Part shown: in pieces, positions 1 through 64,000 of the stretch | Layout of the letters: each line of letters starts with the position of its first letter | Numbering within the stretch: position 1 is the first letter of the stretch | NCBI GenBank assembly: GCA_020635175.1 | Contig: JACKAH010000003.1 | Location: 67,190-131,189 of the forward strand | DNA from: Deltaproteobacteria bacterium | GTDB lineage: Bacteria > Bdellovibrionota_C > UBA2361 > J135 | DNA length: 64,000 nt | Reading direction: 5' to 3' | The notes under the pieces: generated by a model | What the model saw: only the letters and a program-made list of their open reading frames with translations | Database searches by the model: none | What the model was told of the DNA's origin: nothing | Made by a program: the position numbers and the translations under genes

Positions 1-10
1 AGGCAGCAGC

Positions 11-646
11 ATGAAAACTCCAGTAGTAGATATGAAGGGAAAAGCTGCTGGTGAGCTTGAGTTAAACCCAGCAATTTGGGCAACTCCTGCTTACAGGTCG
101 CTCGTTCATGAGATAGTTCGTTGGCAGCGTGCTAAAAAGCGTGCCGGTACCCACTCAGCTTTAAACCGTAAAGCTATGGAAGGTGGTGGACGCAAGCCAT
201 GGAAACAAAAGGGAACTGGTCGTGCGAGAGCAGGATCCAGCAATTCACCTGTTTGGGTGGGTGGTGCAGTTACTTTTGGTCCAACGCCACGTAACTATGA
301 GTTCAAAGTTCCACGAGCTATGAGAAAGAGAGCGCTTTGTGGTGTTCTTTCTCAAAAGGTCAAGAAAGGAAAGTTGATCGTTGTTGATTCACTTGAGGTC
401 ACTAATGGAAAAACCAAAGAGATCGTTGAGTGTTTGCACAATCTTAACCTTGCTGGTAGCAGCGCGTTGATTGTGATCAATGGCAACAAAGAGACTAAGC
501 CACTTGAGTTTAGAGCTGCTCGTAATATCGCTGGCGTTAAAGCTATAAGCGCTGATGGTCTAAATGTATACGACCTACTTAAGTATAAGTATGTTGTTAT
601 GACTAAAGATGCGGTTGCAGCTGCTGAAGTTAAAGGAGCAATTTAA
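11..646 (+). CDS. rplD: 50S ribosomal protein L4
   Basis: KPWKQKGTGRARAGS motif; first gene of the canonical L4-L23-L2-S19 order. Confidence 0.95.
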   Translation: MKTPVVDMKGKAAGELELNPAIWATPAYRSLVHEIVRWQRAKKRAGTHSALNRKAMEGGGRKPWKQKGTGRARAGSSNSPVWVGGAVTFGPTPRNYEFKVPRAMRKRALCGVLSQKVKKGKLIVVDSLEVTNGKTKEIVECLHNLNLAGSSALIVINGNKETKPLEFRAARNIAGVKAISADGLNVYDLLKYKYVVMTKDAVAAAEVKGAI

Positions 647-955
647 ATGAGCAATGAGAAACCAGGCATAACAGAGTTCGGCAGAATTGTTGAGCCAATC
701 ATTACTGAGAAGACCTCATACATTGGTCAATCTGGTAACAGGTTTGCTTTCAAAGTTGCTAAAACTGCTAGCAAAACAGAGATCAAGGACGCTGTAGAAA
801 AGATTTTTAATGTTCATGTCGAGGATGTGAACACTATTAATGTACTCGGCAAACGTAAACGAACTAGACGCCAAGTTGGCCGAAGAGCGAGTTTTAAGAA
901 AGCTTACGTTACTCTCAAAGAGGGAGAAACTATTAGCGTTGTTGAAGGACTGTAA
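647..955 (+). CDS. rplW: 50S ribosomal protein L23
   Basis: Size, sequence and position between L4 and L2; start abuts the rplD stop. Confidence 0.94.
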   Translation: MSNEKPGITEFGRIVEPIITEKTSYIGQSGNRFAFKVAKTASKTEIKDAVEKIFNVHVEDVNTINVLGKRKRTRRQVGRRASFKKAYVTLKEGETISVVEGL

Positions 956-979
956 GTCGATAGTAACTAAGGTAAGAAA

Positions 980-1819
980 ATGGCTTTAAAGACATATAAA
1001 CCATATACACCATCAAGACGTCTGTATAGCGTTGCAGACTTTTCTGGACTCACTAACAAGAAGCCAGAAAGGACATTGCTTCAAAAACTGACAAGCACTG
1101 GTGGTCGTAATAACTATGGTCGTGCAACTAACATCAACAAAGGTGGAGGTCATAAGCGTCGTTATCGTGTAATTGATTTTAGACGTAATGATAAGCTTGA
1201 TATTCCAGCTACTGTTGCAGCGATAGAATACGATCCAAACAGAACAGCGCGTATCGCGTTGCTTGTATACGCTGATGGAGAGAAGAGATATATTTTAGCT
1301 CCGCAACGATTAAGTGTTGGACAGACCGTTTTAGCAGGTGATGGCGCAGACATTAAACCAGGTAATGCTCTTCCATTGAGAGCAATTCCAACAGGTACAA
1401 TGATCCATAATATTGAGCTTTACAAAGGCCACGGTGGACAGCTTGTTCGTTCTGCCGGTGCTTCTGCACAGCTTAGAGCAAAAGAAGGAAAGTATGCTCA
1501 AGTGCTATTACCTTCTGGTGAGCAACGTAAAGTATTGCTTGATTGCTTTGCTACAATTGGTGTCGTTAGTAATGCCGAGCACCAAAACATTAAGATTGGT
1601 AAAGCTGGACGTAGTCGCTGGTTGAATCGTAGACCACATAACCGTGGTGTTACTAAGAACCCAGTTGATCACCCAATGGGTGGTGGAGAAGGAAAATCTG
1701 CTGGTGGAAGACAACCATGTTCACCAACAGGGGTTCCTGCGAAAGGCTATAAGACTAGACACAATAAGCGAACTGATAAGTTCATTGTTCGTAGACGTAA
1801 GAGAAAGAGTAAAAAGTAG
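980..1819 (+). CDS. rplB: 50S ribosomal protein L2
   Basis: [15 protein letters not shown] and C-terminal GGGEGK motifs; operon position. Confidence 0.97.
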
Positions 1820-1832
1820 GAGTGAATAAGTA

Positions 1833-2099
1833 ATGCCACGTTCAGTTAAAAAAGGACCATTTGTAGACGACCATTTGATGAAATGGGTCGATCGTGCGAA
1901 ATCCGGAGGACACAAGGGAGTGATTAAGACTTGGTCGCGTCGCTCAACTATTACTCCAGATATGATTGGACTTACGTTTGCAGTGCATAACGGGAGAAAG
2001 TTTGTTCCTGTGTTTGTTACTGAGAACTTAGTTGGACATAAGCTTGGAGAATTTGCTCCAACGCGTACGTTCCATAGTCACGCTAAAGGTAAGAAATAA
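1833..2099 (+). CDS. rpsS: 30S ribosomal protein S19
   Basis: [16 protein letters not shown]-terminus; operon position. Confidence 0.97.
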
Positions 2100-2127
2100 A
2101 ACGCTTTTGAGTAGATAGAGACGAACT

Positions 2128-2514
2128 ATGAAAGAAAAAACAAAAGCAAAGAAGCCAAATCCGAGAACTAATTCTCAGGGTTACTTAACTAAGGCTACAC
2201 TGCGTCATGTTCGCATACCGCCGCGTAAAGCAAGGCTTATGCTTGACATGATCAAAGGGAAGCAAGTTGATCAGGCTCTACAGATGTTACAGTTTAGCCC
2301 TCGTAAATCTGCAAAGGCTATCTCAAAGCTTCTTGAATCTGCTATTGCGAATGCAAGAGAGAGAGAGGGAGCTGATGTAGATCGTTTGTGGGTATCTGGT
2401 GGCTGGGTTGATATGGGAGCGACGATGATGCGCTTTCTACCTAGAGCCCAAGGAAGAGCAACTCCGATAAGGAAGAGATCTTCGCACATAACATTACTTT
2501 TAGATGAGCAGTAA
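2128..2514 (+). CDS. rplV: 50S ribosomal protein L22
   Basis: [17 protein letters not shown] motif; operon position. Confidence 0.95.
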
Positions 2515-2536
2515 TTTTTAGTTATAGGAATATTAG

Positions 2537-3199
2537 ATGGGTCAAAAAGTACATCCAACTGGTTTACGAGTAGGAATTATTGAGAACTGGCGTTCACGTT
2601 GGTTCGGACAGAAAGAATTCGCTCGTTATATCGGTGAAGACTTCAAGATTAGAAAGTATGTCCATGATCGCCTAAAGGCTGCTGGTATTGCACGCATGGA
2701 GATTGAGCGTGCTGCTGCTCGTGTGAAAGTAAATATTTACACTGCTAAGCCTGGTCTTGTGATCGGTAAAAAAGGAAAGGACATCGAAGATTTGAGAAGA
2801 GATCTCAGAAATCTAGTAAAGCGTGATGTTGCTTTGAATATTATCGAAGTACGTAAGCCAGATTTAGATTCTCAGCTTGTAGGTAACAACGTTGCTTTCC
2901 AACTTGAAAGACGTGTGAACTACCGTCGTGCTGTAAAAGATGCAATTGGTCGTTCTATGAGAATGGGAGCTGAGGGTATCAAAGTTATGGTATCTGGACG
3001 CTTGAATGGTGCTGAGATTGCACGAAGCGAAACATACCGTGAGGGACGTGTTCCTCTTCATACATTGCGCGCAGAGATTGATTACGCATTGTCTGAAGCT
3101 CACACAACATACGGAGTAATTGGTATTAAGGTATGGATCTTCAAAGGTGAGAAATTTGGACCTGGCGAAGAAGTGCCTGTTGAGGCTTTAACACTTTAG
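2537..3199 (+). CDS. rpsC: 30S ribosomal protein S3
   Basis: [15 protein letters not shown]-terminus, KH-domain region. Confidence 0.97.
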
Positions 3200-3218
3200 T
3201 TAACGAGGAAGTTTAGAG

Positions 3219-3644
3219 ATGTTATCCCCAAGGAAGATAAAACATCGTAAGCAGATGAAAAGACTCCGCAACATTCGCGGAGTTGATAATCGAGGTTGCG
3301 ACCTAGATTTCGGAGATTATGGCTTACGTGCAGTAGAAGGTGGCTGGATTACTAACCGCCAGATTGAGGCTGGTCGTGTTGCGATCGCTAGACAGGTTAA
3401 GCGTGCTGGTAAGATGTGGATACGTGTCTTCCCTGATCATCCTTTGACTTCAAAGCCTGCTGAAGTTCGTATGGGTAAAGGTAAAGGTTCGCCAGAGAAG
3501 TGGGTAGCGAATGTTAAAACTGGTCGCATTATGTTTGAGCTTACAGGGGTTCCTGAGAACTTAGCTCGACAAGCTCTACAGAGAGCTGCTGCGAAGATGC
3601 CGGTTAGAACTGAGATTGTAATTAGAAGTAAAGGCCTTTTGTAG
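3219..3644 (+). CDS. rplP: 50S ribosomal protein L16
   Basis: MLSPRKIKHRKQ N-terminus; operon position. Confidence 0.96.
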   Translation: MLSPRKIKHRKQMKRLRNIRGVDNRGCDLDFGDYGLRAVEGGWITNRQIEAGRVAIARQVKRAGKMWIRVFPDHPLTSKPAEVRMGKGKGSPEKWVANVKTGRIMFELTGVPENLARQALQRAAAKMPVRTEIVIRSKGLL

Positions 3645-3654
3645 GAGAGTAGCT

Positions 3655-3864
3655 ATGAAGACCAGAGATTTACTTACAGAGTTGAGAAGTTTGAACGCTG
3701 CTGAGCTCCAAAAAAGAGGTGCTGAAAAAGCAGAAGAGTTAATGAAATTACGTTTTCGTAACAGTACAGGGCAACTTGAGCAGAATCACCAGATAGGTGC
3801 AATTCGTGCTGAGATTGCTCGTATTAAAACCATTTTAAATGAGCATAACGCAAAAGGTGAATAA
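3655..3864 (+). CDS. rpmC: 50S ribosomal protein L29
   Basis: 69 aa helical protein; [14 protein letters not shown] motif; operon position. Confidence 0.93.
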
Positions 3865-4136
3865 TGGCTGAAGAGAACACTATAAAGAGAGGACAGCCTA
3901 AGTTTAGACAAGGAATTGTCGTCAGCGACAAGATGAACAAAAGCGTCGTTGTTGCTGTAACTTCTCGTGAAAAGCATCCAGTGTATGGAAAGTTCGTTAA
4001 GCGAACCAAGAAATACATGGCGCATGATGAGAACGACGAGTGTCGAAATGGCGATACAGTTAAGATTGTTGAGACTCGACCACTCAGTAAAATTAAACGA
4101 TGGAAAGTTCAAGAGATAGTAGAGAGGGCTGTGTAA
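3864..4136 (+). CDS. rpsQ: 30S ribosomal protein S17
   Basis: [14 protein letters not shown] ... [11 protein letters not shown] motifs; ATG overlaps the rpmC stop. Confidence 0.95.
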
Positions 4137-4137
4137 G

Positions 4138-4506
4138 ATGATACAGATGCGCTCAGTATTAGACGTAGCTGATAACTCTGGTGCAAAGAAAGTACAATGC
4201 ATCAAGGTGCTTGGTGGTTCTCGTAAGAGATATGCATCAGTCGGCGATATTATTGTGGTCTCAGTTAAAGAGGCGATTCCTAATTCAAGAATTAAGAAGG
4301 GATCAATTCATAAGGCTGTGATTGTTAGAACCGCTAAGGAAGTTAGAAGACAGGACGGTTCATACATTAGATTCGATGATAACAGTGCAGTGCTAATTAA
4401 CGCACAAAAAGAGCCTGTTGGTACTCGTATCTTTGGACCAGTGGCTAGAGAATTACGTTCGAACAAGTTTATGCGAATTGTATCTTTAGCACCTGAGGTG
4501 TTGTAA
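4138..4506 (+). CDS. rplN: 50S ribosomal protein L14
   Basis: [18 protein letters not shown]-terminus. Confidence 0.97.
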
Positions 4507-4533
4507 GTTTTTATCCTTTGGGAAAATAGAGAG

Positions 4534-4893
4534 ATGGAAAAGGGACGTAGAAATACAAAGCTAAAAGTCGGAGATACAGTAATGATTATCTCTGGTGGTA
4601 ACAAAAACAAGCGCCCAAACAAAGGAAAGACAGGCAAGATTTTGCGTTTTGCTGGCTTAGACAAGGTCGTTGTTGAAGGGCTTAACATGATTACCAAGCA
4701 TGAAAAGCCTGCTGGTCCTGAGAAGCCAGGTGGACGAATTGAAAAGGAAGGCCCGCTTCACATCTCAAATGTGATGTATTTTGCAGAGAAAGCTGGTGAG
4801 CCTGTTAGATTATCTTACAGCTTCCTTGAAGATGGAACAAAAGTTCGTGGGTATAACAACCCAAAAGACGGCAAGTTTATTCAGGTAGACTAA
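4534..4893 (+). CDS. rplX: 50S ribosomal protein L24
   Basis: KOW-type KVGDTVMIISGGNK motif; operon position. Confidence 0.93.
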   Translation: MEKGRRNTKLKVGDTVMIISGGNKNKRPNKGKTGKILRFAGLDKVVVEGLNMITKHEKPAGPEKPGGRIEKEGPLHISNVMYFAEKAGEPVRLSYSFLEDGTKVRGYNNPKDGKFIQVD

Positions 4894-4914
4894 AAATTTG
4901 AGTGAAGTAATAAG

Positions 4915-5484
4915 ATGGAAAGATTAGAGAAACATTACCAAGAAAACGTTATTGCAAAGCTTAAAGAGAAGTTTCAGTACTCCTCTGCAATGCAAATCCC
5001 AAAAGTTAAGAAGGTAGTACTTAACATGGGACTTGGCGAAGCAATTCAGAACAACAAATCACTTGAGTATGCTGAATATGCATTGACTCAGATCTCAGGA
5101 CAGAAGCCAGTCTTTACTAAGGCTAAGAAGGCGATTGCTAACTTTAAACTTAGAGAGGGGATTCCTATCGGCTGTATGGTTACTTTACGTGGCAAGCGTA
5201 TGTATGAGTTCATGGATAGACTCATTTCAGTAGCATTACCACGTGTAAAGGACTTCAGAGGTGTCTCTGCAAAAGGATTTGATGGACGTGGAAATTACTC
5301 AATGGGTATTAAGGAGCAGATCGTGTTTCCTGAAGTTAACCTTGAGAAGCTCGATAAGGTTAGAGGTTTAAATATCTCTTTTGTTACGAGTGCAACCACA
5401 GATGAAGAGGGGCGCGAGCTTTTAAGAGAGCTTGGAATCCCATTTAAGAAGGCAAATAAGCCAAAAGAAGCTCACGAAGCTTAA
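4915..5484 (+). CDS. rplE: 50S ribosomal protein L5
   Basis: [16 protein letters not shown] motif; operon position. Confidence 0.96.
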
Positions 5485-5513
5485 AATTTATAAGATTGAG
5501 GAGAGAGTAAGGG

Positions 5514-5699
5514 ATGGCAAAGAAATGTTTACTTCATAAGCAACAGCAAAAACCAAAATTTGCTGTACGTGGCTACACACGTTGTCAACGTTGTGGTCGC
5601 CCACGTTCTGTATTTAGAAAGTTTATGTTGTGTAGAATTTGTTTCAGACAGTGTGCACATCAAGGACTTATCCCTGGTGTAACTAAAGCAAGTTGGTAG
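5514..5699 (+). CDS. rpsN: 30S ribosomal protein S14, short zinc-binding type (type Z)
   Basis: 61 aa, CQRCGRP ... CRIC four-Cys pattern; lies between L5 and S8. Confidence 0.93.
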
Positions 5700-5724
5700 A
5701 GAACAGAGAGGAATTTAAAGAGAT

Positions 5725-6126
5725 ATGAGTACTGATTCAGTCGCAGATTTGCTAACAAGGATTCGGAATGCGCTCAGAGCATCACACAAGACAGTTGTGA
5801 TCCCGTATTCAAAGATGTCAGGTAGTATTCTTAACCTACTTAAAGGCGAAGGATACATTGAGGACTTCTCTGTTGAGAAAGACTCTGATGACAAGTTCGA
5901 ACAATACAAAGTCTTCCTTAAGTATTCTCAGGAAGGCTCACCAGCTATTGACACACTTAAGAGGGTCAGTAAGCCGGGTCGAAGAATTTATGTGAGAAAA
6001 GACTCATTGCCAAAAGTTCGTTGCGGCTTAGGTATCGCTGTTATCTCAACATCACATGGCGTGATGTCTGATCGCGAAGCCCGCAAGCAAGGTATTGGCG
6101 GTGAAGTTATCGCAACTATTTATTAG
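5725..6126 (+). CDS. rpsH: 30S ribosomal protein S8
   Basis: DSVADLLTRIRNA motif; operon position. Confidence 0.96.
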   Translation: MSTDSVADLLTRIRNALRASHKTVVIPYSKMSGSILNLLKGEGYIEDFSVEKDSDDKFEQYKVFLKYSQEGSPAIDTLKRVSKPGRRIYVRKDSLPKVRCGLGIAVISTSHGVMSDREARKQGIGGEVIATIY

Positions 6127-6137
6127 AGGAACTAGAG

Positions 6138-6671
6138 ATGTCTAGAATTGGAAGACAGCCAATTGATTTACCACAGGGAGTACAAGCTTCTATCAGCCCA
6201 GTTGCGGTTTCTATTCAGGGACCAAAGGGCAAGCTTGAGATGAAGCTTGGACAAGGTGTTGTAGTTAAGAACGAAGATTCAAAAATCGTTGTTTCTACAG
6301 ACACTAACAGCAAGCAAGCTAAAGCAAACTGGGGAACTACTAGAAACACCATTGCTAACATGGTGCATGGTGTATCAGAAGGCTGGAAAAGAGATTTAGA
6401 ACTGCATGGTGTTGGGTATAACGCATCGCTAAATGGCAATGTGTTAAACTTAAACGTTGGTCTTTCACATGAAGTGAAGATGGAGATCCCAGCAGCTATC
6501 ACTGCCAAGGTTCAAAAAACAACAATTGAACTTGAATCAGCTGATAAGCAATTGCTAGGAAATTTTGCAGCTAAAATTCGTAAAGTAAGACCACCTGAGC
6601 CATACCTTGGTAAAGGTATCAGACTTGCTGGAGAGCAGGTCAGAAGAAAGGCAGGAAAAGCTGGTAAGTAA
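6138..6671 (+). CDS. rplF: 50S ribosomal protein L6
   Basis: MSRIGRQPIDLPQGV N-terminus. Confidence 0.96.
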   Translation: MSRIGRQPIDLPQGVQASISPVAVSIQGPKGKLEMKLGQGVVVKNEDSKIVVSTDTNSKQAKANWGTTRNTIANMVHGVSEGWKRDLELHGVGYNASLNGNVLNLNVGLSHEVKMEIPAAITAKVQKTTIELESADKQLLGNFAAKIRKVRPPEPYLGKGIRLAGEQVRRKAGKAGK

Positions 6672-6685
6672 TTAAAGAGGCAGAC

Positions 6686-7099
6686 ATGGCGATTAAACCA
6701 AAAAAGGTAAAACTTAGCCCACGTGCAAAAAGAAAGATTCGTATTCGCAAAAAGCTACAGGTAGCTAAGCATAGCTATCCAAGACTTTGCGTCTTTAGAA
6801 GCTGTAAGCACACTTATGGTCAGTTAATTGATGATTTAACTGGCAAAGTAATCGCTTCAGCATCGACTAAGGACAAAGAGGTCTTGAAAGAGATGGAAAG
6901 CGTTAAGACAGAGGATCTTCATAATAACGTGAAAAGCACCAAGAGTGTAGTTGCTGCTAAAGCAGTAGGCGCATTAATTGGTAAGCGAGCAAAAGAGCAT
7001 AGCGTTGATAAGATCGTTTTTGACAGAAACGGCTACCTCTATCACGGACGTGTTAAGGCTATGGCCGACGGAGCTCGTCAAGCAGGATTAGATTTTTAA
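6686..7099 (+). CDS. rplR: 50S ribosomal protein L18
   Basis: PRLCVFRSCKHTYGQLIDD motif; operon position; N-terminus somewhat longer than usual. Confidence 0.93.
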   Translation: MAIKPKKVKLSPRAKRKIRIRKKLQVAKHSYPRLCVFRSCKHTYGQLIDDLTGKVIASASTKDKEVLKEMESVKTEDLHNNVKSTKSVVAAKAVGALIGKRAKEHSVDKIVFDRNGYLYHGRVKAMADGARQAGLDF

Positions 7100-7114
7100 T
7101 TACGAGGAAAGAGA

Positions 7115-7651
7115 ATGTCTTTTAAGAAGAAATTAAACGCTCGTCGAGTACAGATAACAGCTAGTGAAGATCTGAATGAAAGAGTTGTTTTCATTAACAG
7201 AGTTTCTAAAGTAGTAAAAGGTGGTCGTCGTTTCGGCTTTACTGCTCTAGTTGTTGTTGGTGATGGTGCTGGTAATGTTGGTTACGGATTGAGCAAAGCT
7301 CAAGAAGTTCCAATAGCTATTACTAAAGCGACTGAGCAAGCACGTAAGTGCATGATCCGTGTGCCAATGACTGGGACAACTATTCCTCATAATGTAGTTG
7401 GAGAATTTGGTCCAACAAAAGTTATGTTGTTACCAGCTAAACCAGGTACTGGAGTAATTGCTGGTTCTGCTGTTCGTGCAGTTGTTGAGAGCTCAGGTAT
7501 CAAAGATATCCGAACAAAAGTAATCGGCTCAAACAACCCGCACAATATACTTAACGCTACATTCCAGGGTCTACTTCAATTGATTGTACCTGAGAAGATA
7601 GCGCAGTTACGTGGAATCTCTTTAGAAGAGCTTGGATATCACCCTTACTAA
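7115..7651 (+). CDS. rpsE: 30S ribosomal protein S5
   Basis: [24 protein letters not shown] motif. Confidence 0.96.
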
Positions 7652-7661
7652 GAGGCATCAG

Positions 7662-7850
7662 ATGAAAGAAGGTACAAAAGTTAAGATAACGCAAACAGCT
7701 AGCCAGTGTGGACGTAACAAAAGAGTTCGTAACACACTACAAGCGCTTGGATTAGGACGAATTGGCAAGTCAGCAGAGCATACAATCAATGCTCCAATCG
7801 CTGGCATGATTCGAAAAGTTAACTTTCTAGTTACAGTTACTGAGGTATAG
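7662..7850 (+). CDS. rpmD: 50S ribosomal protein L30
   Basis: KVKITQTASQCGRNKRVRNTLQALGL motif. I prefer ATG 7662 (AGAGG 7 nt upstream, just after the rpsE stop) to the track start 7632, which overlaps rpsE. Confidence 0.92.
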   Translation: MKEGTKVKITQTASQCGRNKRVRNTLQALGLGRIGKSAEHTINAPIAGMIRKVNFLVTVTEV

Positions 7851-7853
7851 GAT

Positions 7854-8339
7854 ATGGATTTATCAAAACTTGCACCAAATAAAGGAGCGCGTAAGAACCG
7901 TAAGCGTGTTGGACGCGGAAAGGGTTCTGGCTGGGGAGAAACAGCAGGACGTGGTGTGAAAGGACAAACAAGTCGTAGTGGTTCTTCAATTCCTGCCGGA
8001 TTTGAAGGTGGACAGATGCCACTTTACCGAAGAATCCCGAAGTCAGGTTTCCGTTCACGAGTAGACGTATTAGGTCACAACCGTTACAACATCTTTACGT
8101 TGTCAGACCTTAACAGATTTGCAGATGGCGATGTAGTTAACATTGAATCACTAAAGGAAAAAGGCTTTACGATTCGACGTCGTTCGCAAGCTGGAGTTAA
8201 AGTTCTTGGTAGTGGTGAGCTTACTGCTAAGAATCTAAAAGTTACTGTTAACTCAATTACTAAGTCTGCAAAGGAAAAGATCGAAGCTGCAGGTGGTTCA
8301 GTAGAGATTGTTGCTACTGAAGAAGCATCTCAAAATTAG
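7854..8339 (+). CDS. rplO: 50S ribosomal protein L15
   Basis: KRVGRGKGSGWGETAGRGVKGQ motif. Confidence 0.96.
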   Translation: MDLSKLAPNKGARKNRKRVGRGKGSGWGETAGRGVKGQTSRSGSSIPAGFEGGQMPLYRRIPKSGFRSRVDVLGHNRYNIFTLSDLNRFADGDVVNIESLKEKGFTIRRRSQAGVKVLGSGELTAKNLKVTVNSITKSAKEKIEAAGGSVEIVATEEASQN

Positions 8340-8426
8340 TTTACGAGTCTTTTCCGTTTTATCTGTCTGCGGTTTGATCCGCTCAGAGTTGGCTTGGCAC
8401 TTCATTTTAAATAGGAAAGACCAGAC

Positions 8427-9767
8427 ATGATCCCAGGTATGCAAGGTATCGGAAAAATTCCTGAATTAAGGAAGAGGATTTTCTTTACTTTATGGATGCT
8501 CGCTGTTTATCGCTTTGGAGTTTTTGTATCAACTCCAGGTATTGATGTTGAAGCATTGAGACAGCAGTTTGCGACTGGTGATGGGACACTTTTTGGCCTG
8601 GTAAACATGTTCTCAGGTGGTGCATTAGAGCAATTCTCGATCTTCACCCTTGGTATCATGCCGTACATCAGCGTCTCGATTATTATGCAGCTTCTAACGT
8701 CAAGTATTCCTGCGCTTGAAGCGTTGAAGAAAGATGGTGAGGCAGGACAACGTGTGATTACTCGTTATACACGTCAAGGAACAGTTGTTTTAGCTCTGTT
8801 TCAAGGATTTATGATCGCTGTCGGTTTAGAGGGACAGGGATTAGTGCTAAGTCCTGGTTGGATGTTTCGAATCACTACAATGATTACCTTAACTGCAGGT
8901 ACATCATTTATCATGTGGTTAGGCGAGCAGATTAATGAGAAGGGAATTGGTAACGGTATGAGTATCGTTATCTTTGCTGGTATTGTTGCTCGTATGCCTC
9001 AGACTTTTGTTTCAACTTTAGTCTTAGCACGCAGCCAAGAAGTTGCTCCACTTACAATTTTAATTGTGATTGCATTCTGTATTGCAACTGTTGCTGGAAT
9101 TGTTTTTGTTGAGCGTTCTCACAGAAAAATTCCTATTCAGTATCCAAGACGAATGGTTGGTAAAAAAATGTCTCAAGCACAGACACAACACATGCCACTA
9201 AAAGTAAACATGGCTGGTGTGATTCCTCCGATCTTTGCTTCAGCATTCTTACTTTTACCCGCGACTGTTGCCTCAGTAACAACTAATGAAACCTTAGCTG
9301 AAATGATGCAGTACCTTGTGCCAGGATCATGGGTTTACACAGTTATCTTTGCAGGTTTGATCATCTTCTTTGCATTCTTTTATACAGCGATGATCTTTAA
9401 TCCACCTGAAGTTGCTGAGAACTTAAAAAAGAATGGCGGATTTGTTCCAACTGTTAGACCTGGAAAAGCAACAGCTGATTTTCTTTATGGTGTACTAAAC
9501 AGATTGACACTTTGGGGATCTATTTATATCGCAGCAATTTGTTTAATTCCTCAGATCTTCTACATGAAGATGGGATTAACAACATTTGCTTACATTTTTG
9601 GTGGAACATCAATTTTAATCGCGGTTGGTGTTATCCTTGATACAGTTTCGCAAATTGAATCACACATCGTTGCTCGTAACTACGAAGAGTTCATGGGCAA
9701 GACTTCGAAAGCCAAAGGTGGAGTAGGTTCGATGGGATATTCTCGCTCGAGATTACTTCGACGTTAA
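8427..9767 (+). CDS. secY: Preprotein translocase subunit SecY
   Basis: 446 aa polytopic membrane protein after rplO; GIMPYISVSIIMQLL motif. Confidence 0.96.
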   Translation: MIPGMQGIGKIPELRKRIFFTLWMLAVYRFGVFVSTPGIDVEALRQQFATGDGTLFGLVNMFSGGALEQFSIFTLGIMPYISVSIIMQLLTSSIPALEALKKDGEAGQRVITRYTRQGTVVLALFQGFMIAVGLEGQGLVLSPGWMFRITTMITLTAGTSFIMWLGEQINEKGIGNGMSIVIFAGIVARMPQTFVSTLVLARSQEVAPLTILIVIAFCIATVAGIVFVERSHRKIPIQYPRRMVGKKMSQAQTQHMPLKVNMAGVIPPIFASAFLLLPATVASVTTNETLAEMMQYLVPGSWVYTVIFAGLIIFFAFFYTAMIFNPPEVAENLKKNGGFVPTVRPGKATADFLYGVLNRLTLWGSIYIAAICLIPQIFYMKMGLTTFAYIFGGTSILIAVGVILDTVSQIESHIVARNYEEFMGKTSKAKGGVGSMGYSRSRLLRR

Positions 9768-9785
9768 TTATCAGAGGAGCGAGTA

Positions 9786-10349
9786 ATGATACGACTTATA
9801 CTTCTTGGAGCGCCTGGTGCAGGAAAAGGTACCCAAGCAGAGCGTGTTGCAGATACTTATTCTATCCCTCATATCTCAACCGGCGACATTATGCGTAAAG
9901 CGGTAGCCGATCAGAGCAAGCTCGGTGCACAAGTTAAAGAGTATCTTGATGCTGGCCAGCTTGTTCCGGATGAGCTTGTCATCAATCTGATTCGTGAAAG
10001 ACTTTCTAGTGATGATTGCGCAGAGGGCTTCTTGCTCGATGGCTTCCCACGAACTGTAGCTCAAGCAGAAGCGCTTGATAGGACTTTAAGTGAGTTGAAT
10101 GCACCACTAACTCATGTCCTTGAACTGGATGTGCCTGAGCAGATGTTGATTGAGAGACTGGTCAAACGTGGAGAAGAGTCTGGTCGCAGTGATGACACTG
10201 AGGAGGTGATTCGTGAGCGCCTGGCTGTATATAACGAGCAGACTGCACCAGTATCTGATTTTTACAGTAAATCCAGTAGGTTAGTTAAGATTGACGGTAC
10301 TGGATCAATTGATCAGATTGAGCAAGCTATCAAAGAGAAATTAAATTGA
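9786..10349 (+). CDS. adk: Adenylate kinase (short form, no zinc-finger lid)
   Basis: GAPGAGKGTQA P-loop, LLDGFPRT motif. Confidence 0.95.
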   Translation: MIRLILLGAPGAGKGTQAERVADTYSIPHISTGDIMRKAVADQSKLGAQVKEYLDAGQLVPDELVINLIRERLSSDDCAEGFLLDGFPRTVAQAEALDRTLSELNAPLTHVLELDVPEQMLIERLVKRGEESGRSDDTEEVIRERLAVYNEQTAPVSDFYSKSSRLVKIDGTGSIDQIEQAIKEKLN

Positions 10350-10450
10350 AATAGCTCAATATTTTCTAGGTAGTTAGCTTGAGATCAAGCAGTGAAATGT
10401 GTATCATCACGAACTCTCAACAGAATTTTAAGTTTGAGAGCAAAATATGT

Positions 10451-10516
10451 CGTGTCTTTAGGTACTTCCATGGATGATGGAGAGTAGTATGACACGTCTA
10501 TTTTTTATTTTTGGTA
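10451..10516 (+). terminator. Hairpin plus T-tract between adk and map (possible intrinsic terminator or attenuator)
   Basis: cgtgtc (10451-10456) pairs with gacacg (10491-10496), with an inner tacttccat/atggagagta stem, followed by tctattttttattttt. Confidence 0.45.
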
Positions 10517-10546
10517 AATAGAAGTTTTTTATTTTTTGTTTTTCTT

Positions 10547-11320
10547 ATGGGAGTGACATTAAAGTCAGAGCAAGAGATCGCTTCCATGAGAAAAGCAAAT
10601 CAGGTTGTCGCACAGGTTTTGCGTGAACTTGAACAGTTAGTTGCTCCTGGAGTAACTACTGAGCAACTGGACAAGCGCGCTGAGGAACTTACAAAAGAAC
10701 TTGGAGCAGAGGCAGCTTTTTTAAACTACCCATCAGGTTCAACAAGTGTTCCTCCATTTTCAGGGCACATTTGTGCTTCTGTAAATGATGCAGTTGTTCA
10801 CGGTCTGCCAAGTAAGCGGCCTTTAGTCGAAGGCGATATTATTAGCATCGACTACGGAGCTAAGGTTGATGGCTTCTACGGCGACTCTGCAATAACTGTA
10901 GCTGTAGGAGAGGTAGCACCGCAAGTAAAAAAATTGATTAGTGTTACCGAACAAGCTTTGTACGCAGGAATTGAAAAGTGCGTAGCAGGAAATAGAATTG
11001 GCGACGTCTCTTATGCCATACAAAGCTTAGTTGAGAAGAACGGTTTTGGAATTGTGAAAGACTTTGTGGGACATGGGATCGGAACGAAGATGCATGAAGA
11101 TCCTCAGGTTCCAAACTATGGTAAGCCAAACAAAGGCAAGAAGCTTGAAGTTGGTTTAGTCATAGCAATTGAGCCGATGGTTTCGCAGGGTAAACCGGCT
11201 GTGAAACTTTTAGAAGATGGCTGGACAGCGGTGTTAGCAGATGGAACTTATGCTGCTCATATTGAACACACTGTTGCTGTTACCAGTCGTGGACCGGAGA
11301 TTTTAAGCTCACGTAAGTGA
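10547..11320 (+). CDS. map: Methionine aminopeptidase type I
   Basis: Map-like MGVTLKSEQEIASMRKA N-terminus and HGIG metal-ligand region. Start moved to in-frame ATG 10547; the track start 10511 (TTG) adds a Phe-rich peptide encoded by the T-tract. Confidence 0.93.
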   Translation: MGVTLKSEQEIASMRKANQVVAQVLRELEQLVAPGVTTEQLDKRAEELTKELGAEAAFLNYPSGSTSVPPFSGHICASVNDAVVHGLPSKRPLVEGDIISIDYGAKVDGFYGDSAITVAVGEVAPQVKKLISVTEQALYAGIEKCVAGNRIGDVSYAIQSLVEKNGFGIVKDFVGHGIGTKMHEDPQVPNYGKPNKGKKLEVGLVIAIEPMVSQGKPAVKLLEDGWTAVLADGTYAAHIEHTVAVTSRGPEILSSRK

Positions 11321-11338
11321 GAGACGAGGAGATAAAAA

Positions 11339-11455
11339 GTGAAAGTTCGAGCATCAGTAAAACCGATCTGTGATTACTGCAAAGTGATCAAAAGAAAGGG
11401 AGTTGTCTACGTAATTTGTAGCAGAACACCTAAACATAAGCAGAGACAAGGATAA
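11339..11455 (+). CDS. rpmJ: 50S ribosomal protein L36 (below the ORF-track size cutoff)
   Basis: Hand translation from GTG 11339 gives [38 protein letters not shown], with a C-C-C-H zinc pattern, immediately before rpsM. Confidence 0.93.
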
Positions 11456-11467
11456 GAGAGGAAGAGA

Positions 11468-11839
11468 ATGTCAGTACGTATTGCCGGAGTAGTTCTTCCA
11501 CGTAACAAGCGAATAGTTCGTGGCCTTACATACATTTATGGGATTGGACTAACTAAGTCCCAGAAGATTTTATCTGAAGCTGGAATCGATTTTAGCACTC
11601 GAACAGACGATCTTACAGACGATCAGCTTGCTAAGATTCGTTCAATTATTGAAGGACGCGAGAAGGTAGAAGGAGATCTTCGTCGTGAAGTTTCAATGAA
11701 CATTAAGCGCCTGATGGATCTAGGATGTTACCGTGGATTGCGCCACAGAAAAGGTCTTCCAGTAAGAGGACAAAGAACCCAAACAAATGCGCGCACACGT
11801 AAGGGTCCAAAGAAAATGGCAGCAACTAAGAAGAAGTAA
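11468..11839 (+). CDS. rpsM: 30S ribosomal protein S13
   Basis: [14 protein letters not shown] ... YIYGIG motif. Confidence 0.96.
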
Positions 11840-11862
11840 TTTTTTAAGATAAGGATACTAAG

Positions 11863-12264
11863 GTGGCTACTGACGCTAAGGCAAAAAAAGAGACTAAGAA
11901 GAAAAAAGCTAAAAAGAACGTCCCAGTTGGGATCGCTCATATTTACGCTACTTTTAACAATACAGTTGTTACAGTTACTGACATGACTGGTAACACTATC
12001 AGTTGGTCTAGTGCTGGCTGTGGTGGATTCAAGGGTTCACGTAAATCAACACCATTCGCTGCACAGGTAGCAGCTGAGACTGCTGCACGAAAGGCTATGG
12101 AAAACGGTATGAGAACAGTAAGCGTTCTTATTCGTGGACCAGGAGCAGGACGTGAGTCAGCATTAAGAGCTTTACATGCCGCAGGGTTGAATATCTCTAC
12201 AATCAAGGACATTACATCTGTCCCTCATAATGGCTGTAGAGCACCTAAGAGACGTAGAGTATAA
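11863..12264 (+). CDS. rpsK: 30S ribosomal protein S11
   Basis: [18 protein letters not shown] motif; GTG start. Confidence 0.95.
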
Positions 12265-12288
12265 GTTTGCATAGAGGAACAAAGGACA

Positions 12289-12915
12289 ATGGCGAGATAT
12301 AGAGGACCTGTTTGTAGAATGTGTCGTGTAGAAAGAGAGAAGCTCTTTCTAAAAGGTGAACGTTGCTTTACTAGCAAATGTGCAATTGAGCGTCGTGAAG
12401 GAACGCCTGGTCAGCACGGCAAGAAAAGAAGTAAATTCTCTGAATATAAAACTCAGCTTCGTGAAAAGCAGAAGGTTAAGAGAATCTACGGCCTTGGCGA
12501 GAAACAGTTCAGAGCGAACTTCGTTAAATCAGCTAAGACTAAGGGCGTAACTGGTACTGAGATGTTACTCAGCTTAGAGCGAAGACTTGATAACATGGTC
12601 TATCGAATTGGATTTGGAACTTCAAGAAATCATTCTCGCCAAGTAGTTAAGCACGGCATGGTTCTTGTAAATGGAAAGCGTGTAAACATTCCATCATACA
12701 AAGTGTCAGTTGGAGATGTGATTGAAATTCGAGAGAAGAGTAAGACAGGAATTGCATTGAAGGCGGCTATGGAGTTTGCACAAAGCAGAAGTATTCCTGA
12801 ATGGATAACTTTAGATAGAGAAGCTATGAGAGGAACAGTTAACGCTTTACCATCTAGGGAGCAGTTAACTCAGCCAATTAATGAACAGTTAATTGTGGAA
12901 TTGTATTCTAAGTAA
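12289..12915 (+). CDS. rpsD: 30S ribosomal protein S4
   Basis: MARYRGPVCRMCR N-terminus, S4 domain. Confidence 0.96.
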   Translation: MARYRGPVCRMCRVEREKLFLKGERCFTSKCAIERREGTPGQHGKKRSKFSEYKTQLREKQKVKRIYGLGEKQFRANFVKSAKTKGVTGTEMLLSLERRLDNMVYRIGFGTSRNHSRQVVKHGMVLVNGKRVNIPSYKVSVGDVIEIREKSKTGIALKAAMEFAQSRSIPEWITLDREAMRGTVNALPSREQLTQPINEQLIVELYSK

Positions 12916-12951
12916 CCTAGATAAATTTTTACTTTTAAGCAGAGGAATCCT

Positions 12952-13980
12952 ATGCGTCGCACATCATTAAAGGACATCATTAAGCCAAGAAGAATTGAGA
13001 TCGAAACAAAGACGCTTGATGATCGTTATGGGAAATTTGTTGCTGAGCCATTAGAAAGAGGCTTCGGCTTAACAATGGGTAATGCGCTCCGTAGAATTTT
13101 GCTTTCATCACTTCAAGGCTGCGCGATTACATCAATTGTAATTGAGAATGTCATGCATGAGTTCTCTACAATTCCTGGAGTTAAGGAAGACGTAACTGAG
13201 ATCGTGCTTAACTTCAAAAATGTTGTTCTCAACATGGAAGAGAAGAACGAAGGTCGTGTTCGTATCGATGTTGAAGGACCTTGCGAAGTTAAAGCTGGAA
13301 TGATTGCAGGTGATCCTGCAGTTACAATTGTTAACCCAGATGCACATATCTGTACTCTAAGTGAAGGGTCAAAGCTTAACGTTGAGATTATCGTTAAGAA
13401 AGGTCGTGGCTATGTTCCTTCTGAAAGAAACAAAGAGGAAGAAGCTCCAATTGGAACAATTTACCTAGATTCTATCTTTTCCCCAATTCGTAAAATCAAT
13501 CACTTTGTAACCAACGCTCGTGTTGGACAAAGAACTGACTACGACAAGTTAACTATGGAACTTTGGACAGATGGTAGCATCGATCCAAGAACAGCAATTG
13601 CAGAAGCTGCGCATATTCTTAGAGATCAATTAGGACTATTCGTTGGTGAGTATATCGTTGAAGATGTACAGGAAGAAGAGAAAGTAGAACCAACTGAACA
13701 GTTCAACCAAAATCTATTTAGAAGAATTGAAGAACTCGAACTCAGTGTTCGTAGCGCAAACTGCTTAGAAAATGCTGACATTAAGTTTATTGGTGAGCTA
13801 GTCCAAAGAACAGAAGCAGAGATGCTTCGTACTAAGAACTTTGGTCGTAAGTCACTAAATGAGATCAAAGAAATTTTAACCGGAATGGGATTAAACCTAG
13901 GGTACAAAATTGAGAACTTTCCTTCTCGTGAAGAGCTTGAGTCTCGTGCACGTGAAGTAGCTCTTGATCCAGGTTTATAA
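12952..13980 (+). CDS. rpoA: DNA-directed RNA polymerase subunit alpha
   Basis: 342 aa; [11 protein letters not shown] motif and C-terminal [14 protein letters not shown] motif. Confidence 0.97.
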
Positions 13981-14008
13981 GAGATTTCTAGAAGTTTGAG
14001 AGGATAAA

Positions 14009-14551
14009 ATGCGTCATCAGCACGGACATAGAAAATTAGGTCGCTCAGTAGCACACAGAAGAGCATTGTTAAGAAATTTAGCAACATCTTTTGTGCTTCA
14101 TGATAAGTGTCGTACAACCTTGCCAAAAGCTAAGGAACTTCGACCTATTATTGAGAAGTTCATTACGTTAGCACGTAAGGATTCGCTACATGGTCGTCGT
14201 CAAGCGTATTCATACTTTTTTGACAAGCAAGCAGTTCATAAGCTTTTTGCTGAAATTGCTCCACGTTATAAAGACAGAACAGGCGGCTATACAAGAATAC
14301 TGAAAACAGACCCTCGTCCAGGAGACGCTGCGCCGATGGCTGTAATTGAATTCGTAAGTGCAGAAGTCGAAGCTAAGCCAAAGAAAAAGACTGCTAAGAA
14401 ATCAAGTGCTAAAAAATCAGCTGCACCAAAAGCTGATGATACAGCAGTTGAAAAGAAAGCATCTGCTAAGAAAAAGTCTGCGGCTAAGAAGAAGGCAACT
14501 GAAACAAAAGAAGTTGAATCAGAGACTAAAGAAGATAAATCTGAAGAGTAA
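14009..14551 (+). CDS. rplQ: 50S ribosomal protein L17 with a ~60-aa Lys/Ala-rich C-terminal tail
   Basis: [25 protein letters not shown]-terminus; tail [20 protein letters not shown]... Confidence 0.95.
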
Positions 14552-15322
14552 ATGGAACTTTTCAAAAATAAGAAGATACTTTTACTTGGAGTTGCTAACA
14601 AGAAGAGTATTGCTTGGAGCATAGCAGAAGCACTTAGTAATGAGGGTGCTGAACTTGCTTTCACTTATGTAAATGAGGCCATTGAAAAGAGAGTTCGTCC
14701 TTTAGCTGAAGAGCTTAATTCTAAAATTATCCTCCCATGTGATGTTCAATCTGATGAAGAGATTGAAAATCTATTTGCAGAGCTTGAAAGCCGTTGGGGC
14801 ACAATAGATGGGATTGTCCACTCTATTGCTTATGCAGATGGAGAAGATCTTAAGAAACCATTTTCACAGACATCAAGAGCTGGCTTTCATACCGCATTAG
14901 ATGTTTCAGCATATTCACTTGTTGCAGTAGCGGGTAAAGCTTTTCCTCTAATGAAGGAAAAGGGTGGTTCAATTATCACTTTAACTTACCTTGGTGCTCA
15001 ACGTGCTGTGCCTAACTATAAGGTAATGGGTGTTGCAAAAGCTGCGCTTGAAGCTTCTGTTAGATATCTTGCTGCAGATTTAGGTGAGAACAATATAAGA
15101 GTTAATGCTCTATCTGCTGGTCCAATAAAGACCTTAGCTGCTTCAGGAATCCCTCAATTTAGAGAACTGATGGCTAAATTCGCAGCAGCCGCTCCTCTAA
15201 AGCGTAATGTCACAGGTGAAGATGTTGCGAAGACAGCGCTATTTTACCTTAGTGATTTAAGTAGTGGTATTACTGGCGAAACTACATTTATAGATTGTGG
15301 ATTTAACGCTGTTGCGCTGTAA
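14552..15322 (+). CDS. fabI: Enoyl-[acyl-carrier-protein] reductase (NADH), FabI type
   Basis: LLGVANKKSIAWSIAEAL...GAELAFTY N-terminus; SDR fold with Y/K region; ATG directly follows the rplQ TAA. Confidence 0.9.
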   Translation: MELFKNKKILLLGVANKKSIAWSIAEALSNEGAELAFTYVNEAIEKRVRPLAEELNSKIILPCDVQSDEEIENLFAELESRWGTIDGIVHSIAYADGEDLKKPFSQTSRAGFHTALDVSAYSLVAVAGKAFPLMKEKGGSIITLTYLGAQRAVPNYKVMGVAKAALEASVRYLAADLGENNIRVNALSAGPIKTLAASGIPQFRELMAKFAAAAPLKRNVTGEDVAKTALFYLSDLSSGITGETTFIDCGFNAVAL

Positions 15323-15336
15323 TCCCCAGTCTCTGT

Positions 15337-15675
15337 GTGTTGCTCATGATTGAGATTGAAAACCTCTCAAGAACTGCTGACAAGCTACTAGCCCATGAAG
15401 AGCTTAGTGATGAGTATCTAGAATTACTCTTTAGCTTTACTGAGGATATGCAAACACTGATTGACCAGCTTGCATCAACCAAATTAGATCAATCTTCTGC
15501 TGAGAAATTAAAGGATCTTTACGATAAACATGCGTTAGTCTTAGAACAATCTAAGAGTGCGAGGGATGGTTTCTTTTCTAATATGAAAGAACTTGAAAAA
15601 CGTGGTAAAGCTATAAAGCGCTATGTTGATAATTTGCCAAAAAGAATTAGCCGGATGGGAGTTAAGAAAGGATGA
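15337..15675 (+). CDS. Hypothetical helical protein (start GTG 15337 or ATG 15346)
   Basis: ORF with ATGA overlap to the downstream lptE-like gene; no recognisable motif. Confidence 0.5.
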   Translation: MLLMIEIENLSRTADKLLAHEELSDEYLELLFSFTEDMQTLIDQLASTKLDQSSAEKLKDLYDKHALVLEQSKSARDGFFSNMKELEKRGKAIKRYVDNLPKRISRMGVKKG

Positions 15676-16256
15676 TCAGATTAATACTAGCCCTTATCGT
15701 TTGTAGTTTATCTGCATGTGGCTACCAGTTCCAGGGAAGTGGAAGTGTTCTGCCTGAAGACATCAAGTATGTCTACATACCTCGTGTTGAAAACACTACA
15801 ACAGAAACTAGATTATCATCGCTACTTACAGAGGCTTTACGTGAACGCTTTGAGCGTTACGGTGTGCTGCTAACCGTTGAAGATCTAGCAGAGGCTGATG
15901 CCGTCTTAAATGCAGAAGTTTTAAATGTAAACAGACAGATTAAAAGTGTTACTTCGGGAACAGATACTGCACTCGAATACGAAACAACTGTTGTCTTAGA
16001 TGCAGAGCTTCGTAGAAATACAGGTGCTTTGCTTTGGAAAAATCCTAAACTTCAGGTGGCTAAAGGATTTGGAGTTTCGAGTTCTGTAGTTGTTACGTCC
16101 TCTTCTGATTTCTCAACAGGTGGCATTGATTCAGGTACACTTTCTGCTTTGGATAGTTTGGAGATTTCGCGTGGACAGGAGCAGGAGGCATTAATCGACA
16201 TCGCTGAGGAGATCGCAAAGCAGGTCTACGAGGAAGCTGTTGCCCCTGATTTTTAA
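15672..16256 (+). CDS. lptE: LPS-assembly lipoprotein LptE-like
   Basis: Lipobox LSAC followed by GYQFQGSG, as in LptE/RlpB; size ~190 aa. Confidence 0.7.
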   Translation: MIRLILALIVCSLSACGYQFQGSGSVLPEDIKYVYIPRVENTTTETRLSSLLTEALRERFERYGVLLTVEDLAEADAVLNAEVLNVNRQIKSVTSGTDTALEYETTVVLDAELRRNTGALLWKNPKLQVAKGFGVSSSVVVTSSSDFSTGGIDSGTLSALDSLEISRGQEQEALIDIAEEIAKQVYEEAVAPDF

Positions 16257-16963
16257 TGAATGACAGAGTTATCATCACAGTAGACGGTGCCTCAGGCACT
16301 GGAAAGACGACCCTCTCTAAATTGCTTGCTGAAAAGATCGGATTTCAACATCTGAATTCAGGAGCTTTATATCGTTCAGTAGCATATCTATGTTTACAGG
16401 AGGGGCTGGATCTAAGCGACCAGGATGCAATTTTGCAGATGCTCTCAAGACACTCAATCAAGTTAGCTCTTGGAGCTGATGGTTTGCCGGTAACCTTGGT
16501 CGATGGTAACCCCGTTGATGAGCTGATCAGAACACCTGAAGTATCAGAAGCAACCTCAAAGATTTCAGTGTTGAAATTGGTGCGTGACTACCTTGTGCCA
16601 CACCAGCGTGATGCATTTCCTGGCTGTGGAATGGTTGCAGAGGGGCGTGACATGGGGACTGTTATGTTTCCAGATGCTCAGCTGAAGTTTTTTATAACAG
16701 TCGATCAGGATACACGTATTGCTCGTCGTTTAGCTCAGCTCTTGGAAAAAGAACCCAACGCTAGCCCTGAAAGAGTTAATGAGCTGAAATCACAAATGAA
16801 AATAGAAGTTGCTGATAGAGACAGTCGAGATTCTCAGCGTGAGATTGCGCCACTAAAGCAGGCTCAGGATGCGCTCGTTATTGATAACTCCGCGCAAACA
16901 TTGACTCAAACCCTTGAAAACATGTATGATGCCGCCTCAAAACGGGGCCTTGTGAAAAATTAA
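16256..16963 (+). CDS. cmk: Cytidylate kinase
   Basis: ITVDGASGTGKTT P-loop; classic cmk-rpsA adjacency. Confidence 0.92.
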   Translation: MNDRVIITVDGASGTGKTTLSKLLAEKIGFQHLNSGALYRSVAYLCLQEGLDLSDQDAILQMLSRHSIKLALGADGLPVTLVDGNPVDELIRTPEVSEATSKISVLKLVRDYLVPHQRDAFPGCGMVAEGRDMGTVMFPDAQLKFFITVDQDTRIARRLAQLLEKEPNASPERVNELKSQMKIEVADRDSRDSQREIAPLKQAQDALVIDNSAQTLTQTLENMYDAASKRGLVKN

Positions 16964-17054
16964 TCCAGAATTTTCTGATAGTTAACTAAACATGGTCTAG
17001 TACTTAACGTAGCGATGAGCCTTATAGGCTTGTTGTGAATTAACTAAATACTAA

Positions 17055-18779
17055 TTGGATAGAGATATAGTGGAAAACGTGGGAGGAAACGAAAATTCAT
17101 CTTTTCATGACGAGTTTGAAAAACTCTATGGCAAGGAAGTTGATAACCTTAAGCCAGGAAAAGTTGTTAAAGGAACTGTCATTGGCCAACGCAACGAGTT
17201 TATTGAAGTTGATATTGGCTACAAATCAAATGGACTAGTTCCACGCGCTCAATTTACAGACCGCAAAGGCAAGCTGCATGCTACGCCAGGTGACATTATC
17301 GATGTCATGATTATCATGGCAGAAGATGATTCAGGACAGGTTGTCCTTTCAAAAGAGCGTGCTGATCAGTACAGAATTTGGAAAGAAGTTGAAGAAAAAG
17401 AGCAACGCGATGAATTAGTTTCAGGTGTTGTTGTTCAGAAAGTTAAAGGTGGTCTACAGGTCGACATTGGTATCCCAGCGTTTCTACCTGGTTCACAAAT
17501 TGACATTCGTCCACAGAGAAATCTCGATAAGTATATCGGCGAAGAACTTGATTTCAAAATCCTTAAGATCTCAAGAGAGAAGGGCAATATTGTTCTTTCT
17601 CGTAAAGCTGTGCTTGCCTCTGAGCGTGATGCACTTCGTTCTGAAACACTTAAAGTTTTGGCTGAAGGAGTTGTGCTTGAGGGTGTTGTTAAAAACATCA
17701 CTGACTACGGTGCATTCATCGATTTAGGTGGTATTGATGGTCTTCTTCACATAACTGATATTTCGTGGGGTCGCATAAATCATCCTTCTGAGAAGCTAAC
17801 TATCGGTCAAAAAGTACCGGTTGTTGTTCTGAAGCATGATGAAGAAAACCAACGTGTATCATTAGGTATGAAGCAATTAACAGAGGATCCATGGATTGCT
17901 GTTAGTGAGAAATACCCAGTTGATAAGCGCGTAACTGGTAAAGTTATAAGCCTTGCTGACTATGGTGCATTCATTGAGCTTGAAGAAGGACTAGATGGTT
18001 TAATTCACGTATCTGATATGAGCTGGTCTAAGAAGACTAAGCACCCAAGCAAGATCCTTTCTGAGGGTCAGGTAGTTGAAGCTATCGTACTTGGTGTTGA
18101 TACTGAAGAGAAGAAAATCAGTCTTGGATTGAAACAGATCTCTGATAACCCATGGGAAGACTTTGCTAAGCTTCACCCAGTTGGAAGTAAGGTTACTGGT
18201 AAAGTTCGTTCGATCACAGATTTCGGTGTGTTCATCGGAGTTGGCGACGATATCGATGGACTTGTCCACGTATCTGATTTCTCTTGGACTAAGAGAGTTA
18301 AGGATCCTAAAGAGATCAAAGAGCTCTTTAAGAAAGGCGATGAAATCGAAGCTCAAGTTCTTGAGATTGATGTTGAGAACGAGAGACTTAGCCTTGGTAT
18401 CAAGCAGCTTGAAAACGACCCTTGGGAAGCTATTTCTCGTCGTTACCCAGCTGGTGCTAAAGTCAAAGGCAAGATTACTTCAATCACTGACTTTGGAATC
18501 TTTGTTGAGCTTGAAGAGGGTGTCGAAGGACTTATCCACTCTTCACAGCTTCTACTCGAGAAAGGCCAAGAGATTAAAGACGTTTACCAAGCTGGTAATG
18601 AAGTCGAGTCTGAGGTCACTAATGTTGATAACGAAGAACGTCGCATTAGCCTCAGCATGAAGTCTGCTCAACGTCGACGTGATAAGGAAGACTTCTCTGG
18701 TTACATGGAAGATGATTCATCTCCAGTAACATTTGGAGACCTTATTCGTGAGAAGATGGGCGACACAGGCGGCGAGTAA
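17055..18779 (+). CDS. rpsA: 30S ribosomal protein S1 (six S1 repeats)
   Basis: Repeated G.V....D.GAFI.L..G..GL.H.S motifs. True start uncertain: TTG 17055, GTG 17070 or GTG 17079. Confidence 0.93.
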   Translation: MDRDIVENVGGNENSSFHDEFEKLYGKEVDNLKPGKVVKGTVIGQRNEFIEVDIGYKSNGLVPRAQFTDRKGKLHATPGDIIDVMIIMAEDDSGQVVLSKERADQYRIWKEVEEKEQRDELVSGVVVQKVKGGLQVDIGIPAFLPGSQIDIRPQRNLDKYIGEELDFKILKISREKGNIVLSRKAVLASERDALRSETLKVLAEGVVLEGVVKNITDYGAFIDLGGIDGLLHITDISWGRINHPSEKLTIGQKVPVVVLKHDEENQRVSLGMKQLTEDPWIAVSEKYPVDKRVTGKVISLADYGAFIELEEGLDGLIHVSDMSWSKKTKHPSKILSEGQVVEAIVLGVDTEEKKISLGLKQISDNPWEDFAKLHPVGSKVTGKVRSITDFGVFIGVGDDIDGLVHVSDFSWTKRVKDPKEIKELFKKGDEIEAQVLEIDVENERLSLGIKQLENDPWEAISRRYPAGAKVKGKITSITDFGIFVELEEGVEGLIHSSQLLLEKGQEIKDVYQAGNEVESEVTNVDNEERRISLSMKSAQRRRDKEDFSGYMEDDSSPVTFGDLIREKMGDTGGE

Positions 18780-18786
18780 CCCAATT

Positions 18787-18879
18787 GTGCGCAGCGAGCT
18801 GCGCACCACTTAAATCTTCCCCCGCTTGCGGGGGAGCAAAGCGCCCTCAATAATTCCTCCCCCCCATTTATGGGGGAGG
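18787..18879 (+). terminator. Three consecutive GC-rich hairpins downstream of rpsA, none followed by a U-tract
   Basis: gtgcgcag-cgag-ctgcgcac (18787-18806); cccccg-cttg-cggggg (about 18817-18836); cctccccc/gggggagg (18856-18879). Confidence 0.5.
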
Positions 18880-19022
18880 GGGACGCTCAAGTCAGATTTT
18901 GACTCCCTATTCTCTCCACTACCCACCTTTGCATAAGATCCTAATCACTAGTAAAATATTGTTGTGTTGGCAGTACATGGGGGCCTAATGGCTAGTTGTT
19001 GTAGTTTAAGGAGTAGTACCCC

Positions 19023-20012
19023 ATGCACGAACCAAGCAAGCACCCAGTGCTTAATGCAGACCCATTTCCAGGTCACCCAGATTTCAACGGTCCCTTAACC
19101 CTAGAAACACAAAGTTACGAAAGAATAGAGTTAGCTGGAGATCCTCCATATCAAGACTCTTTGCGCTACGGTATTGAGGTAGCAGACGGCTCGGGTGAAA
19201 CAGTTATCTTAAAAGTAAAAGGTGTTGAACTCTTTGTTGATCCAGGAACTGAGTACGAAGAGCTACACGGTCAGTTTAAAGATTGCGAATTTAACGTTCT
19301 CTCTAGAAATTATGAAAGAGACTTCCTCCAAGCCAATGCTGAATTCTATGCCTGTGTAGCTGGCAGAATACATCAGGTCACGGCATGTTGTCCTAGGTTA
19401 GATGTGCTTTCTATCGCTGCAGGTCAAGGCTATGAGCTAGATACTGTCTTTGCGCGCGGAAGAGAGGGGAAATTTTTGGGCTTAGATCCTAGTGAGCAGA
19501 TGTTAAGGGTACTTGAAGGCAAAGATGATAGATACCCAGAGACTGCAATCCATACCAGGGTTGCCCGAGCACATGCATTGTTAGAGGAGCACGTAAGAGA
19601 AGATATCATTGATACAATAGGAAGACCTACGTTAGTCACATGTGTCGCAGGTTTGCATGTCATCGATAAGACAGGTCGTAGTGAAGGAGATGCTCTTGGT
19701 AAACAGGTTCGTCCAATTCTAGCGGCTGTTGTTGATATGATGCAGAGTGGTGGGTTTATCGTAGTTGGAAATTACTACCATAAAACGGATGCTGATTATG
19801 AGCGTTTTGCCCAAATTTGGCATGATAAACAAGTTGCTAATGGCGTTGCAAATCCACATCAGCCAACACCACCAAATAAGTTATTTACTCCGCAACAGAT
19901 GGGAAGAATGTTGGAAGGTCTTGGTCTGAATGTTGACAGAATGTCTCCGAACGATGATGTAATGTGTAGTACGGGAATTCGGGGCTATGTCATGGTGGCG
20001 CGTAAGCTTTGA
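19023..20012 (+). CDS. Class I SAM-dependent methyltransferase-like protein, paralog A, with an unrecognised N-terminal domain
   Basis: Motif I VLSIAAGQGYELD, post-I FLGLDPS, GGFIVVGNYY. N-terminal block DPFPGHPDFNGPL is shared with the next gene. Confidence 0.7.
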   Translation: MHEPSKHPVLNADPFPGHPDFNGPLTLETQSYERIELAGDPPYQDSLRYGIEVADGSGETVILKVKGVELFVDPGTEYEELHGQFKDCEFNVLSRNYERDFLQANAEFYACVAGRIHQVTACCPRLDVLSIAAGQGYELDTVFARGREGKFLGLDPSEQMLRVLEGKDDRYPETAIHTRVARAHALLEEHVREDIIDTIGRPTLVTCVAGLHVIDKTGRSEGDALGKQVRPILAAVVDMMQSGGFIVVGNYYHKTDADYERFAQIWHDKQVANGVANPHQPTPPNKLFTPQQMGRMLEGLGLNVDRMSPNDDVMCSTGIRGYVMVARKL

Positions 20013-20101
20013 TACTTTTTGCTTAAGAAAGCATTATTTTTAAATTGGTGTGTTGTTTGGCCTGGGGATTAACGGCTAGAGATAATGTGTTGTAGGACCC
20101 C

Positions 20102-21166
20102 ATGCAATTGTCACACGAAGAATTGGATCTTCTTTTAGAAACAGATCTTTTCCCTGGACATCCAGATTTTCAAGGCCCTCTGCTTGAGGGAACAGAGACA
20201 TTTGAGCTTAGAGACCTGTCATCTTATCTCCGGTATGAGACGGCTTTGGCGAACGCAAAACAAGATGCAACATATTCAGGGAAGCCGCTTATTGTAAGGT
20301 ATAGTGACGTCGAACTTTTGGTTGAGCCTGGTAGTAACTACCCTGAGCTGCGTGATAGATTTAGAGGAAGAGAGTTTCGCCAATTTTCTGATGCATACGA
20401 TCGTGATTATATAAAACCTCTCGCACTATTTTATGACAGAGTTAGTGGAGCTATTGAAAGACACATCTCCGATTCAAGAGAAAATAGCGTACTATCAATC
20501 GGTGCAGGGACTGGATTTGAACTGGAAAGTGCATTTCAAGATAGGCATTCACGTGGGACATGGGGGGTGTTTTTGGGTGTCGATCCTAGTTCTCGAAGCC
20601 TTAGAATTCTCGAGAAAAAAGCAGAGGCTTTTGAAAGAGTTGTAACGCATACACGCATTGCAAGTGCACATTCTTTAAAAGTAGAAGAAGTACGTCAGGA
20701 TATTATAAACACTATTGGTCTTCCAACCCTGGTTACTTGTATCAGAGCACTTAACGAAATTGATGCAACCAATAGACAGCCTGGTGATGATTTAGGGGCA
20801 CGATTGATACCTATGCTTAGAGCGCTTAAAAATCTTACCTGCTCAGTTCATGGCACTATTATCATTGCAGATCTCTACTTTCAGAATGAGGAAGCTTATC
20901 AGAGATATGCGGAAAATTTTAGACAGAGCCCGCTAGATAAAGGGTCTCATGAACCTGTAAACCCAAAACTACCTGAAGAACTTCTCATGCCAAAACAGGT
21001 AGGCTATCTTTTGGAACGTTCAGGTTTCTTAGTTAATAACATCAGTTATTGCCACTCTGACTCAGGAGTAAGTGGCTACGTGATAGAAGCCGTTCGTCCA
21101 GTTACTTTCCCATTCTATGTAAATCTGGAAGAAAGGTGGGAAATGACAGAGATTCCTCAAAGCTAG
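20102..21166 (+). CDS. Class I SAM-dependent methyltransferase-like protein, paralog B
   Basis: Motif I VLSIGAGTGFELE, post-I FLGVDPS, N-terminal DLFPGHPDFQGPL; colinear with paralog A. Confidence 0.7.
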   Translation: MQLSHEELDLLLETDLFPGHPDFQGPLLEGTETFELRDLSSYLRYETALANAKQDATYSGKPLIVRYSDVELLVEPGSNYPELRDRFRGREFRQFSDAYDRDYIKPLALFYDRVSGAIERHISDSRENSVLSIGAGTGFELESAFQDRHSRGTWGVFLGVDPSSRSLRILEKKAEAFERVVTHTRIASAHSLKVEEVRQDIINTIGLPTLVTCIRALNEIDATNRQPGDDLGARLIPMLRALKNLTCSVHGTIIIADLYFQNEEAYQRYAENFRQSPLDKGSHEPVNPKLPEELLMPKQVGYLLERSGFLVNNISYCHSDSGVSGYVIEAVRPVTFPFYVNLEERWEMTEIPQS

Positions 21167-21177
21167 GATATGATATT

Positions 21178-21546
21178 TCAAGAGGCTAAAATTATCCTTA
21201 TCTCCTCAGGATCAAAAGGTTTGGCCAAAAATCCGGTCATCCCAAGGGAGTTTGCATGCGCGATGTCATCATCATCTGCATGTCCTGAAATTAGGTAAAA
21301 GGGGATATCTGGTAGAAATTCTCTAATTGCTGCTAATACCTCAAAACCATCCATCTCGGGCATTCTTAGGTCGCATAGAATCAAGTTGAAATCTGAGCCT
21401 GCTTTGAGTGCCTCAATCGCATCTGAGCCTCTTTCAAAAATCTCTGCATTTGCTCCCATAGCTCCCAGCATGAGCTTAAGAGCAGTTAGAACCCCAGGCT
21501 CATCATCAATGATCATAATATGTTGCTGCGAAGTTGCAGAATTCAT
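21178..21546 (-). CDS. Single-domain response regulator (CheY-like receiver)
   Basis: IIDDEPG, LILCDLRMPEMDG (phospho-acceptor Asp), ISGH and LAKPF motifs; 122 aa with no output domain. Confidence 0.88.
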   Translation of the reverse strand: MNSATSQQHIMIIDDEPGVLTALKLMLGAMGANAEIFERGSDAIEALKAGSDFNLILCDLRMPEMDGFEVLAAIREFLPDIPFYLISGHADDDDIAHANSLGMTGFLAKPFDPEEIRIILAS

Positions 21547-21636
21547 TACAAATTAGGTCTCTAACTGTTAATTTAAGCTCAGAGTTGATATAAACAATTT
21601 CTGTTTACTTAGTAGATTTTAGCAGTTGTTGTCTAT

Positions 21637-24267
21637 ATGAACACCTCACAATCTGAGAAAAAACTTCCACCGATGCTAAAATTGTATCTTGAATACAAAG
21701 AGCAGTATCCTGATGTTCTACTCTTTTTTCAGGTTGGAGATTTTTTTGAGGTATTCTTTGATGATGCCAAAGTTGTAGCCAATGCCTTAAATTTAACTCT
21801 CACTAGCCGCGATAAAAATAGCGAAAACCCAGTTCCAATGTGTGGCGTACCAATAGCTGTCATTGATGGTTATTTAGATAGACTTGTTGCTCTTGGTCAT
21901 TCTGCTGCTGTTGTAAAACAGGTTGGAGATCCTAAAGCTGCTAAGGGCATGGTTAATAGAGAGCTTGAAAGAATTGTTACCCCAGGAGTTCGGATTCTTG
22001 GTAATACCGATGATGATACTCAGCAAAACTATGTTGCAGCTCTGTACCTACAAAATGATGAAGATATAGCTATCGCCTTTACTGATGTAAGAACAGGAAA
22101 GGTTTTAGTGCGGGATGGAATCGCACTTGATGAGCTAGTAAATGAAGTTAAGTATATCGCTCCATCTGAACTAGTTTTGCCGCGTGAGGTTTCAGAAAAG
22201 AAGATTGATCGAAGATCAAGTTGGGTGCGAAGGTTAGAAGAGAGTCTCGCTTCGAGATTAAAGTTCCGCATGCTTTCAAAGCAAGTTAGCCGCGATTATT
22301 TAGAGATAGCAGGATTTGCCTCTCTTTCGAGCAGCTCTAAAAAAGCCGTATCTCTTTTGATAGACTATGTTGATGAAACAACAGTCAGTTCGCAGGTCAA
22401 CATTCTGGCGATTCAAACTCAGAGCTTAGACGATGTCATGGGGATTGATTCATCTACTAGGACTCATTTAGAGCTGGTAAAAAACGTTCGAGACGGCACT
22501 AAAACAGGAACTTTGCTTAGTGTTTTAGATCTAACAAAGACTGCTTGTGGTGCGAGGAAGCTTAGAGATTGGATCTTACACCCCTCGGTTAATGCTGTAG
22601 AGATTAATGATAGACTGAATGTTGTGCAGTTTCTAAATCATCAATCTGAGATTAGAAACGAACTGCACGATAAGTTCTCATTTATCGTTGATCTAGAAAG
22701 ACTTGCCGCTAGGATTGAATTATCGGCAGTAAATCCACGTGAACTTGCTACGCTTCGAGATTCGCTATTCTATTTGCAGCAGTTGCGAAGCTACCTTTCA
22801 GACCGTATGACGCAAACTACTGAGCAGTGGCCTGTGCTCTTTAGCGGCTTGGTAAATGATTTTCAAGTTCCACAAGAGCTCTATCAGCTTTTATCTGAAG
22901 CGTTAACCGATGAGCCTCCACATGCATTAAATGACGGTGGCTTTATACGTGATGGGTACAATTCTGAGCTCGATGGTTATCGTGAAGTAAAAAAGAACGG
23001 CAAATCCTGGATTGCTGAACTTGAAGCGCAAGAGAAAAGTAGAACTGGAATTACTTCCTTAAAGATAAAGTTTAACAATGTGTTTGGTTATTTCATCGAA
23101 ATAACTAAATCGAACCTTGATAAAGTTCCGAGCAGTTACACTAGACGCCAAACAATGGCTAATGCTGAGCGTTTCATTACTGAAGAACTGAAACAACGTG
23201 AAGAACAAATTCTAGGTGCTGAATCCAAGCAGATTGCATTAGAGAAACGCTTATATGAAGAGGTAAAAGCACAGGTCGTACAGTTTGCTCCTCAAATTAG
23301 AGCTCTTGGTGAAGTAGTTGCAATTGCTGATCTGTTTTGCAGCCTTTCACAGGTAGCGCTGCGAGATGATCTAGTTAGACCTGAGATTCATGCAGGAAAT
23401 GATCTACATATTGTTAATGGAAAGCATCCCGTTCTATCAAGAATGCTTGAAAGCGACTTCGTGCCAAATACTTTAGAGATTGAAGATTCTAAGCAGAGCG
23501 TCTTTGTGATTACCGGCCCAAACATGGGAGGTAAATCTACATATCTAAGACAGAACGCATTGATTGTAATTATGGCTCAAATTGGAAGCTATGTTCCTGC
23601 TGAAACTGCTTCAATCGGAATAGTTGATAATATTTTTACAAGAATTGGTGCCTCCGATAATGTTTTAGAAGGGGAATCAACGTTCATGGTAGAGATGCGT
23701 GAAGCAGCGTATATTTTATCTAAAGCTACAAAGCGTTCGCTGCTGTTAGTAGACGAATTGGGTAGGGGAACCGCCACTCAAGATGGGCTTGCAATAGCAC
23801 AGTCTTTGCTTGAATGGATCGTGAACCATTTATCAGCACGTACTTTGTTTGCCACTCATTTTCATGAATTAACAGCACTTGCTGATGTACACTCTACGGT
23901 TTCAAATCTATCAGTTGGGTCTATCGATCGTGATGGGGAGATTATCTTTACACATCAAATTTGTAAGGGTGCTGCTAGTAAGTCCTATGGACTTGAAGTA
24001 GCTAAACTAGCTGGTTTGCCTCCAGAGCTTCTGAAAAGGGCAAGAGAGATTATGTGTAGTCTAAGCTTTAGTTCTGAGCAACCACAGGGACAGCTTTCGT
24101 TCTTTTCGCCGCAAACTGTAGCAAAGGAGATAGTAAAAGAGAGAGAACCTGAAGATTATAACTCTTTGAAACGTCTACAGGGTGAGATTGAAGGGATAGA
24201 TATAAACAAGCTTACACCACTTGAAGCGCTCAATGCGTTAGCTCAATTTAAAAAGGATTTGCATTGA
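21637..24267 (+). CDS. mutS: DNA mismatch repair protein MutS
   Basis: 876 aa; GDFFEVFFDDA N-terminus, Walker A GPNMGGKST, DELGRGT motif. Confidence 0.97.
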   Translation: MNTSQSEKKLPPMLKLYLEYKEQYPDVLLFFQVGDFFEVFFDDAKVVANALNLTLTSRDKNSENPVPMCGVPIAVIDGYLDRLVALGHSAAVVKQVGDPKAAKGMVNRELERIVTPGVRILGNTDDDTQQNYVAALYLQNDEDIAIAFTDVRTGKVLVRDGIALDELVNEVKYIAPSELVLPREVSEKKIDRRSSWVRRLEESLASRLKFRMLSKQVSRDYLEIAGFASLSSSSKKAVSLLIDYVDETTVSSQVNILAIQTQSLDDVMGIDSSTRTHLELVKNVRDGTKTGTLLSVLDLTKTACGARKLRDWILHPSVNAVEINDRLNVVQFLNHQSEIRNELHDKFSFIVDLERLAARIELSAVNPRELATLRDSLFYLQQLRSYLSDRMTQTTEQWPVLFSGLVNDFQVPQELYQLLSEALTDEPPHALNDGGFIRDGYNSELDGYREVKKNGKSWIAELEAQEKSRTGITSLKIKFNNVFGYFIEITKSNLDKVPSSYTRRQTMANAERFITEELKQREEQILGAESKQIALEKRLYEEVKAQVVQFAPQIRALGEVVAIADLFCSLSQVALRDDLVRPEIHAGNDLHIVNGKHPVLSRMLESDFVPNTLEIEDSKQSVFVITGPNMGGKSTYLRQNALIVIMAQIGSYVPAETASIGIVDNIFTRIGASDNVLEGESTFMVEMREAAYILSKATKRSLLLVDELGRGTATQDGLAIAQSLLEWIVNHLSARTLFATHFHELTALADVHSTVSNLSVGSIDRDGEIIFTHQICKGAASKSYGLEVAKLAGLPPELLKRAREIMCSLSFSSEQPQGQLSFFSPQTVAKEIVKEREPEDYNSLKRLQGEIEGIDINKLTPLEALNALAQFKKDLH

Positions 24268-25475
24268 TTAAACAGTTTTTAGCAGGTTTGTTGGTCCTAA
24301 TTTTTGCAACCAGTATCGCGTCTGCTGAGACTTTTGATGCAATCAAATCTGATTATCTACTACTAAGAAACACTGATACAGAGGTAACGAGAACTGCGGA
24401 ATGGCAAGCAACTGCCAATCGATTTGAGCAGTACGCACAAAAAGATCTCAAGAAGCCACATGCTGCATCTGCACTTTATCATGCAGCTCTGATTTATAGT
24501 GAACTCTTTAGAAAGCTTGAAACCAAATTCTTTTTAACTCGTAGTTTGGAGCTTTTTGAGTCAGTTCCTCGTGATTATCCAGGCCATGAGCTAGCAGATG
24601 ATGCCTTAGTTCGGCTTGGAAACCTGCAGCTCTTTGATAAGAAAGATAAAAAAGCAGCACGTCGCAGTTATCAGGAGGTAGTCTATGCTTATCCTGATTC
24701 TGATATGTTTTTAGTGGCTAAAGAGAAGTTAAATCTTTTAGAGCATGGAAAACTTCCTTCACGTCGTATCGAGACAAAAGAGAAGCAGAAAGGAATTCCA
24801 CTTATCGTAATTGATCCCGGTCACGGAGGAGAAGACACGGGGGCTGTCGGTGGTGATAAGCTGATGGAGAAAGACGTTGTACTTGATATTGGTTTAAGAC
24901 TTTCTAAGTTGCTAGAGCAGGACCCAAGCTATCAGGTGCGAATGACCCGACGCAGTGATGTTTTTATTCCTCTGAAACAACGCACGGAGATAGCAAATGA
25001 TTTTGAAGCTGATCTCTTTGTTAGCTTGCATATTAATGCCTCAAAAAGTAAATCGGTCACAGGTATTGAGACCTATTATTTAGATAATACTAATGAACAG
25101 GGAAGCCAGAAGTTAGCAGAGAGAGAAAACCAGTTTTATGCTTCACAAGGTGATGGCGGAGATCTTAACTTTATTCTAAGCGATCTAATACAGAGTGCTA
25201 AGCTGGATGATTCTATTGCGCTTGCTAATCAAATTCAAACTGAGTTGATTAAGCACATGAAAACACAATGGGGAAAGACTGTAGACCTTGGAGTTAAGCG
25301 AGCACCGTTTTACGTTTTAGTGGGTGCTCATATGCCATGTGTTTTAGTTGAACTTTATTTCATTAACAATCGTAATGATGAAAAGAAGCTAGCTAATTCT
25401 GAATTTAGACAAGACCTAGCAGAAGCCCTTTATAAAGGGGTAGCACGTTTCATTCAAACGCATAAACCATCATGA
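24264..25475 (+). CDS. N-acetylmuramoyl-L-alanine amidase (Amidase_3) with an N-terminal TPR/YbgF-like region
   Basis: IDPGHGGEDTGAVG and SLHINAS motifs; signal peptide; TTG start overlapping the mutS stop. Confidence 0.85.
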   Translation: MIKQFLAGLLVLIFATSIASAETFDAIKSDYLLLRNTDTEVTRTAEWQATANRFEQYAQKDLKKPHAASALYHAALIYSELFRKLETKFFLTRSLELFESVPRDYPGHELADDALVRLGNLQLFDKKDKKAARRSYQEVVYAYPDSDMFLVAKEKLNLLEHGKLPSRRIETKEKQKGIPLIVIDPGHGGEDTGAVGGDKLMEKDVVLDIGLRLSKLLEQDPSYQVRMTRRSDVFIPLKQRTEIANDFEADLFVSLHINASKSKSVTGIETYYLDNTNEQGSQKLAERENQFYASQGDGGDLNFILSDLIQSAKLDDSIALANQIQTELIKHMKTQWGKTVDLGVKRAPFYVLVGAHMPCVLVELYFINNRNDEKKLANSEFRQDLAEALYKGVARFIQTHKPS

Positions 25476-26452
25476 TATTGCCAAAGAATCAGTCAGCTTT
25501 AATTGAAGAAATTTACTCAATCTCTAAAAGCAATTCTGTCGAGCTGTTTTTAGTTGGCGGTTTCCTGCGTGATTCTTTATTGGATATCGAGTCCCTTGAT
25601 TATGATTTTGTTGTTGAGGGAGATGCGATTAAGTTTGCAGAAACTTTAAAGGCAGAGATTGGTGGAGAACTGAAATCTTTTGCAAGCTTTGGAACTGCAA
25701 AGTTAGTTAACTTTAATTTTGAGTCCTCAATTTATGAGCTTGATTTTGCAATGGCTCGAGAGGAAAGCTATGCACATCCGGGCGCATTGCCTACGGTTGT
25801 CTCGGGCAAGCTAGAGAGCGATCTGCAAAGACGAGACTTTACAATTAATTCTATGGCGATTGCTCTGAGGGATATTGTTGAGAGTTTGAATGCAGAGCTA
25901 ACATTAAAAGAGCTAATTAGAGCGAAATTGCTGGATCCTTTTGGTGGTCTGTTAGATTTAGATCAGAAACTCATACGAATCTTGCATGACTTAAGCTTTC
26001 AAGATGATCCCACTCGCATTTTTCGTGCCTATCGCTATTTAGTGAGGATAGGGGGAGAGCTAGAACAACACACTGCAAAACTTCTACAGACAGCTCTCAA
26101 AGATTGCGCACTGCAAAATATCTCTGTGTTTAGAATCTATAATGAGTTTAAGAAAATAGCATTAGAGCAAAATCCAAGCAGAGTCTTTGCCGAGCTTTTA
26201 AAGCATGGAGTCCTTGCTGGTTGCGGATGGTTTTCAAAGAAAAGTGGCGAGAAATTTTGCCAGGCGGTAGAGCTCTCAAACAATCTCTCTGAAGATTTAC
26301 CTTTAATACTTTTAGCTAGCATTGATCAGGTCAAGGCTGAGGCTGCATTGAAAGAGATGCGCTTTAAGAGTAAAGAAATTTCCGCTTTCAAAAATCAGAT
26401 TACACAATCATCTGACTCAGTTCTAATTTCATTTCTAAATGAGTGTAAATGA
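25472..26452 (+). CDS. Poly(A) polymerase / CCA-adding enzyme family nucleotidyltransferase (short)
   Basis: LVGGFLRDSLL, DYDF and RRDFTINSMA head-domain motifs; ATGA overlap with the upstream gene. Confidence 0.8.
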   Translation: MILPKNQSALIEEIYSISKSNSVELFLVGGFLRDSLLDIESLDYDFVVEGDAIKFAETLKAEIGGELKSFASFGTAKLVNFNFESSIYELDFAMAREESYAHPGALPTVVSGKLESDLQRRDFTINSMAIALRDIVESLNAELTLKELIRAKLLDPFGGLLDLDQKLIRILHDLSFQDDPTRIFRAYRYLVRIGGELEQHTAKLLQTALKDCALQNISVFRIYNEFKKIALEQNPSRVFAELLKHGVLAGCGWFSKKSGEKFCQAVELSNNLSEDLPLILLASIDQVKAEAALKEMRFKSKEISAFKNQITQSSDSVLISFLNECK

Positions 26453-27663
26453 CTCAGTATTCACTTTCGTATTTAGAAGAATCTATTAAACAAGCTGCGC
26501 TTAAGTTGTGGCCAGAGATTAATCACGAACCACATTTTTATCCTCTACTTGATTTAAATCTCGGAGATGTTTGCTGTGATTACTGTATTGAGCTTTCAAC
26601 TCTATTGAAACGTTCACCAAAAACTTTACAGAGAGAACTTGTACAGAACCTGCCTGAAGATTTCCCTTTTTGTCTCTGCATGCATGACGGTTATCTAAAT
26701 TATAGATATCACTTGAATGAAGGTAATTTTTCTGAGTTTTTGAGTGGATTAGATGGTTTTCAACCACAGGCAGAAATTTATGATGCATTGATTCTCACAC
26801 CACCTGTGAAGAACTGTTTTGGTTTGTCTTATTTAAGACTAGCAGCCAGGGCAATCTACCACTTCTCATTGTTAAGAAGTTCTGGAAGTCAGGTTAAATT
26901 TTTTCTCGGAAACACTCTACTAGAGGTTGATAGTAGTCAAGTTTTTGATCAAAACCTCTTTATGAATTTATCAAAGTTGGCCTTTGGTGAGCCGATTACT
27001 CAGGCTGAGGCAGTTGACCAGGTTGTTGAGTGTTTAGCTTCTGGTAAGTTTGATAAAAGTTTTATTTGCTCATCTGGGCAAATTTTAGAGCACAACCTTT
27101 TTGAAAACCTGAAGTCTGAATACAACACAAAGTTACGTTTCCCTAAAAACTTCTGGCTTAATACTGATACTGCAACGTTGAGGGATGCTGAAAAACTAGT
27201 CCAGACCTTGAATACAAAAGATTTATTCTTTCACCTGTTGCTACCATATCATGGACAAGATCTAAGCTTTGATGCCATAGGGCTGAAGTGTCGAGATAAT
27301 TTACCTTGGTATTTTGCATCTAGCCTCGAAAGATTAAAACGTTTTAGCTCTAAGCAGAGCATAGCTGAAGCTGAGATGATAAATTTTGAGCAGCTAGAAC
27401 CTAATTTCCTACAACTTCTAAAGCGTCTCTGCTTTATGAAATCCTTGGTAGAGGAGCTTCGAAGGAATGGAGAGGTAGAGTCATTTGTTGAGATAGTTTT
27501 GGAGCTCTTAGACCAAATCAACAGGATGGTTAATAATCCAAGTTTTCGGCAATCTGTTGAGCGTAGGGATCTTTCGTATTTTGAAGAGCTGCTACTGACT
27601 AGAAGTATTTGTACTTTAGAGCATTTAGCCCCATTCTTCTCCCTTGATAATACGAGGTTTTGA
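26449..27663 (+). CDS. Hypothetical protein; N-terminus tentatively resembles the ArgRS N-terminal add-on domain, without the catalytic core
   Basis: Coupled ORF (ATGA overlap). GD..CDYCIELSTLLKRSPKTLQRELV recalls the GDyatN.a..LAK.lk..P..iA pattern of ArgRS N-termini; no HIGH or KMSK motif seen. Confidence 0.45.
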   Translation: MTQYSLSYLEESIKQAALKLWPEINHEPHFYPLLDLNLGDVCCDYCIELSTLLKRSPKTLQRELVQNLPEDFPFCLCMHDGYLNYRYHLNEGNFSEFLSGLDGFQPQAEIYDALILTPPVKNCFGLSYLRLAARAIYHFSLLRSSGSQVKFFLGNTLLEVDSSQVFDQNLFMNLSKLAFGEPITQAEAVDQVVECLASGKFDKSFICSSGQILEHNLFENLKSEYNTKLRFPKNFWLNTDTATLRDAEKLVQTLNTKDLFFHLLLPYHGQDLSFDAIGLKCRDNLPWYFASSLERLKRFSSKQSIAEAEMINFEQLEPNFLQLLKRLCFMKSLVEELRRNGEVESFVEIVLELLDQINRMVNNPSFRQSVERRDLSYFEELLLTRSICTLEHLAPFFSLDNTRF

Positions 27664-27715
27664 GACCATAATAGCTCCTGTTCGCATCTAAAGTAATTTA
27701 CATTTACACGAAGTC

Positions 27716-28789
27716 ATGGCGTTAGATAAATCACGAAAAACTAAACAAAATTGGTCGATTAAGCTAGGAATTGTTCAGGCGGTGGTGCTGTTGGGTATTG
27801 TAACCGGCAGTATGCTTTGTTCCTTTTACCTTGGCTTAGTTTCTGGACAGAAGGCAGGCTTTGAAAGTGCTCAGGCCCTTAATCTTTCAACAAGTGCCCG
27901 TATGCCGATTCCAGAGGAGTATCAATATAGTGACGAGGAACTTACCTCTGATATTTACGCTAAGCTTAGTGATGCTACTTCACCAACTGTTGAAACTGAG
28001 GAGTTAGAGCCAGTTCCTGAGATTGGTCAGATAGAGACAACCAAAGTAACTCGTCCAACAGTTAAAGAGAAAACTCTTGAGCTTAGTGACGTTGACGAAG
28101 AGTCCGATCATGAAAGTGTACTAACTATACTCGGTGATGTTGGTAAGAAGAAAAAAGTTGATAACCGAAATACATTAGCCCTTCTTGATAGTGCTGATGA
28201 AAAATTAGGTTCGCTTGAGCCCGTTGCCAAGGAGGCACAGAAGGAAGTTCAAGTAGAAGCTGAAATAGTGCAAAAGCCTGAAGAGGTATTGGCAGATCAA
28301 TCAGAGATCTCCACACGCGATCTTGTTAAAGCTGAGCAGTCAGAAGAGCTAACGGTTGAGCCGAAAAAAGAAGAGATTATCGTTGCTAAAATCGATAAGA
28401 AAACTTTTGAGCAAGAAGAAATAAAAGAAAAAGCTGCTAAGAAAACAGTTGAGCCTGTTGTTGCTAAAAAAGTAGAGCAGACTCAAGAGATTCAAAGAGA
28501 GCTTGAGAAACGTAAAGAAGATTCATCCTTAGTTAAGACAATTATCCCAGGTGGTTGGTATGCTCAGGTTGCAGCTCCAAGGAAGCTTCAGACAGCTGAC
28601 GAGTTAGGAACGCAACTTAGAAACTCAGGTTTTCCTGTGCTGATTGAAAGAGCAAATATTCGTGGACAGGAATACTTCAGAGTTCTAGTTGGACCAGAGG
28701 ATCAACGTGCACAGGCTGATAGGCTAGTAGGTCAGCTCAAACGAGAAAGTTATCTAAGAGGGGCTCCTTTTATTAGGCGAATTAGATAA
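27716..28789 (+). CDS. SPOR-domain cell-division-associated membrane protein
   Basis: N-terminal TM helix, long Glu/Lys-rich linker, C-terminal SPOR-like GGWYAQVAA...EYFRVLVGPE. Confidence 0.8.
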   Translation: MALDKSRKTKQNWSIKLGIVQAVVLLGIVTGSMLCSFYLGLVSGQKAGFESAQALNLSTSARMPIPEEYQYSDEELTSDIYAKLSDATSPTVETEELEPVPEIGQIETTKVTRPTVKEKTLELSDVDEESDHESVLTILGDVGKKKKVDNRNTLALLDSADEKLGSLEPVAKEAQKEVQVEAEIVQKPEEVLADQSEISTRDLVKAEQSEELTVEPKKEEIIVAKIDKKTFEQEEIKEKAAKKTVEPVVAKKVEQTQEIQRELEKRKEDSSLVKTIIPGGWYAQVAAPRKLQTADELGTQLRNSGFPVLIERANIRGQEYFRVLVGPEDQRAQADRLVGQLKRESYLRGAPFIRRIR

Positions 28790-28981
28790 TTAAAATGTTG
28801 TTTTAATTATAGGCTAGTTACTGAAATACTAATCTTTTTTCATGGTTAAGCGTATTCGAGCTCTTTTGAGTTAAAACCTAGTAAAATCGAAGCCATAACT
28901 ACTATCTTAGTCGAACCTTTTGACTTGGTGTATAATCTAATACTTAGCGTAATAATTGTAATTGTTTAGCCAAGAATTTTA

Positions 28982-30910
28982 ATGTCAGAGACGCCAACTT
29001 CAACATCACTTGAAGCTTCTGAATACCTAACCTTTGGTGTTGGAACTGATGTCGGTCGCAAACGCGACGAAAACCAAGATTCATACGGTATCATTGAAAA
29101 GGGAAGTTCACGTTTCTTTATCGTTGCTGATGGTATGGGTGGTGCCAAAGGAGGTGCCGTTGCTTCACGTTTAGCAATTAGTTCTGTAGAGAAGTGTCTT
29201 GAAGCCTCAGGTAAAATTGGACTCGAGGATATCGTTTCATCAGTTAACATCGCGAACGCTGAAATTTTCAGTGAAGGTGTTAAAGACGAAAAACTTGCTG
29301 GGATGGGAACAACTCTGTGTGGAGTTGCTTTTGAAGATTTAAAGATGATCGTTGTCAATGTCGGTGACTCTCGAGTTTATCGAATTAGAGATGGCGAGGT
29401 ACATCAGTTAACAGAAGATCACACGTTAGTTAATGATTTATTGCGTACAGGCGCTATAACGCTAGCGCAAGCTGAAAATCATCCTGTTGCGCACATGTTG
29501 ACACGTTCACTAGGGCCAGCACCTCAGGTTGAGGTTGATTGTTGGATAGCAGAAGATGGTCCTGCAAAAAATGACATTTATCTCCTCTGCTCTGATGGTC
29601 TTTACAACGTTGTAGAAGAAGACGAGATGCTCTCTATCGTTGAGGAGAATAGTCTCGATGACGCCGTACAAGCATTGATTGATCTTGCAAATAGCCGCGG
29701 AGGGCCAGATAACATCACAATTATCTTAGTTGAGGTCAGTGCTGAATTCCCTAAATCTGCAAAAGATTATACCTCTGTCGAATATCCTCGCTCTTTCAGT
29801 CAAGCTAATGAAGAACCATTTGCTTATGCAAATGGTAGAGCTGCGCAACAAAAGCCGGAGCTTGATGAGTTTGAGATTGAAAAACCAAAGCGGAAATCAA
29901 GCTCTGTTCAAATGCGTGAGAAACGGCTTTCAGCTGAACTTGAACAAAGTACAAACTCTGCACCTCTAAAATGGTTTGGCTTGATGGTTATAGGGTTGAT
30001 TTTAGGATTCTTTCTTTCTGAAACAAAAGAATTTTTACATACGAAACGTTTAGAAAGTGGCCAAAAGGTATTAGTTAATCCGCTTGCAACTGAGATTGCA
30101 CATAGTCCTGTTGCTCTCAATACTTCTAAACCTGAGATGCAACTGAGTGTTCCTGAAAATAGCCGTCTTGTTGGTCTTGATAGTGGTCAATCTTTTTCTG
30201 ATGGATTTGATATCAATAGCAACCTAACAAAAAGTCAGGTTGATGGAATGAAGCAGAGAAAAGCTACGCTTGAAAACTTAATTCTTCAGATTGATAAAGA
30301 CCTTAATACTCTCTCTTCTGCTAGTCCTGCTAGCTTAGATCAGCGCTTAAAAGAGATAAAAACAGAGAGCGCAGCATTAGAAGCCGAGCGATATAAATTA
30401 AGCCAAGAGTTAGGGAATGCCAGTCGAAACTTAGCACTCTGGATTGAGCGCATGAAGCGTTTACAAAAATCTGATCCGGTAGATATGGCATCAGAGGTAG
30501 CTTTTAGTTCCACTTTCGTTAAAGAGAAAAAAGATCTCTTTGAAAAAGCCACCTGGGCTTATCTGAGAGAGGTTGAAGTGTGGAGATACAATCCAAGCGA
30601 TGAAGCATTGACTAAGCGTGTTTCTGAACTTGGTCGCTCACGGGAGCAGCGAAGACGAGAGCTTGCTTCAGCTGTTAAGGCAGCAATTGAAAAATCAAAA
30701 CAGGCTGCTGAGGATAGTATTACTTCTTTAAGCCAAAACAACGATGAACTCGAAGCGAAGTTAAAGAGATATTCTTCTGAGCAAGAGCTAATAGAGATAA
30801 TCCTAAAAGGCGATCAGAGCGCTAAAAGTCGCCTAAGTTCTGAACTTGAGGAGCAGCGTAGCTTGCTAAAAACAGAGCTTCAAGAGCTCTCAAATATGAT
30901 CAGTAAGTAA
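28982..30910 (+). CDS. PP2C-family Ser/Thr phosphatase fused to a TM helix and a long coiled-coil C-terminal region
   Basis: DVGRKRDENQDSY, ADGMGG and GGPDNITIILVE motifs; TM WFGLMVIGLILGFFL; about 290 aa of heptad-like sequence. Confidence 0.88.
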   Translation: MSETPTSTSLEASEYLTFGVGTDVGRKRDENQDSYGIIEKGSSRFFIVADGMGGAKGGAVASRLAISSVEKCLEASGKIGLEDIVSSVNIANAEIFSEGVKDEKLAGMGTTLCGVAFEDLKMIVVNVGDSRVYRIRDGEVHQLTEDHTLVNDLLRTGAITLAQAENHPVAHMLTRSLGPAPQVEVDCWIAEDGPAKNDIYLLCSDGLYNVVEEDEMLSIVEENSLDDAVQALIDLANSRGGPDNITIILVEVSAEFPKSAKDYTSVEYPRSFSQANEEPFAYANGRAAQQKPELDEFEIEKPKRKSSSVQMREKRLSAELEQSTNSAPLKWFGLMVIGLILGFFLSETKEFLHTKRLESGQKVLVNPLATEIAHSPVALNTSKPEMQLSVPENSRLVGLDSGQSFSDGFDINSNLTKSQVDGMKQRKATLENLILQIDKDLNTLSSASPASLDQRLKEIKTESAALEAERYKLSQELGNASRNLALWIERMKRLQKSDPVDMASEVAFSSTFVKEKKDLFEKATWAYLREVEVWRYNPSDEALTKRVSELGRSREQRRRELASAVKAAIEKSKQAAEDSITSLSQNNDELEAKLKRYSSEQELIEIILKGDQSAKSRLSSELEEQRSLLKTELQELSNMISK

Positions 30911-31073
30911 TACTCCCAGATAATTTCGGCTTATACATTAACTTCTCCGATACGGCTCCTGGCTATTACCTTTGGATTCTCTGCATCTAGCAGTGGGATC
31001 GAGGAGTATGACATTTGCGCCTCTCTCTGTTATGATTCGCCAGTCTAAATTTACGCAAGTTAAGGGATAATTA

Positions 31074-32627
31074 ATGGGAAAGGCAGCGCTTTTAAGCGTT
31101 ACAAATAAAGAGGGAATCGATCGCTTTGCTAAAAACTTAGTCGAGCAGGGCTACACAATTTTATCATCCTCAGGGACTGCCAAGTTTCTGCAAGATGCTG
31201 GTGTTAAGGTAACGCTCGTAGAGGACTATACTGGTCAGAAAGAGATCCTTGATGGTCGTGTAAAGACGCTACATCCGAAGATACATGCAGGCTTACTGGC
31301 AAAGCGTAGTAATCCGCAGCACATGCAACAACTTGCTGAAGACGATATTTTTGAAATCGATGTTGTGGCGGTGAACCTCTATCCATTTATTGAAAAGGTT
31401 CAGGGCCCAGATGGAAAAGATCCTTTGAAGATGATTGAGTTTATCGATATCGGTGGTCCAGCAATGATAAGAGCTGCTGCTAAGAACCATCCAAGTATCT
31501 TTGCCGTAATTGATCCAGCTGATTACGATCAGGTCATCGAGGCACTAAAATCAGATCAAGATAGCTTAGCTTTTCGTCGAAAGCTTGCTTCGAAAGTGTT
31601 TGCAGAGATTGCTAATTATAATCTTGAGATCGCTAAATACTTTTCAGCTGTTGATTGTGAATCAGAGGCTACGCAGAGAGGTCTTACTCCAGTTTTTGGT
31701 GAAGTACTCATGCATCAACAAGACTTGCGATACGGGGAAAACCCACATCAGTCTGCTAGGCTCTACGCTTCCTTGAGCCATACTGAAAAGGGCTGGACAC
31801 AGCTTAGTGGCAGGGAGTTGTCTTACAATAATCTCTTAGATTTTGATGCTGCATTTCGGTTGATTACTGAATTAGGTACCCGCAAGTCAGCTGCAATCTT
31901 TAAACATTTAAACCCATGTGGTGTTGGACGAGCGAATTCTTTGGTTGAAGCTCTACATTTTGCTAAGCAGGGAGACCCTCGAAGTCATTTTGGAGGCATC
32001 ATCGCTTTTAATGATATTGTTACTGAGGATGTAGCTGAAGAGATTAGAGAAGGGTTTGTGGAGATAGTATTAGCACCTGCATACGATGAAGCAGGCTTCG
32101 CTTTGCTCAAGAAACGTAAGAATTTGAGAATAATTCAAATTGACCTAAATGCATCTAAGCCAAAGTTTGAATATCGAGCTGTTCAAGGTGGAGTATTGGT
32201 TCAAGAGCGTGATCAAGGAGTACAAAATGTTTTAGAAGCGAAGGTTGTTTCTAAACGTAAGCTTACTTCTGATGAGATGGATGCGTTACAATTTGCCTGG
32301 ACTGTTTGCAGCCATGTAAAATCGAATGCAATTGTTGCTACCAATCAAGAAATGATTGTTTCTGTTGGTGCAGGGCAGATGAGTCGAGTTGATTCTGCAG
32401 AGCTATTAATCTCAAGAGCGAAACTACATGGAAATAGCCTCAGTGGTGCTGTTGCTGCATCTGATGCCTTTTTCCCATTTCCTGATTCAGTTCAGAATCT
32501 GATTAATGAAGGTGTTTCATGCATTATTGCCCCTGGTGGAGCGATGAAAGATCAAGAGGTAATAGACGCTGTCGACTCAATGGGCGCAAGTTTAGTTTTT
32601 GCAAACGAGAGACATTTTAGACACTAA
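31074..32627 (+). CDS. purH: Bifunctional AICAR transformylase / IMP cyclohydrolase
   Basis: MGS-like N-terminus ALLSVTNKEGI, KTLHPKIHAGLL, LRYGENPHQ motifs. Confidence 0.96.
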   Translation: MGKAALLSVTNKEGIDRFAKNLVEQGYTILSSSGTAKFLQDAGVKVTLVEDYTGQKEILDGRVKTLHPKIHAGLLAKRSNPQHMQQLAEDDIFEIDVVAVNLYPFIEKVQGPDGKDPLKMIEFIDIGGPAMIRAAAKNHPSIFAVIDPADYDQVIEALKSDQDSLAFRRKLASKVFAEIANYNLEIAKYFSAVDCESEATQRGLTPVFGEVLMHQQDLRYGENPHQSARLYASLSHTEKGWTQLSGRELSYNNLLDFDAAFRLITELGTRKSAAIFKHLNPCGVGRANSLVEALHFAKQGDPRSHFGGIIAFNDIVTEDVAEEIREGFVEIVLAPAYDEAGFALLKKRKNLRIIQIDLNASKPKFEYRAVQGGVLVQERDQGVQNVLEAKVVSKRKLTSDEMDALQFAWTVCSHVKSNAIVATNQEMIVSVGAGQMSRVDSAELLISRAKLHGNSLSGAVAASDAFFPFPDSVQNLINEGVSCIIAPGGAMKDQEVIDAVDSMGASLVFANERHFRH

Positions 32628-32636
32628 GAGAGAATT

Positions 32637-33875
32637 ATGAATGTATTAGTAATTGGTGCTGGTGGAAGGGAGCATTCACTGTGTTGGAGGCTTGCTAATT
32701 CGAAAACTGTCACAAGGGTATTTTGTGCCCCAGGTAATCCTGGGACTGCTCTAGTTGCAGAAAACGTTGATCTTTCTCGTACTGAAGATTTAATCGATTT
32801 TGCTAAGACAAATTCTATCGAGTTAACAGTTGTTGGCCCTGAGGCTCCACTTTGTGATGGCGTAGTTGATGAGTTCCAAAATGCTGGGCTTAGAATTTTT
32901 GGTCCGCAACATTCAGCTGCTGAGCTTGAGGCCTCTAAGGCTTTTGCTAAAGAGATAATGAATGCAGCTAAGATCCCAAATGCCGCTTGCCATGAATTTA
33001 GCGATTATGAATCAGCTAAAAGACATTGCGATAATATTTCAGCACCTGTTGTATTGAAAGCTGATGGGTTAGCTGCAGGAAAAGGTGTTGTAGTTTGTCA
33101 CAAGCAGCAGGAGATCTCTGAGGGCTTAAGTTTTTTGTTTGAAACGATTAAGGCTGACCGAGTTTTAGTTGAAGATTTTTTAGAAGGAGTTGAGGCCTCC
33201 TATATTATTGCCGCAAATGGCAAGGTTGCTGTTCCAATGGCTTCTTCTCATGACTATAAAAGATTGAACGATGGTCAAACTGGACCTAATACAGGTGGAA
33301 TGGGAACAGTTTCGCCGACAACTAACTTGACCTCGGACCAGGAGAGTTGGGTTATGCAGCATATTATGCAGCCAGTTTTAGATCAGATGGTAGCAAGAGA
33401 TAAGCCATTTAAGGGATTCTTGTATGCTGGTTTGATGATTGCACCAGATGGAACAATTAACGTCTTAGAGTTTAATGTTCGAATGGGTGATCCAGAGTGT
33501 CAATCTATTATGCGCAGATTTGAAGGTGACTTTGCGCAAATGCTAATAGCACTTTGTGATAATAAAGAGTTGCCAGAGTTCTCTTGGAGTCGTTCTGCTG
33601 CCGTATGCATAGTTGCAGCAGCTGATGGTTACCCCGTTAATGTTGTAAAAGGCGATCAGATCTTTGGGCTAGAGCAAGCCGAGCAGATACCAGGTGTTGT
33701 TGTATTTCAAGCTGGCACAAAAATTATTGATGGTAAGCTAGTAACGAACGGTGGAAGAGTTCTAAACGTAACTGCCCTTGGCGCGACGCACCAGGAAGCA
33801 AGAGCGAATGCATATAAGGCTATGGATATGGTACAATTTCGTGGTAAGCATATCAGAAGAGATATAGGAGCATAG
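32637..33875 (+). CDS. purD: Phosphoribosylamine-glycine ligase
   Basis: MNVLVIGAGGREHSLCWRL N-terminus, ATP-grasp core, GGRVLNVTALG. Confidence 0.96.
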   Translation: MNVLVIGAGGREHSLCWRLANSKTVTRVFCAPGNPGTALVAENVDLSRTEDLIDFAKTNSIELTVVGPEAPLCDGVVDEFQNAGLRIFGPQHSAAELEASKAFAKEIMNAAKIPNAACHEFSDYESAKRHCDNISAPVVLKADGLAAGKGVVVCHKQQEISEGLSFLFETIKADRVLVEDFLEGVEASYIIAANGKVAVPMASSHDYKRLNDGQTGPNTGGMGTVSPTTNLTSDQESWVMQHIMQPVLDQMVARDKPFKGFLYAGLMIAPDGTINVLEFNVRMGDPECQSIMRRFEGDFAQMLIALCDNKELPEFSWSRSAAVCIVAAADGYPVNVVKGDQIFGLEQAEQIPGVVVFQAGTKIIDGKLVTNGGRVLNVTALGATHQEARANAYKAMDMVQFRGKHIRRDIGA

Positions 33876-33876
33876 T

Positions 33877-34365
33877 TTGAACTTATCTAAAGATCTTTCG
33901 AAGATAAAATTTGTTGGGTTTGATTTAGACGGAACACTAACTGACGGTGGCTTTTATTATCTAGGTGATGGTAAGTGGGGCCAAAGATTCTCTGTGAAGG
34001 ACGGCTATGGAATTAAACTGCTTCAGCGTGCAGGTATAGAGGTTGGATTTATTACTAACTCAAAATTTGAATCAGCTCGGGAAAGGGCGAAGATGTTAGC
34101 TGTCGAAGAAGCACATTTTGGTATCCACGATAAGATTACTGTTTGGAATGAAATTGTTGCAAGGAAAGGACTTTCTCCAGAGGAAACTGCCTATATGGGG
34201 GATGATCTTCCTGATATTCCAATCCTAAAGATTGCAGGCTTTTCTGCTACCGTTCCTGATGCAGAGGAGTATATTACTGAGTGTTGTGATTATGTCTGTA
34301 AACGTCCGACTGGAAACGGTGCTGCAAGGGAGTTTATTGATTTAATTTTAAAGGCCAAAAGTTGA
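33877..34365 (+). CDS. kdsC: KDO 8-phosphate phosphatase (HAD family, KdsC type)
   Basis: FDLDGTLTDG, FSVKDGYGIKLL and YMGDDLPDIPIL motifs; TTG start. Confidence 0.85.
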   Translation: MNLSKDLSKIKFVGFDLDGTLTDGGFYYLGDGKWGQRFSVKDGYGIKLLQRAGIEVGFITNSKFESARERAKMLAVEEAHFGIHDKITVWNEIVARKGLSPEETAYMGDDLPDIPILKIAGFSATVPDAEEYITECCDYVCKRPTGNGAAREFIDLILKAKS

Positions 34366-34673
34366 TAAGAAAGATATTTCTATTATCTCTCCTCATCTCC
34401 AGTGCAGCTTGTGCTGACCAGATCAAAATTTTGGGTACTACTGGACTTACGCGTGCAGTTGCAAATCTAAAAGAAGCCCAAGTCATAGTAACAGCTCAAA
34501 AGCCACTAGCTGTTACGACTTTATCACTTCAAAACATCGATGGACTCAAGCCTCAGGAATCTGCAAAGGCAGACGAAAATGGGGTTTTTAAGTTTGAAAG
34601 CGTTCCAGATGGTACCTGGAAAATAGTTGGGCGTGGGATGAAAATCTTAGATGTTAAAATTATTGCTAGGTAA
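34362..34673 (+). CDS. Small exported or lipo-protein with a carboxypeptidase-regulatory-like beta domain
   Basis: Signal peptide with SAAC lipobox-like site; DENGVFKFESVPDGTWKI motif. Confidence 0.55.
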   Translation: MIRKIFLLSLLISSAACADQIKILGTTGLTRAVANLKEAQVIVTAQKPLAVTTLSLQNIDGLKPQESAKADENGVFKFESVPDGTWKIVGRGMKILDVKIIAR

Positions 34674-34675
34674 TT

Positions 34676-35710
34676 ATGAAAGCAGTCTATTTTGAAAATC
34701 ATGGTGAACTTGATGTTTTGAAGTATGGAGATCTTCCTGATCCTGAAGAAACACCAGGACATGCTATCGTTAAGGTCAAGGCTGTAGCACTTAATCATCT
34801 AGATATCTGGGTTCGTAAAGGATGGAGTGGTTTGAATCTTGATTTACCCCATATTGGAGGGAGTGATATCTCAGGAGAAGTTGTTTCAGTTAATGGAGCC
34901 AATACAAACTTAAGCAAGGGTGATCGAGTTATTGTTAATCCTGGCATCAACACAATTCAGGATAAATGGACTAGAAACGGGGAGGGTAGTGTAAGCCCTG
35001 GTTATAAGATTATCGGCGAGCAGTTAAAAGGTGGCATGGCTGAATACGTTTCGGTTCCAGTGCAAAACCTGTTTAAAATACCAGATGGAATTAGTTTTGC
35101 AGAAGCTGCTGCACCAATTCTAGTTGGAATGACAGCGTGGCGTATGCTTGTTAAACGCGCAGAGCTTCAAGCTGGGCAAACTGTGCTTATTGTTGGAGCT
35201 GGTGGGGGAGTGAACTCGATAAGTATCGCTTTAGCCACAGCAATGGGTGCCGAAGTTTTTGCATTAACAAGCAACGAAGATAAAATGTTAAAGGCTCAAA
35301 GCCTAGGTGCAAAGCATGTCATAAATTATAAAGATAACCCTAAATGGGCTGTTGAGATTTTGAAACTTACTAAAGGTAACGGTGTTGATGTTGTAGTTGA
35401 CAATGTAGGTGTAGCAACCTTTGATCAAAGTATTCGTGCAGTCGCGCGAGGTGGAAAGATCGTTACGGTTGGAAATACCAGTGGATTTAATATCTCATTC
35501 GATAACAGGTTTATCTTTTCTAAGCAGATCTCTCTTATAGGTTCAACTATGGGCAGTGCTCAGGACTTTATCGACGTGATGGAGTTTATCTGGTCTCAGA
35601 ATATTCCACCGATTATCGATCGAGTTGAATCCCTAAAAGACGGAATCGACATGTTTAAGTATCTAGAGAAAGGTGAGCAGTTTGGGAAAATTATTCTTGA
35701 GCCGCGTTAG
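34676..35710 (+). CDS. Zinc-type alcohol dehydrogenase / quinone oxidoreductase family protein
   Basis: MDR fold: GGSDISGEV, Rossmann VLIVGAGGGVNS. Confidence 0.88.
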   Translation: MKAVYFENHGELDVLKYGDLPDPEETPGHAIVKVKAVALNHLDIWVRKGWSGLNLDLPHIGGSDISGEVVSVNGANTNLSKGDRVIVNPGINTIQDKWTRNGEGSVSPGYKIIGEQLKGGMAEYVSVPVQNLFKIPDGISFAEAAAPILVGMTAWRMLVKRAELQAGQTVLIVGAGGGVNSISIALATAMGAEVFALTSNEDKMLKAQSLGAKHVINYKDNPKWAVEILKLTKGNGVDVVVDNVGVATFDQSIRAVARGGKIVTVGNTSGFNISFDNRFIFSKQISLIGSTMGSAQDFIDVMEFIWSQNIPPIIDRVESLKDGIDMFKYLEKGEQFGKIILEPR

Positions 35711-36113
35711 TCTCGCCAAATCTTCTTGCCAAGAACTCATTTACGTCAGGAGTTCTGCTTAGCTCCGTATCTGTCTCTATTCCTTCGCTCATTATCTCCG
35801 GCGTTTGAATTGGAAATGTTGGTCTAGCTTCTAACTCTTCTCTTTCTTCAACTACTGAAAGGCTAGCTCTATCTTCGGCAACTCTAGCTTCAAATTGTCT
35901 TCTAAGTGGAAGAGCTTCCCGAGCAATTGAGTCTGAGCCAATATCTACTACAGGGGTTCTCATTGAAGCTTGATCTACATCGGACAGCAATCCTGTTAGT
36001 TCAGCCTCAAATTGCAGTTGCTGCATAAAGGCATCAAGCTCTCTATCGGTAAAAAGTGTTTCTTGTTGTTCTGCGGCTGCTTGTGGTTCTTCAAGCATTG
36101 AAGCGTAAGACAT
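35691..36113 (-). CDS. Hypothetical acidic protein
   Basis: 140-aa ORF rich in Glu/Asp/Gln, no recognisable motif; 3' end overlaps the ADH gene by 20 nt (convergent). Confidence 0.45.
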   Translation of the reverse strand: MSYASMLEEPQAAAEQQETLFTDRELDAFMQQLQFEAELTGLLSDVDQASMRTPVVDIGSDSIAREALPLRRQFEARVAEDRASLSVVEEREELEARPTFPIQTPEIMSEGIETDTELSRTPDVNEFLARRFGETNAAQE

Positions 36114-36190
36114 CTGCTAACCTATTATTAAACCTAAAAATCCTCATAGATAGTTATGAGGCTATTTAATATACAGGTAACATTATATTA

Positions 36191-36970
36191 TTATGGCTTT
36201 TCAAGGGCTTGAGACTTGCGTTTTTCGACCATGTCTTTGACACGTTCGCTTGCACCCTCATAATCTTGGATCTCGCTTTCTTCTTTTGGCTTTTCTAGAT
36301 GGCCAAAGATCTCAACGGCAGTTTCGTAATATTTACGCAGCATCTTTTCGTCGAAACCTTCAAGGACCGCTAACCTTTTGCGGAACTCAAGCATGGCAGC
36401 TTTTGCAATATTTTGTGATGGCTTATTTGCCACGATCTCATCAAGGTCTGAGATGATATCTTTTATCAACCAGGCAATTGGGGATTCTGGATTAGAGAAA
36501 TCTTCACCCTTAAGGCAAGATTTAATGACATTGCTGATATCATGCGCTGAATATGGTTCAAAAAGCATTGCATCAGCATCAACTAAAATTCCAGTTTCAA
36601 TGCATTTTTGCCTGCACTTTGTTTCGCCATCTACAGTTAGAACAAACTTTATTGTGAAATCTTGGCGCTTTTCTTTGATCTCTTTTATAAATGCCGCCAT
36701 CCTTTCTGTTTCAAGCCGTCGAGAGAGGTAAACAAAGAACGAAAGGTTTGCCCCCTTTAAAGCATCAAGTACAGGGCTTAAGATTTGCTGTTTTGCTTCG
36801 TCTAGTGATTGCTCCTGAATAATCCTTTCAAAGAGCTCAGCAACTGACATAGCATATTTGAGCCGATGTCGGCTCTGGGAGTTTGGATCTATTAAAAAAG
36901 CTGCTACTCTACTGATTGCGTTCATATAAATTTTAAAAATGGGTGCGCGACTAGGCTCCTCAACGTGCAT
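36191..36970 (-). CDS. Hypothetical protein, possibly a degenerate receiver-like fold plus a helical C-terminus
   Basis: 259-aa ORF; alternating beta/alpha pattern (RVAAFLIDPN ... LSFFVYLS ... FVLTVDG ... LFEPYS) without a phospho-acceptor Asp or conserved Lys. Confidence 0.5.
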   Translation of the reverse strand: MHVEEPSRAPIFKIYMNAISRVAAFLIDPNSQSRHRLKYAMSVAELFERIIQEQSLDEAKQQILSPVLDALKGANLSFFVYLSRRLETERMAAFIKEIKEKRQDFTIKFVLTVDGETKCRQKCIETGILVDADAMLFEPYSAHDISNVIKSCLKGEDFSNPESPIAWLIKDIISDLDEIVANKPSQNIAKAAMLEFRKRLAVLEGFDEKMLRKYYETAVEIFGHLEKPKEESEIQDYEGASERVKDMVEKRKSQALEKP

Positions 36971-37118
36971 CTAAATCTAGTAATTGTAGAGATCGGTGCA
37001 TTCTGTCGATTACTGAAGTACAAGGGGAGAGAGCTCAAACTATGTTTAAGTATGCGAATTTAAATGATTCTCCCGAGCGTTTTTGGGGCATAACTCTAAT
37101 ACTAAGAATTTTTCGTAG

Positions 37119-37466
37119 GTGGTTGATATGTTTCGTTTCCTAGTAGGTTTTTTTGGCTCACTTCTTATAACAAACTGGATTTATTCAGAAATTACTCTTT
37201 TTTACCCTGATTTCGAAGCAATAGCTGAGGAGTTTACTGAGTCTTTTAGCTTACCAACTCATTTAGATCTTGATGGGTTAGAGGGCTATCTTTTAGCTGC
37301 TGACCACTTCCTTGCTGGCTCAGTTAGAGGGGCTGTTGCCATGACTAATCAGATAGATCTGTCTTCAGCTAGTTCAAAGACCCAAAATTTTGATGATAGA
37401 TATAGGCTTTATGAGATGGTTACAGATGAAGATATGTTCTCTGAACCGATGCCTTATCAGCTTTAA
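37119..37466 (+). CDS. Hypothetical small membrane-anchored protein
   Basis: 115-aa ORF with a hydrophobic N-terminus FRFLVGFFGSLLITNWIY. Confidence 0.4.
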   Translation: MVDMFRFLVGFFGSLLITNWIYSEITLFYPDFEAIAEEFTESFSLPTHLDLDGLEGYLLAADHFLAGSVRGAVAMTNQIDLSSASSKTQNFDDRYRLYEMVTDEDMFSEPMPYQL

Positions 37467-37888
37467 GCAACCTGATTAATAGGTTTTTGGCCCGTTGCTT
37501 CTCTAATGTTGTTCTGATTCTTAACTCGACGATCTTCGTTACTTGATTTCTGATCGTCTCGTTCTTCATTTAAACGTGCAATGTTTTCCTGATTTTCTAC
37601 CCTTTCTTCTTCAACCTCCTGTTTTCTACGTTGGTATTGAGCTGTCACAGCATTATCAGCAGCTCTGTTTCGAGCATCATAGACTAAATTTGCTTTGGTG
37701 TTTCTTAACTGTTCTCTGGCCTGCTTCTTTTCTGTCGCGATCTCAGCGTTTGCTAAGCCATCACCATTTCTTTGAATCTTACTTCTTTTCGAACCTGCGC
37801 CTTTACCCCGAGATTCGTTTCCAGAGACGAGTTTCTGCTCTGCCTGAACCTGTCCAATACGTCTGCCAACATTTCGTATATTAGTCAT
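37463..37888 (-). CDS. Hypothetical highly charged (Arg/Lys/Glu/Asn/Gln-rich) protein
   Basis: 141-aa ORF downstream of trxA on the same strand; low-complexity charged sequence. Confidence 0.45.
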   Translation of the reverse strand: MTNIRNVGRRIGQVQAEQKLVSGNESRGKGAGSKRSKIQRNGDGLANAEIATEKKQAREQLRNTKANLVYDARNRAADNAVTAQYQRRKQEVEEERVENQENIARLNEERDDQKSSNEDRRVKNQNNIREATGQKPINQVA

Positions 37889-37970
37889 AGAGTAGACCTC
37901 TGCAATTTCAGTTCAATCAGTGTACTTTATAAATTTCGTAATAGATCGCCGAATTGCTTAGGATCTGGGG

Positions 37971-37997
37971 CAAAAAAAAACCCTCGCATAGCGAGGG
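37971..37997 (-). terminator. Intrinsic terminator of trxA
   Basis: On the minus strand: ccctcgc-tat-gcgaggg hairpin followed by a run of ten T. Confidence 0.85.
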
Positions 37998-38031
37998 TTT
38001 ATCGAAATTGAATGAGTATTCTAGCTTAATA

Positions 38032-38358
38032 CTAAACTACTTTATCAACAGCACTTGTTAGTTGCTCTTTTGGTACAGCACCAACAATCTGTTCAACAAC
38101 TTCACCGCCTTTAAAAAGGACTAGGTTAGGGATCCCTCTAACCCCATATTTTGTAGGAGTTTGTGGGTTATCATCTACGTTAAGTTTTACAAATTTTACT
38201 TTTCCAGCGTAATCCCCAGCCATCTCTTCAAGCACTGGAGCAATACTCTTACAAGGCCCGCACCATGGTGCCCAAAAATCAACCAAAACAGGAACGTCAG
38301 AATTCAATACCTGCTCTTCAAAATCAGCATCGCCTATATCAGAAACATTACCGGCCAT
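38032..38358 (-). CDS. trxA: Thioredoxin
   Basis: 108 aa, WAPWCGPCK active site. Confidence 0.96.
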
Positions 38359-38644
38359 ATTAAAAAACTCCAGTATAAATCATTATAATTAAATCGCCTT
38401 TGTATATTTAAGTATCAATTTTCAGAAGTCAACTTACAAATCTATGATCTAGTTAATCGTAAGTACCTTAACTTCCTAATAAAAATACAGTGTTAGATTT
38501 TAAGTTGAGTTACTTTAAGTAGTTTGAACCTTTTTCCGATTTAAAGCGTCTTAAGTTTAACTAACTTAAAGCATGTGAAGTATGCATGAGTAGAAGTAGG
38601 GAATGACTAATTTTTGATTTACAGGGTTTGTATGAGGATAAGAT

Positions 38645-39535
38645 ATGGAAACAGAGCAAAGACAAAACGAAAAATTCGATATCTCAGAGCAAAACTGCGC
38701 TAATACAATTTATACTGTTGATTCCTTCGCGAATGGAATCTCATTCGGGAGTCAACAAGTTGATCCAAACCTCGATCCACGCTCAGAATTTTCTCTACCA
38801 ATTTATGATGAGAGAGATGTAATTAGGCTCAGACGCCGTTACGCACTTAAGGAGAAAAACCCTCTATCTCAGTTAGAGCTCCAATTAATGAATCTGTCCA
38901 GAAAAGGGATCTTAGGCCGTTCCCACATAATCTTCGGTACTACAACAGATCCCTTTTTCCCTTTTGATAGCAAGTTTGATGCGAGCATGAAGTTTCTCAA
39001 TATCTTTGAGAAATATACACCGGGTCATTTAACAATTCAGACTCGTTCTCCGCTGCTAGTTATCGCTATTCCTGTCTTAGCTAAGCTAGGGAAGCGTATT
39101 TCGGTAACTATCGGCATAGAAACAAATGATGAGGATTCAGTCCGAAAATACACCCCAAATTTTCCAAGAGCTGAAGAACGTCTCAAAGCTGCACGCGCAC
39201 TACGAAGGTTCGGTATCGAGGTAACTCTACAGGTCAGCCCAGTACTCCCTTACGGTGACTGGAGAGAAGATGCATCCGAGTTTGCTGAGGCATTGGTAGG
39301 AGCATCAGATTACATCTATATCGAACCTTTTATTTCTTCAAAAGAGGAACGCTCTTACTTAGTCAACGGCTCGTTGCTGGGGAAAGCGTTAGCACAAAAC
39401 AAAAAGTATCATTGGCTGCGACATGACAGTGCTCAACCTTTGTACGATGCTGTTGAGATGCTTGCGCCTGAAAAGCTCGAGCGACCTGTTCGTTCGCATA
39501 ATCAGGAAAAGCAGATGTCGTTCTTTGCCGCATGA
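38645..39535 (+). CDS. Radical-SAM-like (SplB/COG1533-type TIM barrel) protein lacking the CxxxCxxC cluster motif
   Basis: IIFGTTTDPFFPFD, LTIQTRSPLLV, VTIGIETNDE and LQVSPVLPYG recall the COG1533 pattern; only one Cys in the first 100 aa. Confidence 0.55.
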   Translation: METEQRQNEKFDISEQNCANTIYTVDSFANGISFGSQQVDPNLDPRSEFSLPIYDERDVIRLRRRYALKEKNPLSQLELQLMNLSRKGILGRSHIIFGTTTDPFFPFDSKFDASMKFLNIFEKYTPGHLTIQTRSPLLVIAIPVLAKLGKRISVTIGIETNDEDSVRKYTPNFPRAEERLKAARALRRFGIEVTLQVSPVLPYGDWREDASEFAEALVGASDYIYIEPFISSKEERSYLVNGSLLGKALAQNKKYHWLRHDSAQPLYDAVEMLAPEKLERPVRSHNQEKQMSFFAA

Positions 39536-39672
39536 AAATTTAGTAAGATTGCTGCAAAACTAATTTCTCACTCACTAGTCTCGGCTATAACAGTGCATCG
39601 CTTTGCGATACACTGTTGCTAGCCTGCGAGACGTTCGCTGTGAAATTGTTTTTACGCAATCAAACTAAATTT
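39536..39672. repeat. 137-nt imperfect palindrome (long hairpin) right after the preceding stop codon
   Basis: Outer arms aaatttagtaagattgc / gcaatcaaactaaattt; central 12/13-bp hairpin 39589-39617; symmetric about ~39603. Confidence 0.75.
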
Positions 39673-39796
39673 TTGCTGACCTTGTGAGCCTCTGTCGCCG
39701 AGCATAGTTATTCTTAAGGCATTAGAATCAGAAAAATCTTGCTGCCGGACAGTTACTAGACAATACTATCCCTGTCTAAATCACAGGAGAGCCCAC

Positions 39797-41041
39797 ATGG
39801 AAAGGGTAGCAATAATCGGCGGAACTCGAACCCCATTTGTTAAAGCTGGCAGTGCGTTTGCAAAACATACAGCTTTAGATATGGCTAAGCATTCAGTTAC
39901 AAGTCTTGTTAAAAAGTTAGAACTTAAACCAGATGGTATTGATGAGTTGATCTATAGCTCTGTGCTGCTTGATCCACGTTTGCCAAACTTTGCGCGTGAA
40001 ATTGTCCTACGGACAGATCTGCCAAACAGCATTAATGCGCACTTTGTATCTAACAACTGTATTAGTGGTTTAGTTGCACTAAACTTTCTTTCTGATGGAA
40101 TTAAAACTGGAAGGATAAAGTGCGGAATTGGTGGAGGTGTAGAGAGTATGTCACTTCCAACTCTGACCATGAACCCAAAAGGGGAGCGTTGGTTTATTAA
40201 TCTATCTAGAGCTAGAAGCATGGGACAGAAGTTGAGCTTGCTTGCAAAATTTCGTCCTGGATTTTTAGCACCGAGACCTCCTAGTCCTAAAGAGCCATCT
40301 ACAGGCCTTACTATGGGGCAGCATATGGAGATCACTGCACAGAAGTTAGCAATTCCTAGAGCTGAGCAAGATAAGATTGCATACAATAGTCATATCAATG
40401 CAGCCCAGGCACAAAGCTCTAATTTCTTAGCAGAGGAGATCTCTGCCTTAGATGGAGTTGCGCAGGATAATATTATTCGAGCAAATACTTCGATTGAAAA
40501 ACTGGCTACGTTAAAACCGGTCTTTGAACGAAGTGACAAGGGTACACTCACGGCTGGTAATTCAAGTCCACTAACGGATGGAGCTTCTGCCGTTTGTTTG
40601 ATGTCTGAATCAAGGGCAAAGGCTGAAGGTCGTAAGATTTTGGCCTTCATTGAGGCGATTGAATTCTCGGCAGTTGATCCAAATGATGGATTATTGATGG
40701 CCCCGGCTTTGGCTTTGCCGAGATTGCTTAGAAACAATAACTTAAAAGTTTCTGATATCGACCTTTTTGAAATTCATGAGGCATTTGCTGCTCAGGTCCT
40801 AGCTAACATGCAAGCATGGGAGCAGGGTTTTTTAGGAGAAGCGCCTATCGGTCGTTTGGATCAATCTAAAGTCAATATTAATGGTGGTTCTATCGCTATT
40901 GGCCATCCGTTCGCTGCAACAGGTGGCAGACTAATTACTTCTTTAGCTCATTCCCTTCAGAGAAATGGGGCTGATAGAGGGGTGATAAGCGTCTGTGCAG
41001 CCGGTGCCATGGCTGCTGCCGTATTATTATCAAAAGAATAA
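39797..41041 (+). CDS. Acetyl-CoA acetyltransferase / 3-ketoacyl-CoA thiolase
   Basis: Thiolase motifs NNCISGL (active Cys), NGGSIAIGHPFAATGGRL, C-terminal VCAAGAM. Confidence 0.9.
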   Translation: MERVAIIGGTRTPFVKAGSAFAKHTALDMAKHSVTSLVKKLELKPDGIDELIYSSVLLDPRLPNFAREIVLRTDLPNSINAHFVSNNCISGLVALNFLSDGIKTGRIKCGIGGGVESMSLPTLTMNPKGERWFINLSRARSMGQKLSLLAKFRPGFLAPRPPSPKEPSTGLTMGQHMEITAQKLAIPRAEQDKIAYNSHINAAQAQSSNFLAEEISALDGVAQDNIIRANTSIEKLATLKPVFERSDKGTLTAGNSSPLTDGASAVCLMSESRAKAEGRKILAFIEAIEFSAVDPNDGLLMAPALALPRLLRNNNLKVSDIDLFEIHEAFAAQVLANMQAWEQGFLGEAPIGRLDQSKVNINGGSIAIGHPFAATGGRLITSLAHSLQRNGADRGVISVCAAGAMAAAVLLSKE

Positions 41042-41051
41042 ATCTCTCATA

Positions 41052-41098
41052 AAAGGGGACAGTTCCTATTTTGCTGAGAAATAGGAACTGTCCCCTTT
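41052..41098. terminator. Perfect 20-bp stem hairpin after the thiolase gene (bidirectional terminator-like)
   Basis: aaaggggacagttcctattt-tgctgag-aaataggaactgtccccttt, with A/T runs on both flanks. Confidence 0.8.
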
Positions 41099-41227
41099 AA
41101 ATGGTGAGTGGGGGGATCTCCCATTGATGCTTGCTGCACCAGAGAGATCCCCCCACGTTGTTGTTCGCCACGAACCTTCGACCTCATCCCCCGCAGGGAG
41201 GATTCAGTCAGAAACCGCAGAGAGGGC

Positions 41228-42508
41228 TCAGGCCTGGGCGGGGTGCTCGCTCAGCGCAGACCGCACCTCGTCATCCGTGAGCATCCGGCCGACCTGCTGG
41301 GCTCGGCTGATCACTGCAGCGCAGGCCTCATCGCTCGGGACTTCGAGTCCGAGCTGACTCGCGAAGAAGCGCACGTTGCTCCTGCCGCTCATCGGCGTCA
41401 CCACGATCTCGTGATCGCGTCCGACCAGGGCAGCCGGCACACCGGAGTAGACCAGGTCACGTAGTTCGGGGTTGCCTGCCGCCTTGATGATCGCCGCGGC
41501 ATGCACGCCGGTGCCGGTCTTGAACGCGTCACCACCGATCACCGGCAAGCTGTGGGTGATCGGAACGCCGAGGATCCGGGAGGCAGTCTGGCAGTAGGTC
41601 TGCAGTCCGGTCAGCTCCCGCTCCCAGAACCCCATCAGCGCGAGGTTCGCCAGGAGCAGCTCGGTCTCCAGGTTGCCCGAGCGCTCACCGACACCGAGGG
41701 CGCAGCTGTGGATGCGGCTGGCTCCGCACTCGAGCGCCATCAGGGCGTTGGCCAGGGCCAGCCCACGATCGCGGTGACCGTGCCAGTCGATCTCGATGTC
41801 CTCGTAGCCATTGCGCTCGAGGAAGTTGATGACCCAGGCCATCAGGTTCCGGACACCGCGCGGACCGACCCGTCCACAGGTGTCACACAACACGAGTCGC
41901 TTGCAGCCGTTCTGGATCGCCGCGTTGAAGAGCACCTCCAGATCGCCGGGATGAGAGCCGGTGGTGTCCTCAGTGACGAAGGGGAGATCGACGTTGAGCA
42001 CCCGTGCGCTCTGCTGCGCATCGACGACCTGAGCGACGAGTCGGCTGAGATCCCAGTCCTCGACCTGCTGTCGGATGCGAGAAGAGCCGAGGAAGCCATA
42101 GCCCTGAAGTCTGATGCCGTGACGGTCCTGCAGCGCGGCGACGGTATCGACATGCTTGGCGAGCTGGAAGATGGCGAGGCCCGGCACGTGGGTCCATCCG
42201 GCACGCACATGCTCAGCGAGCAGCGCGCTGATAGCGACCGTGTTCGCGCCGTCGAGCCCATCGACGGGCAGCCCGTAGTCGACGGAGTGGATCCCGAGAC
42301 CCTCCATCAGGCCGAGAAGCTCGATGCGCTCAGCGACAGAAGGCATCGTGATGCTCGGGTTCTGGCAGCCGTCGCGGATCGTCTCCTCGAAGATCTCGAT
42401 AGATGGATCTTCGGCGAAGGTGACGAACCTTGGATCAGCAGGTTGCTTGCTGTCCCAGGGATAGATCAGATCTGCTGGTTGCAGACCGCTCAATCGGTCG
42501 TGAGTCAT
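41228..42508 (-). CDS. HMGL-like (2-isopropylmalate / homocitrate / citramalate synthase family) protein in a high-GC island
   Basis: EETIRDGCQNP (TLRDGxQ-like), DTCGR, HGHRDRGLALANALMAL and GVGERSGNLETE motifs; strongly G/C-biased third codon positions. Confidence 0.85.
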   Translation of the reverse strand: MTHDRLSGLQPADLIYPWDSKQPADPRFVTFAEDPSIEIFEETIRDGCQNPSITMPSVAERIELLGLMEGLGIHSVDYGLPVDGLDGANTVAISALLAEHVRAGWTHVPGLAIFQLAKHVDTVAALQDRHGIRLQGYGFLGSSRIRQQVEDWDLSRLVAQVVDAQQSARVLNVDLPFVTEDTTGSHPGDLEVLFNAAIQNGCKRLVLCDTCGRVGPRGVRNLMAWVINFLERNGYEDIEIDWHGHRDRGLALANALMALECGASRIHSCALGVGERSGNLETELLLANLALMGFWERELTGLQTYCQTASRILGVPITHSLPVIGGDAFKTGTGVHAAAIIKAAGNPELRDLVYSGVPAALVGRDHEIVVTPMSGRSNVRFFASQLGLEVPSDEACAAVISRAQQVGRMLTDDEVRSALSEHPAQA

Positions 42509-42899
42509 GGGAAGTGATACCTTCTCTCTCTGAAGGGGAAGCTAGGTGGGCACCTAGCGGGACGAAAAAACATAGGCGAAACGAACAATGGCTAATATAA
42601 ATCAGTAATAACCATCAATCGTTGCTCCTTTATCTTGGCGAACTACTCTCTAGATTTGGATTTTTAAAACAGTGGATAATATCCTTATTCCTTGCGCTGG
42701 ATCAAATTTATACCACTCTAAAGGTCTTAATATCTTTAGACATAGCGTGGATTTCAAAGAGAAATAGAGACTATTAATTCTCAGATAGCCTAGGCCGAAA
42801 ATCAGAAGGGAATATATAGCGATGAGGATTTTTGAGTCCCCGTGCTCTCCCGTACTACGTAAGCACTGAAGAACACGGGGTTATGTCAGAAATAATGGC

Positions 42900-43316
42900 T
42901 TAATAATATGGATCTTGGTTTTTGTTTGAACCGCGATCATCATAACGATCATATCCACCACGATTTCCAGAAGAGTCACTGTTTTGTTGACGTCTTAACT
43001 CTTCAAGCTCACGTCTTTGTCTCTGAAGCTCTTCATCTTGTCTTCTAAGTCTCTCTTCTTGTGAACGTGTTGTTTGCTCTTGCTTATCAGCTTGGCCACC
43101 AAGTAATCCTCCACCTAGTAAACCTGATGCAGCTCCAATTGCAATACCAGCTCCAGTGTGACCAGTCTCATGACCAATAATAGCTCCAAGACCTGCACCA
43201 AGTGCACCACCTGTTAGTGCGCCAGATTCGGTATTACTCATTTGGTTATTACCGGAACAACCGAGTATAAATAGTGAGAGTGCTATACTAGCAGTAAGTG
43301 TCACTGTGCATTTCAT
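42900..43316 (-). CDS. Glycine-zipper lipoprotein with a charged coiled-coil tail
   Basis: Lipobox LGCSG; GALTGGALGAGLGAIIG...GAASGLLGGGLLGG glycine zipper. Confidence 0.75.
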   Translation of the reverse strand: MKCTVTLTASIALSLFILGCSGNNQMSNTESGALTGGALGAGLGAIIGHETGHTGAGIAIGAASGLLGGGLLGGQADKQEQTTRSQEERLRRQDEELQRQRRELEELRRQQNSDSSGNRGGYDRYDDRGSNKNQDPYY

Positions 43317-43476
43317 TATTAGAAATCCTTAAAAATTTAAGAGTAAAAGTTCAGTATTAAGTATACATAAAGCACTAAAAAAATGACAATTAGAAGTAAA
43401 ATCTTCAAAAAAATACCCCTGTAACTTCCTGAAAATACATAGAAATTCAAAAAAATTCCAAATTCATGATTTTTTG

Positions 43477-43506
43477 CTCAAGAACGTAAAGTACCTGACC
43501 GTTACT
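43477..43506 (+). promoter_or_regulatory. Sigma-28 (FliA)-like promoter candidate for flagellin 1
   Basis: ctcaag-N16-ccgttact, repeated with identical spacing before flagellin 2; compare TAAA-N15-GCCGATAA. Confidence 0.55.
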
Positions 43507-43699
43507 CACATTAAGCGAGTTAGTTGTTGATGTTTTTGAGTGGTCTTGCGCATGGAAGCCAGCCGTACTTTTTCCTGCCTAAAGATCCCTTTTTTAAAAA
43601 ATGAATTTAGTCACAGCGGGTGTGTAACGACAACGCGAGGATGATTGTCAAATGGACTGACAATCTAACTAAATTCGTAACTTCACGGAGGAACGAAAA

Positions 43700-44560
43700 A
43701 TGCCTGTAACCTTAGGATCGAATATATTGTCCCTCAACTCCCAGAGGAGATTGAGTGAGACAACCGACAAGCTAGGGAGCATCTATGAGAAATTGAGTTC
43801 TGGTCAGAGAATCAGCCGAGCTCGAGACGATGGTGCCGGTCTAGCAATCGCAGAAAACCTTAAAGCTGACCAACGTATTGCTACCGTTGCGATAAGAAAC
43901 GCAAACGACGGTATCTCAATCGTTGCAATCACAGACTCAGCTCTTGAGCAGATTGGTAATACTCTTACCCGTCTAGCAGAGCTTGCTGAGCAGTCGGCAA
44001 ACGGTATCTTTACACCACAACAACGTTCAGCACTTCAGAACGAGTTCGTCGCTCTGAGTTCAGAAATTGAGCGTATTGCGGTAACAACAAATTTTAACGG
44101 AGTGGCACTGCTCTCTGGTAATGCGACTGTAGCGTTCCAGGTTGGTTTTGATAACCAATCAACATCGCTCATCTCGTATAACGGAGTGGCGGGTACGCTA
44201 GCCTCACTAGGGCTTGCTACAACTGGCTCATCCAATCTTAACTTTTCAATCAACGCCTCAACAGCTGCGGCTGGTCAGAGTGCTGCTCAAGCTGCTCTTC
44301 AAGCAGTTAAAGCGGCGATTTCATCTCTGAACACCAACCGTGGTACGCTTGGTGCGGCTGAAGCTCGACTAAACGTTGCTATTAGTAACCTATCTGTAGC
44401 ACGTGAGAACTTCGCAGCTGCGGAAAGCCGTATCCGAGATGTTGACGTAGCGCAAGCTGCTGCTGAATTGACAAGAATCTCGATTCTACAGCAGGCTGGA
44501 GCATCTGTGCTAGCACAGGCTAACCAGCAGCCGTCAATCGCGCTACAGCTACTAGGATAA
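43700..44560 (+). CDS. fliC: Flagellin (short, 286 aa, no large variable domain)
   Basis: LSSGQRISRARDDGAGLAIAENL N-terminal and ILQQAGASVLAQANQQPSIALQLL C-terminal flagellin motifs. Confidence 0.95.
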   Translation: MPVTLGSNILSLNSQRRLSETTDKLGSIYEKLSSGQRISRARDDGAGLAIAENLKADQRIATVAIRNANDGISIVAITDSALEQIGNTLTRLAELAEQSANGIFTPQQRSALQNEFVALSSEIERIAVTTNFNGVALLSGNATVAFQVGFDNQSTSLISYNGVAGTLASLGLATTGSSNLNFSINASTAAAGQSAAQAALQAVKAAISSLNTNRGTLGAAEARLNVAISNLSVARENFAAAESRIRDVDVAQAAAELTRISILQQAGASVLAQANQQPSIALQLLG

Positions 44561-44746
44561 CATCCGAGTAAACTTGTTCCTCTACGTGTGATGTAGGGCG
44601 ACTTTGAGAGCTTCGAGGGATTAGGCCCCCTCGAAGCCGACGCCGCCCACGTACGTCCACTGGTAGGAGAGGTAGGTAAGCCGGGTTTTTTTGGAACTGG
44701 CTATCATTCGGGAAAACCCGGGTTACATACCTCGCAACTACCAGCA

Positions 44747-44808
44747 GTTTCAGAGGAGATAAGAGCTCGGATTGCCCCGACGGCTCTTATCTCTCTGAAA
44801 CTTTTTTT
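44747..44808 (+). terminator. Intrinsic terminator of flagellin 1
   Basis: gtttcagaggagataagagc / gctcttatctctctgaaac stem (~19 bp, one bulge) followed by ttttttt. Confidence 0.85.
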
Positions 44809-44975
44809 GATTTTGCCTATGAAACCCTCTCACAAGCCTTCTAGATTCTGTCCTTATATATACAATGACTTTTCAAATCACTTTTTATCTTAATCTCAGT
44901 CTTTGTCTTTTTCTCAGTTAGTTAGTCAATCATGAGCGCCAAGACCATGACCAAGATGGAGAGATTGTACTCATT

Positions 44976-45034
44976 CTGTCATCACGAGGAGTCAGTCGTA
45001 GCTCAGGCGGAGACAGACGACGTGGTGATCTGTT
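44976..45034 (+). repeat. Dispersed hairpin repeat, copy A
   Basis: Termini ctgtcatcacgag ... gacgacgtggtgatctgtt are shared with 55626-55673. Confidence 0.75.
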
Positions 45035-45115
45035 CTGATGAGAACTTAGCTCAAATATAGAGGAGATCATCACGTCGTCATTATTCAAAAAATTTCATAA
45101 TGACTCCTCATGATT

Positions 45116-45160
45116 CTGTAGTTTGTGCAGAATTTTAGTAAAAATTCTGCCAAACTACAG
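45116..45160. promoter_or_regulatory. 45-nt near-perfect palindrome just upstream of the flagellin 2 promoter
   Basis: ctgtagtttgtgcagaatttt-agt-aaaattctgccaaactacag (20-bp arms, one bulge). Confidence 0.6.
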
Positions 45161-45186
45161 AACTTTAGGGTTTGGTTCATTTTTTT

Positions 45187-45216
45187 CTCAAGTATGAGTG
45201 ATCCACTGCCGTTACT
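45187..45216 (+). promoter_or_regulatory. Sigma-28 (FliA)-like promoter candidate for flagellin 2
   Basis: ctcaag-N16-ccgttact, same motif and spacing as 43477-43506. Confidence 0.55.
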
Positions 45217-45376
45217 GATTATAGCTGATAAATGTGTGTGTGGTGAGTCTGGTAATCCAAATTCATTACAGTACCAATTTTCCTGTTCGTAGTTTGTGCG
45301 GGCAAGAAGTGTGTGTGTTAGCTCTAGAGTCGAAGGAACGACTCTGGTTTAAATAAGACTCAAGGAGGAAGTTAAA

Positions 45377-46237
45377 ATGGCAGTTACCATTGGTAATAAC
45401 ATCGCGTCTCTGACAGCTCAACGAAGATTAGGATCTTCTACTGAAAAACTTCAGAGCACCTACGAAAAACTAAGCTCAGGTCAACGTATTAACAAAGCAT
45501 CAGACGATGCTGCGGGTTTAGCGATTGCAGACTCATTAAGAGCGGACTCGCGAATCGCCCAAGTGGCAATCCGTAATGCGAATGACGGTATATCAGTAAC
45601 GAACATCGCTGACTCAGCATTAGGTGAGATCGGTAACGTTCTTACTCGTATGGCGGAACTAGCTGAACAATCTGCAAACGGTGTACTTAGTGTAACTCAG
45701 CGTTCTGCGCTAGCTACTGAATTTGGTGCACTTGCTTCGGAAATCGAGCGTATCGCTGTTACAACTACGTTTAACGGTGTAAACTTGCTTTCTGGTGGAG
45801 CTAGTATTGCCTTCCAGGTAGGTTTCGATAGTCAGTCGACATCACAAATTTCATATAACGGAGTACAAGGAACTCTTGCAGCTTTAGGGCTTGCATCTTC
45901 AGGTTCTTCGTCTCTAAACTTTTCTATTAACGCTTCAACAGCTGCTGCAGGTCAAAGTGCCTCAGTGAACGCTCTTGATGCGGTTAAAGCAGCGATTAAC
46001 TCGCTTACTTCTACTCGAGGTACGCTAGGTGCTGCTTCTACTCGACTAAGTGTGGCAATCAACAACCTGACTGTTGCGAGAGAGAACTTCCTATCTGCGG
46101 AATCTCGAATTCGTGACGTAGACGTTGCTGCAGAAGCTGCTGAGTTAACACGACTCACAATTCTACAGCAGGCAGGTGCTGCGGTTCTGACTCAGGCGAA
46201 TCAGCAACCAACACTAGCATTGTCACTATTATCATAA
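45377..46237 (+). CDS. fliC: Flagellin paralog (286 aa)
   Basis: Colinear and gap-free with the first flagellin; same terminal flagellin motifs. Confidence 0.95.
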   Translation: MAVTIGNNIASLTAQRRLGSSTEKLQSTYEKLSSGQRINKASDDAAGLAIADSLRADSRIAQVAIRNANDGISVTNIADSALGEIGNVLTRMAELAEQSANGVLSVTQRSALATEFGALASEIERIAVTTTFNGVNLLSGGASIAFQVGFDSQSTSQISYNGVQGTLAALGLASSGSSSLNFSINASTAAAGQSASVNALDAVKAAINSLTSTRGTLGAASTRLSVAINNLTVARENFLSAESRIRDVDVAAEAAELTRLTILQQAGAAVLTQANQQPTLALSLLS

Positions 46238-46423
46238 ACATAATAGAACGGTTGACCAGGTGGTTAAGCTACCTGGTTAACCAAAGCTTGATACGCAAAC
46301 TATCGAGCTGCACTTGAGTCTAAGAGTTAACAAGTTTCGTTCCTCGTAAGAGGTGCTCGAAAACATCCGATGGTACATGTCTTCCGTGAAGGATGTGGAC
46401 CATCAACCTCGCTAACTGCTTAT

Positions 46424-46481
46424 GGACTCTGGATTTGAGACACATGGGGCGAGTGTTTTAAATTCCAGGGTCCATTTTTTT
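46424..46481 (+). terminator. Intrinsic terminator of flagellin 2
   Basis: ggactctggattt ... aaattccagggtcc stem followed by attttttt. Confidence 0.7.
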
Positions 46482-46497
46482 ATGGTACTACTGAATA

Positions 46498-47967
46498 ATG
46501 AGCGAAGCAGAAACCATAGAAGAGATCTTAAATAAGCTTCATCCTAGAGGCGATTATCCAACACCTAAAGCATTAGCAGAAAGCGTAAAAGTTTTAGTCA
46601 ACGACCCTCTAGCAACATTTAGAAAACCTGCTCATCTGATTCTTAACGATCCTATTCTGGCACTAAGGGCTATCTCTGTAACTAACAGTACAGTTTATTT
46701 GAGAAGCGCACCTAAGATTATCTTGTCGCAAGCCTTATCAAATGTCGGTTTAAAAAAGATACCTGAGATTGTTGGATCAACTTCAAGAGTAGATTCCTAC
46801 AGTAACTTTTTTGGGAATAGGGGTATCGGTGAGTACGCATTATATAGGGTTATCTATTCCTCATTTTTGGCAGCTGAGCTATCTAGATTTTTTATCTCAG
46901 ATCCACTTAGGGAAGAGTTCGCACGGATACTCTCTTCGTTAACAAATGTTGGATATCTGGCTACTGCTGTATATGCTCCGGAAATGATAAGCGCCTCACA
47001 CATGGCGAAGTATGAGACTCAGATTAGTTTTAGTGAGGCGTTTAAAAATTATTTAGGGGTAAGCCCGCAGGACTTTTCCAAAGAATTTTCTCGTTACTGT
47101 AACGTTCCTGGAGAGCTTGTTGCGGCAGTGCCGGTAGCATTTTCGATGCCGTGGAACCGTAGTAAGACCATGCATCAAGGGGAAAAGATTTCACCCTTTG
47201 TCGATGGGGTTGCAGCAGCAGTTGCTATATCGAATCGTTTAACAGGTATTATATTTGAACATTCATCAAGTGATTCTATCACAGAGTTTTTAGAGCATGT
47301 TAGTCGTCGTTGTTCAGTCGATATTGAGAATCTTCAGATCTCAATTGTAAAAGCCACTAGAAGATTGATTGAAGGCTTCTTGTCATTAGGATTAGAACCT
47401 TTCTATCTATGTGATTATCTTCATATGGGTTTAATCACGGATACGGATATTAATAACGAAACTATTAATGCCCAAGATATCTGGCCTCGTGTCCCAACTA
47501 AAGTAGGTTCGTTTGTAAATCAGATTAAGCCGATAGTACGTGGAACGTTTGAGGGTAATGAAGAATATCTAAATCATCTTTTGATGTACAATACGGTTTG
47601 CTGTCTGTACTCAGTTTTCGGAGCTGAGAGAGTTGCTTATTATGAATTTGAAGATGTTTTGAAATTGTATCCGAAGTATTATTTTGGAGAGAATTTAGAG
47701 TATAACTTAGATTCATATAGCGTGTTTCTTCAGAAAGTCGAGGGCGAGTATCATCCTGTTGCAAAGGTTTGCAAGCGCAAGGAGCCTGTTTTTAATGGAG
47801 AATCAATTTTGACAAACGAAGCAGGAATTTTAGCATTTCCTGTTATGTCGGCTGGAAATATGCGTGGTGTTATTTATGCCGAAAGAAACTTGCGTAGGTT
47901 TCCAACAGTTTCACCTGATGAACAGATATCTCTGACACTGCTGGCTGAGATGATGCGAGAATTGTAA
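46498..47967 (+). CDS. HDOD-domain signalling protein with a possible GAF-like C-terminal domain
   Basis: ILNDPILALRAISVTNSTVYL...LSQALSNVGLKKIPEIV fits the HDOD pattern; no HD-GYP, GGDEF or EAL motifs seen. Confidence 0.6.
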   Translation: MSEAETIEEILNKLHPRGDYPTPKALAESVKVLVNDPLATFRKPAHLILNDPILALRAISVTNSTVYLRSAPKIILSQALSNVGLKKIPEIVGSTSRVDSYSNFFGNRGIGEYALYRVIYSSFLAAELSRFFISDPLREEFARILSSLTNVGYLATAVYAPEMISASHMAKYETQISFSEAFKNYLGVSPQDFSKEFSRYCNVPGELVAAVPVAFSMPWNRSKTMHQGEKISPFVDGVAAAVAISNRLTGIIFEHSSSDSITEFLEHVSRRCSVDIENLQISIVKATRRLIEGFLSLGLEPFYLCDYLHMGLITDTDINNETINAQDIWPRVPTKVGSFVNQIKPIVRGTFEGNEEYLNHLLMYNTVCCLYSVFGAERVAYYEFEDVLKLYPKYYFGENLEYNLDSYSVFLQKVEGEYHPVAKVCKRKEPVFNGESILTNEAGILAFPVMSAGNMRGVIYAERNLRRFPTVSPDEQISLTLLAEMMREL

Positions 47968-47977
47968 CACTACTGAA

Positions 47978-49594
47978 CTAGAAGTTTTCAGTGAAGTGAA
48001 AGTATTCCTCAGGATCGATTACGGTACGATGTAGGTACCGTACATCTTTACTGGGGTGGTCAATATTGTAGTGCAGGCCTCTACTTTCTTTTCTAAGTAG
48101 GGCAGAACGAATCACTAAATCTGCAACTAGACTTAAGTTTCTAAGTTCAACTAGGTCTGAAGTGATTAAAAACTTCCAATAATATTCATCAATTTCTCTT
48201 TTAATCAGAGTGCTTCTTCTTAGAGCTCTTTCGAGGCGCTTATCACTTCTAACAATACCTACATAGTTCCACATGCAACGTCGAATTTCTTCCCAGTTTT
48301 GCGTAACAACTACCTGCTCATCACTCGGGATTGCATCACCAGTATCCCAATGTGGGATATCGTATTCTCTGGAAAGCTTAATATAGTTCTCTCTACAGTG
48401 TTGGGCTGCTCTATGAGAAAAGACGACAGCTTCAAGCAGGGAGTTTGAGGCTAAGCGATTCGCACCGTGTAATCCGGAAGACATAGCTTCTCCTGAAACG
48501 TATAGGTTCGTTATATTTGTGGCGCTGTTTTGGTCCGTTATGACTCCACCGCAGCAATAGTGCGCTGCAGGCACAACCGGGATAGGGTCTTTTGTGATAT
48601 CAAACCCAAAACTTAAACATCTTTCATAGATTGTAGGGAATCCAGATTTGAGATGCTCGGCAGGTAAGTGAGATACATCTAAGAGAACATGCTCTTCCCC
48701 GTGTGTCTTCATTTCAAAGTCTATAGCTCGCGCAACGACGTCTCGAGGAGCAAGCTCCTTTAGCTCATGATATTGATGCATGAACTCTTCGCCATTCTGT
48801 CGACGAAGTTTCCCACCTTCGCCTCGTAGGGCTTCGGTGATTAAAAATGACTTAGCTTTTGGATGGAATAGGCAGGTTGGATGGAATTGGAAAAACTCCA
48901 TATTAGCCACCGGAGCACCGGCTCTAAAACACATAGCGATACCATCACCAGAAGCTATATCTGGATTAGAGGTATAAAGATAAACCTTACCGGCACCACC
49001 TGATGCAACCATGGTGACACCAGCAACTATAGGCAGAACTTCACCTTTAGGATTTAAAACATATGCTCCAAGCGCTCTATTATTCTTGTCGCTCTCAATT
49101 CCTAGCTTATAGGTTGTAATTAGATCGATCGCATTATAGTTGACTTTAAATTCGATATTAGGATGGGCTTCGGCTCTTTCAAGAAGTGTTGTTTGAATTT
49201 CACGCCCTGTTGCATCAGCTGCGTGATAGATTCTTCTTTTAGAATGACCACCTTCTTGATGTAGGTCGTATTGAGAGTCGGCATTTTTTGATACATCGAA
49301 ATCAACACCAAGCTCGATTAGTTCTCTAACTCTTTGAGGGCCTTCAGTCACGACGATATCAACAATCTCAGGATCGCATAGTTCATCGCCAGCAACTCTT
49401 GTGTCTTGAGCATGTAGAGAAAAGTTATCATCAGGACTTGCAACAGCAGCGATTCCACCTTGGGCCCAGCTAGTGCTTGAGAGATTCATCTCTTTTTTGA
49501 ACAGGACACAAACGGTTCCTAGATCAGCGACTTTTAAGGCAAAACTTAAGCCGGCTAAACCTCCACCAATTACAAGGAAGTCGTATCTTTCCAT
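47978..49594 (-). CDS. nadB: L-aspartate oxidase
   Basis: DFLVIGGGLAGLS FAD motif, WAQGGIAA, RGEGG, GANRLASNSLLE. Confidence 0.94.
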   Translation of the reverse strand: MERYDFLVIGGGLAGLSFALKVADLGTVCVLFKKEMNLSSTSWAQGGIAAVASPDDNFSLHAQDTRVAGDELCDPEIVDIVVTEGPQRVRELIELGVDFDVSKNADSQYDLHQEGGHSKRRIYHAADATGREIQTTLLERAEAHPNIEFKVNYNAIDLITTYKLGIESDKNNRALGAYVLNPKGEVLPIVAGVTMVASGGAGKVYLYTSNPDIASGDGIAMCFRAGAPVANMEFFQFHPTCLFHPKAKSFLITEALRGEGGKLRRQNGEEFMHQYHELKELAPRDVVARAIDFEMKTHGEEHVLLDVSHLPAEHLKSGFPTIYERCLSFGFDITKDPIPVVPAAHYCCGGVITDQNSATNITNLYVSGEAMSSGLHGANRLASNSLLEAVVFSHRAAQHCRENYIKLSREYDIPHWDTGDAIPSDEQVVVTQNWEEIRRCMWNYVGIVRSDKRLERALRRSTLIKREIDEYYWKFLITSDLVELRNLSLVADLVIRSALLRKESRGLHYNIDHPSKDVRYLHRTVIDPEEYFHFTENF

Positions 49595-49687
49595 TGAGTT
49601 GCACCTAGAGTAGATTGGAATATTGTTAAAGCTACCAATCTAAGAGACAATATTAATGTTTTCAAAACCTAATTTCCAGTATTGGTG

Positions 49688-50284
49688 ATGAAAAAGCTGT
49701 TATTTTCTCAATCACTATTTGTCCTTCTACTAAGCCTGCCTGCATTTGCAGCTCCGATCTATGTGATAGAGCGTGCTGATGGTTCAGTGACGTTTACCTC
49801 TAGGAAGCCAGACAAAGAGAAATATTCAGTATTTAAACCTTATGAGGCTCGTTACTCGTATACGATTCGAGCTGATGGGGACAAGTTATTTCGTGACAAA
49901 TACCATCGGTTAATTACCTTTGAGGCTAAGCAGGTCGGTCTTGATCCTAACTTAGTTAAGGCTGTTATACATGCTGAGTCTTCGTTTAATCCTAAGGCGA
50001 AGTCAAAGAAGGGGGCGATGGGCTTAATGCAACTTATGCCTGAAACTGCGCGTATGTTAGGGGTGAAGCATCCTTACCTTCCAGAGCAGAATATCCAGGG
50101 AGGAGTTCAGTATCTCTCACAGCTGCTCGAGCGTTACCATGGCGATCTGCAATTGGGGCTTGCCGCGTACAATGCTGGCCCAAATGCTGTTGAGAAATAT
50201 AATGGAATTCCACCATATAAAGAAACACAGGACTATGTTAAAAAGGTGTTGAATCTGCATAGAGAATACAAACTACGCGGCTAG
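49688..50284 (+). CDS. Lytic transglycosylase (SLT domain), exported
   Basis: AESSFNPKAKSKKGAMGLMQLMP and AYNAGP motifs; signal peptide. I prefer ATG 49688 to the track start 49682. Confidence 0.85.
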   Translation: MKKLLFSQSLFVLLLSLPAFAAPIYVIERADGSVTFTSRKPDKEKYSVFKPYEARYSYTIRADGDKLFRDKYHRLITFEAKQVGLDPNLVKAVIHAESSFNPKAKSKKGAMGLMQLMPETARMLGVKHPYLPEQNIQGGVQYLSQLLERYHGDLQLGLAAYNAGPNAVEKYNGIPPYKETQDYVKKVLNLHREYKLRG

Positions 50285-50286
50285 AC

Positions 50287-50859
50287 ATGATGAAATCGAT
50301 TCCAAATTATCTTACATATTTAAGACTCGTTCTAATACCAATTTTCGTTTTTTTGATGGTCAATCCATCAGATGAGATGTTGTATGCAGCTACTGTTATC
50401 TTTGTGATTGCAGCAATCACAGACTATCTAGATGGGCTGATTGCCAGAAACTTAGATGCAGTAACGGAACTAGGAAAACTTTTAGACCCACTTGCAGATA
50501 AGATCTTAGTTATCTCAGCACTTGTAATGTTGGTTGCTCAGAGATCGGATGTTGATGGTGCTCCATGGGTTCCTGGCTGGATGGTTGCGCTTATATTGGC
50601 TAGAGAAGTTTGGGTTACTGGCTTAAGGGGTATCGCTGCAAACAGAGGTGTTGTAATCGCCGCAAGTAGTGGAGGAAAAGTTAAAAGTGCCCTGCAGCTA
50701 ATCGCGATTTCTTGCCTGTTATTGCATTATCCGATTGATGTCCTCGGGTTTAATATTGATTTTTCAATGGTAGGTATGAACCTTTTAATTCTATCAGTTG
50801 CTTTTTCCTTATGGTCTGCTGGTGAGTATACCTCCGAAGTTTTTAGTAAGAATCCTTAA
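50287..50859 (+). CDS. pgsA: CDP-diacylglycerol-glycerol-3-phosphate 3-phosphatidyltransferase
   Basis: CDP-alcohol phosphatidyltransferase motif DYLDGLIARN...G...DPLADK. Confidence 0.9.
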   Translation: MMKSIPNYLTYLRLVLIPIFVFLMVNPSDEMLYAATVIFVIAAITDYLDGLIARNLDAVTELGKLLDPLADKILVISALVMLVAQRSDVDGAPWVPGWMVALILAREVWVTGLRGIAANRGVVIAASSGGKVKSALQLIAISCLLLHYPIDVLGFNIDFSMVGMNLLILSVAFSLWSAGEYTSEVFSKNP

Positions 50860-52801
50860 TCGTAGAGTAGGACCGCTTTTCTGGTTTCTATTCTGGTTAG
50901 TTCTAAATACTTTCCCGATCTTTGTCTTTGCTTGGTCCAAACCAGAGAGAAGCATCTTTCGATTCTTAGATAAGCCAGTTGAACTTGCACTAGCCTGTGC
51001 TCAGGTGATTTTGCTCTCTTGTTTTGAATACGTAATTCTAGTTGTTCTTTTAAGCCTAGTTATCAAGTTTAAGAGCAAATTGGGATTGCTTGCTCTTAAG
51101 TTAGTGACGATCTGTTACGCGATTTTGCTAGCTTCTTCTTGGTGGATGTTTTTAAAGTATAAGGTCTTTCTTCAAGGTCAGGAACTTAATCTGCTAACGT
51201 ATCTGATTGATCCTGTTTCATTGTTTACTTACGTAAGTTTTAGGGATCTCAGTTTATTTCTATCGTTAACTTTACTATTTGTATTTGCCGTAAATATTTT
51301 CTTTAAGGAGATATGCAAAGTCGAGCCTAGGGTGGGGTTTAAAGCGATCGGGTTAATTCTTGTAGCTCAGGTAACGTTAATCACATTTCAAAAACTCTAT
51401 TTTGATAGAGATGCTCGTTTTGCGTATGTTCAGATCTTAGCAAATTCAACTACACCTCAAGCTGCTTTATTTGGCTTTCTCTTTGACAGAGAAGCATTTC
51501 GTGATTTTGAAACAGTCGAGCTGAATTTGGAACCTGTTAAGGACTTCCAAATTAAGAAGGATCTGACCAAAAAGAAGATTTTTATTTTTGTAGTTGAAGC
51601 GTTAAGAGCAGATCAGATCAAACCAGATATTTCTCCAAATATCTTCAAGCTTTCTAACTCGGGCCGCTCTTATAAAAGAGCGTATGCGCAAGCGCCAGAT
51701 ACAGAATCAAGCTTAATGACGATTCTAACAGGCCAATACCCATTAAAGCATTGGAAAAGACGTCAAGAAGGACTGCTTCCTAAGCTTTGGTTGTATGAAT
51801 TTTTTAATAGACTTGAGTACAAGACTGCACGACTAACAAGTTTTGATTGGAAGTCTATGCAGAAAACTTTTCCGATAGAAGCTTTTGACCTTTTCTCAGA
51901 TCCCGCAGTTGATGGGGCAGCTGCCAAGATTGAGGCTAAGCTTCGAGGCCAGTTTGGGATTGAACCAGCTACAAATCTTAGTCCGAATACAATTATTTCA
52001 AATTTCGATAGCTATAACTTTGACTTGCTCAAAAACTGGGCGCTAACAAATAGAAGCGAGGGTCTTTTTGCTACCTTCTATACATATTCCACCCATTTCC
52101 CTTATGTTGTTGCCCCTCATAGCAAGAGCGAACTTTTAGATAAAGACAAAACTCGAGAAACTTATTATTTCTCACGTGCTGAAAAGGATTATTACTTTAG
52201 TAGATACCAACATTCGATTCGGTACGTTGATTCTCTGATTGGGGAGTTCGTAGATTTTCTAAAGTCGAAAGAGTTATTAGATGACTCTATAATCATCATC
52301 ACAGGTGATCATGGTGAAGAATTTTATGAGCATGGTAGTAGTCTTCATGTAGGTCAGTTGCATGAAGAGATTACGCATGTTCCATTCGTAATTTTTGGAG
52401 CAAACGAAATCTGTGATTTTAAGTCTACTGAAGAGCTTGTCGGGCATGTAGATCTTGCGCCGACACTGTTTAGTTTTTTCAACTATGATAGTTATCCGGG
52501 GCATCAGGGACAAAGCCTCTGTGTAAATGACGATTCTGATCGCTTTCTGTTTGCCTCAAGTCAAGGATTTACGAGGGAGGACGCTGTTTTCTATCAGCAG
52601 TGGAAATATGTCAGAAATTACAGAGGTGAGGGGGTTAGGTTATTTAATCTAAAACGAGATCCACAAGAGTCATTAAACCTGATCAATACTGATAAAGAGA
52701 TGAGAGCTCTCTTAGATGATAAGCTTAAGAGTTATCGCAATAAGCAGTTATCCTACTATGCGGACTCAAACTATTCTCAATACTATCCACCAAAGTTTTA
52801 G
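50798..52801 (+). CDS. Membrane-anchored sulfatase / alkaline-phosphatase-superfamily protein (LTA-synthase or phosphoethanolamine-transferase-like)
   Basis: Multi-TM N-terminus plus VVEALRAD and ITGDHGEEFYEHG motifs. The track start overlaps pgsA by 62 nt, so the true start may be further downstream. Confidence 0.75.
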   Translation: MLFPYGLLVSIPPKFLVRILNRRVGPLFWFLFWLVLNTFPIFVFAWSKPERSIFRFLDKPVELALACAQVILLSCFEYVILVVLLSLVIKFKSKLGLLALKLVTICYAILLASSWWMFLKYKVFLQGQELNLLTYLIDPVSLFTYVSFRDLSLFLSLTLLFVFAVNIFFKEICKVEPRVGFKAIGLILVAQVTLITFQKLYFDRDARFAYVQILANSTTPQAALFGFLFDREAFRDFETVELNLEPVKDFQIKKDLTKKKIFIFVVEALRADQIKPDISPNIFKLSNSGRSYKRAYAQAPDTESSLMTILTGQYPLKHWKRRQEGLLPKLWLYEFFNRLEYKTARLTSFDWKSMQKTFPIEAFDLFSDPAVDGAAAKIEAKLRGQFGIEPATNLSPNTIISNFDSYNFDLLKNWALTNRSEGLFATFYTYSTHFPYVVAPHSKSELLDKDKTRETYYFSRAEKDYYFSRYQHSIRYVDSLIGEFVDFLKSKELLDDSIIIITGDHGEEFYEHGSSLHVGQLHEEITHVPFVIFGANEICDFKSTEELVGHVDLAPTLFSFFNYDSYPGHQGQSLCVNDDSDRFLFASSQGFTREDAVFYQQWKYVRNYRGEGVRLFNLKRDPQESLNLINTDKEMRALLDDKLKSYRNKQLSYYADSNYSQYYPPKF

Positions 52802-55593
52802 TGAAAGATTGAGTTAATCTTTTTTATCACAAATTGATTTGGATCAAGGTTTGTAATTGCACCGATCGCCTCTAGTGGCTTAACGGTAGCGTTGTTGCCA
52901 TCATGAAGTACGTCGAATTCTATCTGGTTATCATAGATTGAGAAGGAATCAATTGAGTCAGCAAGTGAGATAGATTTTGTTTTGCCTTTCTTCACTCGTT
53001 CAATTTTTCGTGATTTCCAATTATAGATCTCTTTATATAGGTCCTCACTATTTAAAGAGGAATCGCTGCTTAATGTCGCAAGATAGCTTTGTCTGCGCAG
53101 TCTGTGCTGAAGTGCTTTGTCTTTTAGCGGAACCTCTTCTGTTGCTAAGACCCGAATTCCAGAAGGCAGGGCAGCGTTTAATCGTTCCCCAAGCTCACTT
53201 GGGTCAAGTTTCTTGGTTAAAAATATATCAACAAACTCACACTCACTTTCTACTCCAAGCTGAAGTGGGGGGCCAAAGATAATTTTGGGTTTAGGTGAGA
53301 AGCCTCTACTAAAGGCAATAGGAACCTTTGCTTTTCTACAAGCTCTAAAGAATATGCTTGATAGTTCAAGGTGTCCTGTAAATTTAATCACCTCACGTTT
53401 GCTGTATTGAAGTCTTATCCTCTGTACCGTTGGAATCTCAGGCCTATTAAGAGGGTTACTTTCTTTGCCGATAGGTTTAACCTCTTTTAGTTCAACGTTC
53501 TCATGAATGTGAACAGGTTTATCAGGGCTTTGAAAGGGATAATCAATTCTTGATCTCTCCTCGCTGTAATCAAGAGAGCCTGATCCGAATTCCGGTTGTG
53601 CTAAATCCTCTTCAGGCAACTCCTCCAATAAGGGGACGCTGCCATTTTTCGCTGCAAATAAAATGGCAGCGTCCCCTTTTTGGGTGGCAACAGCATCTTG
53701 CTCTTTTTCAGATCTCTCTCTTGCTTCGATAATTGCTTCCCATGCCGGGTTTACAATATTTAAACGCGTTTCTGTGCGTTTCCTATCAAACAGTACATTT
53801 CGTTGTGAATCATAATCACATGCACCACAAGTTGAGCATGTTTGTGTCAGGCAATCAGGAGTGGTTCTGCTAGCAATTGCTCTTTGCCATTCCTTTAAAA
53901 AATAGCGCTTAGGAATATCGCAACTTACATGATCCCAAGGCAGTGTTTCCTCAGTGTTTCTTTCACGTAAGTAGTAATGTGGATCAATTCCAAATTCTTC
54001 AAAAGCCTGCTCCCAGGCCTCTTTGTTTATTTTTTCGACCCAGCCATCAAGTCTGCAGCCGAGTTCATAAGCTCGCTTAACAACAGGAGCAAGTCTTCTA
54101 TCGCCGCGTGCAAAAATCCCCTCAAGAAATGTTGAGTATGATTTATGGTATCTGAACTGAATTGGAGATTTCTTAAACGCACTATAGAGAATAGATTGTC
54201 TTCTGCGGGTTTCTGCTTCAGTTATCTGTTCTGCCCATTGAAAAGGGGTAAAAGGCTTTGGTACTAAGGTTGATACGCTAACAGTTACATACTGCTTAGG
54301 GCCACAGAGCTTGTTGACTCTTCGAGCGATATCAACAATTCCTAAGATGTCTTGATCGGTTTCAGTTGGTAGGCCGATCATAAAATACATCTTAATGTGT
54401 CCCCATCCGAGTCTGTAAACATTACGACTCATCTCAAGGATCTCTTCGTCGGTAACACCTTTGTTAATCACATCACGCAGACGTTGTGTTCCTGCTTCAG
54501 GTGCAACTGTAAAGCCAAGTCTACGGATGGTTTGCACCTCTTGCAGTAATTCAGGTTTAAGCGAATCGACTCTGGTTGAAGGAAAAGAGATCGCAAGCTC
54601 ATCTTCTTGGCAGTACTTTTCCTTAAGTGATCCAAGCAGAGGTAAGATACTGCAATAGTCAGCGGTGCTAAGTGATAAAAGGGAAAGCTCTTCGTAGCCT
54701 GTTGATCCCAGACTATCATCGATTATCTTCAAAAGGTCTTCAGGCTTGCGTTCTCTTTGTGGTCTGTAAAGATAACCAGCTTGGCAAAATCGACATCCAC
54801 GTACACAGCCTCGCATCACCTCTACACTTAAGCGGTCATGTACAGCTTGGATATTTGGAACAATAGGTTTTGTCGGATATGGAGCATCTTCTAAAGAGGG
54901 GACAAGTGCTCGTTGTACCCCTTGGTAGTCTTCAAGCTTAGACTTAACCCCAATAAAGTCGCCGTCACGATATTCAGGCTCAAACAGGGCAGGGATATAA
55001 ATTCCCTTTACCTTTGCTAGCGCTTGCAGGGTCTCTTTCTTGCTAAGTCCTTTATCTTTGCAGGTTCTGATACAGTTAATCATCTCGATTACTGCATATT
55101 CACCATCTCCCACTAGAAAGAGATCAAAGAAATCAGCAATCGGTTCTGGATGGTACGCATAGGGACCTCCACCGATTATCAAGGGGTCACTCTCTTTACG
55201 GTCTTTCGCGTAAAACTCTAGCCCAGCTAGATCTAATATTCCTAGCACTCCAGTTGCACAAAGTTCGTACTGAAGGCTAAACCCTAAGGCATCGAATTGG
55301 TTTAGTGGAGTTTTGCTCTCAAGGGAGTAGAGCGGAAGACCTTTCGTTCTTAAAAGTTCCTCCATATCCTTTAGTGGCACAAAGGCACGCTCGGCCCATG
55401 CCTTTGGATCGCGATTTATCACATCATAGAGGATCTGCATTCCGACGTGGCTCATGCCAACTTCGTATGTATCAGGAAATGTCAGACAGAATCGAAAATC
55501 AACTTCTCGTGGGTCTTTTACAACCGAGTTGATCTCACCACCAAGGTACTGTGCTGGTTTATTTACTTTTTTTAACTCTGATTCGTTGATCAT
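52798..55593 (-). CDS. B12-binding-like radical SAM protein fused to a DUF2344-type C-terminal domain
   Basis: CVRGCRFCQAG CxxxCxxC motif, N-terminal B12-binding-like domain, long linker, C-terminal domain beginning RIRLQYSKREVIKFTGHLE. Confidence 0.8.
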   Translation of the reverse strand: MINESELKKVNKPAQYLGGEINSVVKDPREVDFRFCLTFPDTYEVGMSHVGMQILYDVINRDPKAWAERAFVPLKDMEELLRTKGLPLYSLESKTPLNQFDALGFSLQYELCATGVLGILDLAGLEFYAKDRKESDPLIIGGGPYAYHPEPIADFFDLFLVGDGEYAVIEMINCIRTCKDKGLSKKETLQALAKVKGIYIPALFEPEYRDGDFIGVKSKLEDYQGVQRALVPSLEDAPYPTKPIVPNIQAVHDRLSVEVMRGCVRGCRFCQAGYLYRPQRERKPEDLLKIIDDSLGSTGYEELSLLSLSTADYCSILPLLGSLKEKYCQEDELAISFPSTRVDSLKPELLQEVQTIRRLGFTVAPEAGTQRLRDVINKGVTDEEILEMSRNVYRLGWGHIKMYFMIGLPTETDQDILGIVDIARRVNKLCGPKQYVTVSVSTLVPKPFTPFQWAEQITEAETRRRQSILYSAFKKSPIQFRYHKSYSTFLEGIFARGDRRLAPVVKRAYELGCRLDGWVEKINKEAWEQAFEEFGIDPHYYLRERNTEETLPWDHVSCDIPKRYFLKEWQRAIASRTTPDCLTQTCSTCGACDYDSQRNVLFDRKRTETRLNIVNPAWEAIIEARERSEKEQDAVATQKGDAAILFAAKNGSVPLLEELPEEDLAQPEFGSGSLDYSEERSRIDYPFQSPDKPVHIHENVELKEVKPIGKESNPLNRPEIPTVQRIRLQYSKREVIKFTGHLELSSIFFRACRKAKVPIAFSRGFSPKPKIIFGPPLQLGVESECEFVDIFLTKKLDPSELGERLNAALPSGIRVLATEEVPLKDKALQHRLRRQSYLATLSSDSSLNSEDLYKEIYNWKSRKIERVKKGKTKSISLADSIDSFSIYDNQIEFDVLHDGNNATVKPLEAIGAITNLDPNQFVIKKINSIFH

Positions 55594-55625
55594 CAGTCTT
55601 TTTGACTCTATTCAATGCGAACTTC

Positions 55626-55673
55626 CTGTCATCACGAGAAGTCCGTCATAGACGGACGACGTGGTGATCTGTT
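55626..55673 (+). repeat. Dispersed hairpin repeat, copy B
   Basis: ctgtcatcacgag-aagtccgtcatagacg-gacgacgtggtgatctgtt. Confidence 0.75.
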
Positions 55674-55699
55674 TATTTCAGAAAAACAATTAACATTCT

Positions 55700-55751
55700 A
55701 ACAGATTGCCACGGTCGCTTTCCCTTTGGGATAGCTCCCTCGCAATGACAG
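55700..55751 (-). repeat. Dispersed hairpin repeat, copy C (inverted, with compensatory stem variant)
   Basis: Reverse complement reads ctgtcattgcgag ... gaccgtggcaatctgtt. Confidence 0.7.
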
Positions 55752-55913
55752 GTACTTACCGGGGCAAACCACTGTTTAATTTCAAGCTTGAATATAGTAT
55801 AGTCAGGCACTTAAAGATTCAAGCTCAGGCTTATTTTAACTTACTTGAACTAAGTTTCTATATATGGAATCTTAGGTAGATTCGATAACGATTTTTGTCC
55901 TGATAGTGGTCCT

Positions 55914-58900
55914 ATGCGTGTTACACGATTAGAAATTTTTGGTTTTAAATCATTCATGGACAGACTAGTTCTGCCATTAAACGCTGGTATAACCGGGGTA
56001 GTCGGCCCTAATGGTTGCGGAAAATCAAACATCGTCGATGCCGTACGTTGGGTCTTGGGTGAGAGCCACGCTAAGAATTTAAGAGGGGCTGTTTCTGAGG
56101 ACGTTATCTTTAATGGTACCGAGGAGCTTAGGCCTCTCGGCTTAGCTGAGGTTAGTATTACTTTGGCTGCTCAGGATAAAGAGTTTTTTGATGACATCGT
56201 TGCTCCTGGATTAGAAGTTGAAAACATAATCGATTCAATTGATCTTGAGGATGAGCCAGAGGAGCAGGAGCTAGAGCAGGAAGAGGGGAATTCAGAGCCT
56301 AAGCGACTCTCAGTTGTTCCAGATCGAGAGCAGGAGGAGGGGGAAGAGGAAGCGGAGAAGACGGTCCTTGAAAAGAAACCAAATCTTGAAGTTTTAGATG
56401 GTGGAGCTTCTTCAAGTTCACTTGCTGATAAGTTTTCTTGGCTTAAGTCAGCCAGCGAAGTTCAGGTAACAAGACGTTTATATAGAAGTGGTGAGTCTGA
56501 GTACTTTATCAATCGAGTTCCTTGTCGCAGAAAAGATATCGTTGAGCTTTTCAGAGCAGTTGGTATGGGTGCACGTACCTATAACATCGTTGCTCAGGGT
56601 GAGATTTCAAGAATTATTACCGCAAAGCCTGACGAGAAAAGACATATCTTAGAAGAAGCTGCCGGAGTGCTTGGCTTTAGAGATAAAATCGCTTCAGCTA
56701 ACAGACGCTTAAAGGAAACAGAAGTTAATATATCTCGTATCGACGATATTATTAAAGAAGTAAGTCGCCAGGTGAGTTCGCTTAAGAGACAAGCATCTAA
56801 AGCTCGTAATCGAGAGTCTTTAGTTGAGCGAATTAGAGAGATAGAGTCAGCGCTCTTTGCTGATAGATATATTAGGCATTCCGCTGCGTTTAACGAAGTA
56901 AAAGTCTTACTTGATAAATATCAACGTGAAGAGCAGGAGCGAGAAGTTTCCTTGCAAAAACTTCAGGCCGAAGAACATCAACTACGTAGTCAGTTAATGA
57001 CAATCGATGTAGAAAGTGATTCTTTACGTTCTAAAATGGATTCAATCCGTGAGGATCTAAACAATAGAGAGCGTGCTCGACATGCACAGCGTGCAAGATT
57101 ACTAGAGTTGAAAGCTTTAGAAGCTGCTTCTGAAACTGAAACTAGAAAGCTTGAGGAGCGTCAACGCACTTTACATGAACGCCAAGAGCAGTGCAGTGAG
57201 AGTATTGTTACTTTGGAGAAATCAGAGGCTGAACTAACTGCCGAGATTATGCAGTTAGAGACCTATTCTGGTGAGGATCTGAAGCAAGCTGCTACGAAGC
57301 TTGATGCTTGTCGTGCAGAGTTGCGACAAAAAGAGCACGAGATTCGAACTGAGCGTGAAAAGTTAGTTGCTGTAGAGAGTAAGGCAGCATCGCTAGAGGA
57401 GCAGATTGAAAGCTCTTCTCCTGCGACGCGATTAAAAGAGACCCTTGGAACTGAAGGACAGGAGTTCGTTGAAAAATCAATTGGACTTCTTGTTGATGGT
57501 TTGCAGGTACCTGAAGCTTACACCACAGCGGTGCAGGCAATCTTGGCTGAGCATGCCGGATTTTTGGTGGCAGAAGATGCTGAAGAACTTGCGAAAGCTT
57601 TTATCAATAAAGTCTTTGATCAAGGCACTAAGGGTAATGTTAGCCCTGCGCTTGGAGTTTTTCAGGCTGGAAATATCCAATCCCCAATTGTGCACAAGTA
57701 TGCTGAGTTTTGTACTAGCTCTGTGAAGCCTATCCTAGAAGTTATTGAAGTCGATCTTCGTTATTCTTACGTTGCAACTCAATTGCTTAGCGAAGTTTAT
57801 GTCGCAAACAATTTAGATGCCGCTTATGAGTTTGTTAATAAACTTCCGAACAGTGCTGATGCTGTAGTTGTAACGTTAGAGGGGGATATCGTATCTCCTC
57901 ATAGCTTCTTTAGCTTCAGATATGAAGGTGGTTTAGTTAAGCTTAAAAATCGCTCATTAGAGTGCCAGCAGATAATTGCGGATCTAACTAAGACCTTAGA
58001 GAAGCTTTCAGAAGAGAAGAAAGTTTTACAGCAGAGCGTGACTGAAGCAGAGTCAAAACACCAAGAAGCGCTTCGTGAAAGTCAGCAGCGAGCTTCACAA
58101 GTTAAAGATTTAAGTCAAAGACAGGGAAGTGCTCGTGGTCGACTTGATTCAGAGAAGAGAGTCTTAGGACAGATTAAGCAAGATTCTCAGAGAACAGCTT
58201 TTCAGCTTAGAGAAGTTGCTAATAAGATTTCTAAGTTACAGGACGAGCAGAGGACACTCCAAGCAGAGATCTCAGACGAGATTACTGATGAGGAGAAACA
58301 GTTGCAGAAAGAGCTCGATCAATTTTCATCTAAACTCTCTGAGGTTGAGAGGCGTAGAAAATCTGGTCGTGAAGAGCTGTCTGAGTCCAGTCGAATTGTT
58401 GAAAAATCTCGTTCTGAACTAGATAAGGCTAGAACTGAAACCTCGCGTGCAACATTGAAGCTTCAAAAAGAGGAGCTTGAGATTCAGCACGTCAAAGAGA
58501 TGGTTATCAACGAGCTTAGTGCTGATGCATTTGAGTCAATTCAGAAACTATCTGATGAGGAGCGTGAGAATATACTTTTGTCTGATGAGCAGAGAAAAGA
58601 GCATCAAGATGAAGTTCAGCGCATTAAGACCAGAATTATGAGAGAAGGAGAGGTGGATCCAACTTCAATCGAAAGATGTGAAGAGGAGACACAACGCCTA
58701 GAAGAGCTTGAAACTCAGAAGAAGGATTTAGAGGAGGCTCATCGCACGTTAAGAAAGACAATCGATAAGTTGTCACAGATCTCAGAGCAGAGATTCTTGC
58801 AGACCTTTGAGGCTGTAAATACGAATTTTTCGCAGTTAGTTCCTAAGCTTTTTGGGGGTGGAAAAGCCCATCTTGAGTTGCTGGATCCTGAAAATCCACT

Positions 58901-59264
58901 TGAGTCAGGGGTAGAGATCATCGCACGCCCTCCAGGTAAAAAGTTAAAGAGTATTGAGCTATTATCAGGTGGAGAGAAAACACTCTGCGCTATAGCATTG
59001 ATAATAGGTATGTTTTTAGAACGTCCTAGCCCGGTCTGCGTACTGGATGAGGTCGATGCACCACTAGATGAGGCCAACGTTGGAAGATTCCTCAATTTAG
59101 TAAAAGAAATGAGCACCACCACACAATTTATTGTAATAACACACAATAAGACAACAATGTCGGTTTCTGACCGTCTTGTTGGTGTGACAATGGAGCAGCC
59201 AGGTGCGTCGACAATAGTCACGGTATCGTTAGAAGAAGCTTATAGTCACGCAGTAAACGACTAG
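55914..59264 (+). CDS. smc: Chromosome segregation protein SMC
   Basis: MRVTRLEIFGFKSF, GPNGCGKSN Walker A, LSGGEKTLCAIAL signature, VLDEVDAPLD Walker B, long coiled coils. Confidence 0.95.
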   Translation: MRVTRLEIFGFKSFMDRLVLPLNAGITGVVGPNGCGKSNIVDAVRWVLGESHAKNLRGAVSEDVIFNGTEELRPLGLAEVSITLAAQDKEFFDDIVAPGLEVENIIDSIDLEDEPEEQELEQEEGNSEPKRLSVVPDREQEEGEEEAEKTVLEKKPNLEVLDGGASSSSLADKFSWLKSASEVQVTRRLYRSGESEYFINRVPCRRKDIVELFRAVGMGARTYNIVAQGEISRIITAKPDEKRHILEEAAGVLGFRDKIASANRRLKETEVNISRIDDIIKEVSRQVSSLKRQASKARNRESLVERIREIESALFADRYIRHSAAFNEVKVLLDKYQREEQEREVSLQKLQAEEHQLRSQLMTIDVESDSLRSKMDSIREDLNNRERARHAQRARLLELKALEAASETETRKLEERQRTLHERQEQCSESIVTLEKSEAELTAEIMQLETYSGEDLKQAATKLDACRAELRQKEHEIRTEREKLVAVESKAASLEEQIESSSPATRLKETLGTEGQEFVEKSIGLLVDGLQVPEAYTTAVQAILAEHAGFLVAEDAEELAKAFINKVFDQGTKGNVSPALGVFQAGNIQSPIVHKYAEFCTSSVKPILEVIEVDLRYSYVATQLLSEVYVANNLDAAYEFVNKLPNSADAVVVTLEGDIVSPHSFFSFRYEGGLVKLKNRSLECQQIIADLTKTLEKLSEEKKVLQQSVTEAESKHQEALRESQQRASQVKDLSQRQGSARGRLDSEKRVLGQIKQDSQRTAFQLREVANKISKLQDEQRTLQAEISDEITDEEKQLQKELDQFSSKLSEVERRRKSGREELSESSRIVEKSRSELDKARTETSRATLKLQKEELEIQHVKEMVINELSADAFESIQKLSDEERENILLSDEQRKEHQDEVQRIKTRIMREGEVDPTSIERCEEETQRLEELETQKKDLEEAHRTLRKTIDKLSQISEQRFLQTFEAVNTNFSQLVPKLFGGGKAHLELLDPENPLESGVEIIARPPGKKLKSIELLSGGEKTLCAIALIIGMFLERPSPVCVLDEVDAPLDEANVGRFLNLVKEMSTTTQFIVITHNKTTMSVSDRLVGVTMEQPGASTIVTVSLEEAYSHAVND

Positions 59265-59316
59265 TAGATTTTTCAGTCGAACGTTTGTGTTGGTTATGAC
59301 TTGCCAGGAGGTATTA

Positions 59317-59826
59317 ATGAGTTTTAGCACGTTTTATAATGAAGTTATCGCAAGTGTTTCGCAAAAGCTGCCACTAGATAAGCTTTCACTTTCAAAAATT
59401 ACCGCTCTTGATCTTACACAGTTAAATATTACACCTTTAGATTTTACATTCTTTGTCGCGATCTTTGGGCTTTTAGTTGCTCTATTAGCTTTGTTTAGAA
59501 GTGGCAATCAGTCTGTTTTTAATAGAGTTCATCAGCGGGGTTTACAGAACCGCATTGATAAAGTAGAGCTTGGTCTTGCAGATATTAAGACTACATATAC
59601 TAATGCCCTTAAGACATTAGAGATGGATGTTCGCAATATTCAGCATGATGTGCGAGAATTGCACAAGGCGATGGAGCTTATCTTATCAGGTAGAGAGAAC
59701 TCGTTACCAAAAGCTAAGCTTGAAACGCGTAGACCAACATTAGATAACATTAGAGTTCGACACGGAGAAGGATTTGGTATTGGGCTTTCTGAAACGCAAG
59801 AAAGACTCGTCGAAGGAGCAGACTAG
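59317..59826 (+). CDS. Hypothetical single-pass membrane protein with a coiled-coil segment
   Basis: ATG 59317 has AGGAGG 7 nt upstream; TM FFVAIFGLLVALLALF. The 3' end overlaps ftsY by 53 nt. Confidence 0.5.
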   Translation: MSFSTFYNEVIASVSQKLPLDKLSLSKITALDLTQLNITPLDFTFFVAIFGLLVALLALFRSGNQSVFNRVHQRGLQNRIDKVELGLADIKTTYTNALKTLEMDVRNIQHDVRELHKAMELILSGRENSLPKAKLETRRPTLDNIRVRHGEGFGIGLSETQERLVEGAD

Positions 59827-60874
59827 TACTGCTGATACTAGAGATCTATCTCAACCATCTGAAGTTAAAACCGAAGAGAAACCAAAAGAGCTAAGTCAGG
59901 GACTTCAAAAGTCTCGTGGTGGTTTTCTAAGAAAAATTACAGATATCTTTAAAGCTAAACCAAAGCTTGATGCCGAAATGCTCGAAGAGCTTGAAGCTCT
60001 TCTTATCCAAAGCGACGTCGGAGTTAAAGTGGTACAGCGGTTTGTGGCTGAAGTTAAAGATAGCCTCAGACGAGGTGATGAAGTTGATTACGATGACTTT
60101 ATCGAGCGACTCAAAGCGCAAATTTCTCCTATCTTTGAAAATGAAGATTTCGCTGATTTAGAGATTACAAAAAGAGATGATGGTCCAACAGTTATAATGG
60201 TAGTTGGTGTGAATGGCGCTGGCAAAACTACAACAATTGGAAAGATTGCCCAGAAATGGAAAGAGCAAGGTAAGAGCTTAATGCTCTGCGCAGGAGATAC
60301 CTTTCGTGCTGCAGCGGTTGAACAACTTCAGATGTGGGGAGAGCGCACAGGCGTTCCAGTTGTAAGTGGTGCTGAAAATGCAAAGCCTGCAACTGTTGTC
60401 TACGATGCTATGCAACGAGCATTAAATGATGGTGTCGACTGCTTGATCATCGATACAGCAGGTAGATTACATACTAAAACAAATTTAATGGCTGAGCTTG
60501 AAGGTGTGCGTAACGCAATAACCCGTCACCAATCTTCTGCTCCTCATGAAGTAATACTAGTAGTTGATGGTACAACAGGGCAGAATGCCTTGCTTCAGGC
60601 ACAGCAATTTGATCAAGCTGTAAACTTAACAGGTCTAGTTGTTACTAAGCTTGATGGTACCGCTAAAGGTGGAATTGTTATCTCGATTGCAGAGCAATTA
60701 AAGGTTCCAGTTCGGTTCATTGGCGTGGGTGAGGGAGTGCAAGATCTTAGAGATTTTAACGCTAGGGAATACCTAGATGCGCTTTTTAATACAAACGATA
60801 TTTATACTCTAAACAAAGACTCTGAGGACTCAGCCAATGCTCAGATTCGCAAGCGTAAGCGTAGAGCTGTCTGA
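59774..60874 (+). CDS. ftsY: Signal recognition particle receptor FtsY
   Basis: GVNGAGKTTTIGK, DTAGR and TKLDGTAKGG SRP-GTPase motifs; TTG start, N-terminus LGFLKRKK. Confidence 0.94.
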   Translation: MVLGFLKRKKDSSKEQTSTADTRDLSQPSEVKTEEKPKELSQGLQKSRGGFLRKITDIFKAKPKLDAEMLEELEALLIQSDVGVKVVQRFVAEVKDSLRRGDEVDYDDFIERLKAQISPIFENEDFADLEITKRDDGPTVIMVVGVNGAGKTTTIGKIAQKWKEQGKSLMLCAGDTFRAAAVEQLQMWGERTGVPVVSGAENAKPATVVYDAMQRALNDGVDCLIIDTAGRLHTKTNLMAELEGVRNAITRHQSSAPHEVILVVDGTTGQNALLQAQQFDQAVNLTGLVVTKLDGTAKGGIVISIAEQLKVPVRFIGVGEGVQDLRDFNAREYLDALFNTNDIYTLNKDSEDSANAQIRKRKRRAV

Positions 60875-60916
60875 AAGCTGCTTGAACTAAGTAGGTGAGC
60901 AGTCTATCCTTTGATT

Positions 60917-61879
60917 ATGAAAGTTCCAAGCTTCCTAAACGATGCTCAGGTAGAAATTCCAATTATTTGTGGAGCGATGTACCCGTGCAGTAATCCCGAG
61001 CTTGTAGCAGCAGCCTCTGAAGCAGGGGGACTTGGAATCGTTCAACCACTATCACTAACATATGTGCATGGGCATGATCTCAGAGATGGTTTGCGTCGGA
61101 TCCGTGAATTAACAGATAAGCCGATAGGTTTTAATGTCATAGTCGAGAAATCAGTTCGCATCTACGAAAAACGTATGCAGGAGTGGGTTGATATTGCATT
61201 AGAGGAAGGCGTTAGATTTTTTATTACTGCTCTTGGTGATCCAAAATGGGTTGTTGAAAGAGCAGAGCAAAATGGTGGCGTTGTTTACCATGACGTTACT
61301 AATAGAAAGCATGCTGATAAAGCCTTAGCGCGCGGTGTTAAAGGATTACTCTGTGTGAATAACCGTGCAGGAGGGCATGCAGGTGTGCTATCGCCTCAGC
61401 AACTTTATAACGATTTACAGACACTTGATGTTCCCCTTATCTGCGCTGGTGGTATAGGTGATAGAGAAAGCTACCTAGAGGCGTTAAGTCTTGGATATCA
61501 GGCTGTTCAGATGGGCACCCGTTTCATTGCAACAAAAGAATGCACTGCTCATGATTCATACAAGCAAGCAATCATTAATGCAAAAGCTGAAGATATCGTA
61601 CTTACAGATCGTGTAACAGGTGTGCCACTAGCTGTTATTAACACTCCTTATCTCAAGAAAGTTGGTGCTAGAGCAGGTTGGTTTGCACGCTGGTTGCTAA
61701 AAGGACGTAAGACAAAACACCTAATGAGATTAATTTACTCTCTGAAGTCGGTTTTTAAATTAAAGAACGCAAATTTCAAACCACTTTCAACCAAGGATTT
61801 CTGGCAAGCTGGCAAAAGTGTTGCTGGAGTTAAAGAGGTCTTGAGTGTTAAAGAGGTATTTTCTGAGCTTACTTCTTAG
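60917..61879 (+). CDS. Nitronate monooxygenase / FabK-like FMN oxidoreductase family protein
   Basis: NMO-type TIM barrel: PIICGAM, GGIGDRESY, VQMGTRFIATKE. I prefer ATG 60917. Confidence 0.82.
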   Translation: MKVPSFLNDAQVEIPIICGAMYPCSNPELVAAASEAGGLGIVQPLSLTYVHGHDLRDGLRRIRELTDKPIGFNVIVEKSVRIYEKRMQEWVDIALEEGVRFFITALGDPKWVVERAEQNGGVVYHDVTNRKHADKALARGVKGLLCVNNRAGGHAGVLSPQQLYNDLQTLDVPLICAGGIGDRESYLEALSLGYQAVQMGTRFIATKECTAHDSYKQAIINAKAEDIVLTDRVTGVPLAVINTPYLKKVGARAGWFARWLLKGRKTKHLMRLIYSLKSVFKLKNANFKPLSTKDFWQAGKSVAGVKEVLSVKEVFSELTS

Positions 61880-62372
61880 TTCGAACTTTCTTCCAAGGTT
61901 TGATCTGCCAAGTTACCTTGACCTCAGCAATTTTGTTGCAATCTCTATCATGAATCTCAACCATAGGGGTGACTTCAACTGAATCATTTAATTCAAGTGG
62001 TGTGAGTACGTTGTGTTGAATCCATTCACTACTGATAGAAGCAGTAGCAAAGGAGTCCATTTTTGCTTGATAGAGGTAGTCAGCAGAAAGATTCTTCATG
62101 ATGATTCGAAATTTTTTTGCATCAAGGTGTGAAATTAATAAAAGCCCGCAGGAATATTCAGCAGCCGCAGCGAGGATGCAAGCGTGCAGGCCGTTGATAT
62201 GATTTTTATTAGATCGTCTGAACGGAATTTTGACGACTATCTTTTCTTTTTTAACTGTTTCAAGTTTTAGGTAGTGTGGTGCGTTAAAGGGGATGCCAGT
62301 CCAGAGGCAGAGATCAACAACCCAGAGAGGTAATTGATTTTTTAAGGCGGCTTTTAGTAGTTTACTAACCAT
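61869..62372 (-). CDS. Hotdog-fold thioesterase-like protein (DUF4442 / YiiD C-terminal type)
   Basis: HINGLHACILAAAAEYSCG core typical of PaaI/DUF4442 hotdog proteins; 11-nt convergent overlap with the NMO gene. Confidence 0.6.
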   Translation of the reverse strand: MVSKLLKAALKNQLPLWVVDLCLWTGIPFNAPHYLKLETVKKEKIVVKIPFRRSNKNHINGLHACILAAAAEYSCGLLLISHLDAKKFRIIMKNLSADYLYQAKMDSFATASISSEWIQHNVLTPLELNDSVEVTPMVEIHDRDCNKIAEVKVTWQIKPWKKVRTKK

Positions 62373-62712
62373 ACGTCATCCTACTACGATATCTCACAGA
62401 TCCAAATACTCCATATCTAAATCGCAGCAATGTTACTGTAATCGCTGAGGGAGCTTCTAGTGGCGTCCCTAAATTGGTTGCAGAGTTCTTAGCTTAAAGC
62501 TCTCATACTCTAAATTATGCTTTGTCTCTAGAATTCCTAAAACAAAAGTTTAAGAACCACCACCGCTGAGATCGCACCCAATAATCTAACTATCTGGAAA
62601 CTTTTCAGGAAGATCTACGAGAATTTCTCGAGTATAGAATGGTTCGCTATGAAGACTAAATACCCGCCAGAAGCGAGAGAAAATTCATAGTTAACCGAAT
62701 AAAAAGAGTTTT

Positions 62713-62748
62713 AGGTGTATTGTATTGTACACCTAATAGGTGTACAAT
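62713..62748 (+). promoter_or_regulatory. Promoter/operator of the toxin-antitoxin operon
   Basis: aggtgta occurs three times as interlocking inverted repeats (aggtgta-N8-tacacct; ttgtacacct-aat-aggtgtacaa), overlapping TTGTAT-N17-TACAAT. Confidence 0.65.
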
Positions 62749-62765
62749 GTAAGTGTTGCTAGATA

Positions 62766-63044
62766 ATGATCAAAGAAGTTCGGCTTTCAAAGCAAGCGCG
62801 TAAAGCATTGCATAAGGTCCCAAAGTACATTGTTCAAAAGTTGATGCTTTGGGTAGATGATGTTGAAAAGAGAGGAATTGAAAAAGTAAGAGAGATTCCT
62901 GGCTATCATGATGAACCTCTACTGGGTGAACGAAAAGGTCAGCGTGCTATACGGCTCAGTCGCGGGTACAGAGCGATTTATGAAGTTCGAAAGCAAGTAA
63001 TAGAGTTTATTCAAGTAGAAGAGGTGCATAAACATGAGTACTAA
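62766..63044 (+). CDS. RelE/ParE-superfamily (HigB-like) type II toxin
   Basis: 92 aa; GYHDEPLLGERKGQRAIRLSRGYRAIYEV is typical of RelE/HigB-like mRNA interferases; precedes an XRE protein. Confidence 0.8.
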   Translation: MIKEVRLSKQARKALHKVPKYIVQKLMLWVDDVEKRGIEKVREIPGYHDEPLLGERKGQRAIRLSRGYRAIYEVRKQVIEFIQVEEVHKHEY

Positions 63045-63360
63045 AAAGAGGAGAGGTTCAAAAAGTGAATCAATGAGTTTTCTGGAGTCCCTTGCTGGAG
63101 AGGAGTTTTCTTTTGCAGCTCTTTTGAAGTCTATAAGGAAAGGCGAAGGGTTATCTCAAGTTGAGTTTGCAGAGCTACTAGGAATTTCACGCTCTCACCT
63201 TTGCGATATCGAAAAGGGAAGAAAAGCCGTAAGCCCTGCACGAGCAGCTCAGTTTGCGAATGTTCTCGAATACTCACCAGAGCAATTTGTGCGGATAGTA
63301 TTGCAGGAACAGCTTGATAATGCAGGGCTTAAAATCAAGGTAGAGTTAAGGGCAGCCTGA
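63034..63360 (+). CDS. XRE-family HTH antitoxin (HigA-like)
   Basis: LSQVEFAELLGISRSHLCDIEKGRK helix-turn-helix; 11-nt overlap with the toxin gene. Confidence 0.8.
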   Translation: MSTKKRRGSKSESMSFLESLAGEEFSFAALLKSIRKGEGLSQVEFAELLGISRSHLCDIEKGRKAVSPARAAQFANVLEYSPEQFVRIVLQEQLDNAGLKIKVELRAA

Positions 63361-63885
63361 ATTAGACTTCTTTTCTCTTATGATCTCCTCGAGCTCTTTT
63401 TTGATGGATCTTGGGAGATCGTTGTCAGTACTTAAAGGAAACTTTATTTCAGATCTATAGGCTGCTGGTCCGTGTCCTCTGCCCAGGCATATCGTCACTT
63501 TGTATTGCTTTATCTGAAAGTCACTTCCCTCATGTGTATAGCCTATATTTAGATTTTCTAACGCTTCTTTCAAAAGAGCAGCAGCTTCATGCTCTTCGCA
63601 GAAGTAAATTGAGAACTGCCGATCTCCAATAATATTTTGCATTATTCTTGCTGCTAAGAATCCGATCAAAAAAAGAAAGGGCACTAAAAAGTACTGGCTT
63701 GTGATACAAAAGATGCTTGTAAGAGCAAGTATAAATATTACTTGATTGAGCTTTGTTGAATCGGCAGTTTCTTCAATGTACATAGCGCGATTCTTTGTGG
63801 TGTAATTTAGTACTAGGAAGATTGCCCCCATACCAACGGCTAGCATCCCTATTCCATAGGCTATCTCGTTTAGTTCAGCAATCAT
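63346..63885 (-). CDS. Hypothetical membrane protein (about 3 TM) with a soluble C-terminal domain
   Basis: 179-aa ORF; hydrophobic segments in the first 95 aa; 3' end overlaps the antitoxin gene by 15 nt. Confidence 0.5.
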   Translation of the reverse strand: MIAELNEIAYGIGMLAVGMGAIFLVLNYTTKNRAMYIEETADSTKLNQVIFILALTSIFCITSQYFLVPFLFLIGFLAARIMQNIIGDRQFSIYFCEEHEAAALLKEALENLNIGYTHEGSDFQIKQYKVTICLGRGHGPAAYRSEIKFPLSTDNDLPRSIKKELEEIIREKKSNSGCP

Positions 63886-63890
63886 TCTAC

Positions 63891-64000
63891 TTAGGAAGCG
63901 TCTTCGTCTGATTCGTCGTCGTTTTTCTTGTTCTTATCAAGACGCTCTATCTTAAGTGCGTCTCCCACAAGTTTTAAGAGGCTCTTACGACCGTTTACAT
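63891..64000 (-). CDS. 3' end of an unidentified gene running off the window
   Basis: Hand translation of the minus strand gives ...NGRKSLLKLVGDALKIERLDKNKKNDDESDEDAS*; open to the window edge. Confidence 0.35.
   Translation of the reverse strand, partial: VNGRKSLLKLVGDALKIERLDKNKKNDDESDEDAS

Follow-up and report, generated by a model that had tools for sequence, protein, structure and literature searches.

A diverged tandem pair of orphan class I methyltransferase-like genes between rpsA and mutS in a deep Bdellovibrionota lineage

Adjacent, diverged class I methyltransferase genes lying on one strand are known for the glycine-sarcosine and sarcosine-dimethylglycine N-methyltransferases, which act in sequence, and METTL3-METTL14 and Trm61-Trm6 are heteromeric methyltransferases with a degenerate paralogous subunit. 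Individual class I enzymes are described in more chemical detail: a general-base role in CouO/NovO has been proposed for the His120 position of NovO (PMC5289526), and the same position is a metal ligand in CysG, where it forms the His122 metal site (PMC11408123). The two genes described here have their best profile and fold matches among generic class I methyltransferases (3DTN MM_2633 and 3HNR BT9727_4108), and these closest structures are themselves without an assigned function.

The pair was found in a window of 64,000 nt (the whole stretch of DNA analyzed) from an uncultured Bdellovibrio-like bacterium, with exactly the coordinates and strand that the earlier note had given for its two ORFs:

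19023-20012, + strand: paralog A, ORF of 329 aa, the conservative copy, a predicted long-form orphan class I SAM methyltransferase
20102-21166, + strand: paralog B, ORF of 354 aa, the fast-evolving copy

Each ORF opens with the earliest start codon available downstream of an in-frame stop. BLASTP aligned the two proteins over 317 residues with 39% identity, 59% positives and 8 gapped positions (E = 7e-75), a likeness far above chance expectation, which bears out their description as paralogs colinear over their full length and places their identity slightly above the one third first estimated by eye. Third-position identity between the genes was 0.314 vs a chance expectation of 0.284, dS was undefined by NG86, and LWL85 gave a dS of 2.4 and a dN of 0.61 (dN/dS ~0.25), with both reading frames intact. 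The saturated synonymous sites, together with this dN, indicate that the duplication is old and that both copies have been kept under purifying selection, as the earlier note had proposed; the pair is known from a single genome. A and B are sisters in a neighbor-joining (NJ) tree and resemble the host genome in GC3. They also have indels in common, as well as replacements in motif I (Asp to Ser, Cys to Ala), that are absent from the rest of the family.

A structure predicted from the two paralogs alone was unusable (pLDDT 38.6) and was replaced by an AlphaFold2 model of B built on a 10-sequence alignment (pLDDT 81.8, pTM 0.72). Searching the PDB with this model by Foldseek gave 479 hits at E <= 0.001. 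The 50 listed were without exception SAM-dependent class I-fold enzymes, nearly all of them methyltransferases, and have small molecules or tRNA as their substrates (among them 3dtn, CysG, CmoA, NovO/CouO, Coq5 and UbiG). The best matches reached target TM-scores of 0.65-0.71 over ~250 columns, and a profile search of PDB sequences agreed with the class I methyltransferase result. The model and the profile search assign A and B to the class I fold of SAM methyltransferases, in the small-molecule-acting type, with the fold of A predicted from its 39% colinear identity with the modeled B. The methyltransferase-like character first noticed from motifs is thus upheld by both the profile and the structural search; of the AlphaFold and Foldseek checks then suggested, the B monomer led to class I methyltransferases, and the N-terminal extension remains without a match in sequence searches. 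Neither protein reached any Pfam or NCBIfam cut-off. Against the Pfam models Methyltransf_23/_25/_12/_11, with gathering cut-offs of 21.2-30 bits, A scored 12.8-19.7 bits and B 15.6-16.8 bits, and the relatives matched Methyltransf_23/12/25/11 with E down to 1.8e-14. A small-molecule substrate, SAM binding and catalytic competence are best treated as plausible attributes of A and B, suggested by homology.

The clade to which A and B belong is extremely small, with 10 proteins among 1.84 billion representatives (approximately ten among 15 billion proteins), and the relatives occur in metagenome-assembled genomes only. Word-indexed homolog searches returned just the query itself and one relative (P0009). 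Every relative found is a single copy at its locus, scans of genomes and metagenomes revealed no second genome or metagenome contig with the pair, and an exhaustive search gave no match with two matched stretches, hence no A-B fusion. The contigs are carried by two sequencing runs from the source samples, SRR12358675 and SRR12358676. With all relatives single-copy, no second pair and no fusion, the pattern is the one that the earlier note had itself named as telling against its two-component enzymatic module (heteromeric or sequential), and heteromeric or sequential function as opposed to two independently acting enzymes is unsupported. No neighbor gene common to the relatives' loci was found. 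Among candidate partners, a 234-aa neighbor of P0003 and P0004, which is secreted and PEP-CTERM-like, has nothing comparable in the window, and a SelU-like neighbor of P0008 is absent beside the other relatives.

In three related Bdellovibrionota (L009, L010 and L011), the gene order is cmk-rpsA-receiver(-)-mutS-amiC, and only 190-790 nt separate rpsA from the receiver gene; rpsA-receiver(-)-mutS is the ancestral arrangement. The pair is thus a lineage-specific insertion, and the receiver is an old neighbor of mutS and not the partner of the pair. That the pair interrupts a housekeeping block, as the earlier note had supposed, is upheld. The earlier observation that the pair faces an orphan receiver holds, as the 3' ends of B and the receiver gene converge 11 nt apart, but the implied link between them does not. 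A structured element marks the left boundary of the insertion:

18787..18899, + strand: GC-rich stem-loop cluster just past the rpsA stop codon

This cluster folds at -54.7 kcal/mol (z = -3.9, equally good in 1 of 200 shuffles), and its C5...G5 hairpins are found nowhere else in the 64 kb. Strong hairpins directly follow rpsA in the relatives too, and the cluster is most likely an rpsA terminator or an mRNA-stabilizing structure. Mobility genes (integrase, transposase or others) were absent from the inserted segment and its flanks, and paralog A had no match among plasmids and phages. A 14-nt pair (18917/21132) was considered as flanking inverted repeats, but 3 kb holds 22 pairs of this kind, this one included, and it was attributed to chance.

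At the N-terminus, both proteins carry the conserved block that the earlier note had reported, at the same positions:

19059-19097, + strand: FPGHPDF block of A, match to the motif D[PL]FPGHPDF[NQ]GPL
20144-20182, + strand: FPGHPDF block of B, match to the same motif

Residues ~88-125 form cap helices that short-form relatives also have, which reduces the extension from the ~110 aa first assumed to ~88 aa. It consists of a flexible segment bearing the FPGHPDF block followed by a small beta-alpha-beta-beta unit. HMMER alignments to three outside relatives (P0003, P0004 and P0005) begin at profile positions 22, 45 and 50, so that these proteins also have the structured part of the extension, and the FPGHPDF block alone is restricted to the pair; the extension had been called private, which is accurate for the block and inaccurate for the beta-alpha-beta-beta part, present in three other long-form proteins. 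Different codons are used at 9 of the 11 identical residues of the block, indicating that it is held by protein-level selection and not by gene conversion. That the extension was not recognized at first sight is matched by the searches that included it, which gave no described domain: the extension alone had no homolog match even at E <= 10, and its sole Pfam match was DUF5635 (E = 0.16). A weak match to the COMT C-terminus (E = 0.74) and a similar predicted secondary structure had raised the idea that the extension is a duplicated C-terminal segment of the core, which was rejected by hhalign (extension vs core probability 0.08%).

The methyltransferase motifs reported earlier (VLSIAAGQG / VLSIGAGTG, FLGLDPS / FLGVDPS and PTLVTC) were all found, and the two copies of motif I differ:

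19404-19430, + strand: motif I of A, VLSIAAGQG, first Gly lost
20489-20515, + strand: motif I of B, VLSIGAGTG, GxGxG intact

Relatives have D-x-G-C-G-T-G at this motif; A has S-I-A-A-G-Q-G, which lacks the acidic residue as well as the first Gly, and B has S-I-G-A-G-T-G, with only the acidic residue lost. Because the motif I acidic residue is missing in both proteins and the first glycine in A, SAM binding is not assured. Both proteins retain the ribose-binding Asp of motif II, located where beta-2 ends and within G(L/V)DPS (A, D155; B, D161); this column is invariant throughout the family. Four other family-invariant residues are kept by A (His212 at nt 19656-19658, Lys216, Gly249 and Tyr251) and are replaced in B by Asn218 (nt 20753-20755), Ala222, Ala256 and Leu258, respectively. 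Core-column identity to P0003-P0005 is 35-38% for A and 24-28% for B, which sits on a long branch of the NJ tree and carries ~22 additional residues at its C-terminus, a tail of low prediction confidence. Divergence after the duplication is asymmetric, with A conservative and B fast, and the replacement of invariant residues in B suggests a changed substrate or chemistry.

The similarity of the two genes extends upstream of their start codons:

18922..19022, + strand: upstream region of A, a promoter-like site followed by a conserved leader reaching into the ATG
18928-18933 (TTTGCA) and 18952-18957 (TAAAAT), + strand: promoter-like site of A from a scan whose site count is not above chance
20013..20101, + strand: A-B spacer of 89 nt, the upstream region of B

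The counterpart of the promoter-like site in B (TTTGCT...TAAATT) falls below the scan criteria, and no terminator-like site is predicted in the spacer. The leader motif reads GTGTTG..TGGGG..TAATGGCTAG..TGTTGTAG..ACCCC in A and GTGTTG..TGGGG..TAACGGCTAG..TGTTGTAG..ACCCC in B. Over ~70-100 nt the upstream regions align with a local score of 17.5, compared to 9.05 +/- 1.6 for shuffles, of which 2 of 2000 reach it, and none of 1911 random genomic windows scored as high. The leaders are significantly similar even though the synonymous sites of the genes are saturated. Within the window the composite motif occurs at these two sites only; in 596 Gb of genomes it has a single match, inside an unrelated coding region, and the leader of a third paralog in the same genome is not similar. 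Neither leader fold is significantly stable (z = -0.9 and -1.3), no covariation was seen in the two leader sequences (n=2), and Rfam had no match over the whole window at gathering thresholds. Assignment to a known RNA family was dropped, as a permissive Rfam scan gave only a chance CRISPR-DR match inside gene A. The similar leaders suggest that A and B may be co-regulated.

The reading we favor, and consider probable, is that A and B are two co-regulated, functionally diverged methyltransferases that arose by an old tandem duplication. The duplicated unit would have been an entire transcription unit (promoter-like region, leader and gene), and the ancestral gene a long-form member of a very rare, uncharacterized clade of class I (Rossmann-fold) SAM-dependent methyltransferases, with the ~88-aa extension followed by N-terminal cap helices over a seven-stranded core. 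The pair lies in a variable spacer that separates rpsA from the receiver-mutS block, itself conserved, in a single deep lineage of Bdellovibrionota. A has stayed close to the ancestral sequence and retains the invariant His, Lys and Tyr of a putative active site; B retains the SAM-binding glycine loop and ribose-binding Asp but has exchanged those invariant residues. Both would bind SAM and act as separate enzymes, possibly on different acceptors or at successive steps of one small-molecule pathway, and the shared leader would switch them on together.

Several of these features could also be accommodated by a heteromeric enzyme, in which A is catalytic and B is a degenerate partner with a structural, substrate-presenting or regulatory role, on the pattern of METTL3-METTL14 or Trm61-Trm6. 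The losses are complementary (B is without the invariant His, Lys, Gly and Tyr, A without the first motif I Gly), the strictly conserved FPGHPDF block private to both could be an interface, and the genes lie side by side, their leaders resemble each other and no terminator is predicted in the spacer. We nevertheless consider a heteromer unlikely, given that the paralogs co-occur in one genome, with relatives single-copy and none fused, and that B retains GxGxG and the ribose-binding Asp, unexpected in a purely structural subunit. An elaborated form, an obligate heteromer of catalytic A and degenerate B with the FPGHPDF block as interface or substrate lid, plus an undescribed metabolite-sensing leader RNA with GGGG:CCCC pairing before the AUG that controls both genes, seems quite improbable to us; the ligand of such a putative RNA would be a metabolite such as SAM, SAH or the pathway product. 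A further reading is loss of activity: both proteins fall under every curated methyltransferase threshold that their relatives pass easily, both are without the motif I Asp, and the branch of B is long, as might be expected if one or both copies were non-catalytic, whether as SAM/SAH-binding or non-enzymatic proteins or as genes drifting to loss. The frames are intact despite saturated synonymous sites (dN/dS ~0.25 by LWL85), both copies still have the motif II Asp and most of the glycines, and the upstream regions are conserved; we assign this a low probability.

Explanations that look to the surroundings of the pair fare less well. A methyltransferase pair for DNA/RNA modification or anti-phage defense, carried on a mobile island, would fit a lineage-specific insertion, a weak PADLOC mad2 match for A (E = 0.0022), the tRNA-pathway enzyme CmoA among the fold matches and the third same-genome paralog, which adjoins a SelU-like gene. 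However, GC3 is host-like, no mobility gene lies in or beside the segment, A is unmatched in plasmids and phages, B has no PADLOC match and the SelU neighborhood is not repeated among other relatives, making this very unlikely. The 11 nt between the convergent 3' ends might hint at a signaling module with the adjacent receiver, for example CheR-like methylation of a signaling component, but three relatives without the methyltransferases have the receiver beside mutS with unchanged orientation, and A and B match neither CheR nor any other signaling family. This idea is largely refuted by synteny, and we regard it as extremely unlikely.

If two separately acting, diverged methyltransferases are indeed what the pair encodes, it would be a clear case of asymmetric divergence after tandem duplication of a whole transcription unit including a conserved leader, set within the largest methyltransferase superfamily, on a branch that is extremely rare. 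With it the catalog gains an uncharacterized subfamily and an N-terminal element that has no match, and it offers no way in to a substrate, a pathway or an open question; its rarity and occurrence in metagenome-assembled genomes only make it a low priority for experimental follow-up.

When compared to described systems, the arrangement of A and B is that of the glycine-sarcosine and sarcosine-dimethylglycine methyltransferase genes, likewise two adjacent, diverged, same-strand class I genes, but the sequences show no detected relationship, genes of a pathway are missing nearby and the A/B pair was found in no other genome. Among named models, NCBIfam NF045667 (DVU_1556 family methyltransferase) fits the short-form relatives best: it matches 7 of 10 family members with 26-50 bits (maximum 50.2) vs a cut-off of 155, covering mostly the motif I region, and has no match to A or B at E <= 1. 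NovO/CouO and CysG/BelI have the fold in common with A and B at 13-16% identity, and the family-invariant His after beta-4, kept in A and Asn in B, aligns with NovO His120. In contrast to the His120-Arg121 pair of NovO/CouO (residue roles in PMC5289526), A has Val after H212 and B has Asn218-Glu219; of the His-His-Asp motif of CysG/BelI (PMC11408123), A is without the second His after the conserved one and B without any, and unlike both enzyme groups the A/B genes lie outside any biosynthetic gene cluster. From the generic class I methyltransferases, A and B are set apart by the replacement of the motif I Asp by Ser and the added ~88-aa N-terminal extension; like them, they have a predicted Rossmann-like fold, N-terminal cap helices, a Gly-rich motif I and an acidic residue at the end of beta-2.

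Genes A and B, the methyltransferase-like paralogs between rpsA and mutS, are each preceded directly by a similar leader region:

18922-19025, non-coding leader of A, similar to that of B
19023-20012, + strand, paralog A, 329 aa
20013-20104, non-coding leader of B, similar to that of A
20102-21166, + strand, paralog B, 354 aa

Both start codons are the first after an in-frame stop, so neither frame can extend further upstream. The earlier note had described two colinear ORFs on the same strand, and its coordinates are exact. In BLASTP the proteins are colinear across 317 residues, 39% of them identical (E = 7e-75), and every motif that the note quoted is found in them. Identity is 0.314 at third codon positions, against a chance expectation of 0.284, and 56% and 62% at the first and second positions; dS is undefined by NG86 and reaches 2.4 by LWL85, with a dN of 0.61. 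Saturated synonymous sites, set against conserved first and second positions and this dN, indicate an old duplication with both frames held by purifying selection, in agreement with the note's view that both copies were kept. In the N-terminal FPGHPDF block (D[PL]FPGHPDF[NQ]GPL), 9 of the 11 residues identical between A and B use different codons, so the block is conserved as protein and not through recent gene conversion. The window also holds two flagellin genes (43700-44560 and 45377-46237; 286 aa each, same strand, ~800 nt apart) that are 74% identical, a duplication much younger than that of the methyltransferase pair.

Given this saturation, the similarity of the leaders is notable. The ~100 nt before each ATG have ~60% identical columns, with a local alignment score of 17.5 compared to 9.05 +/- 1.6 in dinucleotide shuffles (2 of 2000 reach the score); 1911 windows drawn at random from the genome gave no score as high. 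Both leaders contain the blocks TTTGC(A/T)TAAGA, ATTGnTGTGTTG, TGGGG, TAAyGGCTAG, TGTTGTAG and GTAGnACCCCATGCA; within the window the composite motifs occur at these leaders only, and in both a GGGG can pair with the CCCC directly before the AUG. The leaders display no covariation, they do not fold significantly more stably than shuffles, nothing in Rfam matches them, and no terminator-like site is predicted between A and B. Their sequences mark them as a candidate cis-regulatory element. The most cautious reading is that the regulatory region was duplicated along with the gene and that both copies are still under the same control.

In the spacer that separates rpsA from the receiver gene, A and B form a lineage-specific insertion. 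MutS has its best relatives in Bdellovibrionota MAGs, at 44-51% identity, which places the window (NCBI label 'Deltaproteobacteria bacterium') in a deep, poorly sampled lineage. Three loci from relatives (L009, L010 and L011) have the order cmk-rpsA-receiver(-)-mutS(-amiC), without such a pair and with rpsA 190-790 nt from the receiver gene, consistent with the claim that A and B interrupt a housekeeping stretch. This order also identifies the receiver gene (Response_reg in Pfam) as an ancestral, divergently transcribed mutS neighbor; it does face the pair, as the note had stated. The spacer is variable among Bdellovibrionota, and the host-genome-like GC3 of A (0.34) and B (0.30) argues that the insertion is not recent.

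18787-18899, three GC-rich stem-loops after the rpsA stop codon, -54.7 kcal/mol, z = -3.9
L010, 6900-7500, spacer with an unrelated open frame of ~196 aa
L009, 2540-2640, spacer with about four tandem copies of the 16-nt unit ACATTAGGCGCYACTG

The stem-loops, whose C5...G5 hairpins are unique within the 64-kb window, are probably rpsA terminators; strong hairpins also follow rpsA in relatives. Elsewhere, the segment 39797-42508, where a thiolase gene and an HMGL-like gene converge, has a GC of 0.53 against ~0.41 for the window and may be horizontally acquired. Downstream of a PolyA_pol/CCA-adding-like gene, a 404-aa ORF (26449-27663) without a Pfam match has a weak counterpart (21% identity) at the same position in another locus, L014.

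On A and B themselves, Pfam methyltransferase domains score 12-20 bits (cut-offs 21-30) and NCBIfam gives only faint UbiE-like matches, none reaching a curated threshold; phmmer against PDB sequences found no significant match. When a profile of A and B was run exhaustively with HMMER against 1.84 billion representative proteins, it recovered a family of only 10, both queries included:

P0003-P0005, three long forms, ~315 aa
P0006-P0009, four short forms without the extension, ~240 aa
P0010, one fragment

These relatives match Pfam Methyltransf_23/12/25/11 with E-values down to 1e-14, and the 10-protein profile matches solved class I methyltransferases (e.g. 3HNR, 3DTN, NovO and ToxA), which, with the fold matches described below, supports the label 'methyltransferase-like' at superfamily level. 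Among named NCBIfam families none fits; DVU_1556 comes nearest with 50 bits (cut-off 155).

All relatives are single-copy at their own loci, and no neighbor gene recurs across them. P0003 has a cyanobacterium-like neighborhood that includes PetG and cytochrome c genes, P0004 is next to tyrS and rpmG on a 104-kb contig, P0005 is on contigs of ~1.5 kb, P0006 comes after a NadE-like gene, P0007 after a GNAT acetyltransferase gene, and P0015, from the P0009 cluster, is surrounded by unrelated genes. A 234-aa secreted protein with a PEP-CTERM-like C-terminus and no Pfam match adjoins P0003 (L002 5127-5831, also in L003-L005); a gene of the same length stands beside P0004, and the window has no counterpart. 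P0008 (MCB9029788.1; L090 2810-3535), a canonical short form outside the window, is on the same MAG's 141.7-kb contig as A, 58 accession numbers from it (MCB9029846). Its gene lacks the leader motif of A and B. A SelU-like (AAA_SelU) gene stands immediately upstream of it and a pseudouridine synthase gene is close by, a setting that hints at tRNA modification but does not recur among the other relatives. Searches of plasmids and phages gave no match to paralog A.

Measured from the start of the short forms at the F(D/N)xFAxxY cap-helix motif, the N-terminal extension of A and B is ~88 aa, shorter than the ~110 aa first proposed. As that proposal held, it is unrecognized: Pfam has no match, and a word-indexed search found no homolog. 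A relationship to the family core was rejected (hhalign negative). HMMER alignments to P0003, P0004 and P0005 begin at profile positions 22, 45 and 50, so a beta-alpha-beta-beta unit is common to all long forms; judged from these alignments, 'private' applies to the FPGHPDF block alone and not to the rest of the extension. Residues 10-60 of B (20129-20281) weakly resemble the catechol O-methyltransferase C-terminal PGTPDF...SSYLEY (E = 0.74, non-significant). An AlphaFold2 model of B, built on the 10-sequence alignment, is usable (pLDDT 81.8, pTM 0.72):

residues 1-30, low-confidence segment containing FPGHPDF
beta(35-38)-alpha(45-59)-beta(63-67)-beta(70-74), small unit
residues 80-122, two long cap helices
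remainder, Rossmann-type core

Among the Foldseek matches listed from the PDB there are only class I enzymes for small molecules or tRNA (MM_2633, CysG, CmoA, NovO/CouO, Coq5, UbiG and histamine N-methyltransferase); the best target TM-scores, 0.65-0.71 over ~250 columns, cover the core and not the extension.

A and B are sisters in an NJ tree, with common indels and motif I changes (Asp to Ser, Cys to Ala), and both retain the motif II ribose-binding Asp. Core-column identities to P0003, P0004 and P0005 are 38%, 35% and 36% for A, as near as A is to B, and 26%, 24% and 28% for B. At family-conserved positions A has changed the first motif I Gly (AAGQG), and B has His to Asn218, Lys to Ala222, Gly to Ala256 and Tyr to Leu258. 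Closer to the long forms and keeping the invariant His, Lys, Gly and Tyr, A looks like the ancestral-function copy; in B the chemistry seems altered or catalysis lost. We lean towards two SAM-dependent methyltransferases for small molecules that share their regulation and have diverged in function. The main rival, a heteromer in which a degenerate subunit accompanies a catalytic one, could accommodate the substitutions in B, yet we consider it unlikely. The co-occurrence survey proposed alongside the idea of a two-component enzymatic module found single-copy relatives and a strain-specific duplication, the outcome that the note had named as refuting the idea, with no fused two-domain relative in the exhaustive search and no second copy of the pair in genome and metagenome scans, leaving that module unsupported.

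The family-invariant His, replaced in B, aligns with NovO His120, whose homolog CouO His120 is the proposed general base (PMC5289526); at the same place, CysG His122 helps bind the catalytic metal (PMC11408123). Unlike CouO/NovO and CysG, A and B lack the partner residues of both His motifs, so the alignment points to the probable active site but does not make them members of either group. A and B belong to a very rare new subfamily of a well-known enzyme class, with an N-terminal element for which no match was found, and do not make up a new kind of system.

Follow-up and report, generated by a model that had tools for sequence, protein, structure and literature searches.

How a 1.47 kb segment of high GC content carrying one gene came to lie between two core genes of a 42%-GC Bdellovibrionales-like bacterium, a recipient known only from a MAG, is the question raised by this locus. 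The window analysed is the whole 64 kb stretch of DNA (64,000 nucleotides), and all positions refer to it. The parts of the locus are:

39797–41041, plus strand: thiolase (acetyl-CoA C-acyltransferase, MCB9029866.1), left flanking core gene of the host; Pfam Thiolase_N and Thiolase_C; GC3 0.33; syntenic in five relatives
41052–41098, no strand: AT-rich perfect hairpin of the host; inverted repeat with 20-bp stem, 7-nt loop and arms 100% complementary
41099–41227, minus strand: 3' untranslated segment of the island; 58% GC (0.581); holds the gene's own GC-rich hairpin (41108–41156)
41228–42508, minus strand: foreign gene (426 aa, MCB9029867.1), a LeuA/homocitrate-synthase-like DRE-TIM Claisen-condensing enzyme without regulatory domain (PF00682, AF2 model and fold matches)
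42509–42570, minus strand: 5' leader of the island; 53% GC (0.532); RBS-like GAGAGAGAAGG; near-palindrome GCTAGGTGGGCACCTAGC (42541–42558)
42571–42899, no strand: AT-rich non-coding spacer from the island to the stop of the Gly-zipper gene; 38% GC; no ORF longer than 56 aa
42900–43316, minus strand: Gly-zipper (YMGG-like) lipoprotein-type gene, right flanking core gene of the host; Pfam Gly-zipper families; convergent with the thiolase gene in relatives

Composition and borders of the island

The segment 41101–42570 stands apart from its host in base composition. Its GC content is 0.637 (63.7%), compared to a mean of 0.415 for 1470-nt windows of the remaining sequence (sd 0.017, max 0.474; z = 13), and at 300-nt resolution the profile climbs from 0.45 to 0.64–0.67 within the island and returns to 0.38–0.43 beyond it. 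This bears out the abrupt compositional change described in an initial annotation of this DNA, whose G+C hand counts are exact (42/60 for 41221–41280, 27/60 for 40921–40980 and 23/60 for 42601–42660). The tetranucleotide distance between island and host is 0.86, while host chunks give 0.26 ± 0.03. The island holds a single intact gene (41228–42508, minus strand); that its ORF is intact carries little weight in DNA so rich in GC, where even the antisense strand contains a 338-aa ORF. GC at codon positions 1, 2 and 3 is 0.69, 0.45 and 0.80, and the strong third-position bias claimed earlier is evident against the GC3 of the 34 other window ORFs of at least 200 aa (0.33 ± 0.04, max 0.42). The donor GC implied by the three positions is 68.2, 67.6 and 66.6%, respectively, an estimate that uses regression coefficients relating codon-position GC to genome GC, reportedly those of Muto & Osawa and of Lawrence & Ochman. 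All three positions imply a donor of ~67% GC, so that amelioration is not detectable. The non-coding ends of the island are GC-rich as well (values listed above).

The left border is formed by two adjacent hairpins, both of which had been noted before. The island starts directly after the host hairpin, whose perfect stem is confirmed; this hairpin also folds on the minus strand, where it is followed by UUUUAU, and is likely a bidirectional terminator. A short hairpin occupies the same place in relatives. The island's own hairpin has 13-bp arms that are 100% complementary and a stem of ~21 bp in the fold, and the 196-nt region around it folds at -103 kcal/mol (z = -8.6). At the opposite end of the island, the predicted fold of the 5' leader forms a 7-bp hairpin. 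The adjoining spacer contains sigma-70-like matches on the minus strand (42757–42729 and 42705–42676) and is likely, by prediction, the promoter source for the foreign gene; nothing in relatives corresponds to it, and it resembles neither their gaps nor other parts of the window. An Rfam search of 40800–43700 at a permissive threshold returned only hairpin-driven noise, all below gathering scores.

The insertion site in relatives

Five relatives with thiolases 67–69% identical share the gene order trx, rSAM, thiolase, Gly-zipper and flagellin, with thiolase and Gly-zipper genes convergent and separated by short gaps (L005, 85 nt; L044, 37 nt; L045, 70 nt; L046, 428 nt; L047, 24 nt). The HMGL gene is absent from this site in 5/5, so the insertion is specific to the present lineage. 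The initial annotation had proposed this comparison and had taken the same high-GC gene at the site throughout the clade as the sign of an ancient gene, a pattern that these five relatives do not show. It is hardly credible that the gene has long resided in the clade, its high GC being maintained for another reason. Nothing except the absence of a nameable donor speaks for such residence, and it conflicts with the empty conserved site in the five relatives, with codon positions that fit a ~67% GC genome and show no shift towards the host GC3 of 33%, and with the GC-rich non-coding ends.

The closest relative having the site is only 67–69% identical in thiolase, and the timing of the insertion is therefore loosely bounded; no sister genome closer than 71% thiolase identity is present in GTDB representatives, JGI metagenomes or a set of 5.8 billion proteins. 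Of the transfer having been "very recent", as first proposed, what stands is that amelioration is undetectable and that the event is later than the split from the ~70%-thiolase relatives; nothing narrower is supported. Two short ENA peptides that share the 90% cluster of the thiolase (P0122 and P0123) resembled contig-edge fragments and were rejected as unrelated clustering noise.

The junctions in independent assemblies

An identical thiolase protein is found in Logan assemblies of two runs, and the Logan k=31 assemblies of SRR12358676 and SRR12358675 were compared with the MAG locus. The right junction is reproduced in both: contigs L003 (SRR12358676) and L004 (SRR12358675) run from the host through 42570 to 42498, covering ~72 nt of the GC-rich island end including the ATG and the 8 nt that follow, and both begin at exactly 42498. 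The left-flank contigs stop inside the host hairpin (L001 at 41086, L002 at 41065). In both runs the assembly is interrupted at either border of the island and reproduces neither the left junction nor the interior, and the exact foreign protein has no record in Logan. Measured against the MAG, L001 is mismatched at 2 positions in 11.3 kb and L004 at none in 9.6 kb past its first 110 nt, and both flanks belong to the same genome. The variants between MAG and Logan contigs cluster within ~100 nt of the island borders: both left contigs carry a synonymous A/T SNP at 40999, and L004 has a SNP and an indel near the border, with a 1-nt deletion in the centre of the near-palindrome GCTAGGTGGGCACCTAGC. 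L003 carries 8 further SNPs, indicating that more than one strain is present.

These data bear on the assembly chimera that the initial annotation had offered as an option, in which the MAG assembler would have spliced a high-GC fragment of another community member into the thiolase/Gly-zipper spacer, the island not being physically in the genome. The MAG origin of the sequence, the breaks at both borders in both runs with the interior not recovered, and the border-proximal clustering of variants would all fit such an error. However, in two independent contigs the AT-rich host flank continues into the ~72 nt of GC-rich leader and gene start, and the start codon and RBS-like motif lie within this independently confirmed part, in frame with a full-length co-linear family member. 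A chimera would moreover need two misjoins, leaving and re-entering one genome at adjacent positions that five relatives also have side by side. Since the right junction is crossed by independent assemblies of both runs, a chimera is largely excluded and we regard it as improbable, with the left junction less secure than the right.

Alternatively, the insertion may be real and unfixed, with haplotypes that carry or lack the island or hold a different allele, or a near-identical copy may reside in a co-resident organism; either would explain assembly-graph branching at the borders. The common start of both right contigs at 42498 in two runs fits a graph branch better than random loss of coverage, the SNPs and indel near the borders set the MAG haplotype apart from Logan contigs whose flanks match it over kilobases, and the additional SNPs in L003 point to multiple strains. 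Conversely, an empty or alternative junction appears on none of the recovered contigs, the two left contigs stop at separate points within a perfect hairpin, for which low coverage or sequencing loss from hairpin and GC fits equally well, and no near-identical protein (none above 46% identity) occurs in any source, Logan included. An unfixed state is thus a tentative possibility, and one that is compatible with the acquisition described below.

Mode of acquisition

No tRNA gene is present in the whole window, no integrase or transposase is encoded in the 10 kb on either side or by the other window ORFs that were scanned (a part of all ORFs), and flanking direct repeats, target-site duplications and terminal inverted repeats give chance-level matches only, in keeping with the earlier observation that the borders carry no integrase, tRNA or direct repeat. 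Neither attC core site (RYYYAAC or GTTRRRY) occurs downstream of the gene, and 40801–42900 contains no properly spaced pair on either strand; with neither attC nor intI found, the island lacks the marks of an integron gene cassette. Of the features of a classical genomic island it has the atypical composition and the absence from relatives, and lacks the integrase, tRNA target and direct repeats.

A cassette from a dedicated mobile system targeting terminator hairpins (an integron cassette, IS/MITE-like element, or phage or plasmid remnant) would account for a single gene whose 3' hairpin directly adjoins the host terminator hairpin, and relative L046 has an unrelated 428-nt segment of 54% GC in the same gap. 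Such an origin is very unlikely in view of the missing attC cores, repeats beyond chance, integrase, transposase and tRNA. In addition, IMG/VR contigs hold no family member and phages nothing close, and the best match on plasmids is only 36% identical, a Streptomyces megaplasmid gene adjoining an aconitase-family gene.

The single-gene horizontal acquisition is real. In its most probable form, in which we have good confidence, a ~1.47 kb fragment from an unsampled bacterium of ~67% GC entered the short spacer of the convergent thiolase and Gly-zipper genes after the split from the sampled relatives and has not yet drifted to host composition. Transfer of one gene from a donor of high GC into the intergenic site of a convergent pair was also the first of the two explanations that the initial annotation had offered, and the empty site in five relatives, the fit to a ~67% GC donor and the lack of anything mobile attached uphold it. 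The incoming fragment would have carried a single gene, preceded by its own leader of 62 nt and followed by a 3' tail of 129 nt that includes the hairpin, and we infer that taken-up DNA integrated by illegitimate or very-little-homology recombination at a site tolerant of insertions. The insertion site would lie between two terminators; transcription would begin in the AT-rich, host-like spacer upstream of the gene (42571–42899) and would end at the island hairpin and the host hairpin beside it.

Regions of atypical composition gained by horizontal transfer have been reported in Bdellovibrio-and-like organisms (Gophna 2006, Pan 2011 and Hobley 2012, all cited in PMC3539863; Bdellovibrio sp. 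NC01, PMC7137782). These regions are typically at least 15 kb in length and often lower in GC, and 5/8 have phage, integrase or plasmid genes. The present island resembles them in that foreign DNA is recognised by GC deviation and absence from related predators, in a Bdellovibrionales-like host. It differs in consisting of one gene on 1.47 kb, of much higher GC and without a mobility gene, bounded to the base between two terminators. As horizontal transfers go, the acquisition is of an ordinary kind and stands out only through its clean bounds and the lack of a known donor. As a textbook-clean, integrase-independent gain of a single gene, with near base-level bounds, an ancestral empty site and no amelioration, it serves mainly as a curated case of horizontal transfer and as a caution on the validation of MAG junctions, and opens no long-standing question.

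Structure and predicted function of the enzyme

The foreign protein matches PF00682 (HMGL-like) over residues 37–296 with 109.7 bits (cut-off 29), the only Pfam domain found. The HMGL-like motifs claimed for it are located at residues 44 (IRDGCQNP), 243 (HGHRDRGLALAN) and 272 (GVGERSGN), and R45, D46, H243, H245 and G274-E275-R276-x-G278-N279 are retained. All columns invariant across 26 diverse family members are preserved (32/32). The AF2 model (pLDDT 91.8, pTM 0.90) displays the alternating strand-helix pattern typical of a TIM barrel, and its top fold matches are the catalytic domains of MAM synthase, HCS and IPMS (TM 0.79–0.85), with IPMS, HCS and CMS structures at probability 1.00. By score, motifs and fold the product is a member of the DRE-TIM metallolyase/HMGL-like family.

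The solved Claisen-condensing DRE-TIM enzymes include Brassica MAM synthase (6E1J), the Sulfolobus homocitrate synthase catalytic domain (6KTQ), Thermus HCS (2ZTJ/3A9I), Neisseria and Mycobacterium IPMS (3RMJ/1SR9) and Leptospira citramalate synthase (3BLE). The island protein shares with them the TIM barrel with C-terminal helical subdomains (TM 0.79–0.85 to 6E1J and 6KTQ) and the conserved metal and catalytic motifs, but is only 17–25% identical and has no LeuA_dimer or RAM regulatory domain. The earlier claim that a LeuA-type regulatory domain is absent is accordingly sound: Pfam finds no LeuA_dimer domain, and the protein ends at 426 aa. The product thus appears to be a stand-alone catalytic module of the LeuA/homocitrate-synthase type, consisting of the TIM barrel and C-terminal helical subdomains, with a predicted metal site of D46, H243 and H245, substrate arginine R45 and the GERxGN motif.

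Assignment to a named enzyme is less direct, as the protein scores under every NCBIfam equivalog cut-off. This applies to 2-isopropylmalate synthase LeuA (TIGR00973, NF002084-88; 91–132 bits, cut-offs 517–749), to homocitrate synthase (TIGR02146 LysS, 129.7 against 413.55; TIGR02660 NifV, 124 against 462.9) and to citramalate synthase CimA (TIGR00977, 95.3 against 450; NF042433, 52.3 against 950). Leucine-pathway neighbours (leuB, leuCD) are lacking within ±10 kb and among the other large window ORFs scanned, and the lack of pathway partners noted previously extends to the scanned ORFs of the 64 kb. In the HMMER alignment Arg133 and Ser135 of Thermus HCS stand opposite Pro176 and Val178. We take Arg133 as the residue by which Thermus HCS holds the distal carboxylate of 2-oxoglutarate; with Pro176 at its position the island protein does not have this homocitrate-synthase feature. 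The most likely reaction is condensation of acetyl-CoA with a 2-oxoacid to a 2-substituted malate, free of feedback regulation, and the 2-oxoacid is probably not 2-oxoglutarate.

Homologues and the source of the gene

The closest homologues belong to a clade of short (~410 aa) "LeuA family proteins" from Gemmatimonadota, Thermoanaerobaculia/Acidobacteriota and Planctomycetota (e.g. Candidatus Palauibacter, P0035), to which the island protein is co-linear over its full length (E about 1e-100, 41–46% identity). Both share an N-terminal LIYxW motif and a hydrophobic residue replacing the Glu of RDGEQ, both are without regulatory domain, and both are mostly stand-alone genes in high-GC genomes. 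The enzyme comes from an uncharacterised, widespread subfamily of LeuA-like proteins without regulatory domain. Clade members are 55–79% identical across phyla, whereas the island protein reaches at most 46% to any of them, lies on a long isolated branch of the family tree, and differs at 43 of the 157 positions that are at least 90% conserved in the clade (27%, where clade members average 2.5% and reach 12% at most). It is not an orthologue-level member of the clade. The changed positions include R114F, D119H and R184G, and the protein may therefore be inactive or repurposed; its specificity is probably different from that of the nearest clade.

The best homologue is 44–46% identical, nothing exceeds 46% among ~15 billion proteins, Logan included, and the foreign protein is a singleton at 50% clustering of that set. 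The search for a donor lineage that had been suggested earlier thus yields homologues (to 46%) and no nameable donor, and the donor is unsampled. With neither donor nor near relative at hand, the direction and source of the transfer are read from composition alone; the apparently recent arrival of a gene with no closer relative points to an unsampled high-GC lineage. Uptake of foreign DNA, possibly from prey, has long been debated in this lineage. A more far-reaching proposal is that a predatory Bdellovibrionota-like bacterium captured the gene from an unsampled high-GC lineage, possibly prey, without mobile machinery, that it landed by the terminator hairpin at a locus still polymorphic, and that the enzyme, missing family-conserved arginines, has a new 2-oxoacid specificity and provides a new metabolic step for the predator. 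Taken as a whole we consider this proposal doubtful.

The neighbourhoods of the homologues show no conserved operon. An NTP-transferase gene adjoins or lies near the homologue in three Gemmatimonadota-type loci, an Iso_dh gene lies near it in one locus, a divergent gene for an amino-acid kinase occurs in one Planctomycetota locus, and homologue P0244 is flanked by sugar-modifying genes.

A GC-rich single-gene island in a core chromosomal locus

The spacer between the thiolase and Gly-zipper genes contains a compositional island that carries a single gene. The features of the locus are

39797-41041 (+), thiolase gene
41052-41098, host hairpin
41101-42570, GC-rich island
41108-41156, island hairpin
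41228-42508 (-), island gene (426 aa; LeuA/homocitrate-synthase-like DRE-TIM enzyme)
42541-42558, near-perfect 18-bp palindrome GCTAGGTGGGCACCTAGC in the leader
42571-42899, AT-rich spacer (329 nt)
42900-43316 (-), Gly-zipper gene

GC content per 300-nt window rises from 0.45 (40800-41099) to 0.64-0.67 (41100-42449) and falls to 0.38-0.43 past 42600. Overall GC is 63.7% in the 1470-nt island vs a mean of 41.5% (sd 1.7, max 47.4) in other equal-sized windows (z ~13), bearing out the sharp borders described in the initial annotation, whose three hand counts, three protein motifs and two hairpins are all exact. GC1/2/3 of the island gene is 0.69/0.45/0.80; GC3 averages 0.33 ± 0.04 (max 0.42) in the window's 34 other ORFs of ≥200 aa. 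The tetranucleotide distance to the host is 0.86 for the island vs 0.26 ± 0.03 for host segments, and the island's non-coding ends contain 58% (41099-41227) and 53% GC (42509-42570), with 28-43% in five of six host intergenic regions nearby. Other frames of the gene contain spurious ORFs, one antisense (41501-42517 (+), 338 aa) and one in another sense-strand frame (41842-42261 (-), 139 aa), as expected from the scarcity of stop codons in a GC-rich gene, so that the intact ORF is weak evidence of selection.

The window belongs to the core chromosome, with genes for SecY, RpoA, ribosomal protein S1, MutS, an amidase, PurH, PurD, thioredoxin, the thiolase, two flagellins, an HDOD protein, a NadB-like flavoprotein, SMC and FtsY. 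The exact island protein (MCB9029867.1) and the neighboring thiolase (MCB9029866.1) belong to the same NCBI MAG ('Deltaproteobacteria bacterium'), on a 141.7-kb contig, and the nearest homologues of the thiolase (67-71% identity) are in MAGs named Bdellovibrionales, Bdellovibrionota or Oligoflexia. Its self-hit is missing from homology searches because an unrelated 48-aa peptide represents its 90%-identity cluster (P0122, P0123), a database clustering artefact. The reported lack of mobility genes and pathway partners was confirmed: the 64 kb contain no tRNA, and neither the ±10 kb around the island nor the other window ORFs scanned yielded an integrase, a transposase or a leucine/lysine-pathway partner. 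Just right of the insertion site are two tandem flagellin paralogues (43700-44560 and 45377-46237), where local GC rises up to 0.54; among relatives with contigs reaching far enough right, a tandem array of four flagellin genes occupies the matching place in L045 (8258-13056), so the neighborhood varies in copy number.

The insertion site in relatives

The locus was compared in five relatives whose contigs span the site, a GTDB representative (L005) and four loci from JGI and Logan (L044-L047). All five keep the gene order trx, radical-SAM, thiolase and, convergent with it, Gly-zipper and flagellin. The distance from thiolase stop to Gly-zipper stop is 85 (L005), 37 (L044), 70 (L045), 428 (L046) and 24 nt (L047), and 1858 nt in the window. 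None of the five gaps holds an HMGL-like gene and in four a terminator-type hairpin is the sole content, placing the insertion after the split from these relatives. GTDB representatives, JGI metagenomes and a 5.8-billion protein set yielded no closer relative, so this upper age bound is loose. The 428-nt gap of L046 (5182-5609) is 54% GC in a 43% GC locus and includes a sub-threshold c-di-AMP-riboswitch-like match (5424-5554 (+); 23.3 bits vs a gathering score of 38); the thiolase/Gly-zipper spacer may have received insertions more than once.

Junctions in independent assemblies

The junctions were examined in Logan assemblies (k = 31) of two runs, which are independent of the MAG assembly. 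The right-flank contigs L003 (SRR12358676) and L004 (SRR12358675) both begin at 42498 and span the AT-to-GC transition (~42570), the whole 62-nt leader, and the ATG plus 8 nt more of the gene. While L003 is identical to the window across the junction, L004 lacks 1 nt in the palindrome and differs by one SNP, followed by 9.6 kb without mismatch. The left-flank contigs end within the 20-bp perfect hairpin (L001 at 41086, L002 at 41065) and encode a thiolase identical to the window's. Thus both independent assemblies reproduce the right junction; the left junction and the island interior lie outside this reproduction. The assembly chimera raised in the initial annotation is therefore largely, not completely, excluded, and we consider it very unlikely: it requires two false joins, one out of the genome and one back into it, at positions adjacent in five relatives, and would have to begin in frame 11 nt past an independently confirmed start codon. 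The single-gene transfer preferred there stands, on composition, the empty site and the right junction.

Of note, both Logan assemblies break at both island borders, on the right at the identical base. The breaks may reflect a polymorphism, whether presence/absence or allelic, a loss of coverage linked to GC and hairpins in a genome of low abundance, or a second, nearly identical copy in the community. Variants concentrate near the borders: at 40999, 42 nt before the thiolase stop, L001 and L002 have a synonymous T and the MAG an A, in kilobases of otherwise identical flank. More than one haplotype at the locus is hinted at.

Donor and mode of integration

Among 5.8 billion clustered proteins the best matches to the island protein (41-46% identity) are ~410-aa 'LeuA family proteins' of Gemmatimonadota (Candidatus Palauibacter, Longimicrobiales), Thermoanaerobaculia and Planctomycetota, and the homologue loci retrieved have 64-73% GC. 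In an exhaustive HMMER search of 1.84 billion representatives the 50% cluster of the island protein has no other member (best full-length match 44%). These short LeuA-like homologues share 55-79% identity with one another, and the island protein forms a long isolated branch. A high-GC donor had been proposed; with no match above 46% identity its lineage is unsampled, and it is notable that a gene which apparently arrived recently is an orphan.

Standard regressions relating GC at each codon position to genome GC, with coefficients reportedly those of Muto and Osawa and of Lawrence and Ochman, give a source-genome GC of 68.2, 67.6 and 66.6% for positions 1, 2 and 3. The estimates lie within sampling error of one another (SE of GC3 1.9%), indicating no detectable drift towards the host, so that the protein's long divergence from known relatives built up in a high-GC background. 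This means that the divergence arose in the donor lineage, before arrival in the host.

No vector was found in plasmids (best 36% identity), phages or IMG/VR, nor were attC core sites or terminal repeats. By exclusion, the island would have entered a neutral spacer, flanked by terminators, through recombination that was illegitimate or used minimal homology. Horizontal acquisition is established in Bdellovibrio-like predators, where the acquired regions usually span several genes and ≥15 kb and often include phage or integrase genes (PMC3539863, PMC7137782), whereas the island is a clean single-gene case from an unsampled donor.

Predicted expression signals and spacers

Past the stop codon the sense strand contains the island's long GC-rich hairpin followed by the host hairpin with its U-tract, and the 196-nt 3' region has a folding energy of -103 kcal/mol (z = -8.6). 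The leader contains an RBS-like GAGAGAGAAGG and a 7-bp hairpin or palindrome, and two sigma-70-like matches in the AT-rich spacer are oriented for the island gene; all are putative signals. That spacer has no ORF >56 aa, no Rfam family and no counterpart in the relatives, resembles no other part of the window, and could be host DNA, co-inserted with the island, or a remnant of an earlier insertion. The deletion in L004 removes a G at the palindrome center, making the arms perfectly symmetric; the palindrome may serve as an operator or form a hairpin, or sequencing may have produced an artefact at an inverted repeat.

Gene product

Pfam identifies an HMGL-like domain and nothing else in the island protein, and the LeuA, NifV, LysS and CimA models all score far below cut-off. 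The confident AF2 model (pLDDT 91.8, pTM 0.90) alternates strands and helices as is usual for a TIM barrel, with helices at the C-terminus, and its best superpositions are with a MAM synthase that lacks the regulatory domain and with the Sulfolobus HCS catalytic domain (TM 0.79-0.85, ~21% identity). All 32 invariant columns of a 26-member family alignment are kept, including R45, G47, Q49, E180, D181, H243, H245 and GERxGN, and D46 is invariant in a 56-member alignment. As in its clade, the Glu of RDGEQ in LeuA/HCS is replaced by a hydrophobic residue (Cys48; Leu in the clade), and Thermus HCS Arg133 aligns to Pro176. The protein departs from the short LeuA-like clade at 43 of 157 positions that are ≥90% conserved there, including R114F, D119H and R184G. 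It would most likely catalyse an unregulated Claisen condensation of acetyl-CoA with a non-dicarboxylic 2-oxoacid; a protein that has lost its function would also be compatible with the sequence.

The uncharacterized enzyme subfamily to which the protein belongs is a further point of note. The homologues' gene neighborhoods pointed to no pathway. In Gemmatimonadota-type loci an NTP-transferase gene precedes the short LeuA-like gene, directly or with one gene between (L021 8001-11027; L023 and L025 6900-9300), an Iso_dh gene lies two genes downstream (once) and a two-component regulator is next (two loci). These neighbors may offer a lead to the subfamily's function.
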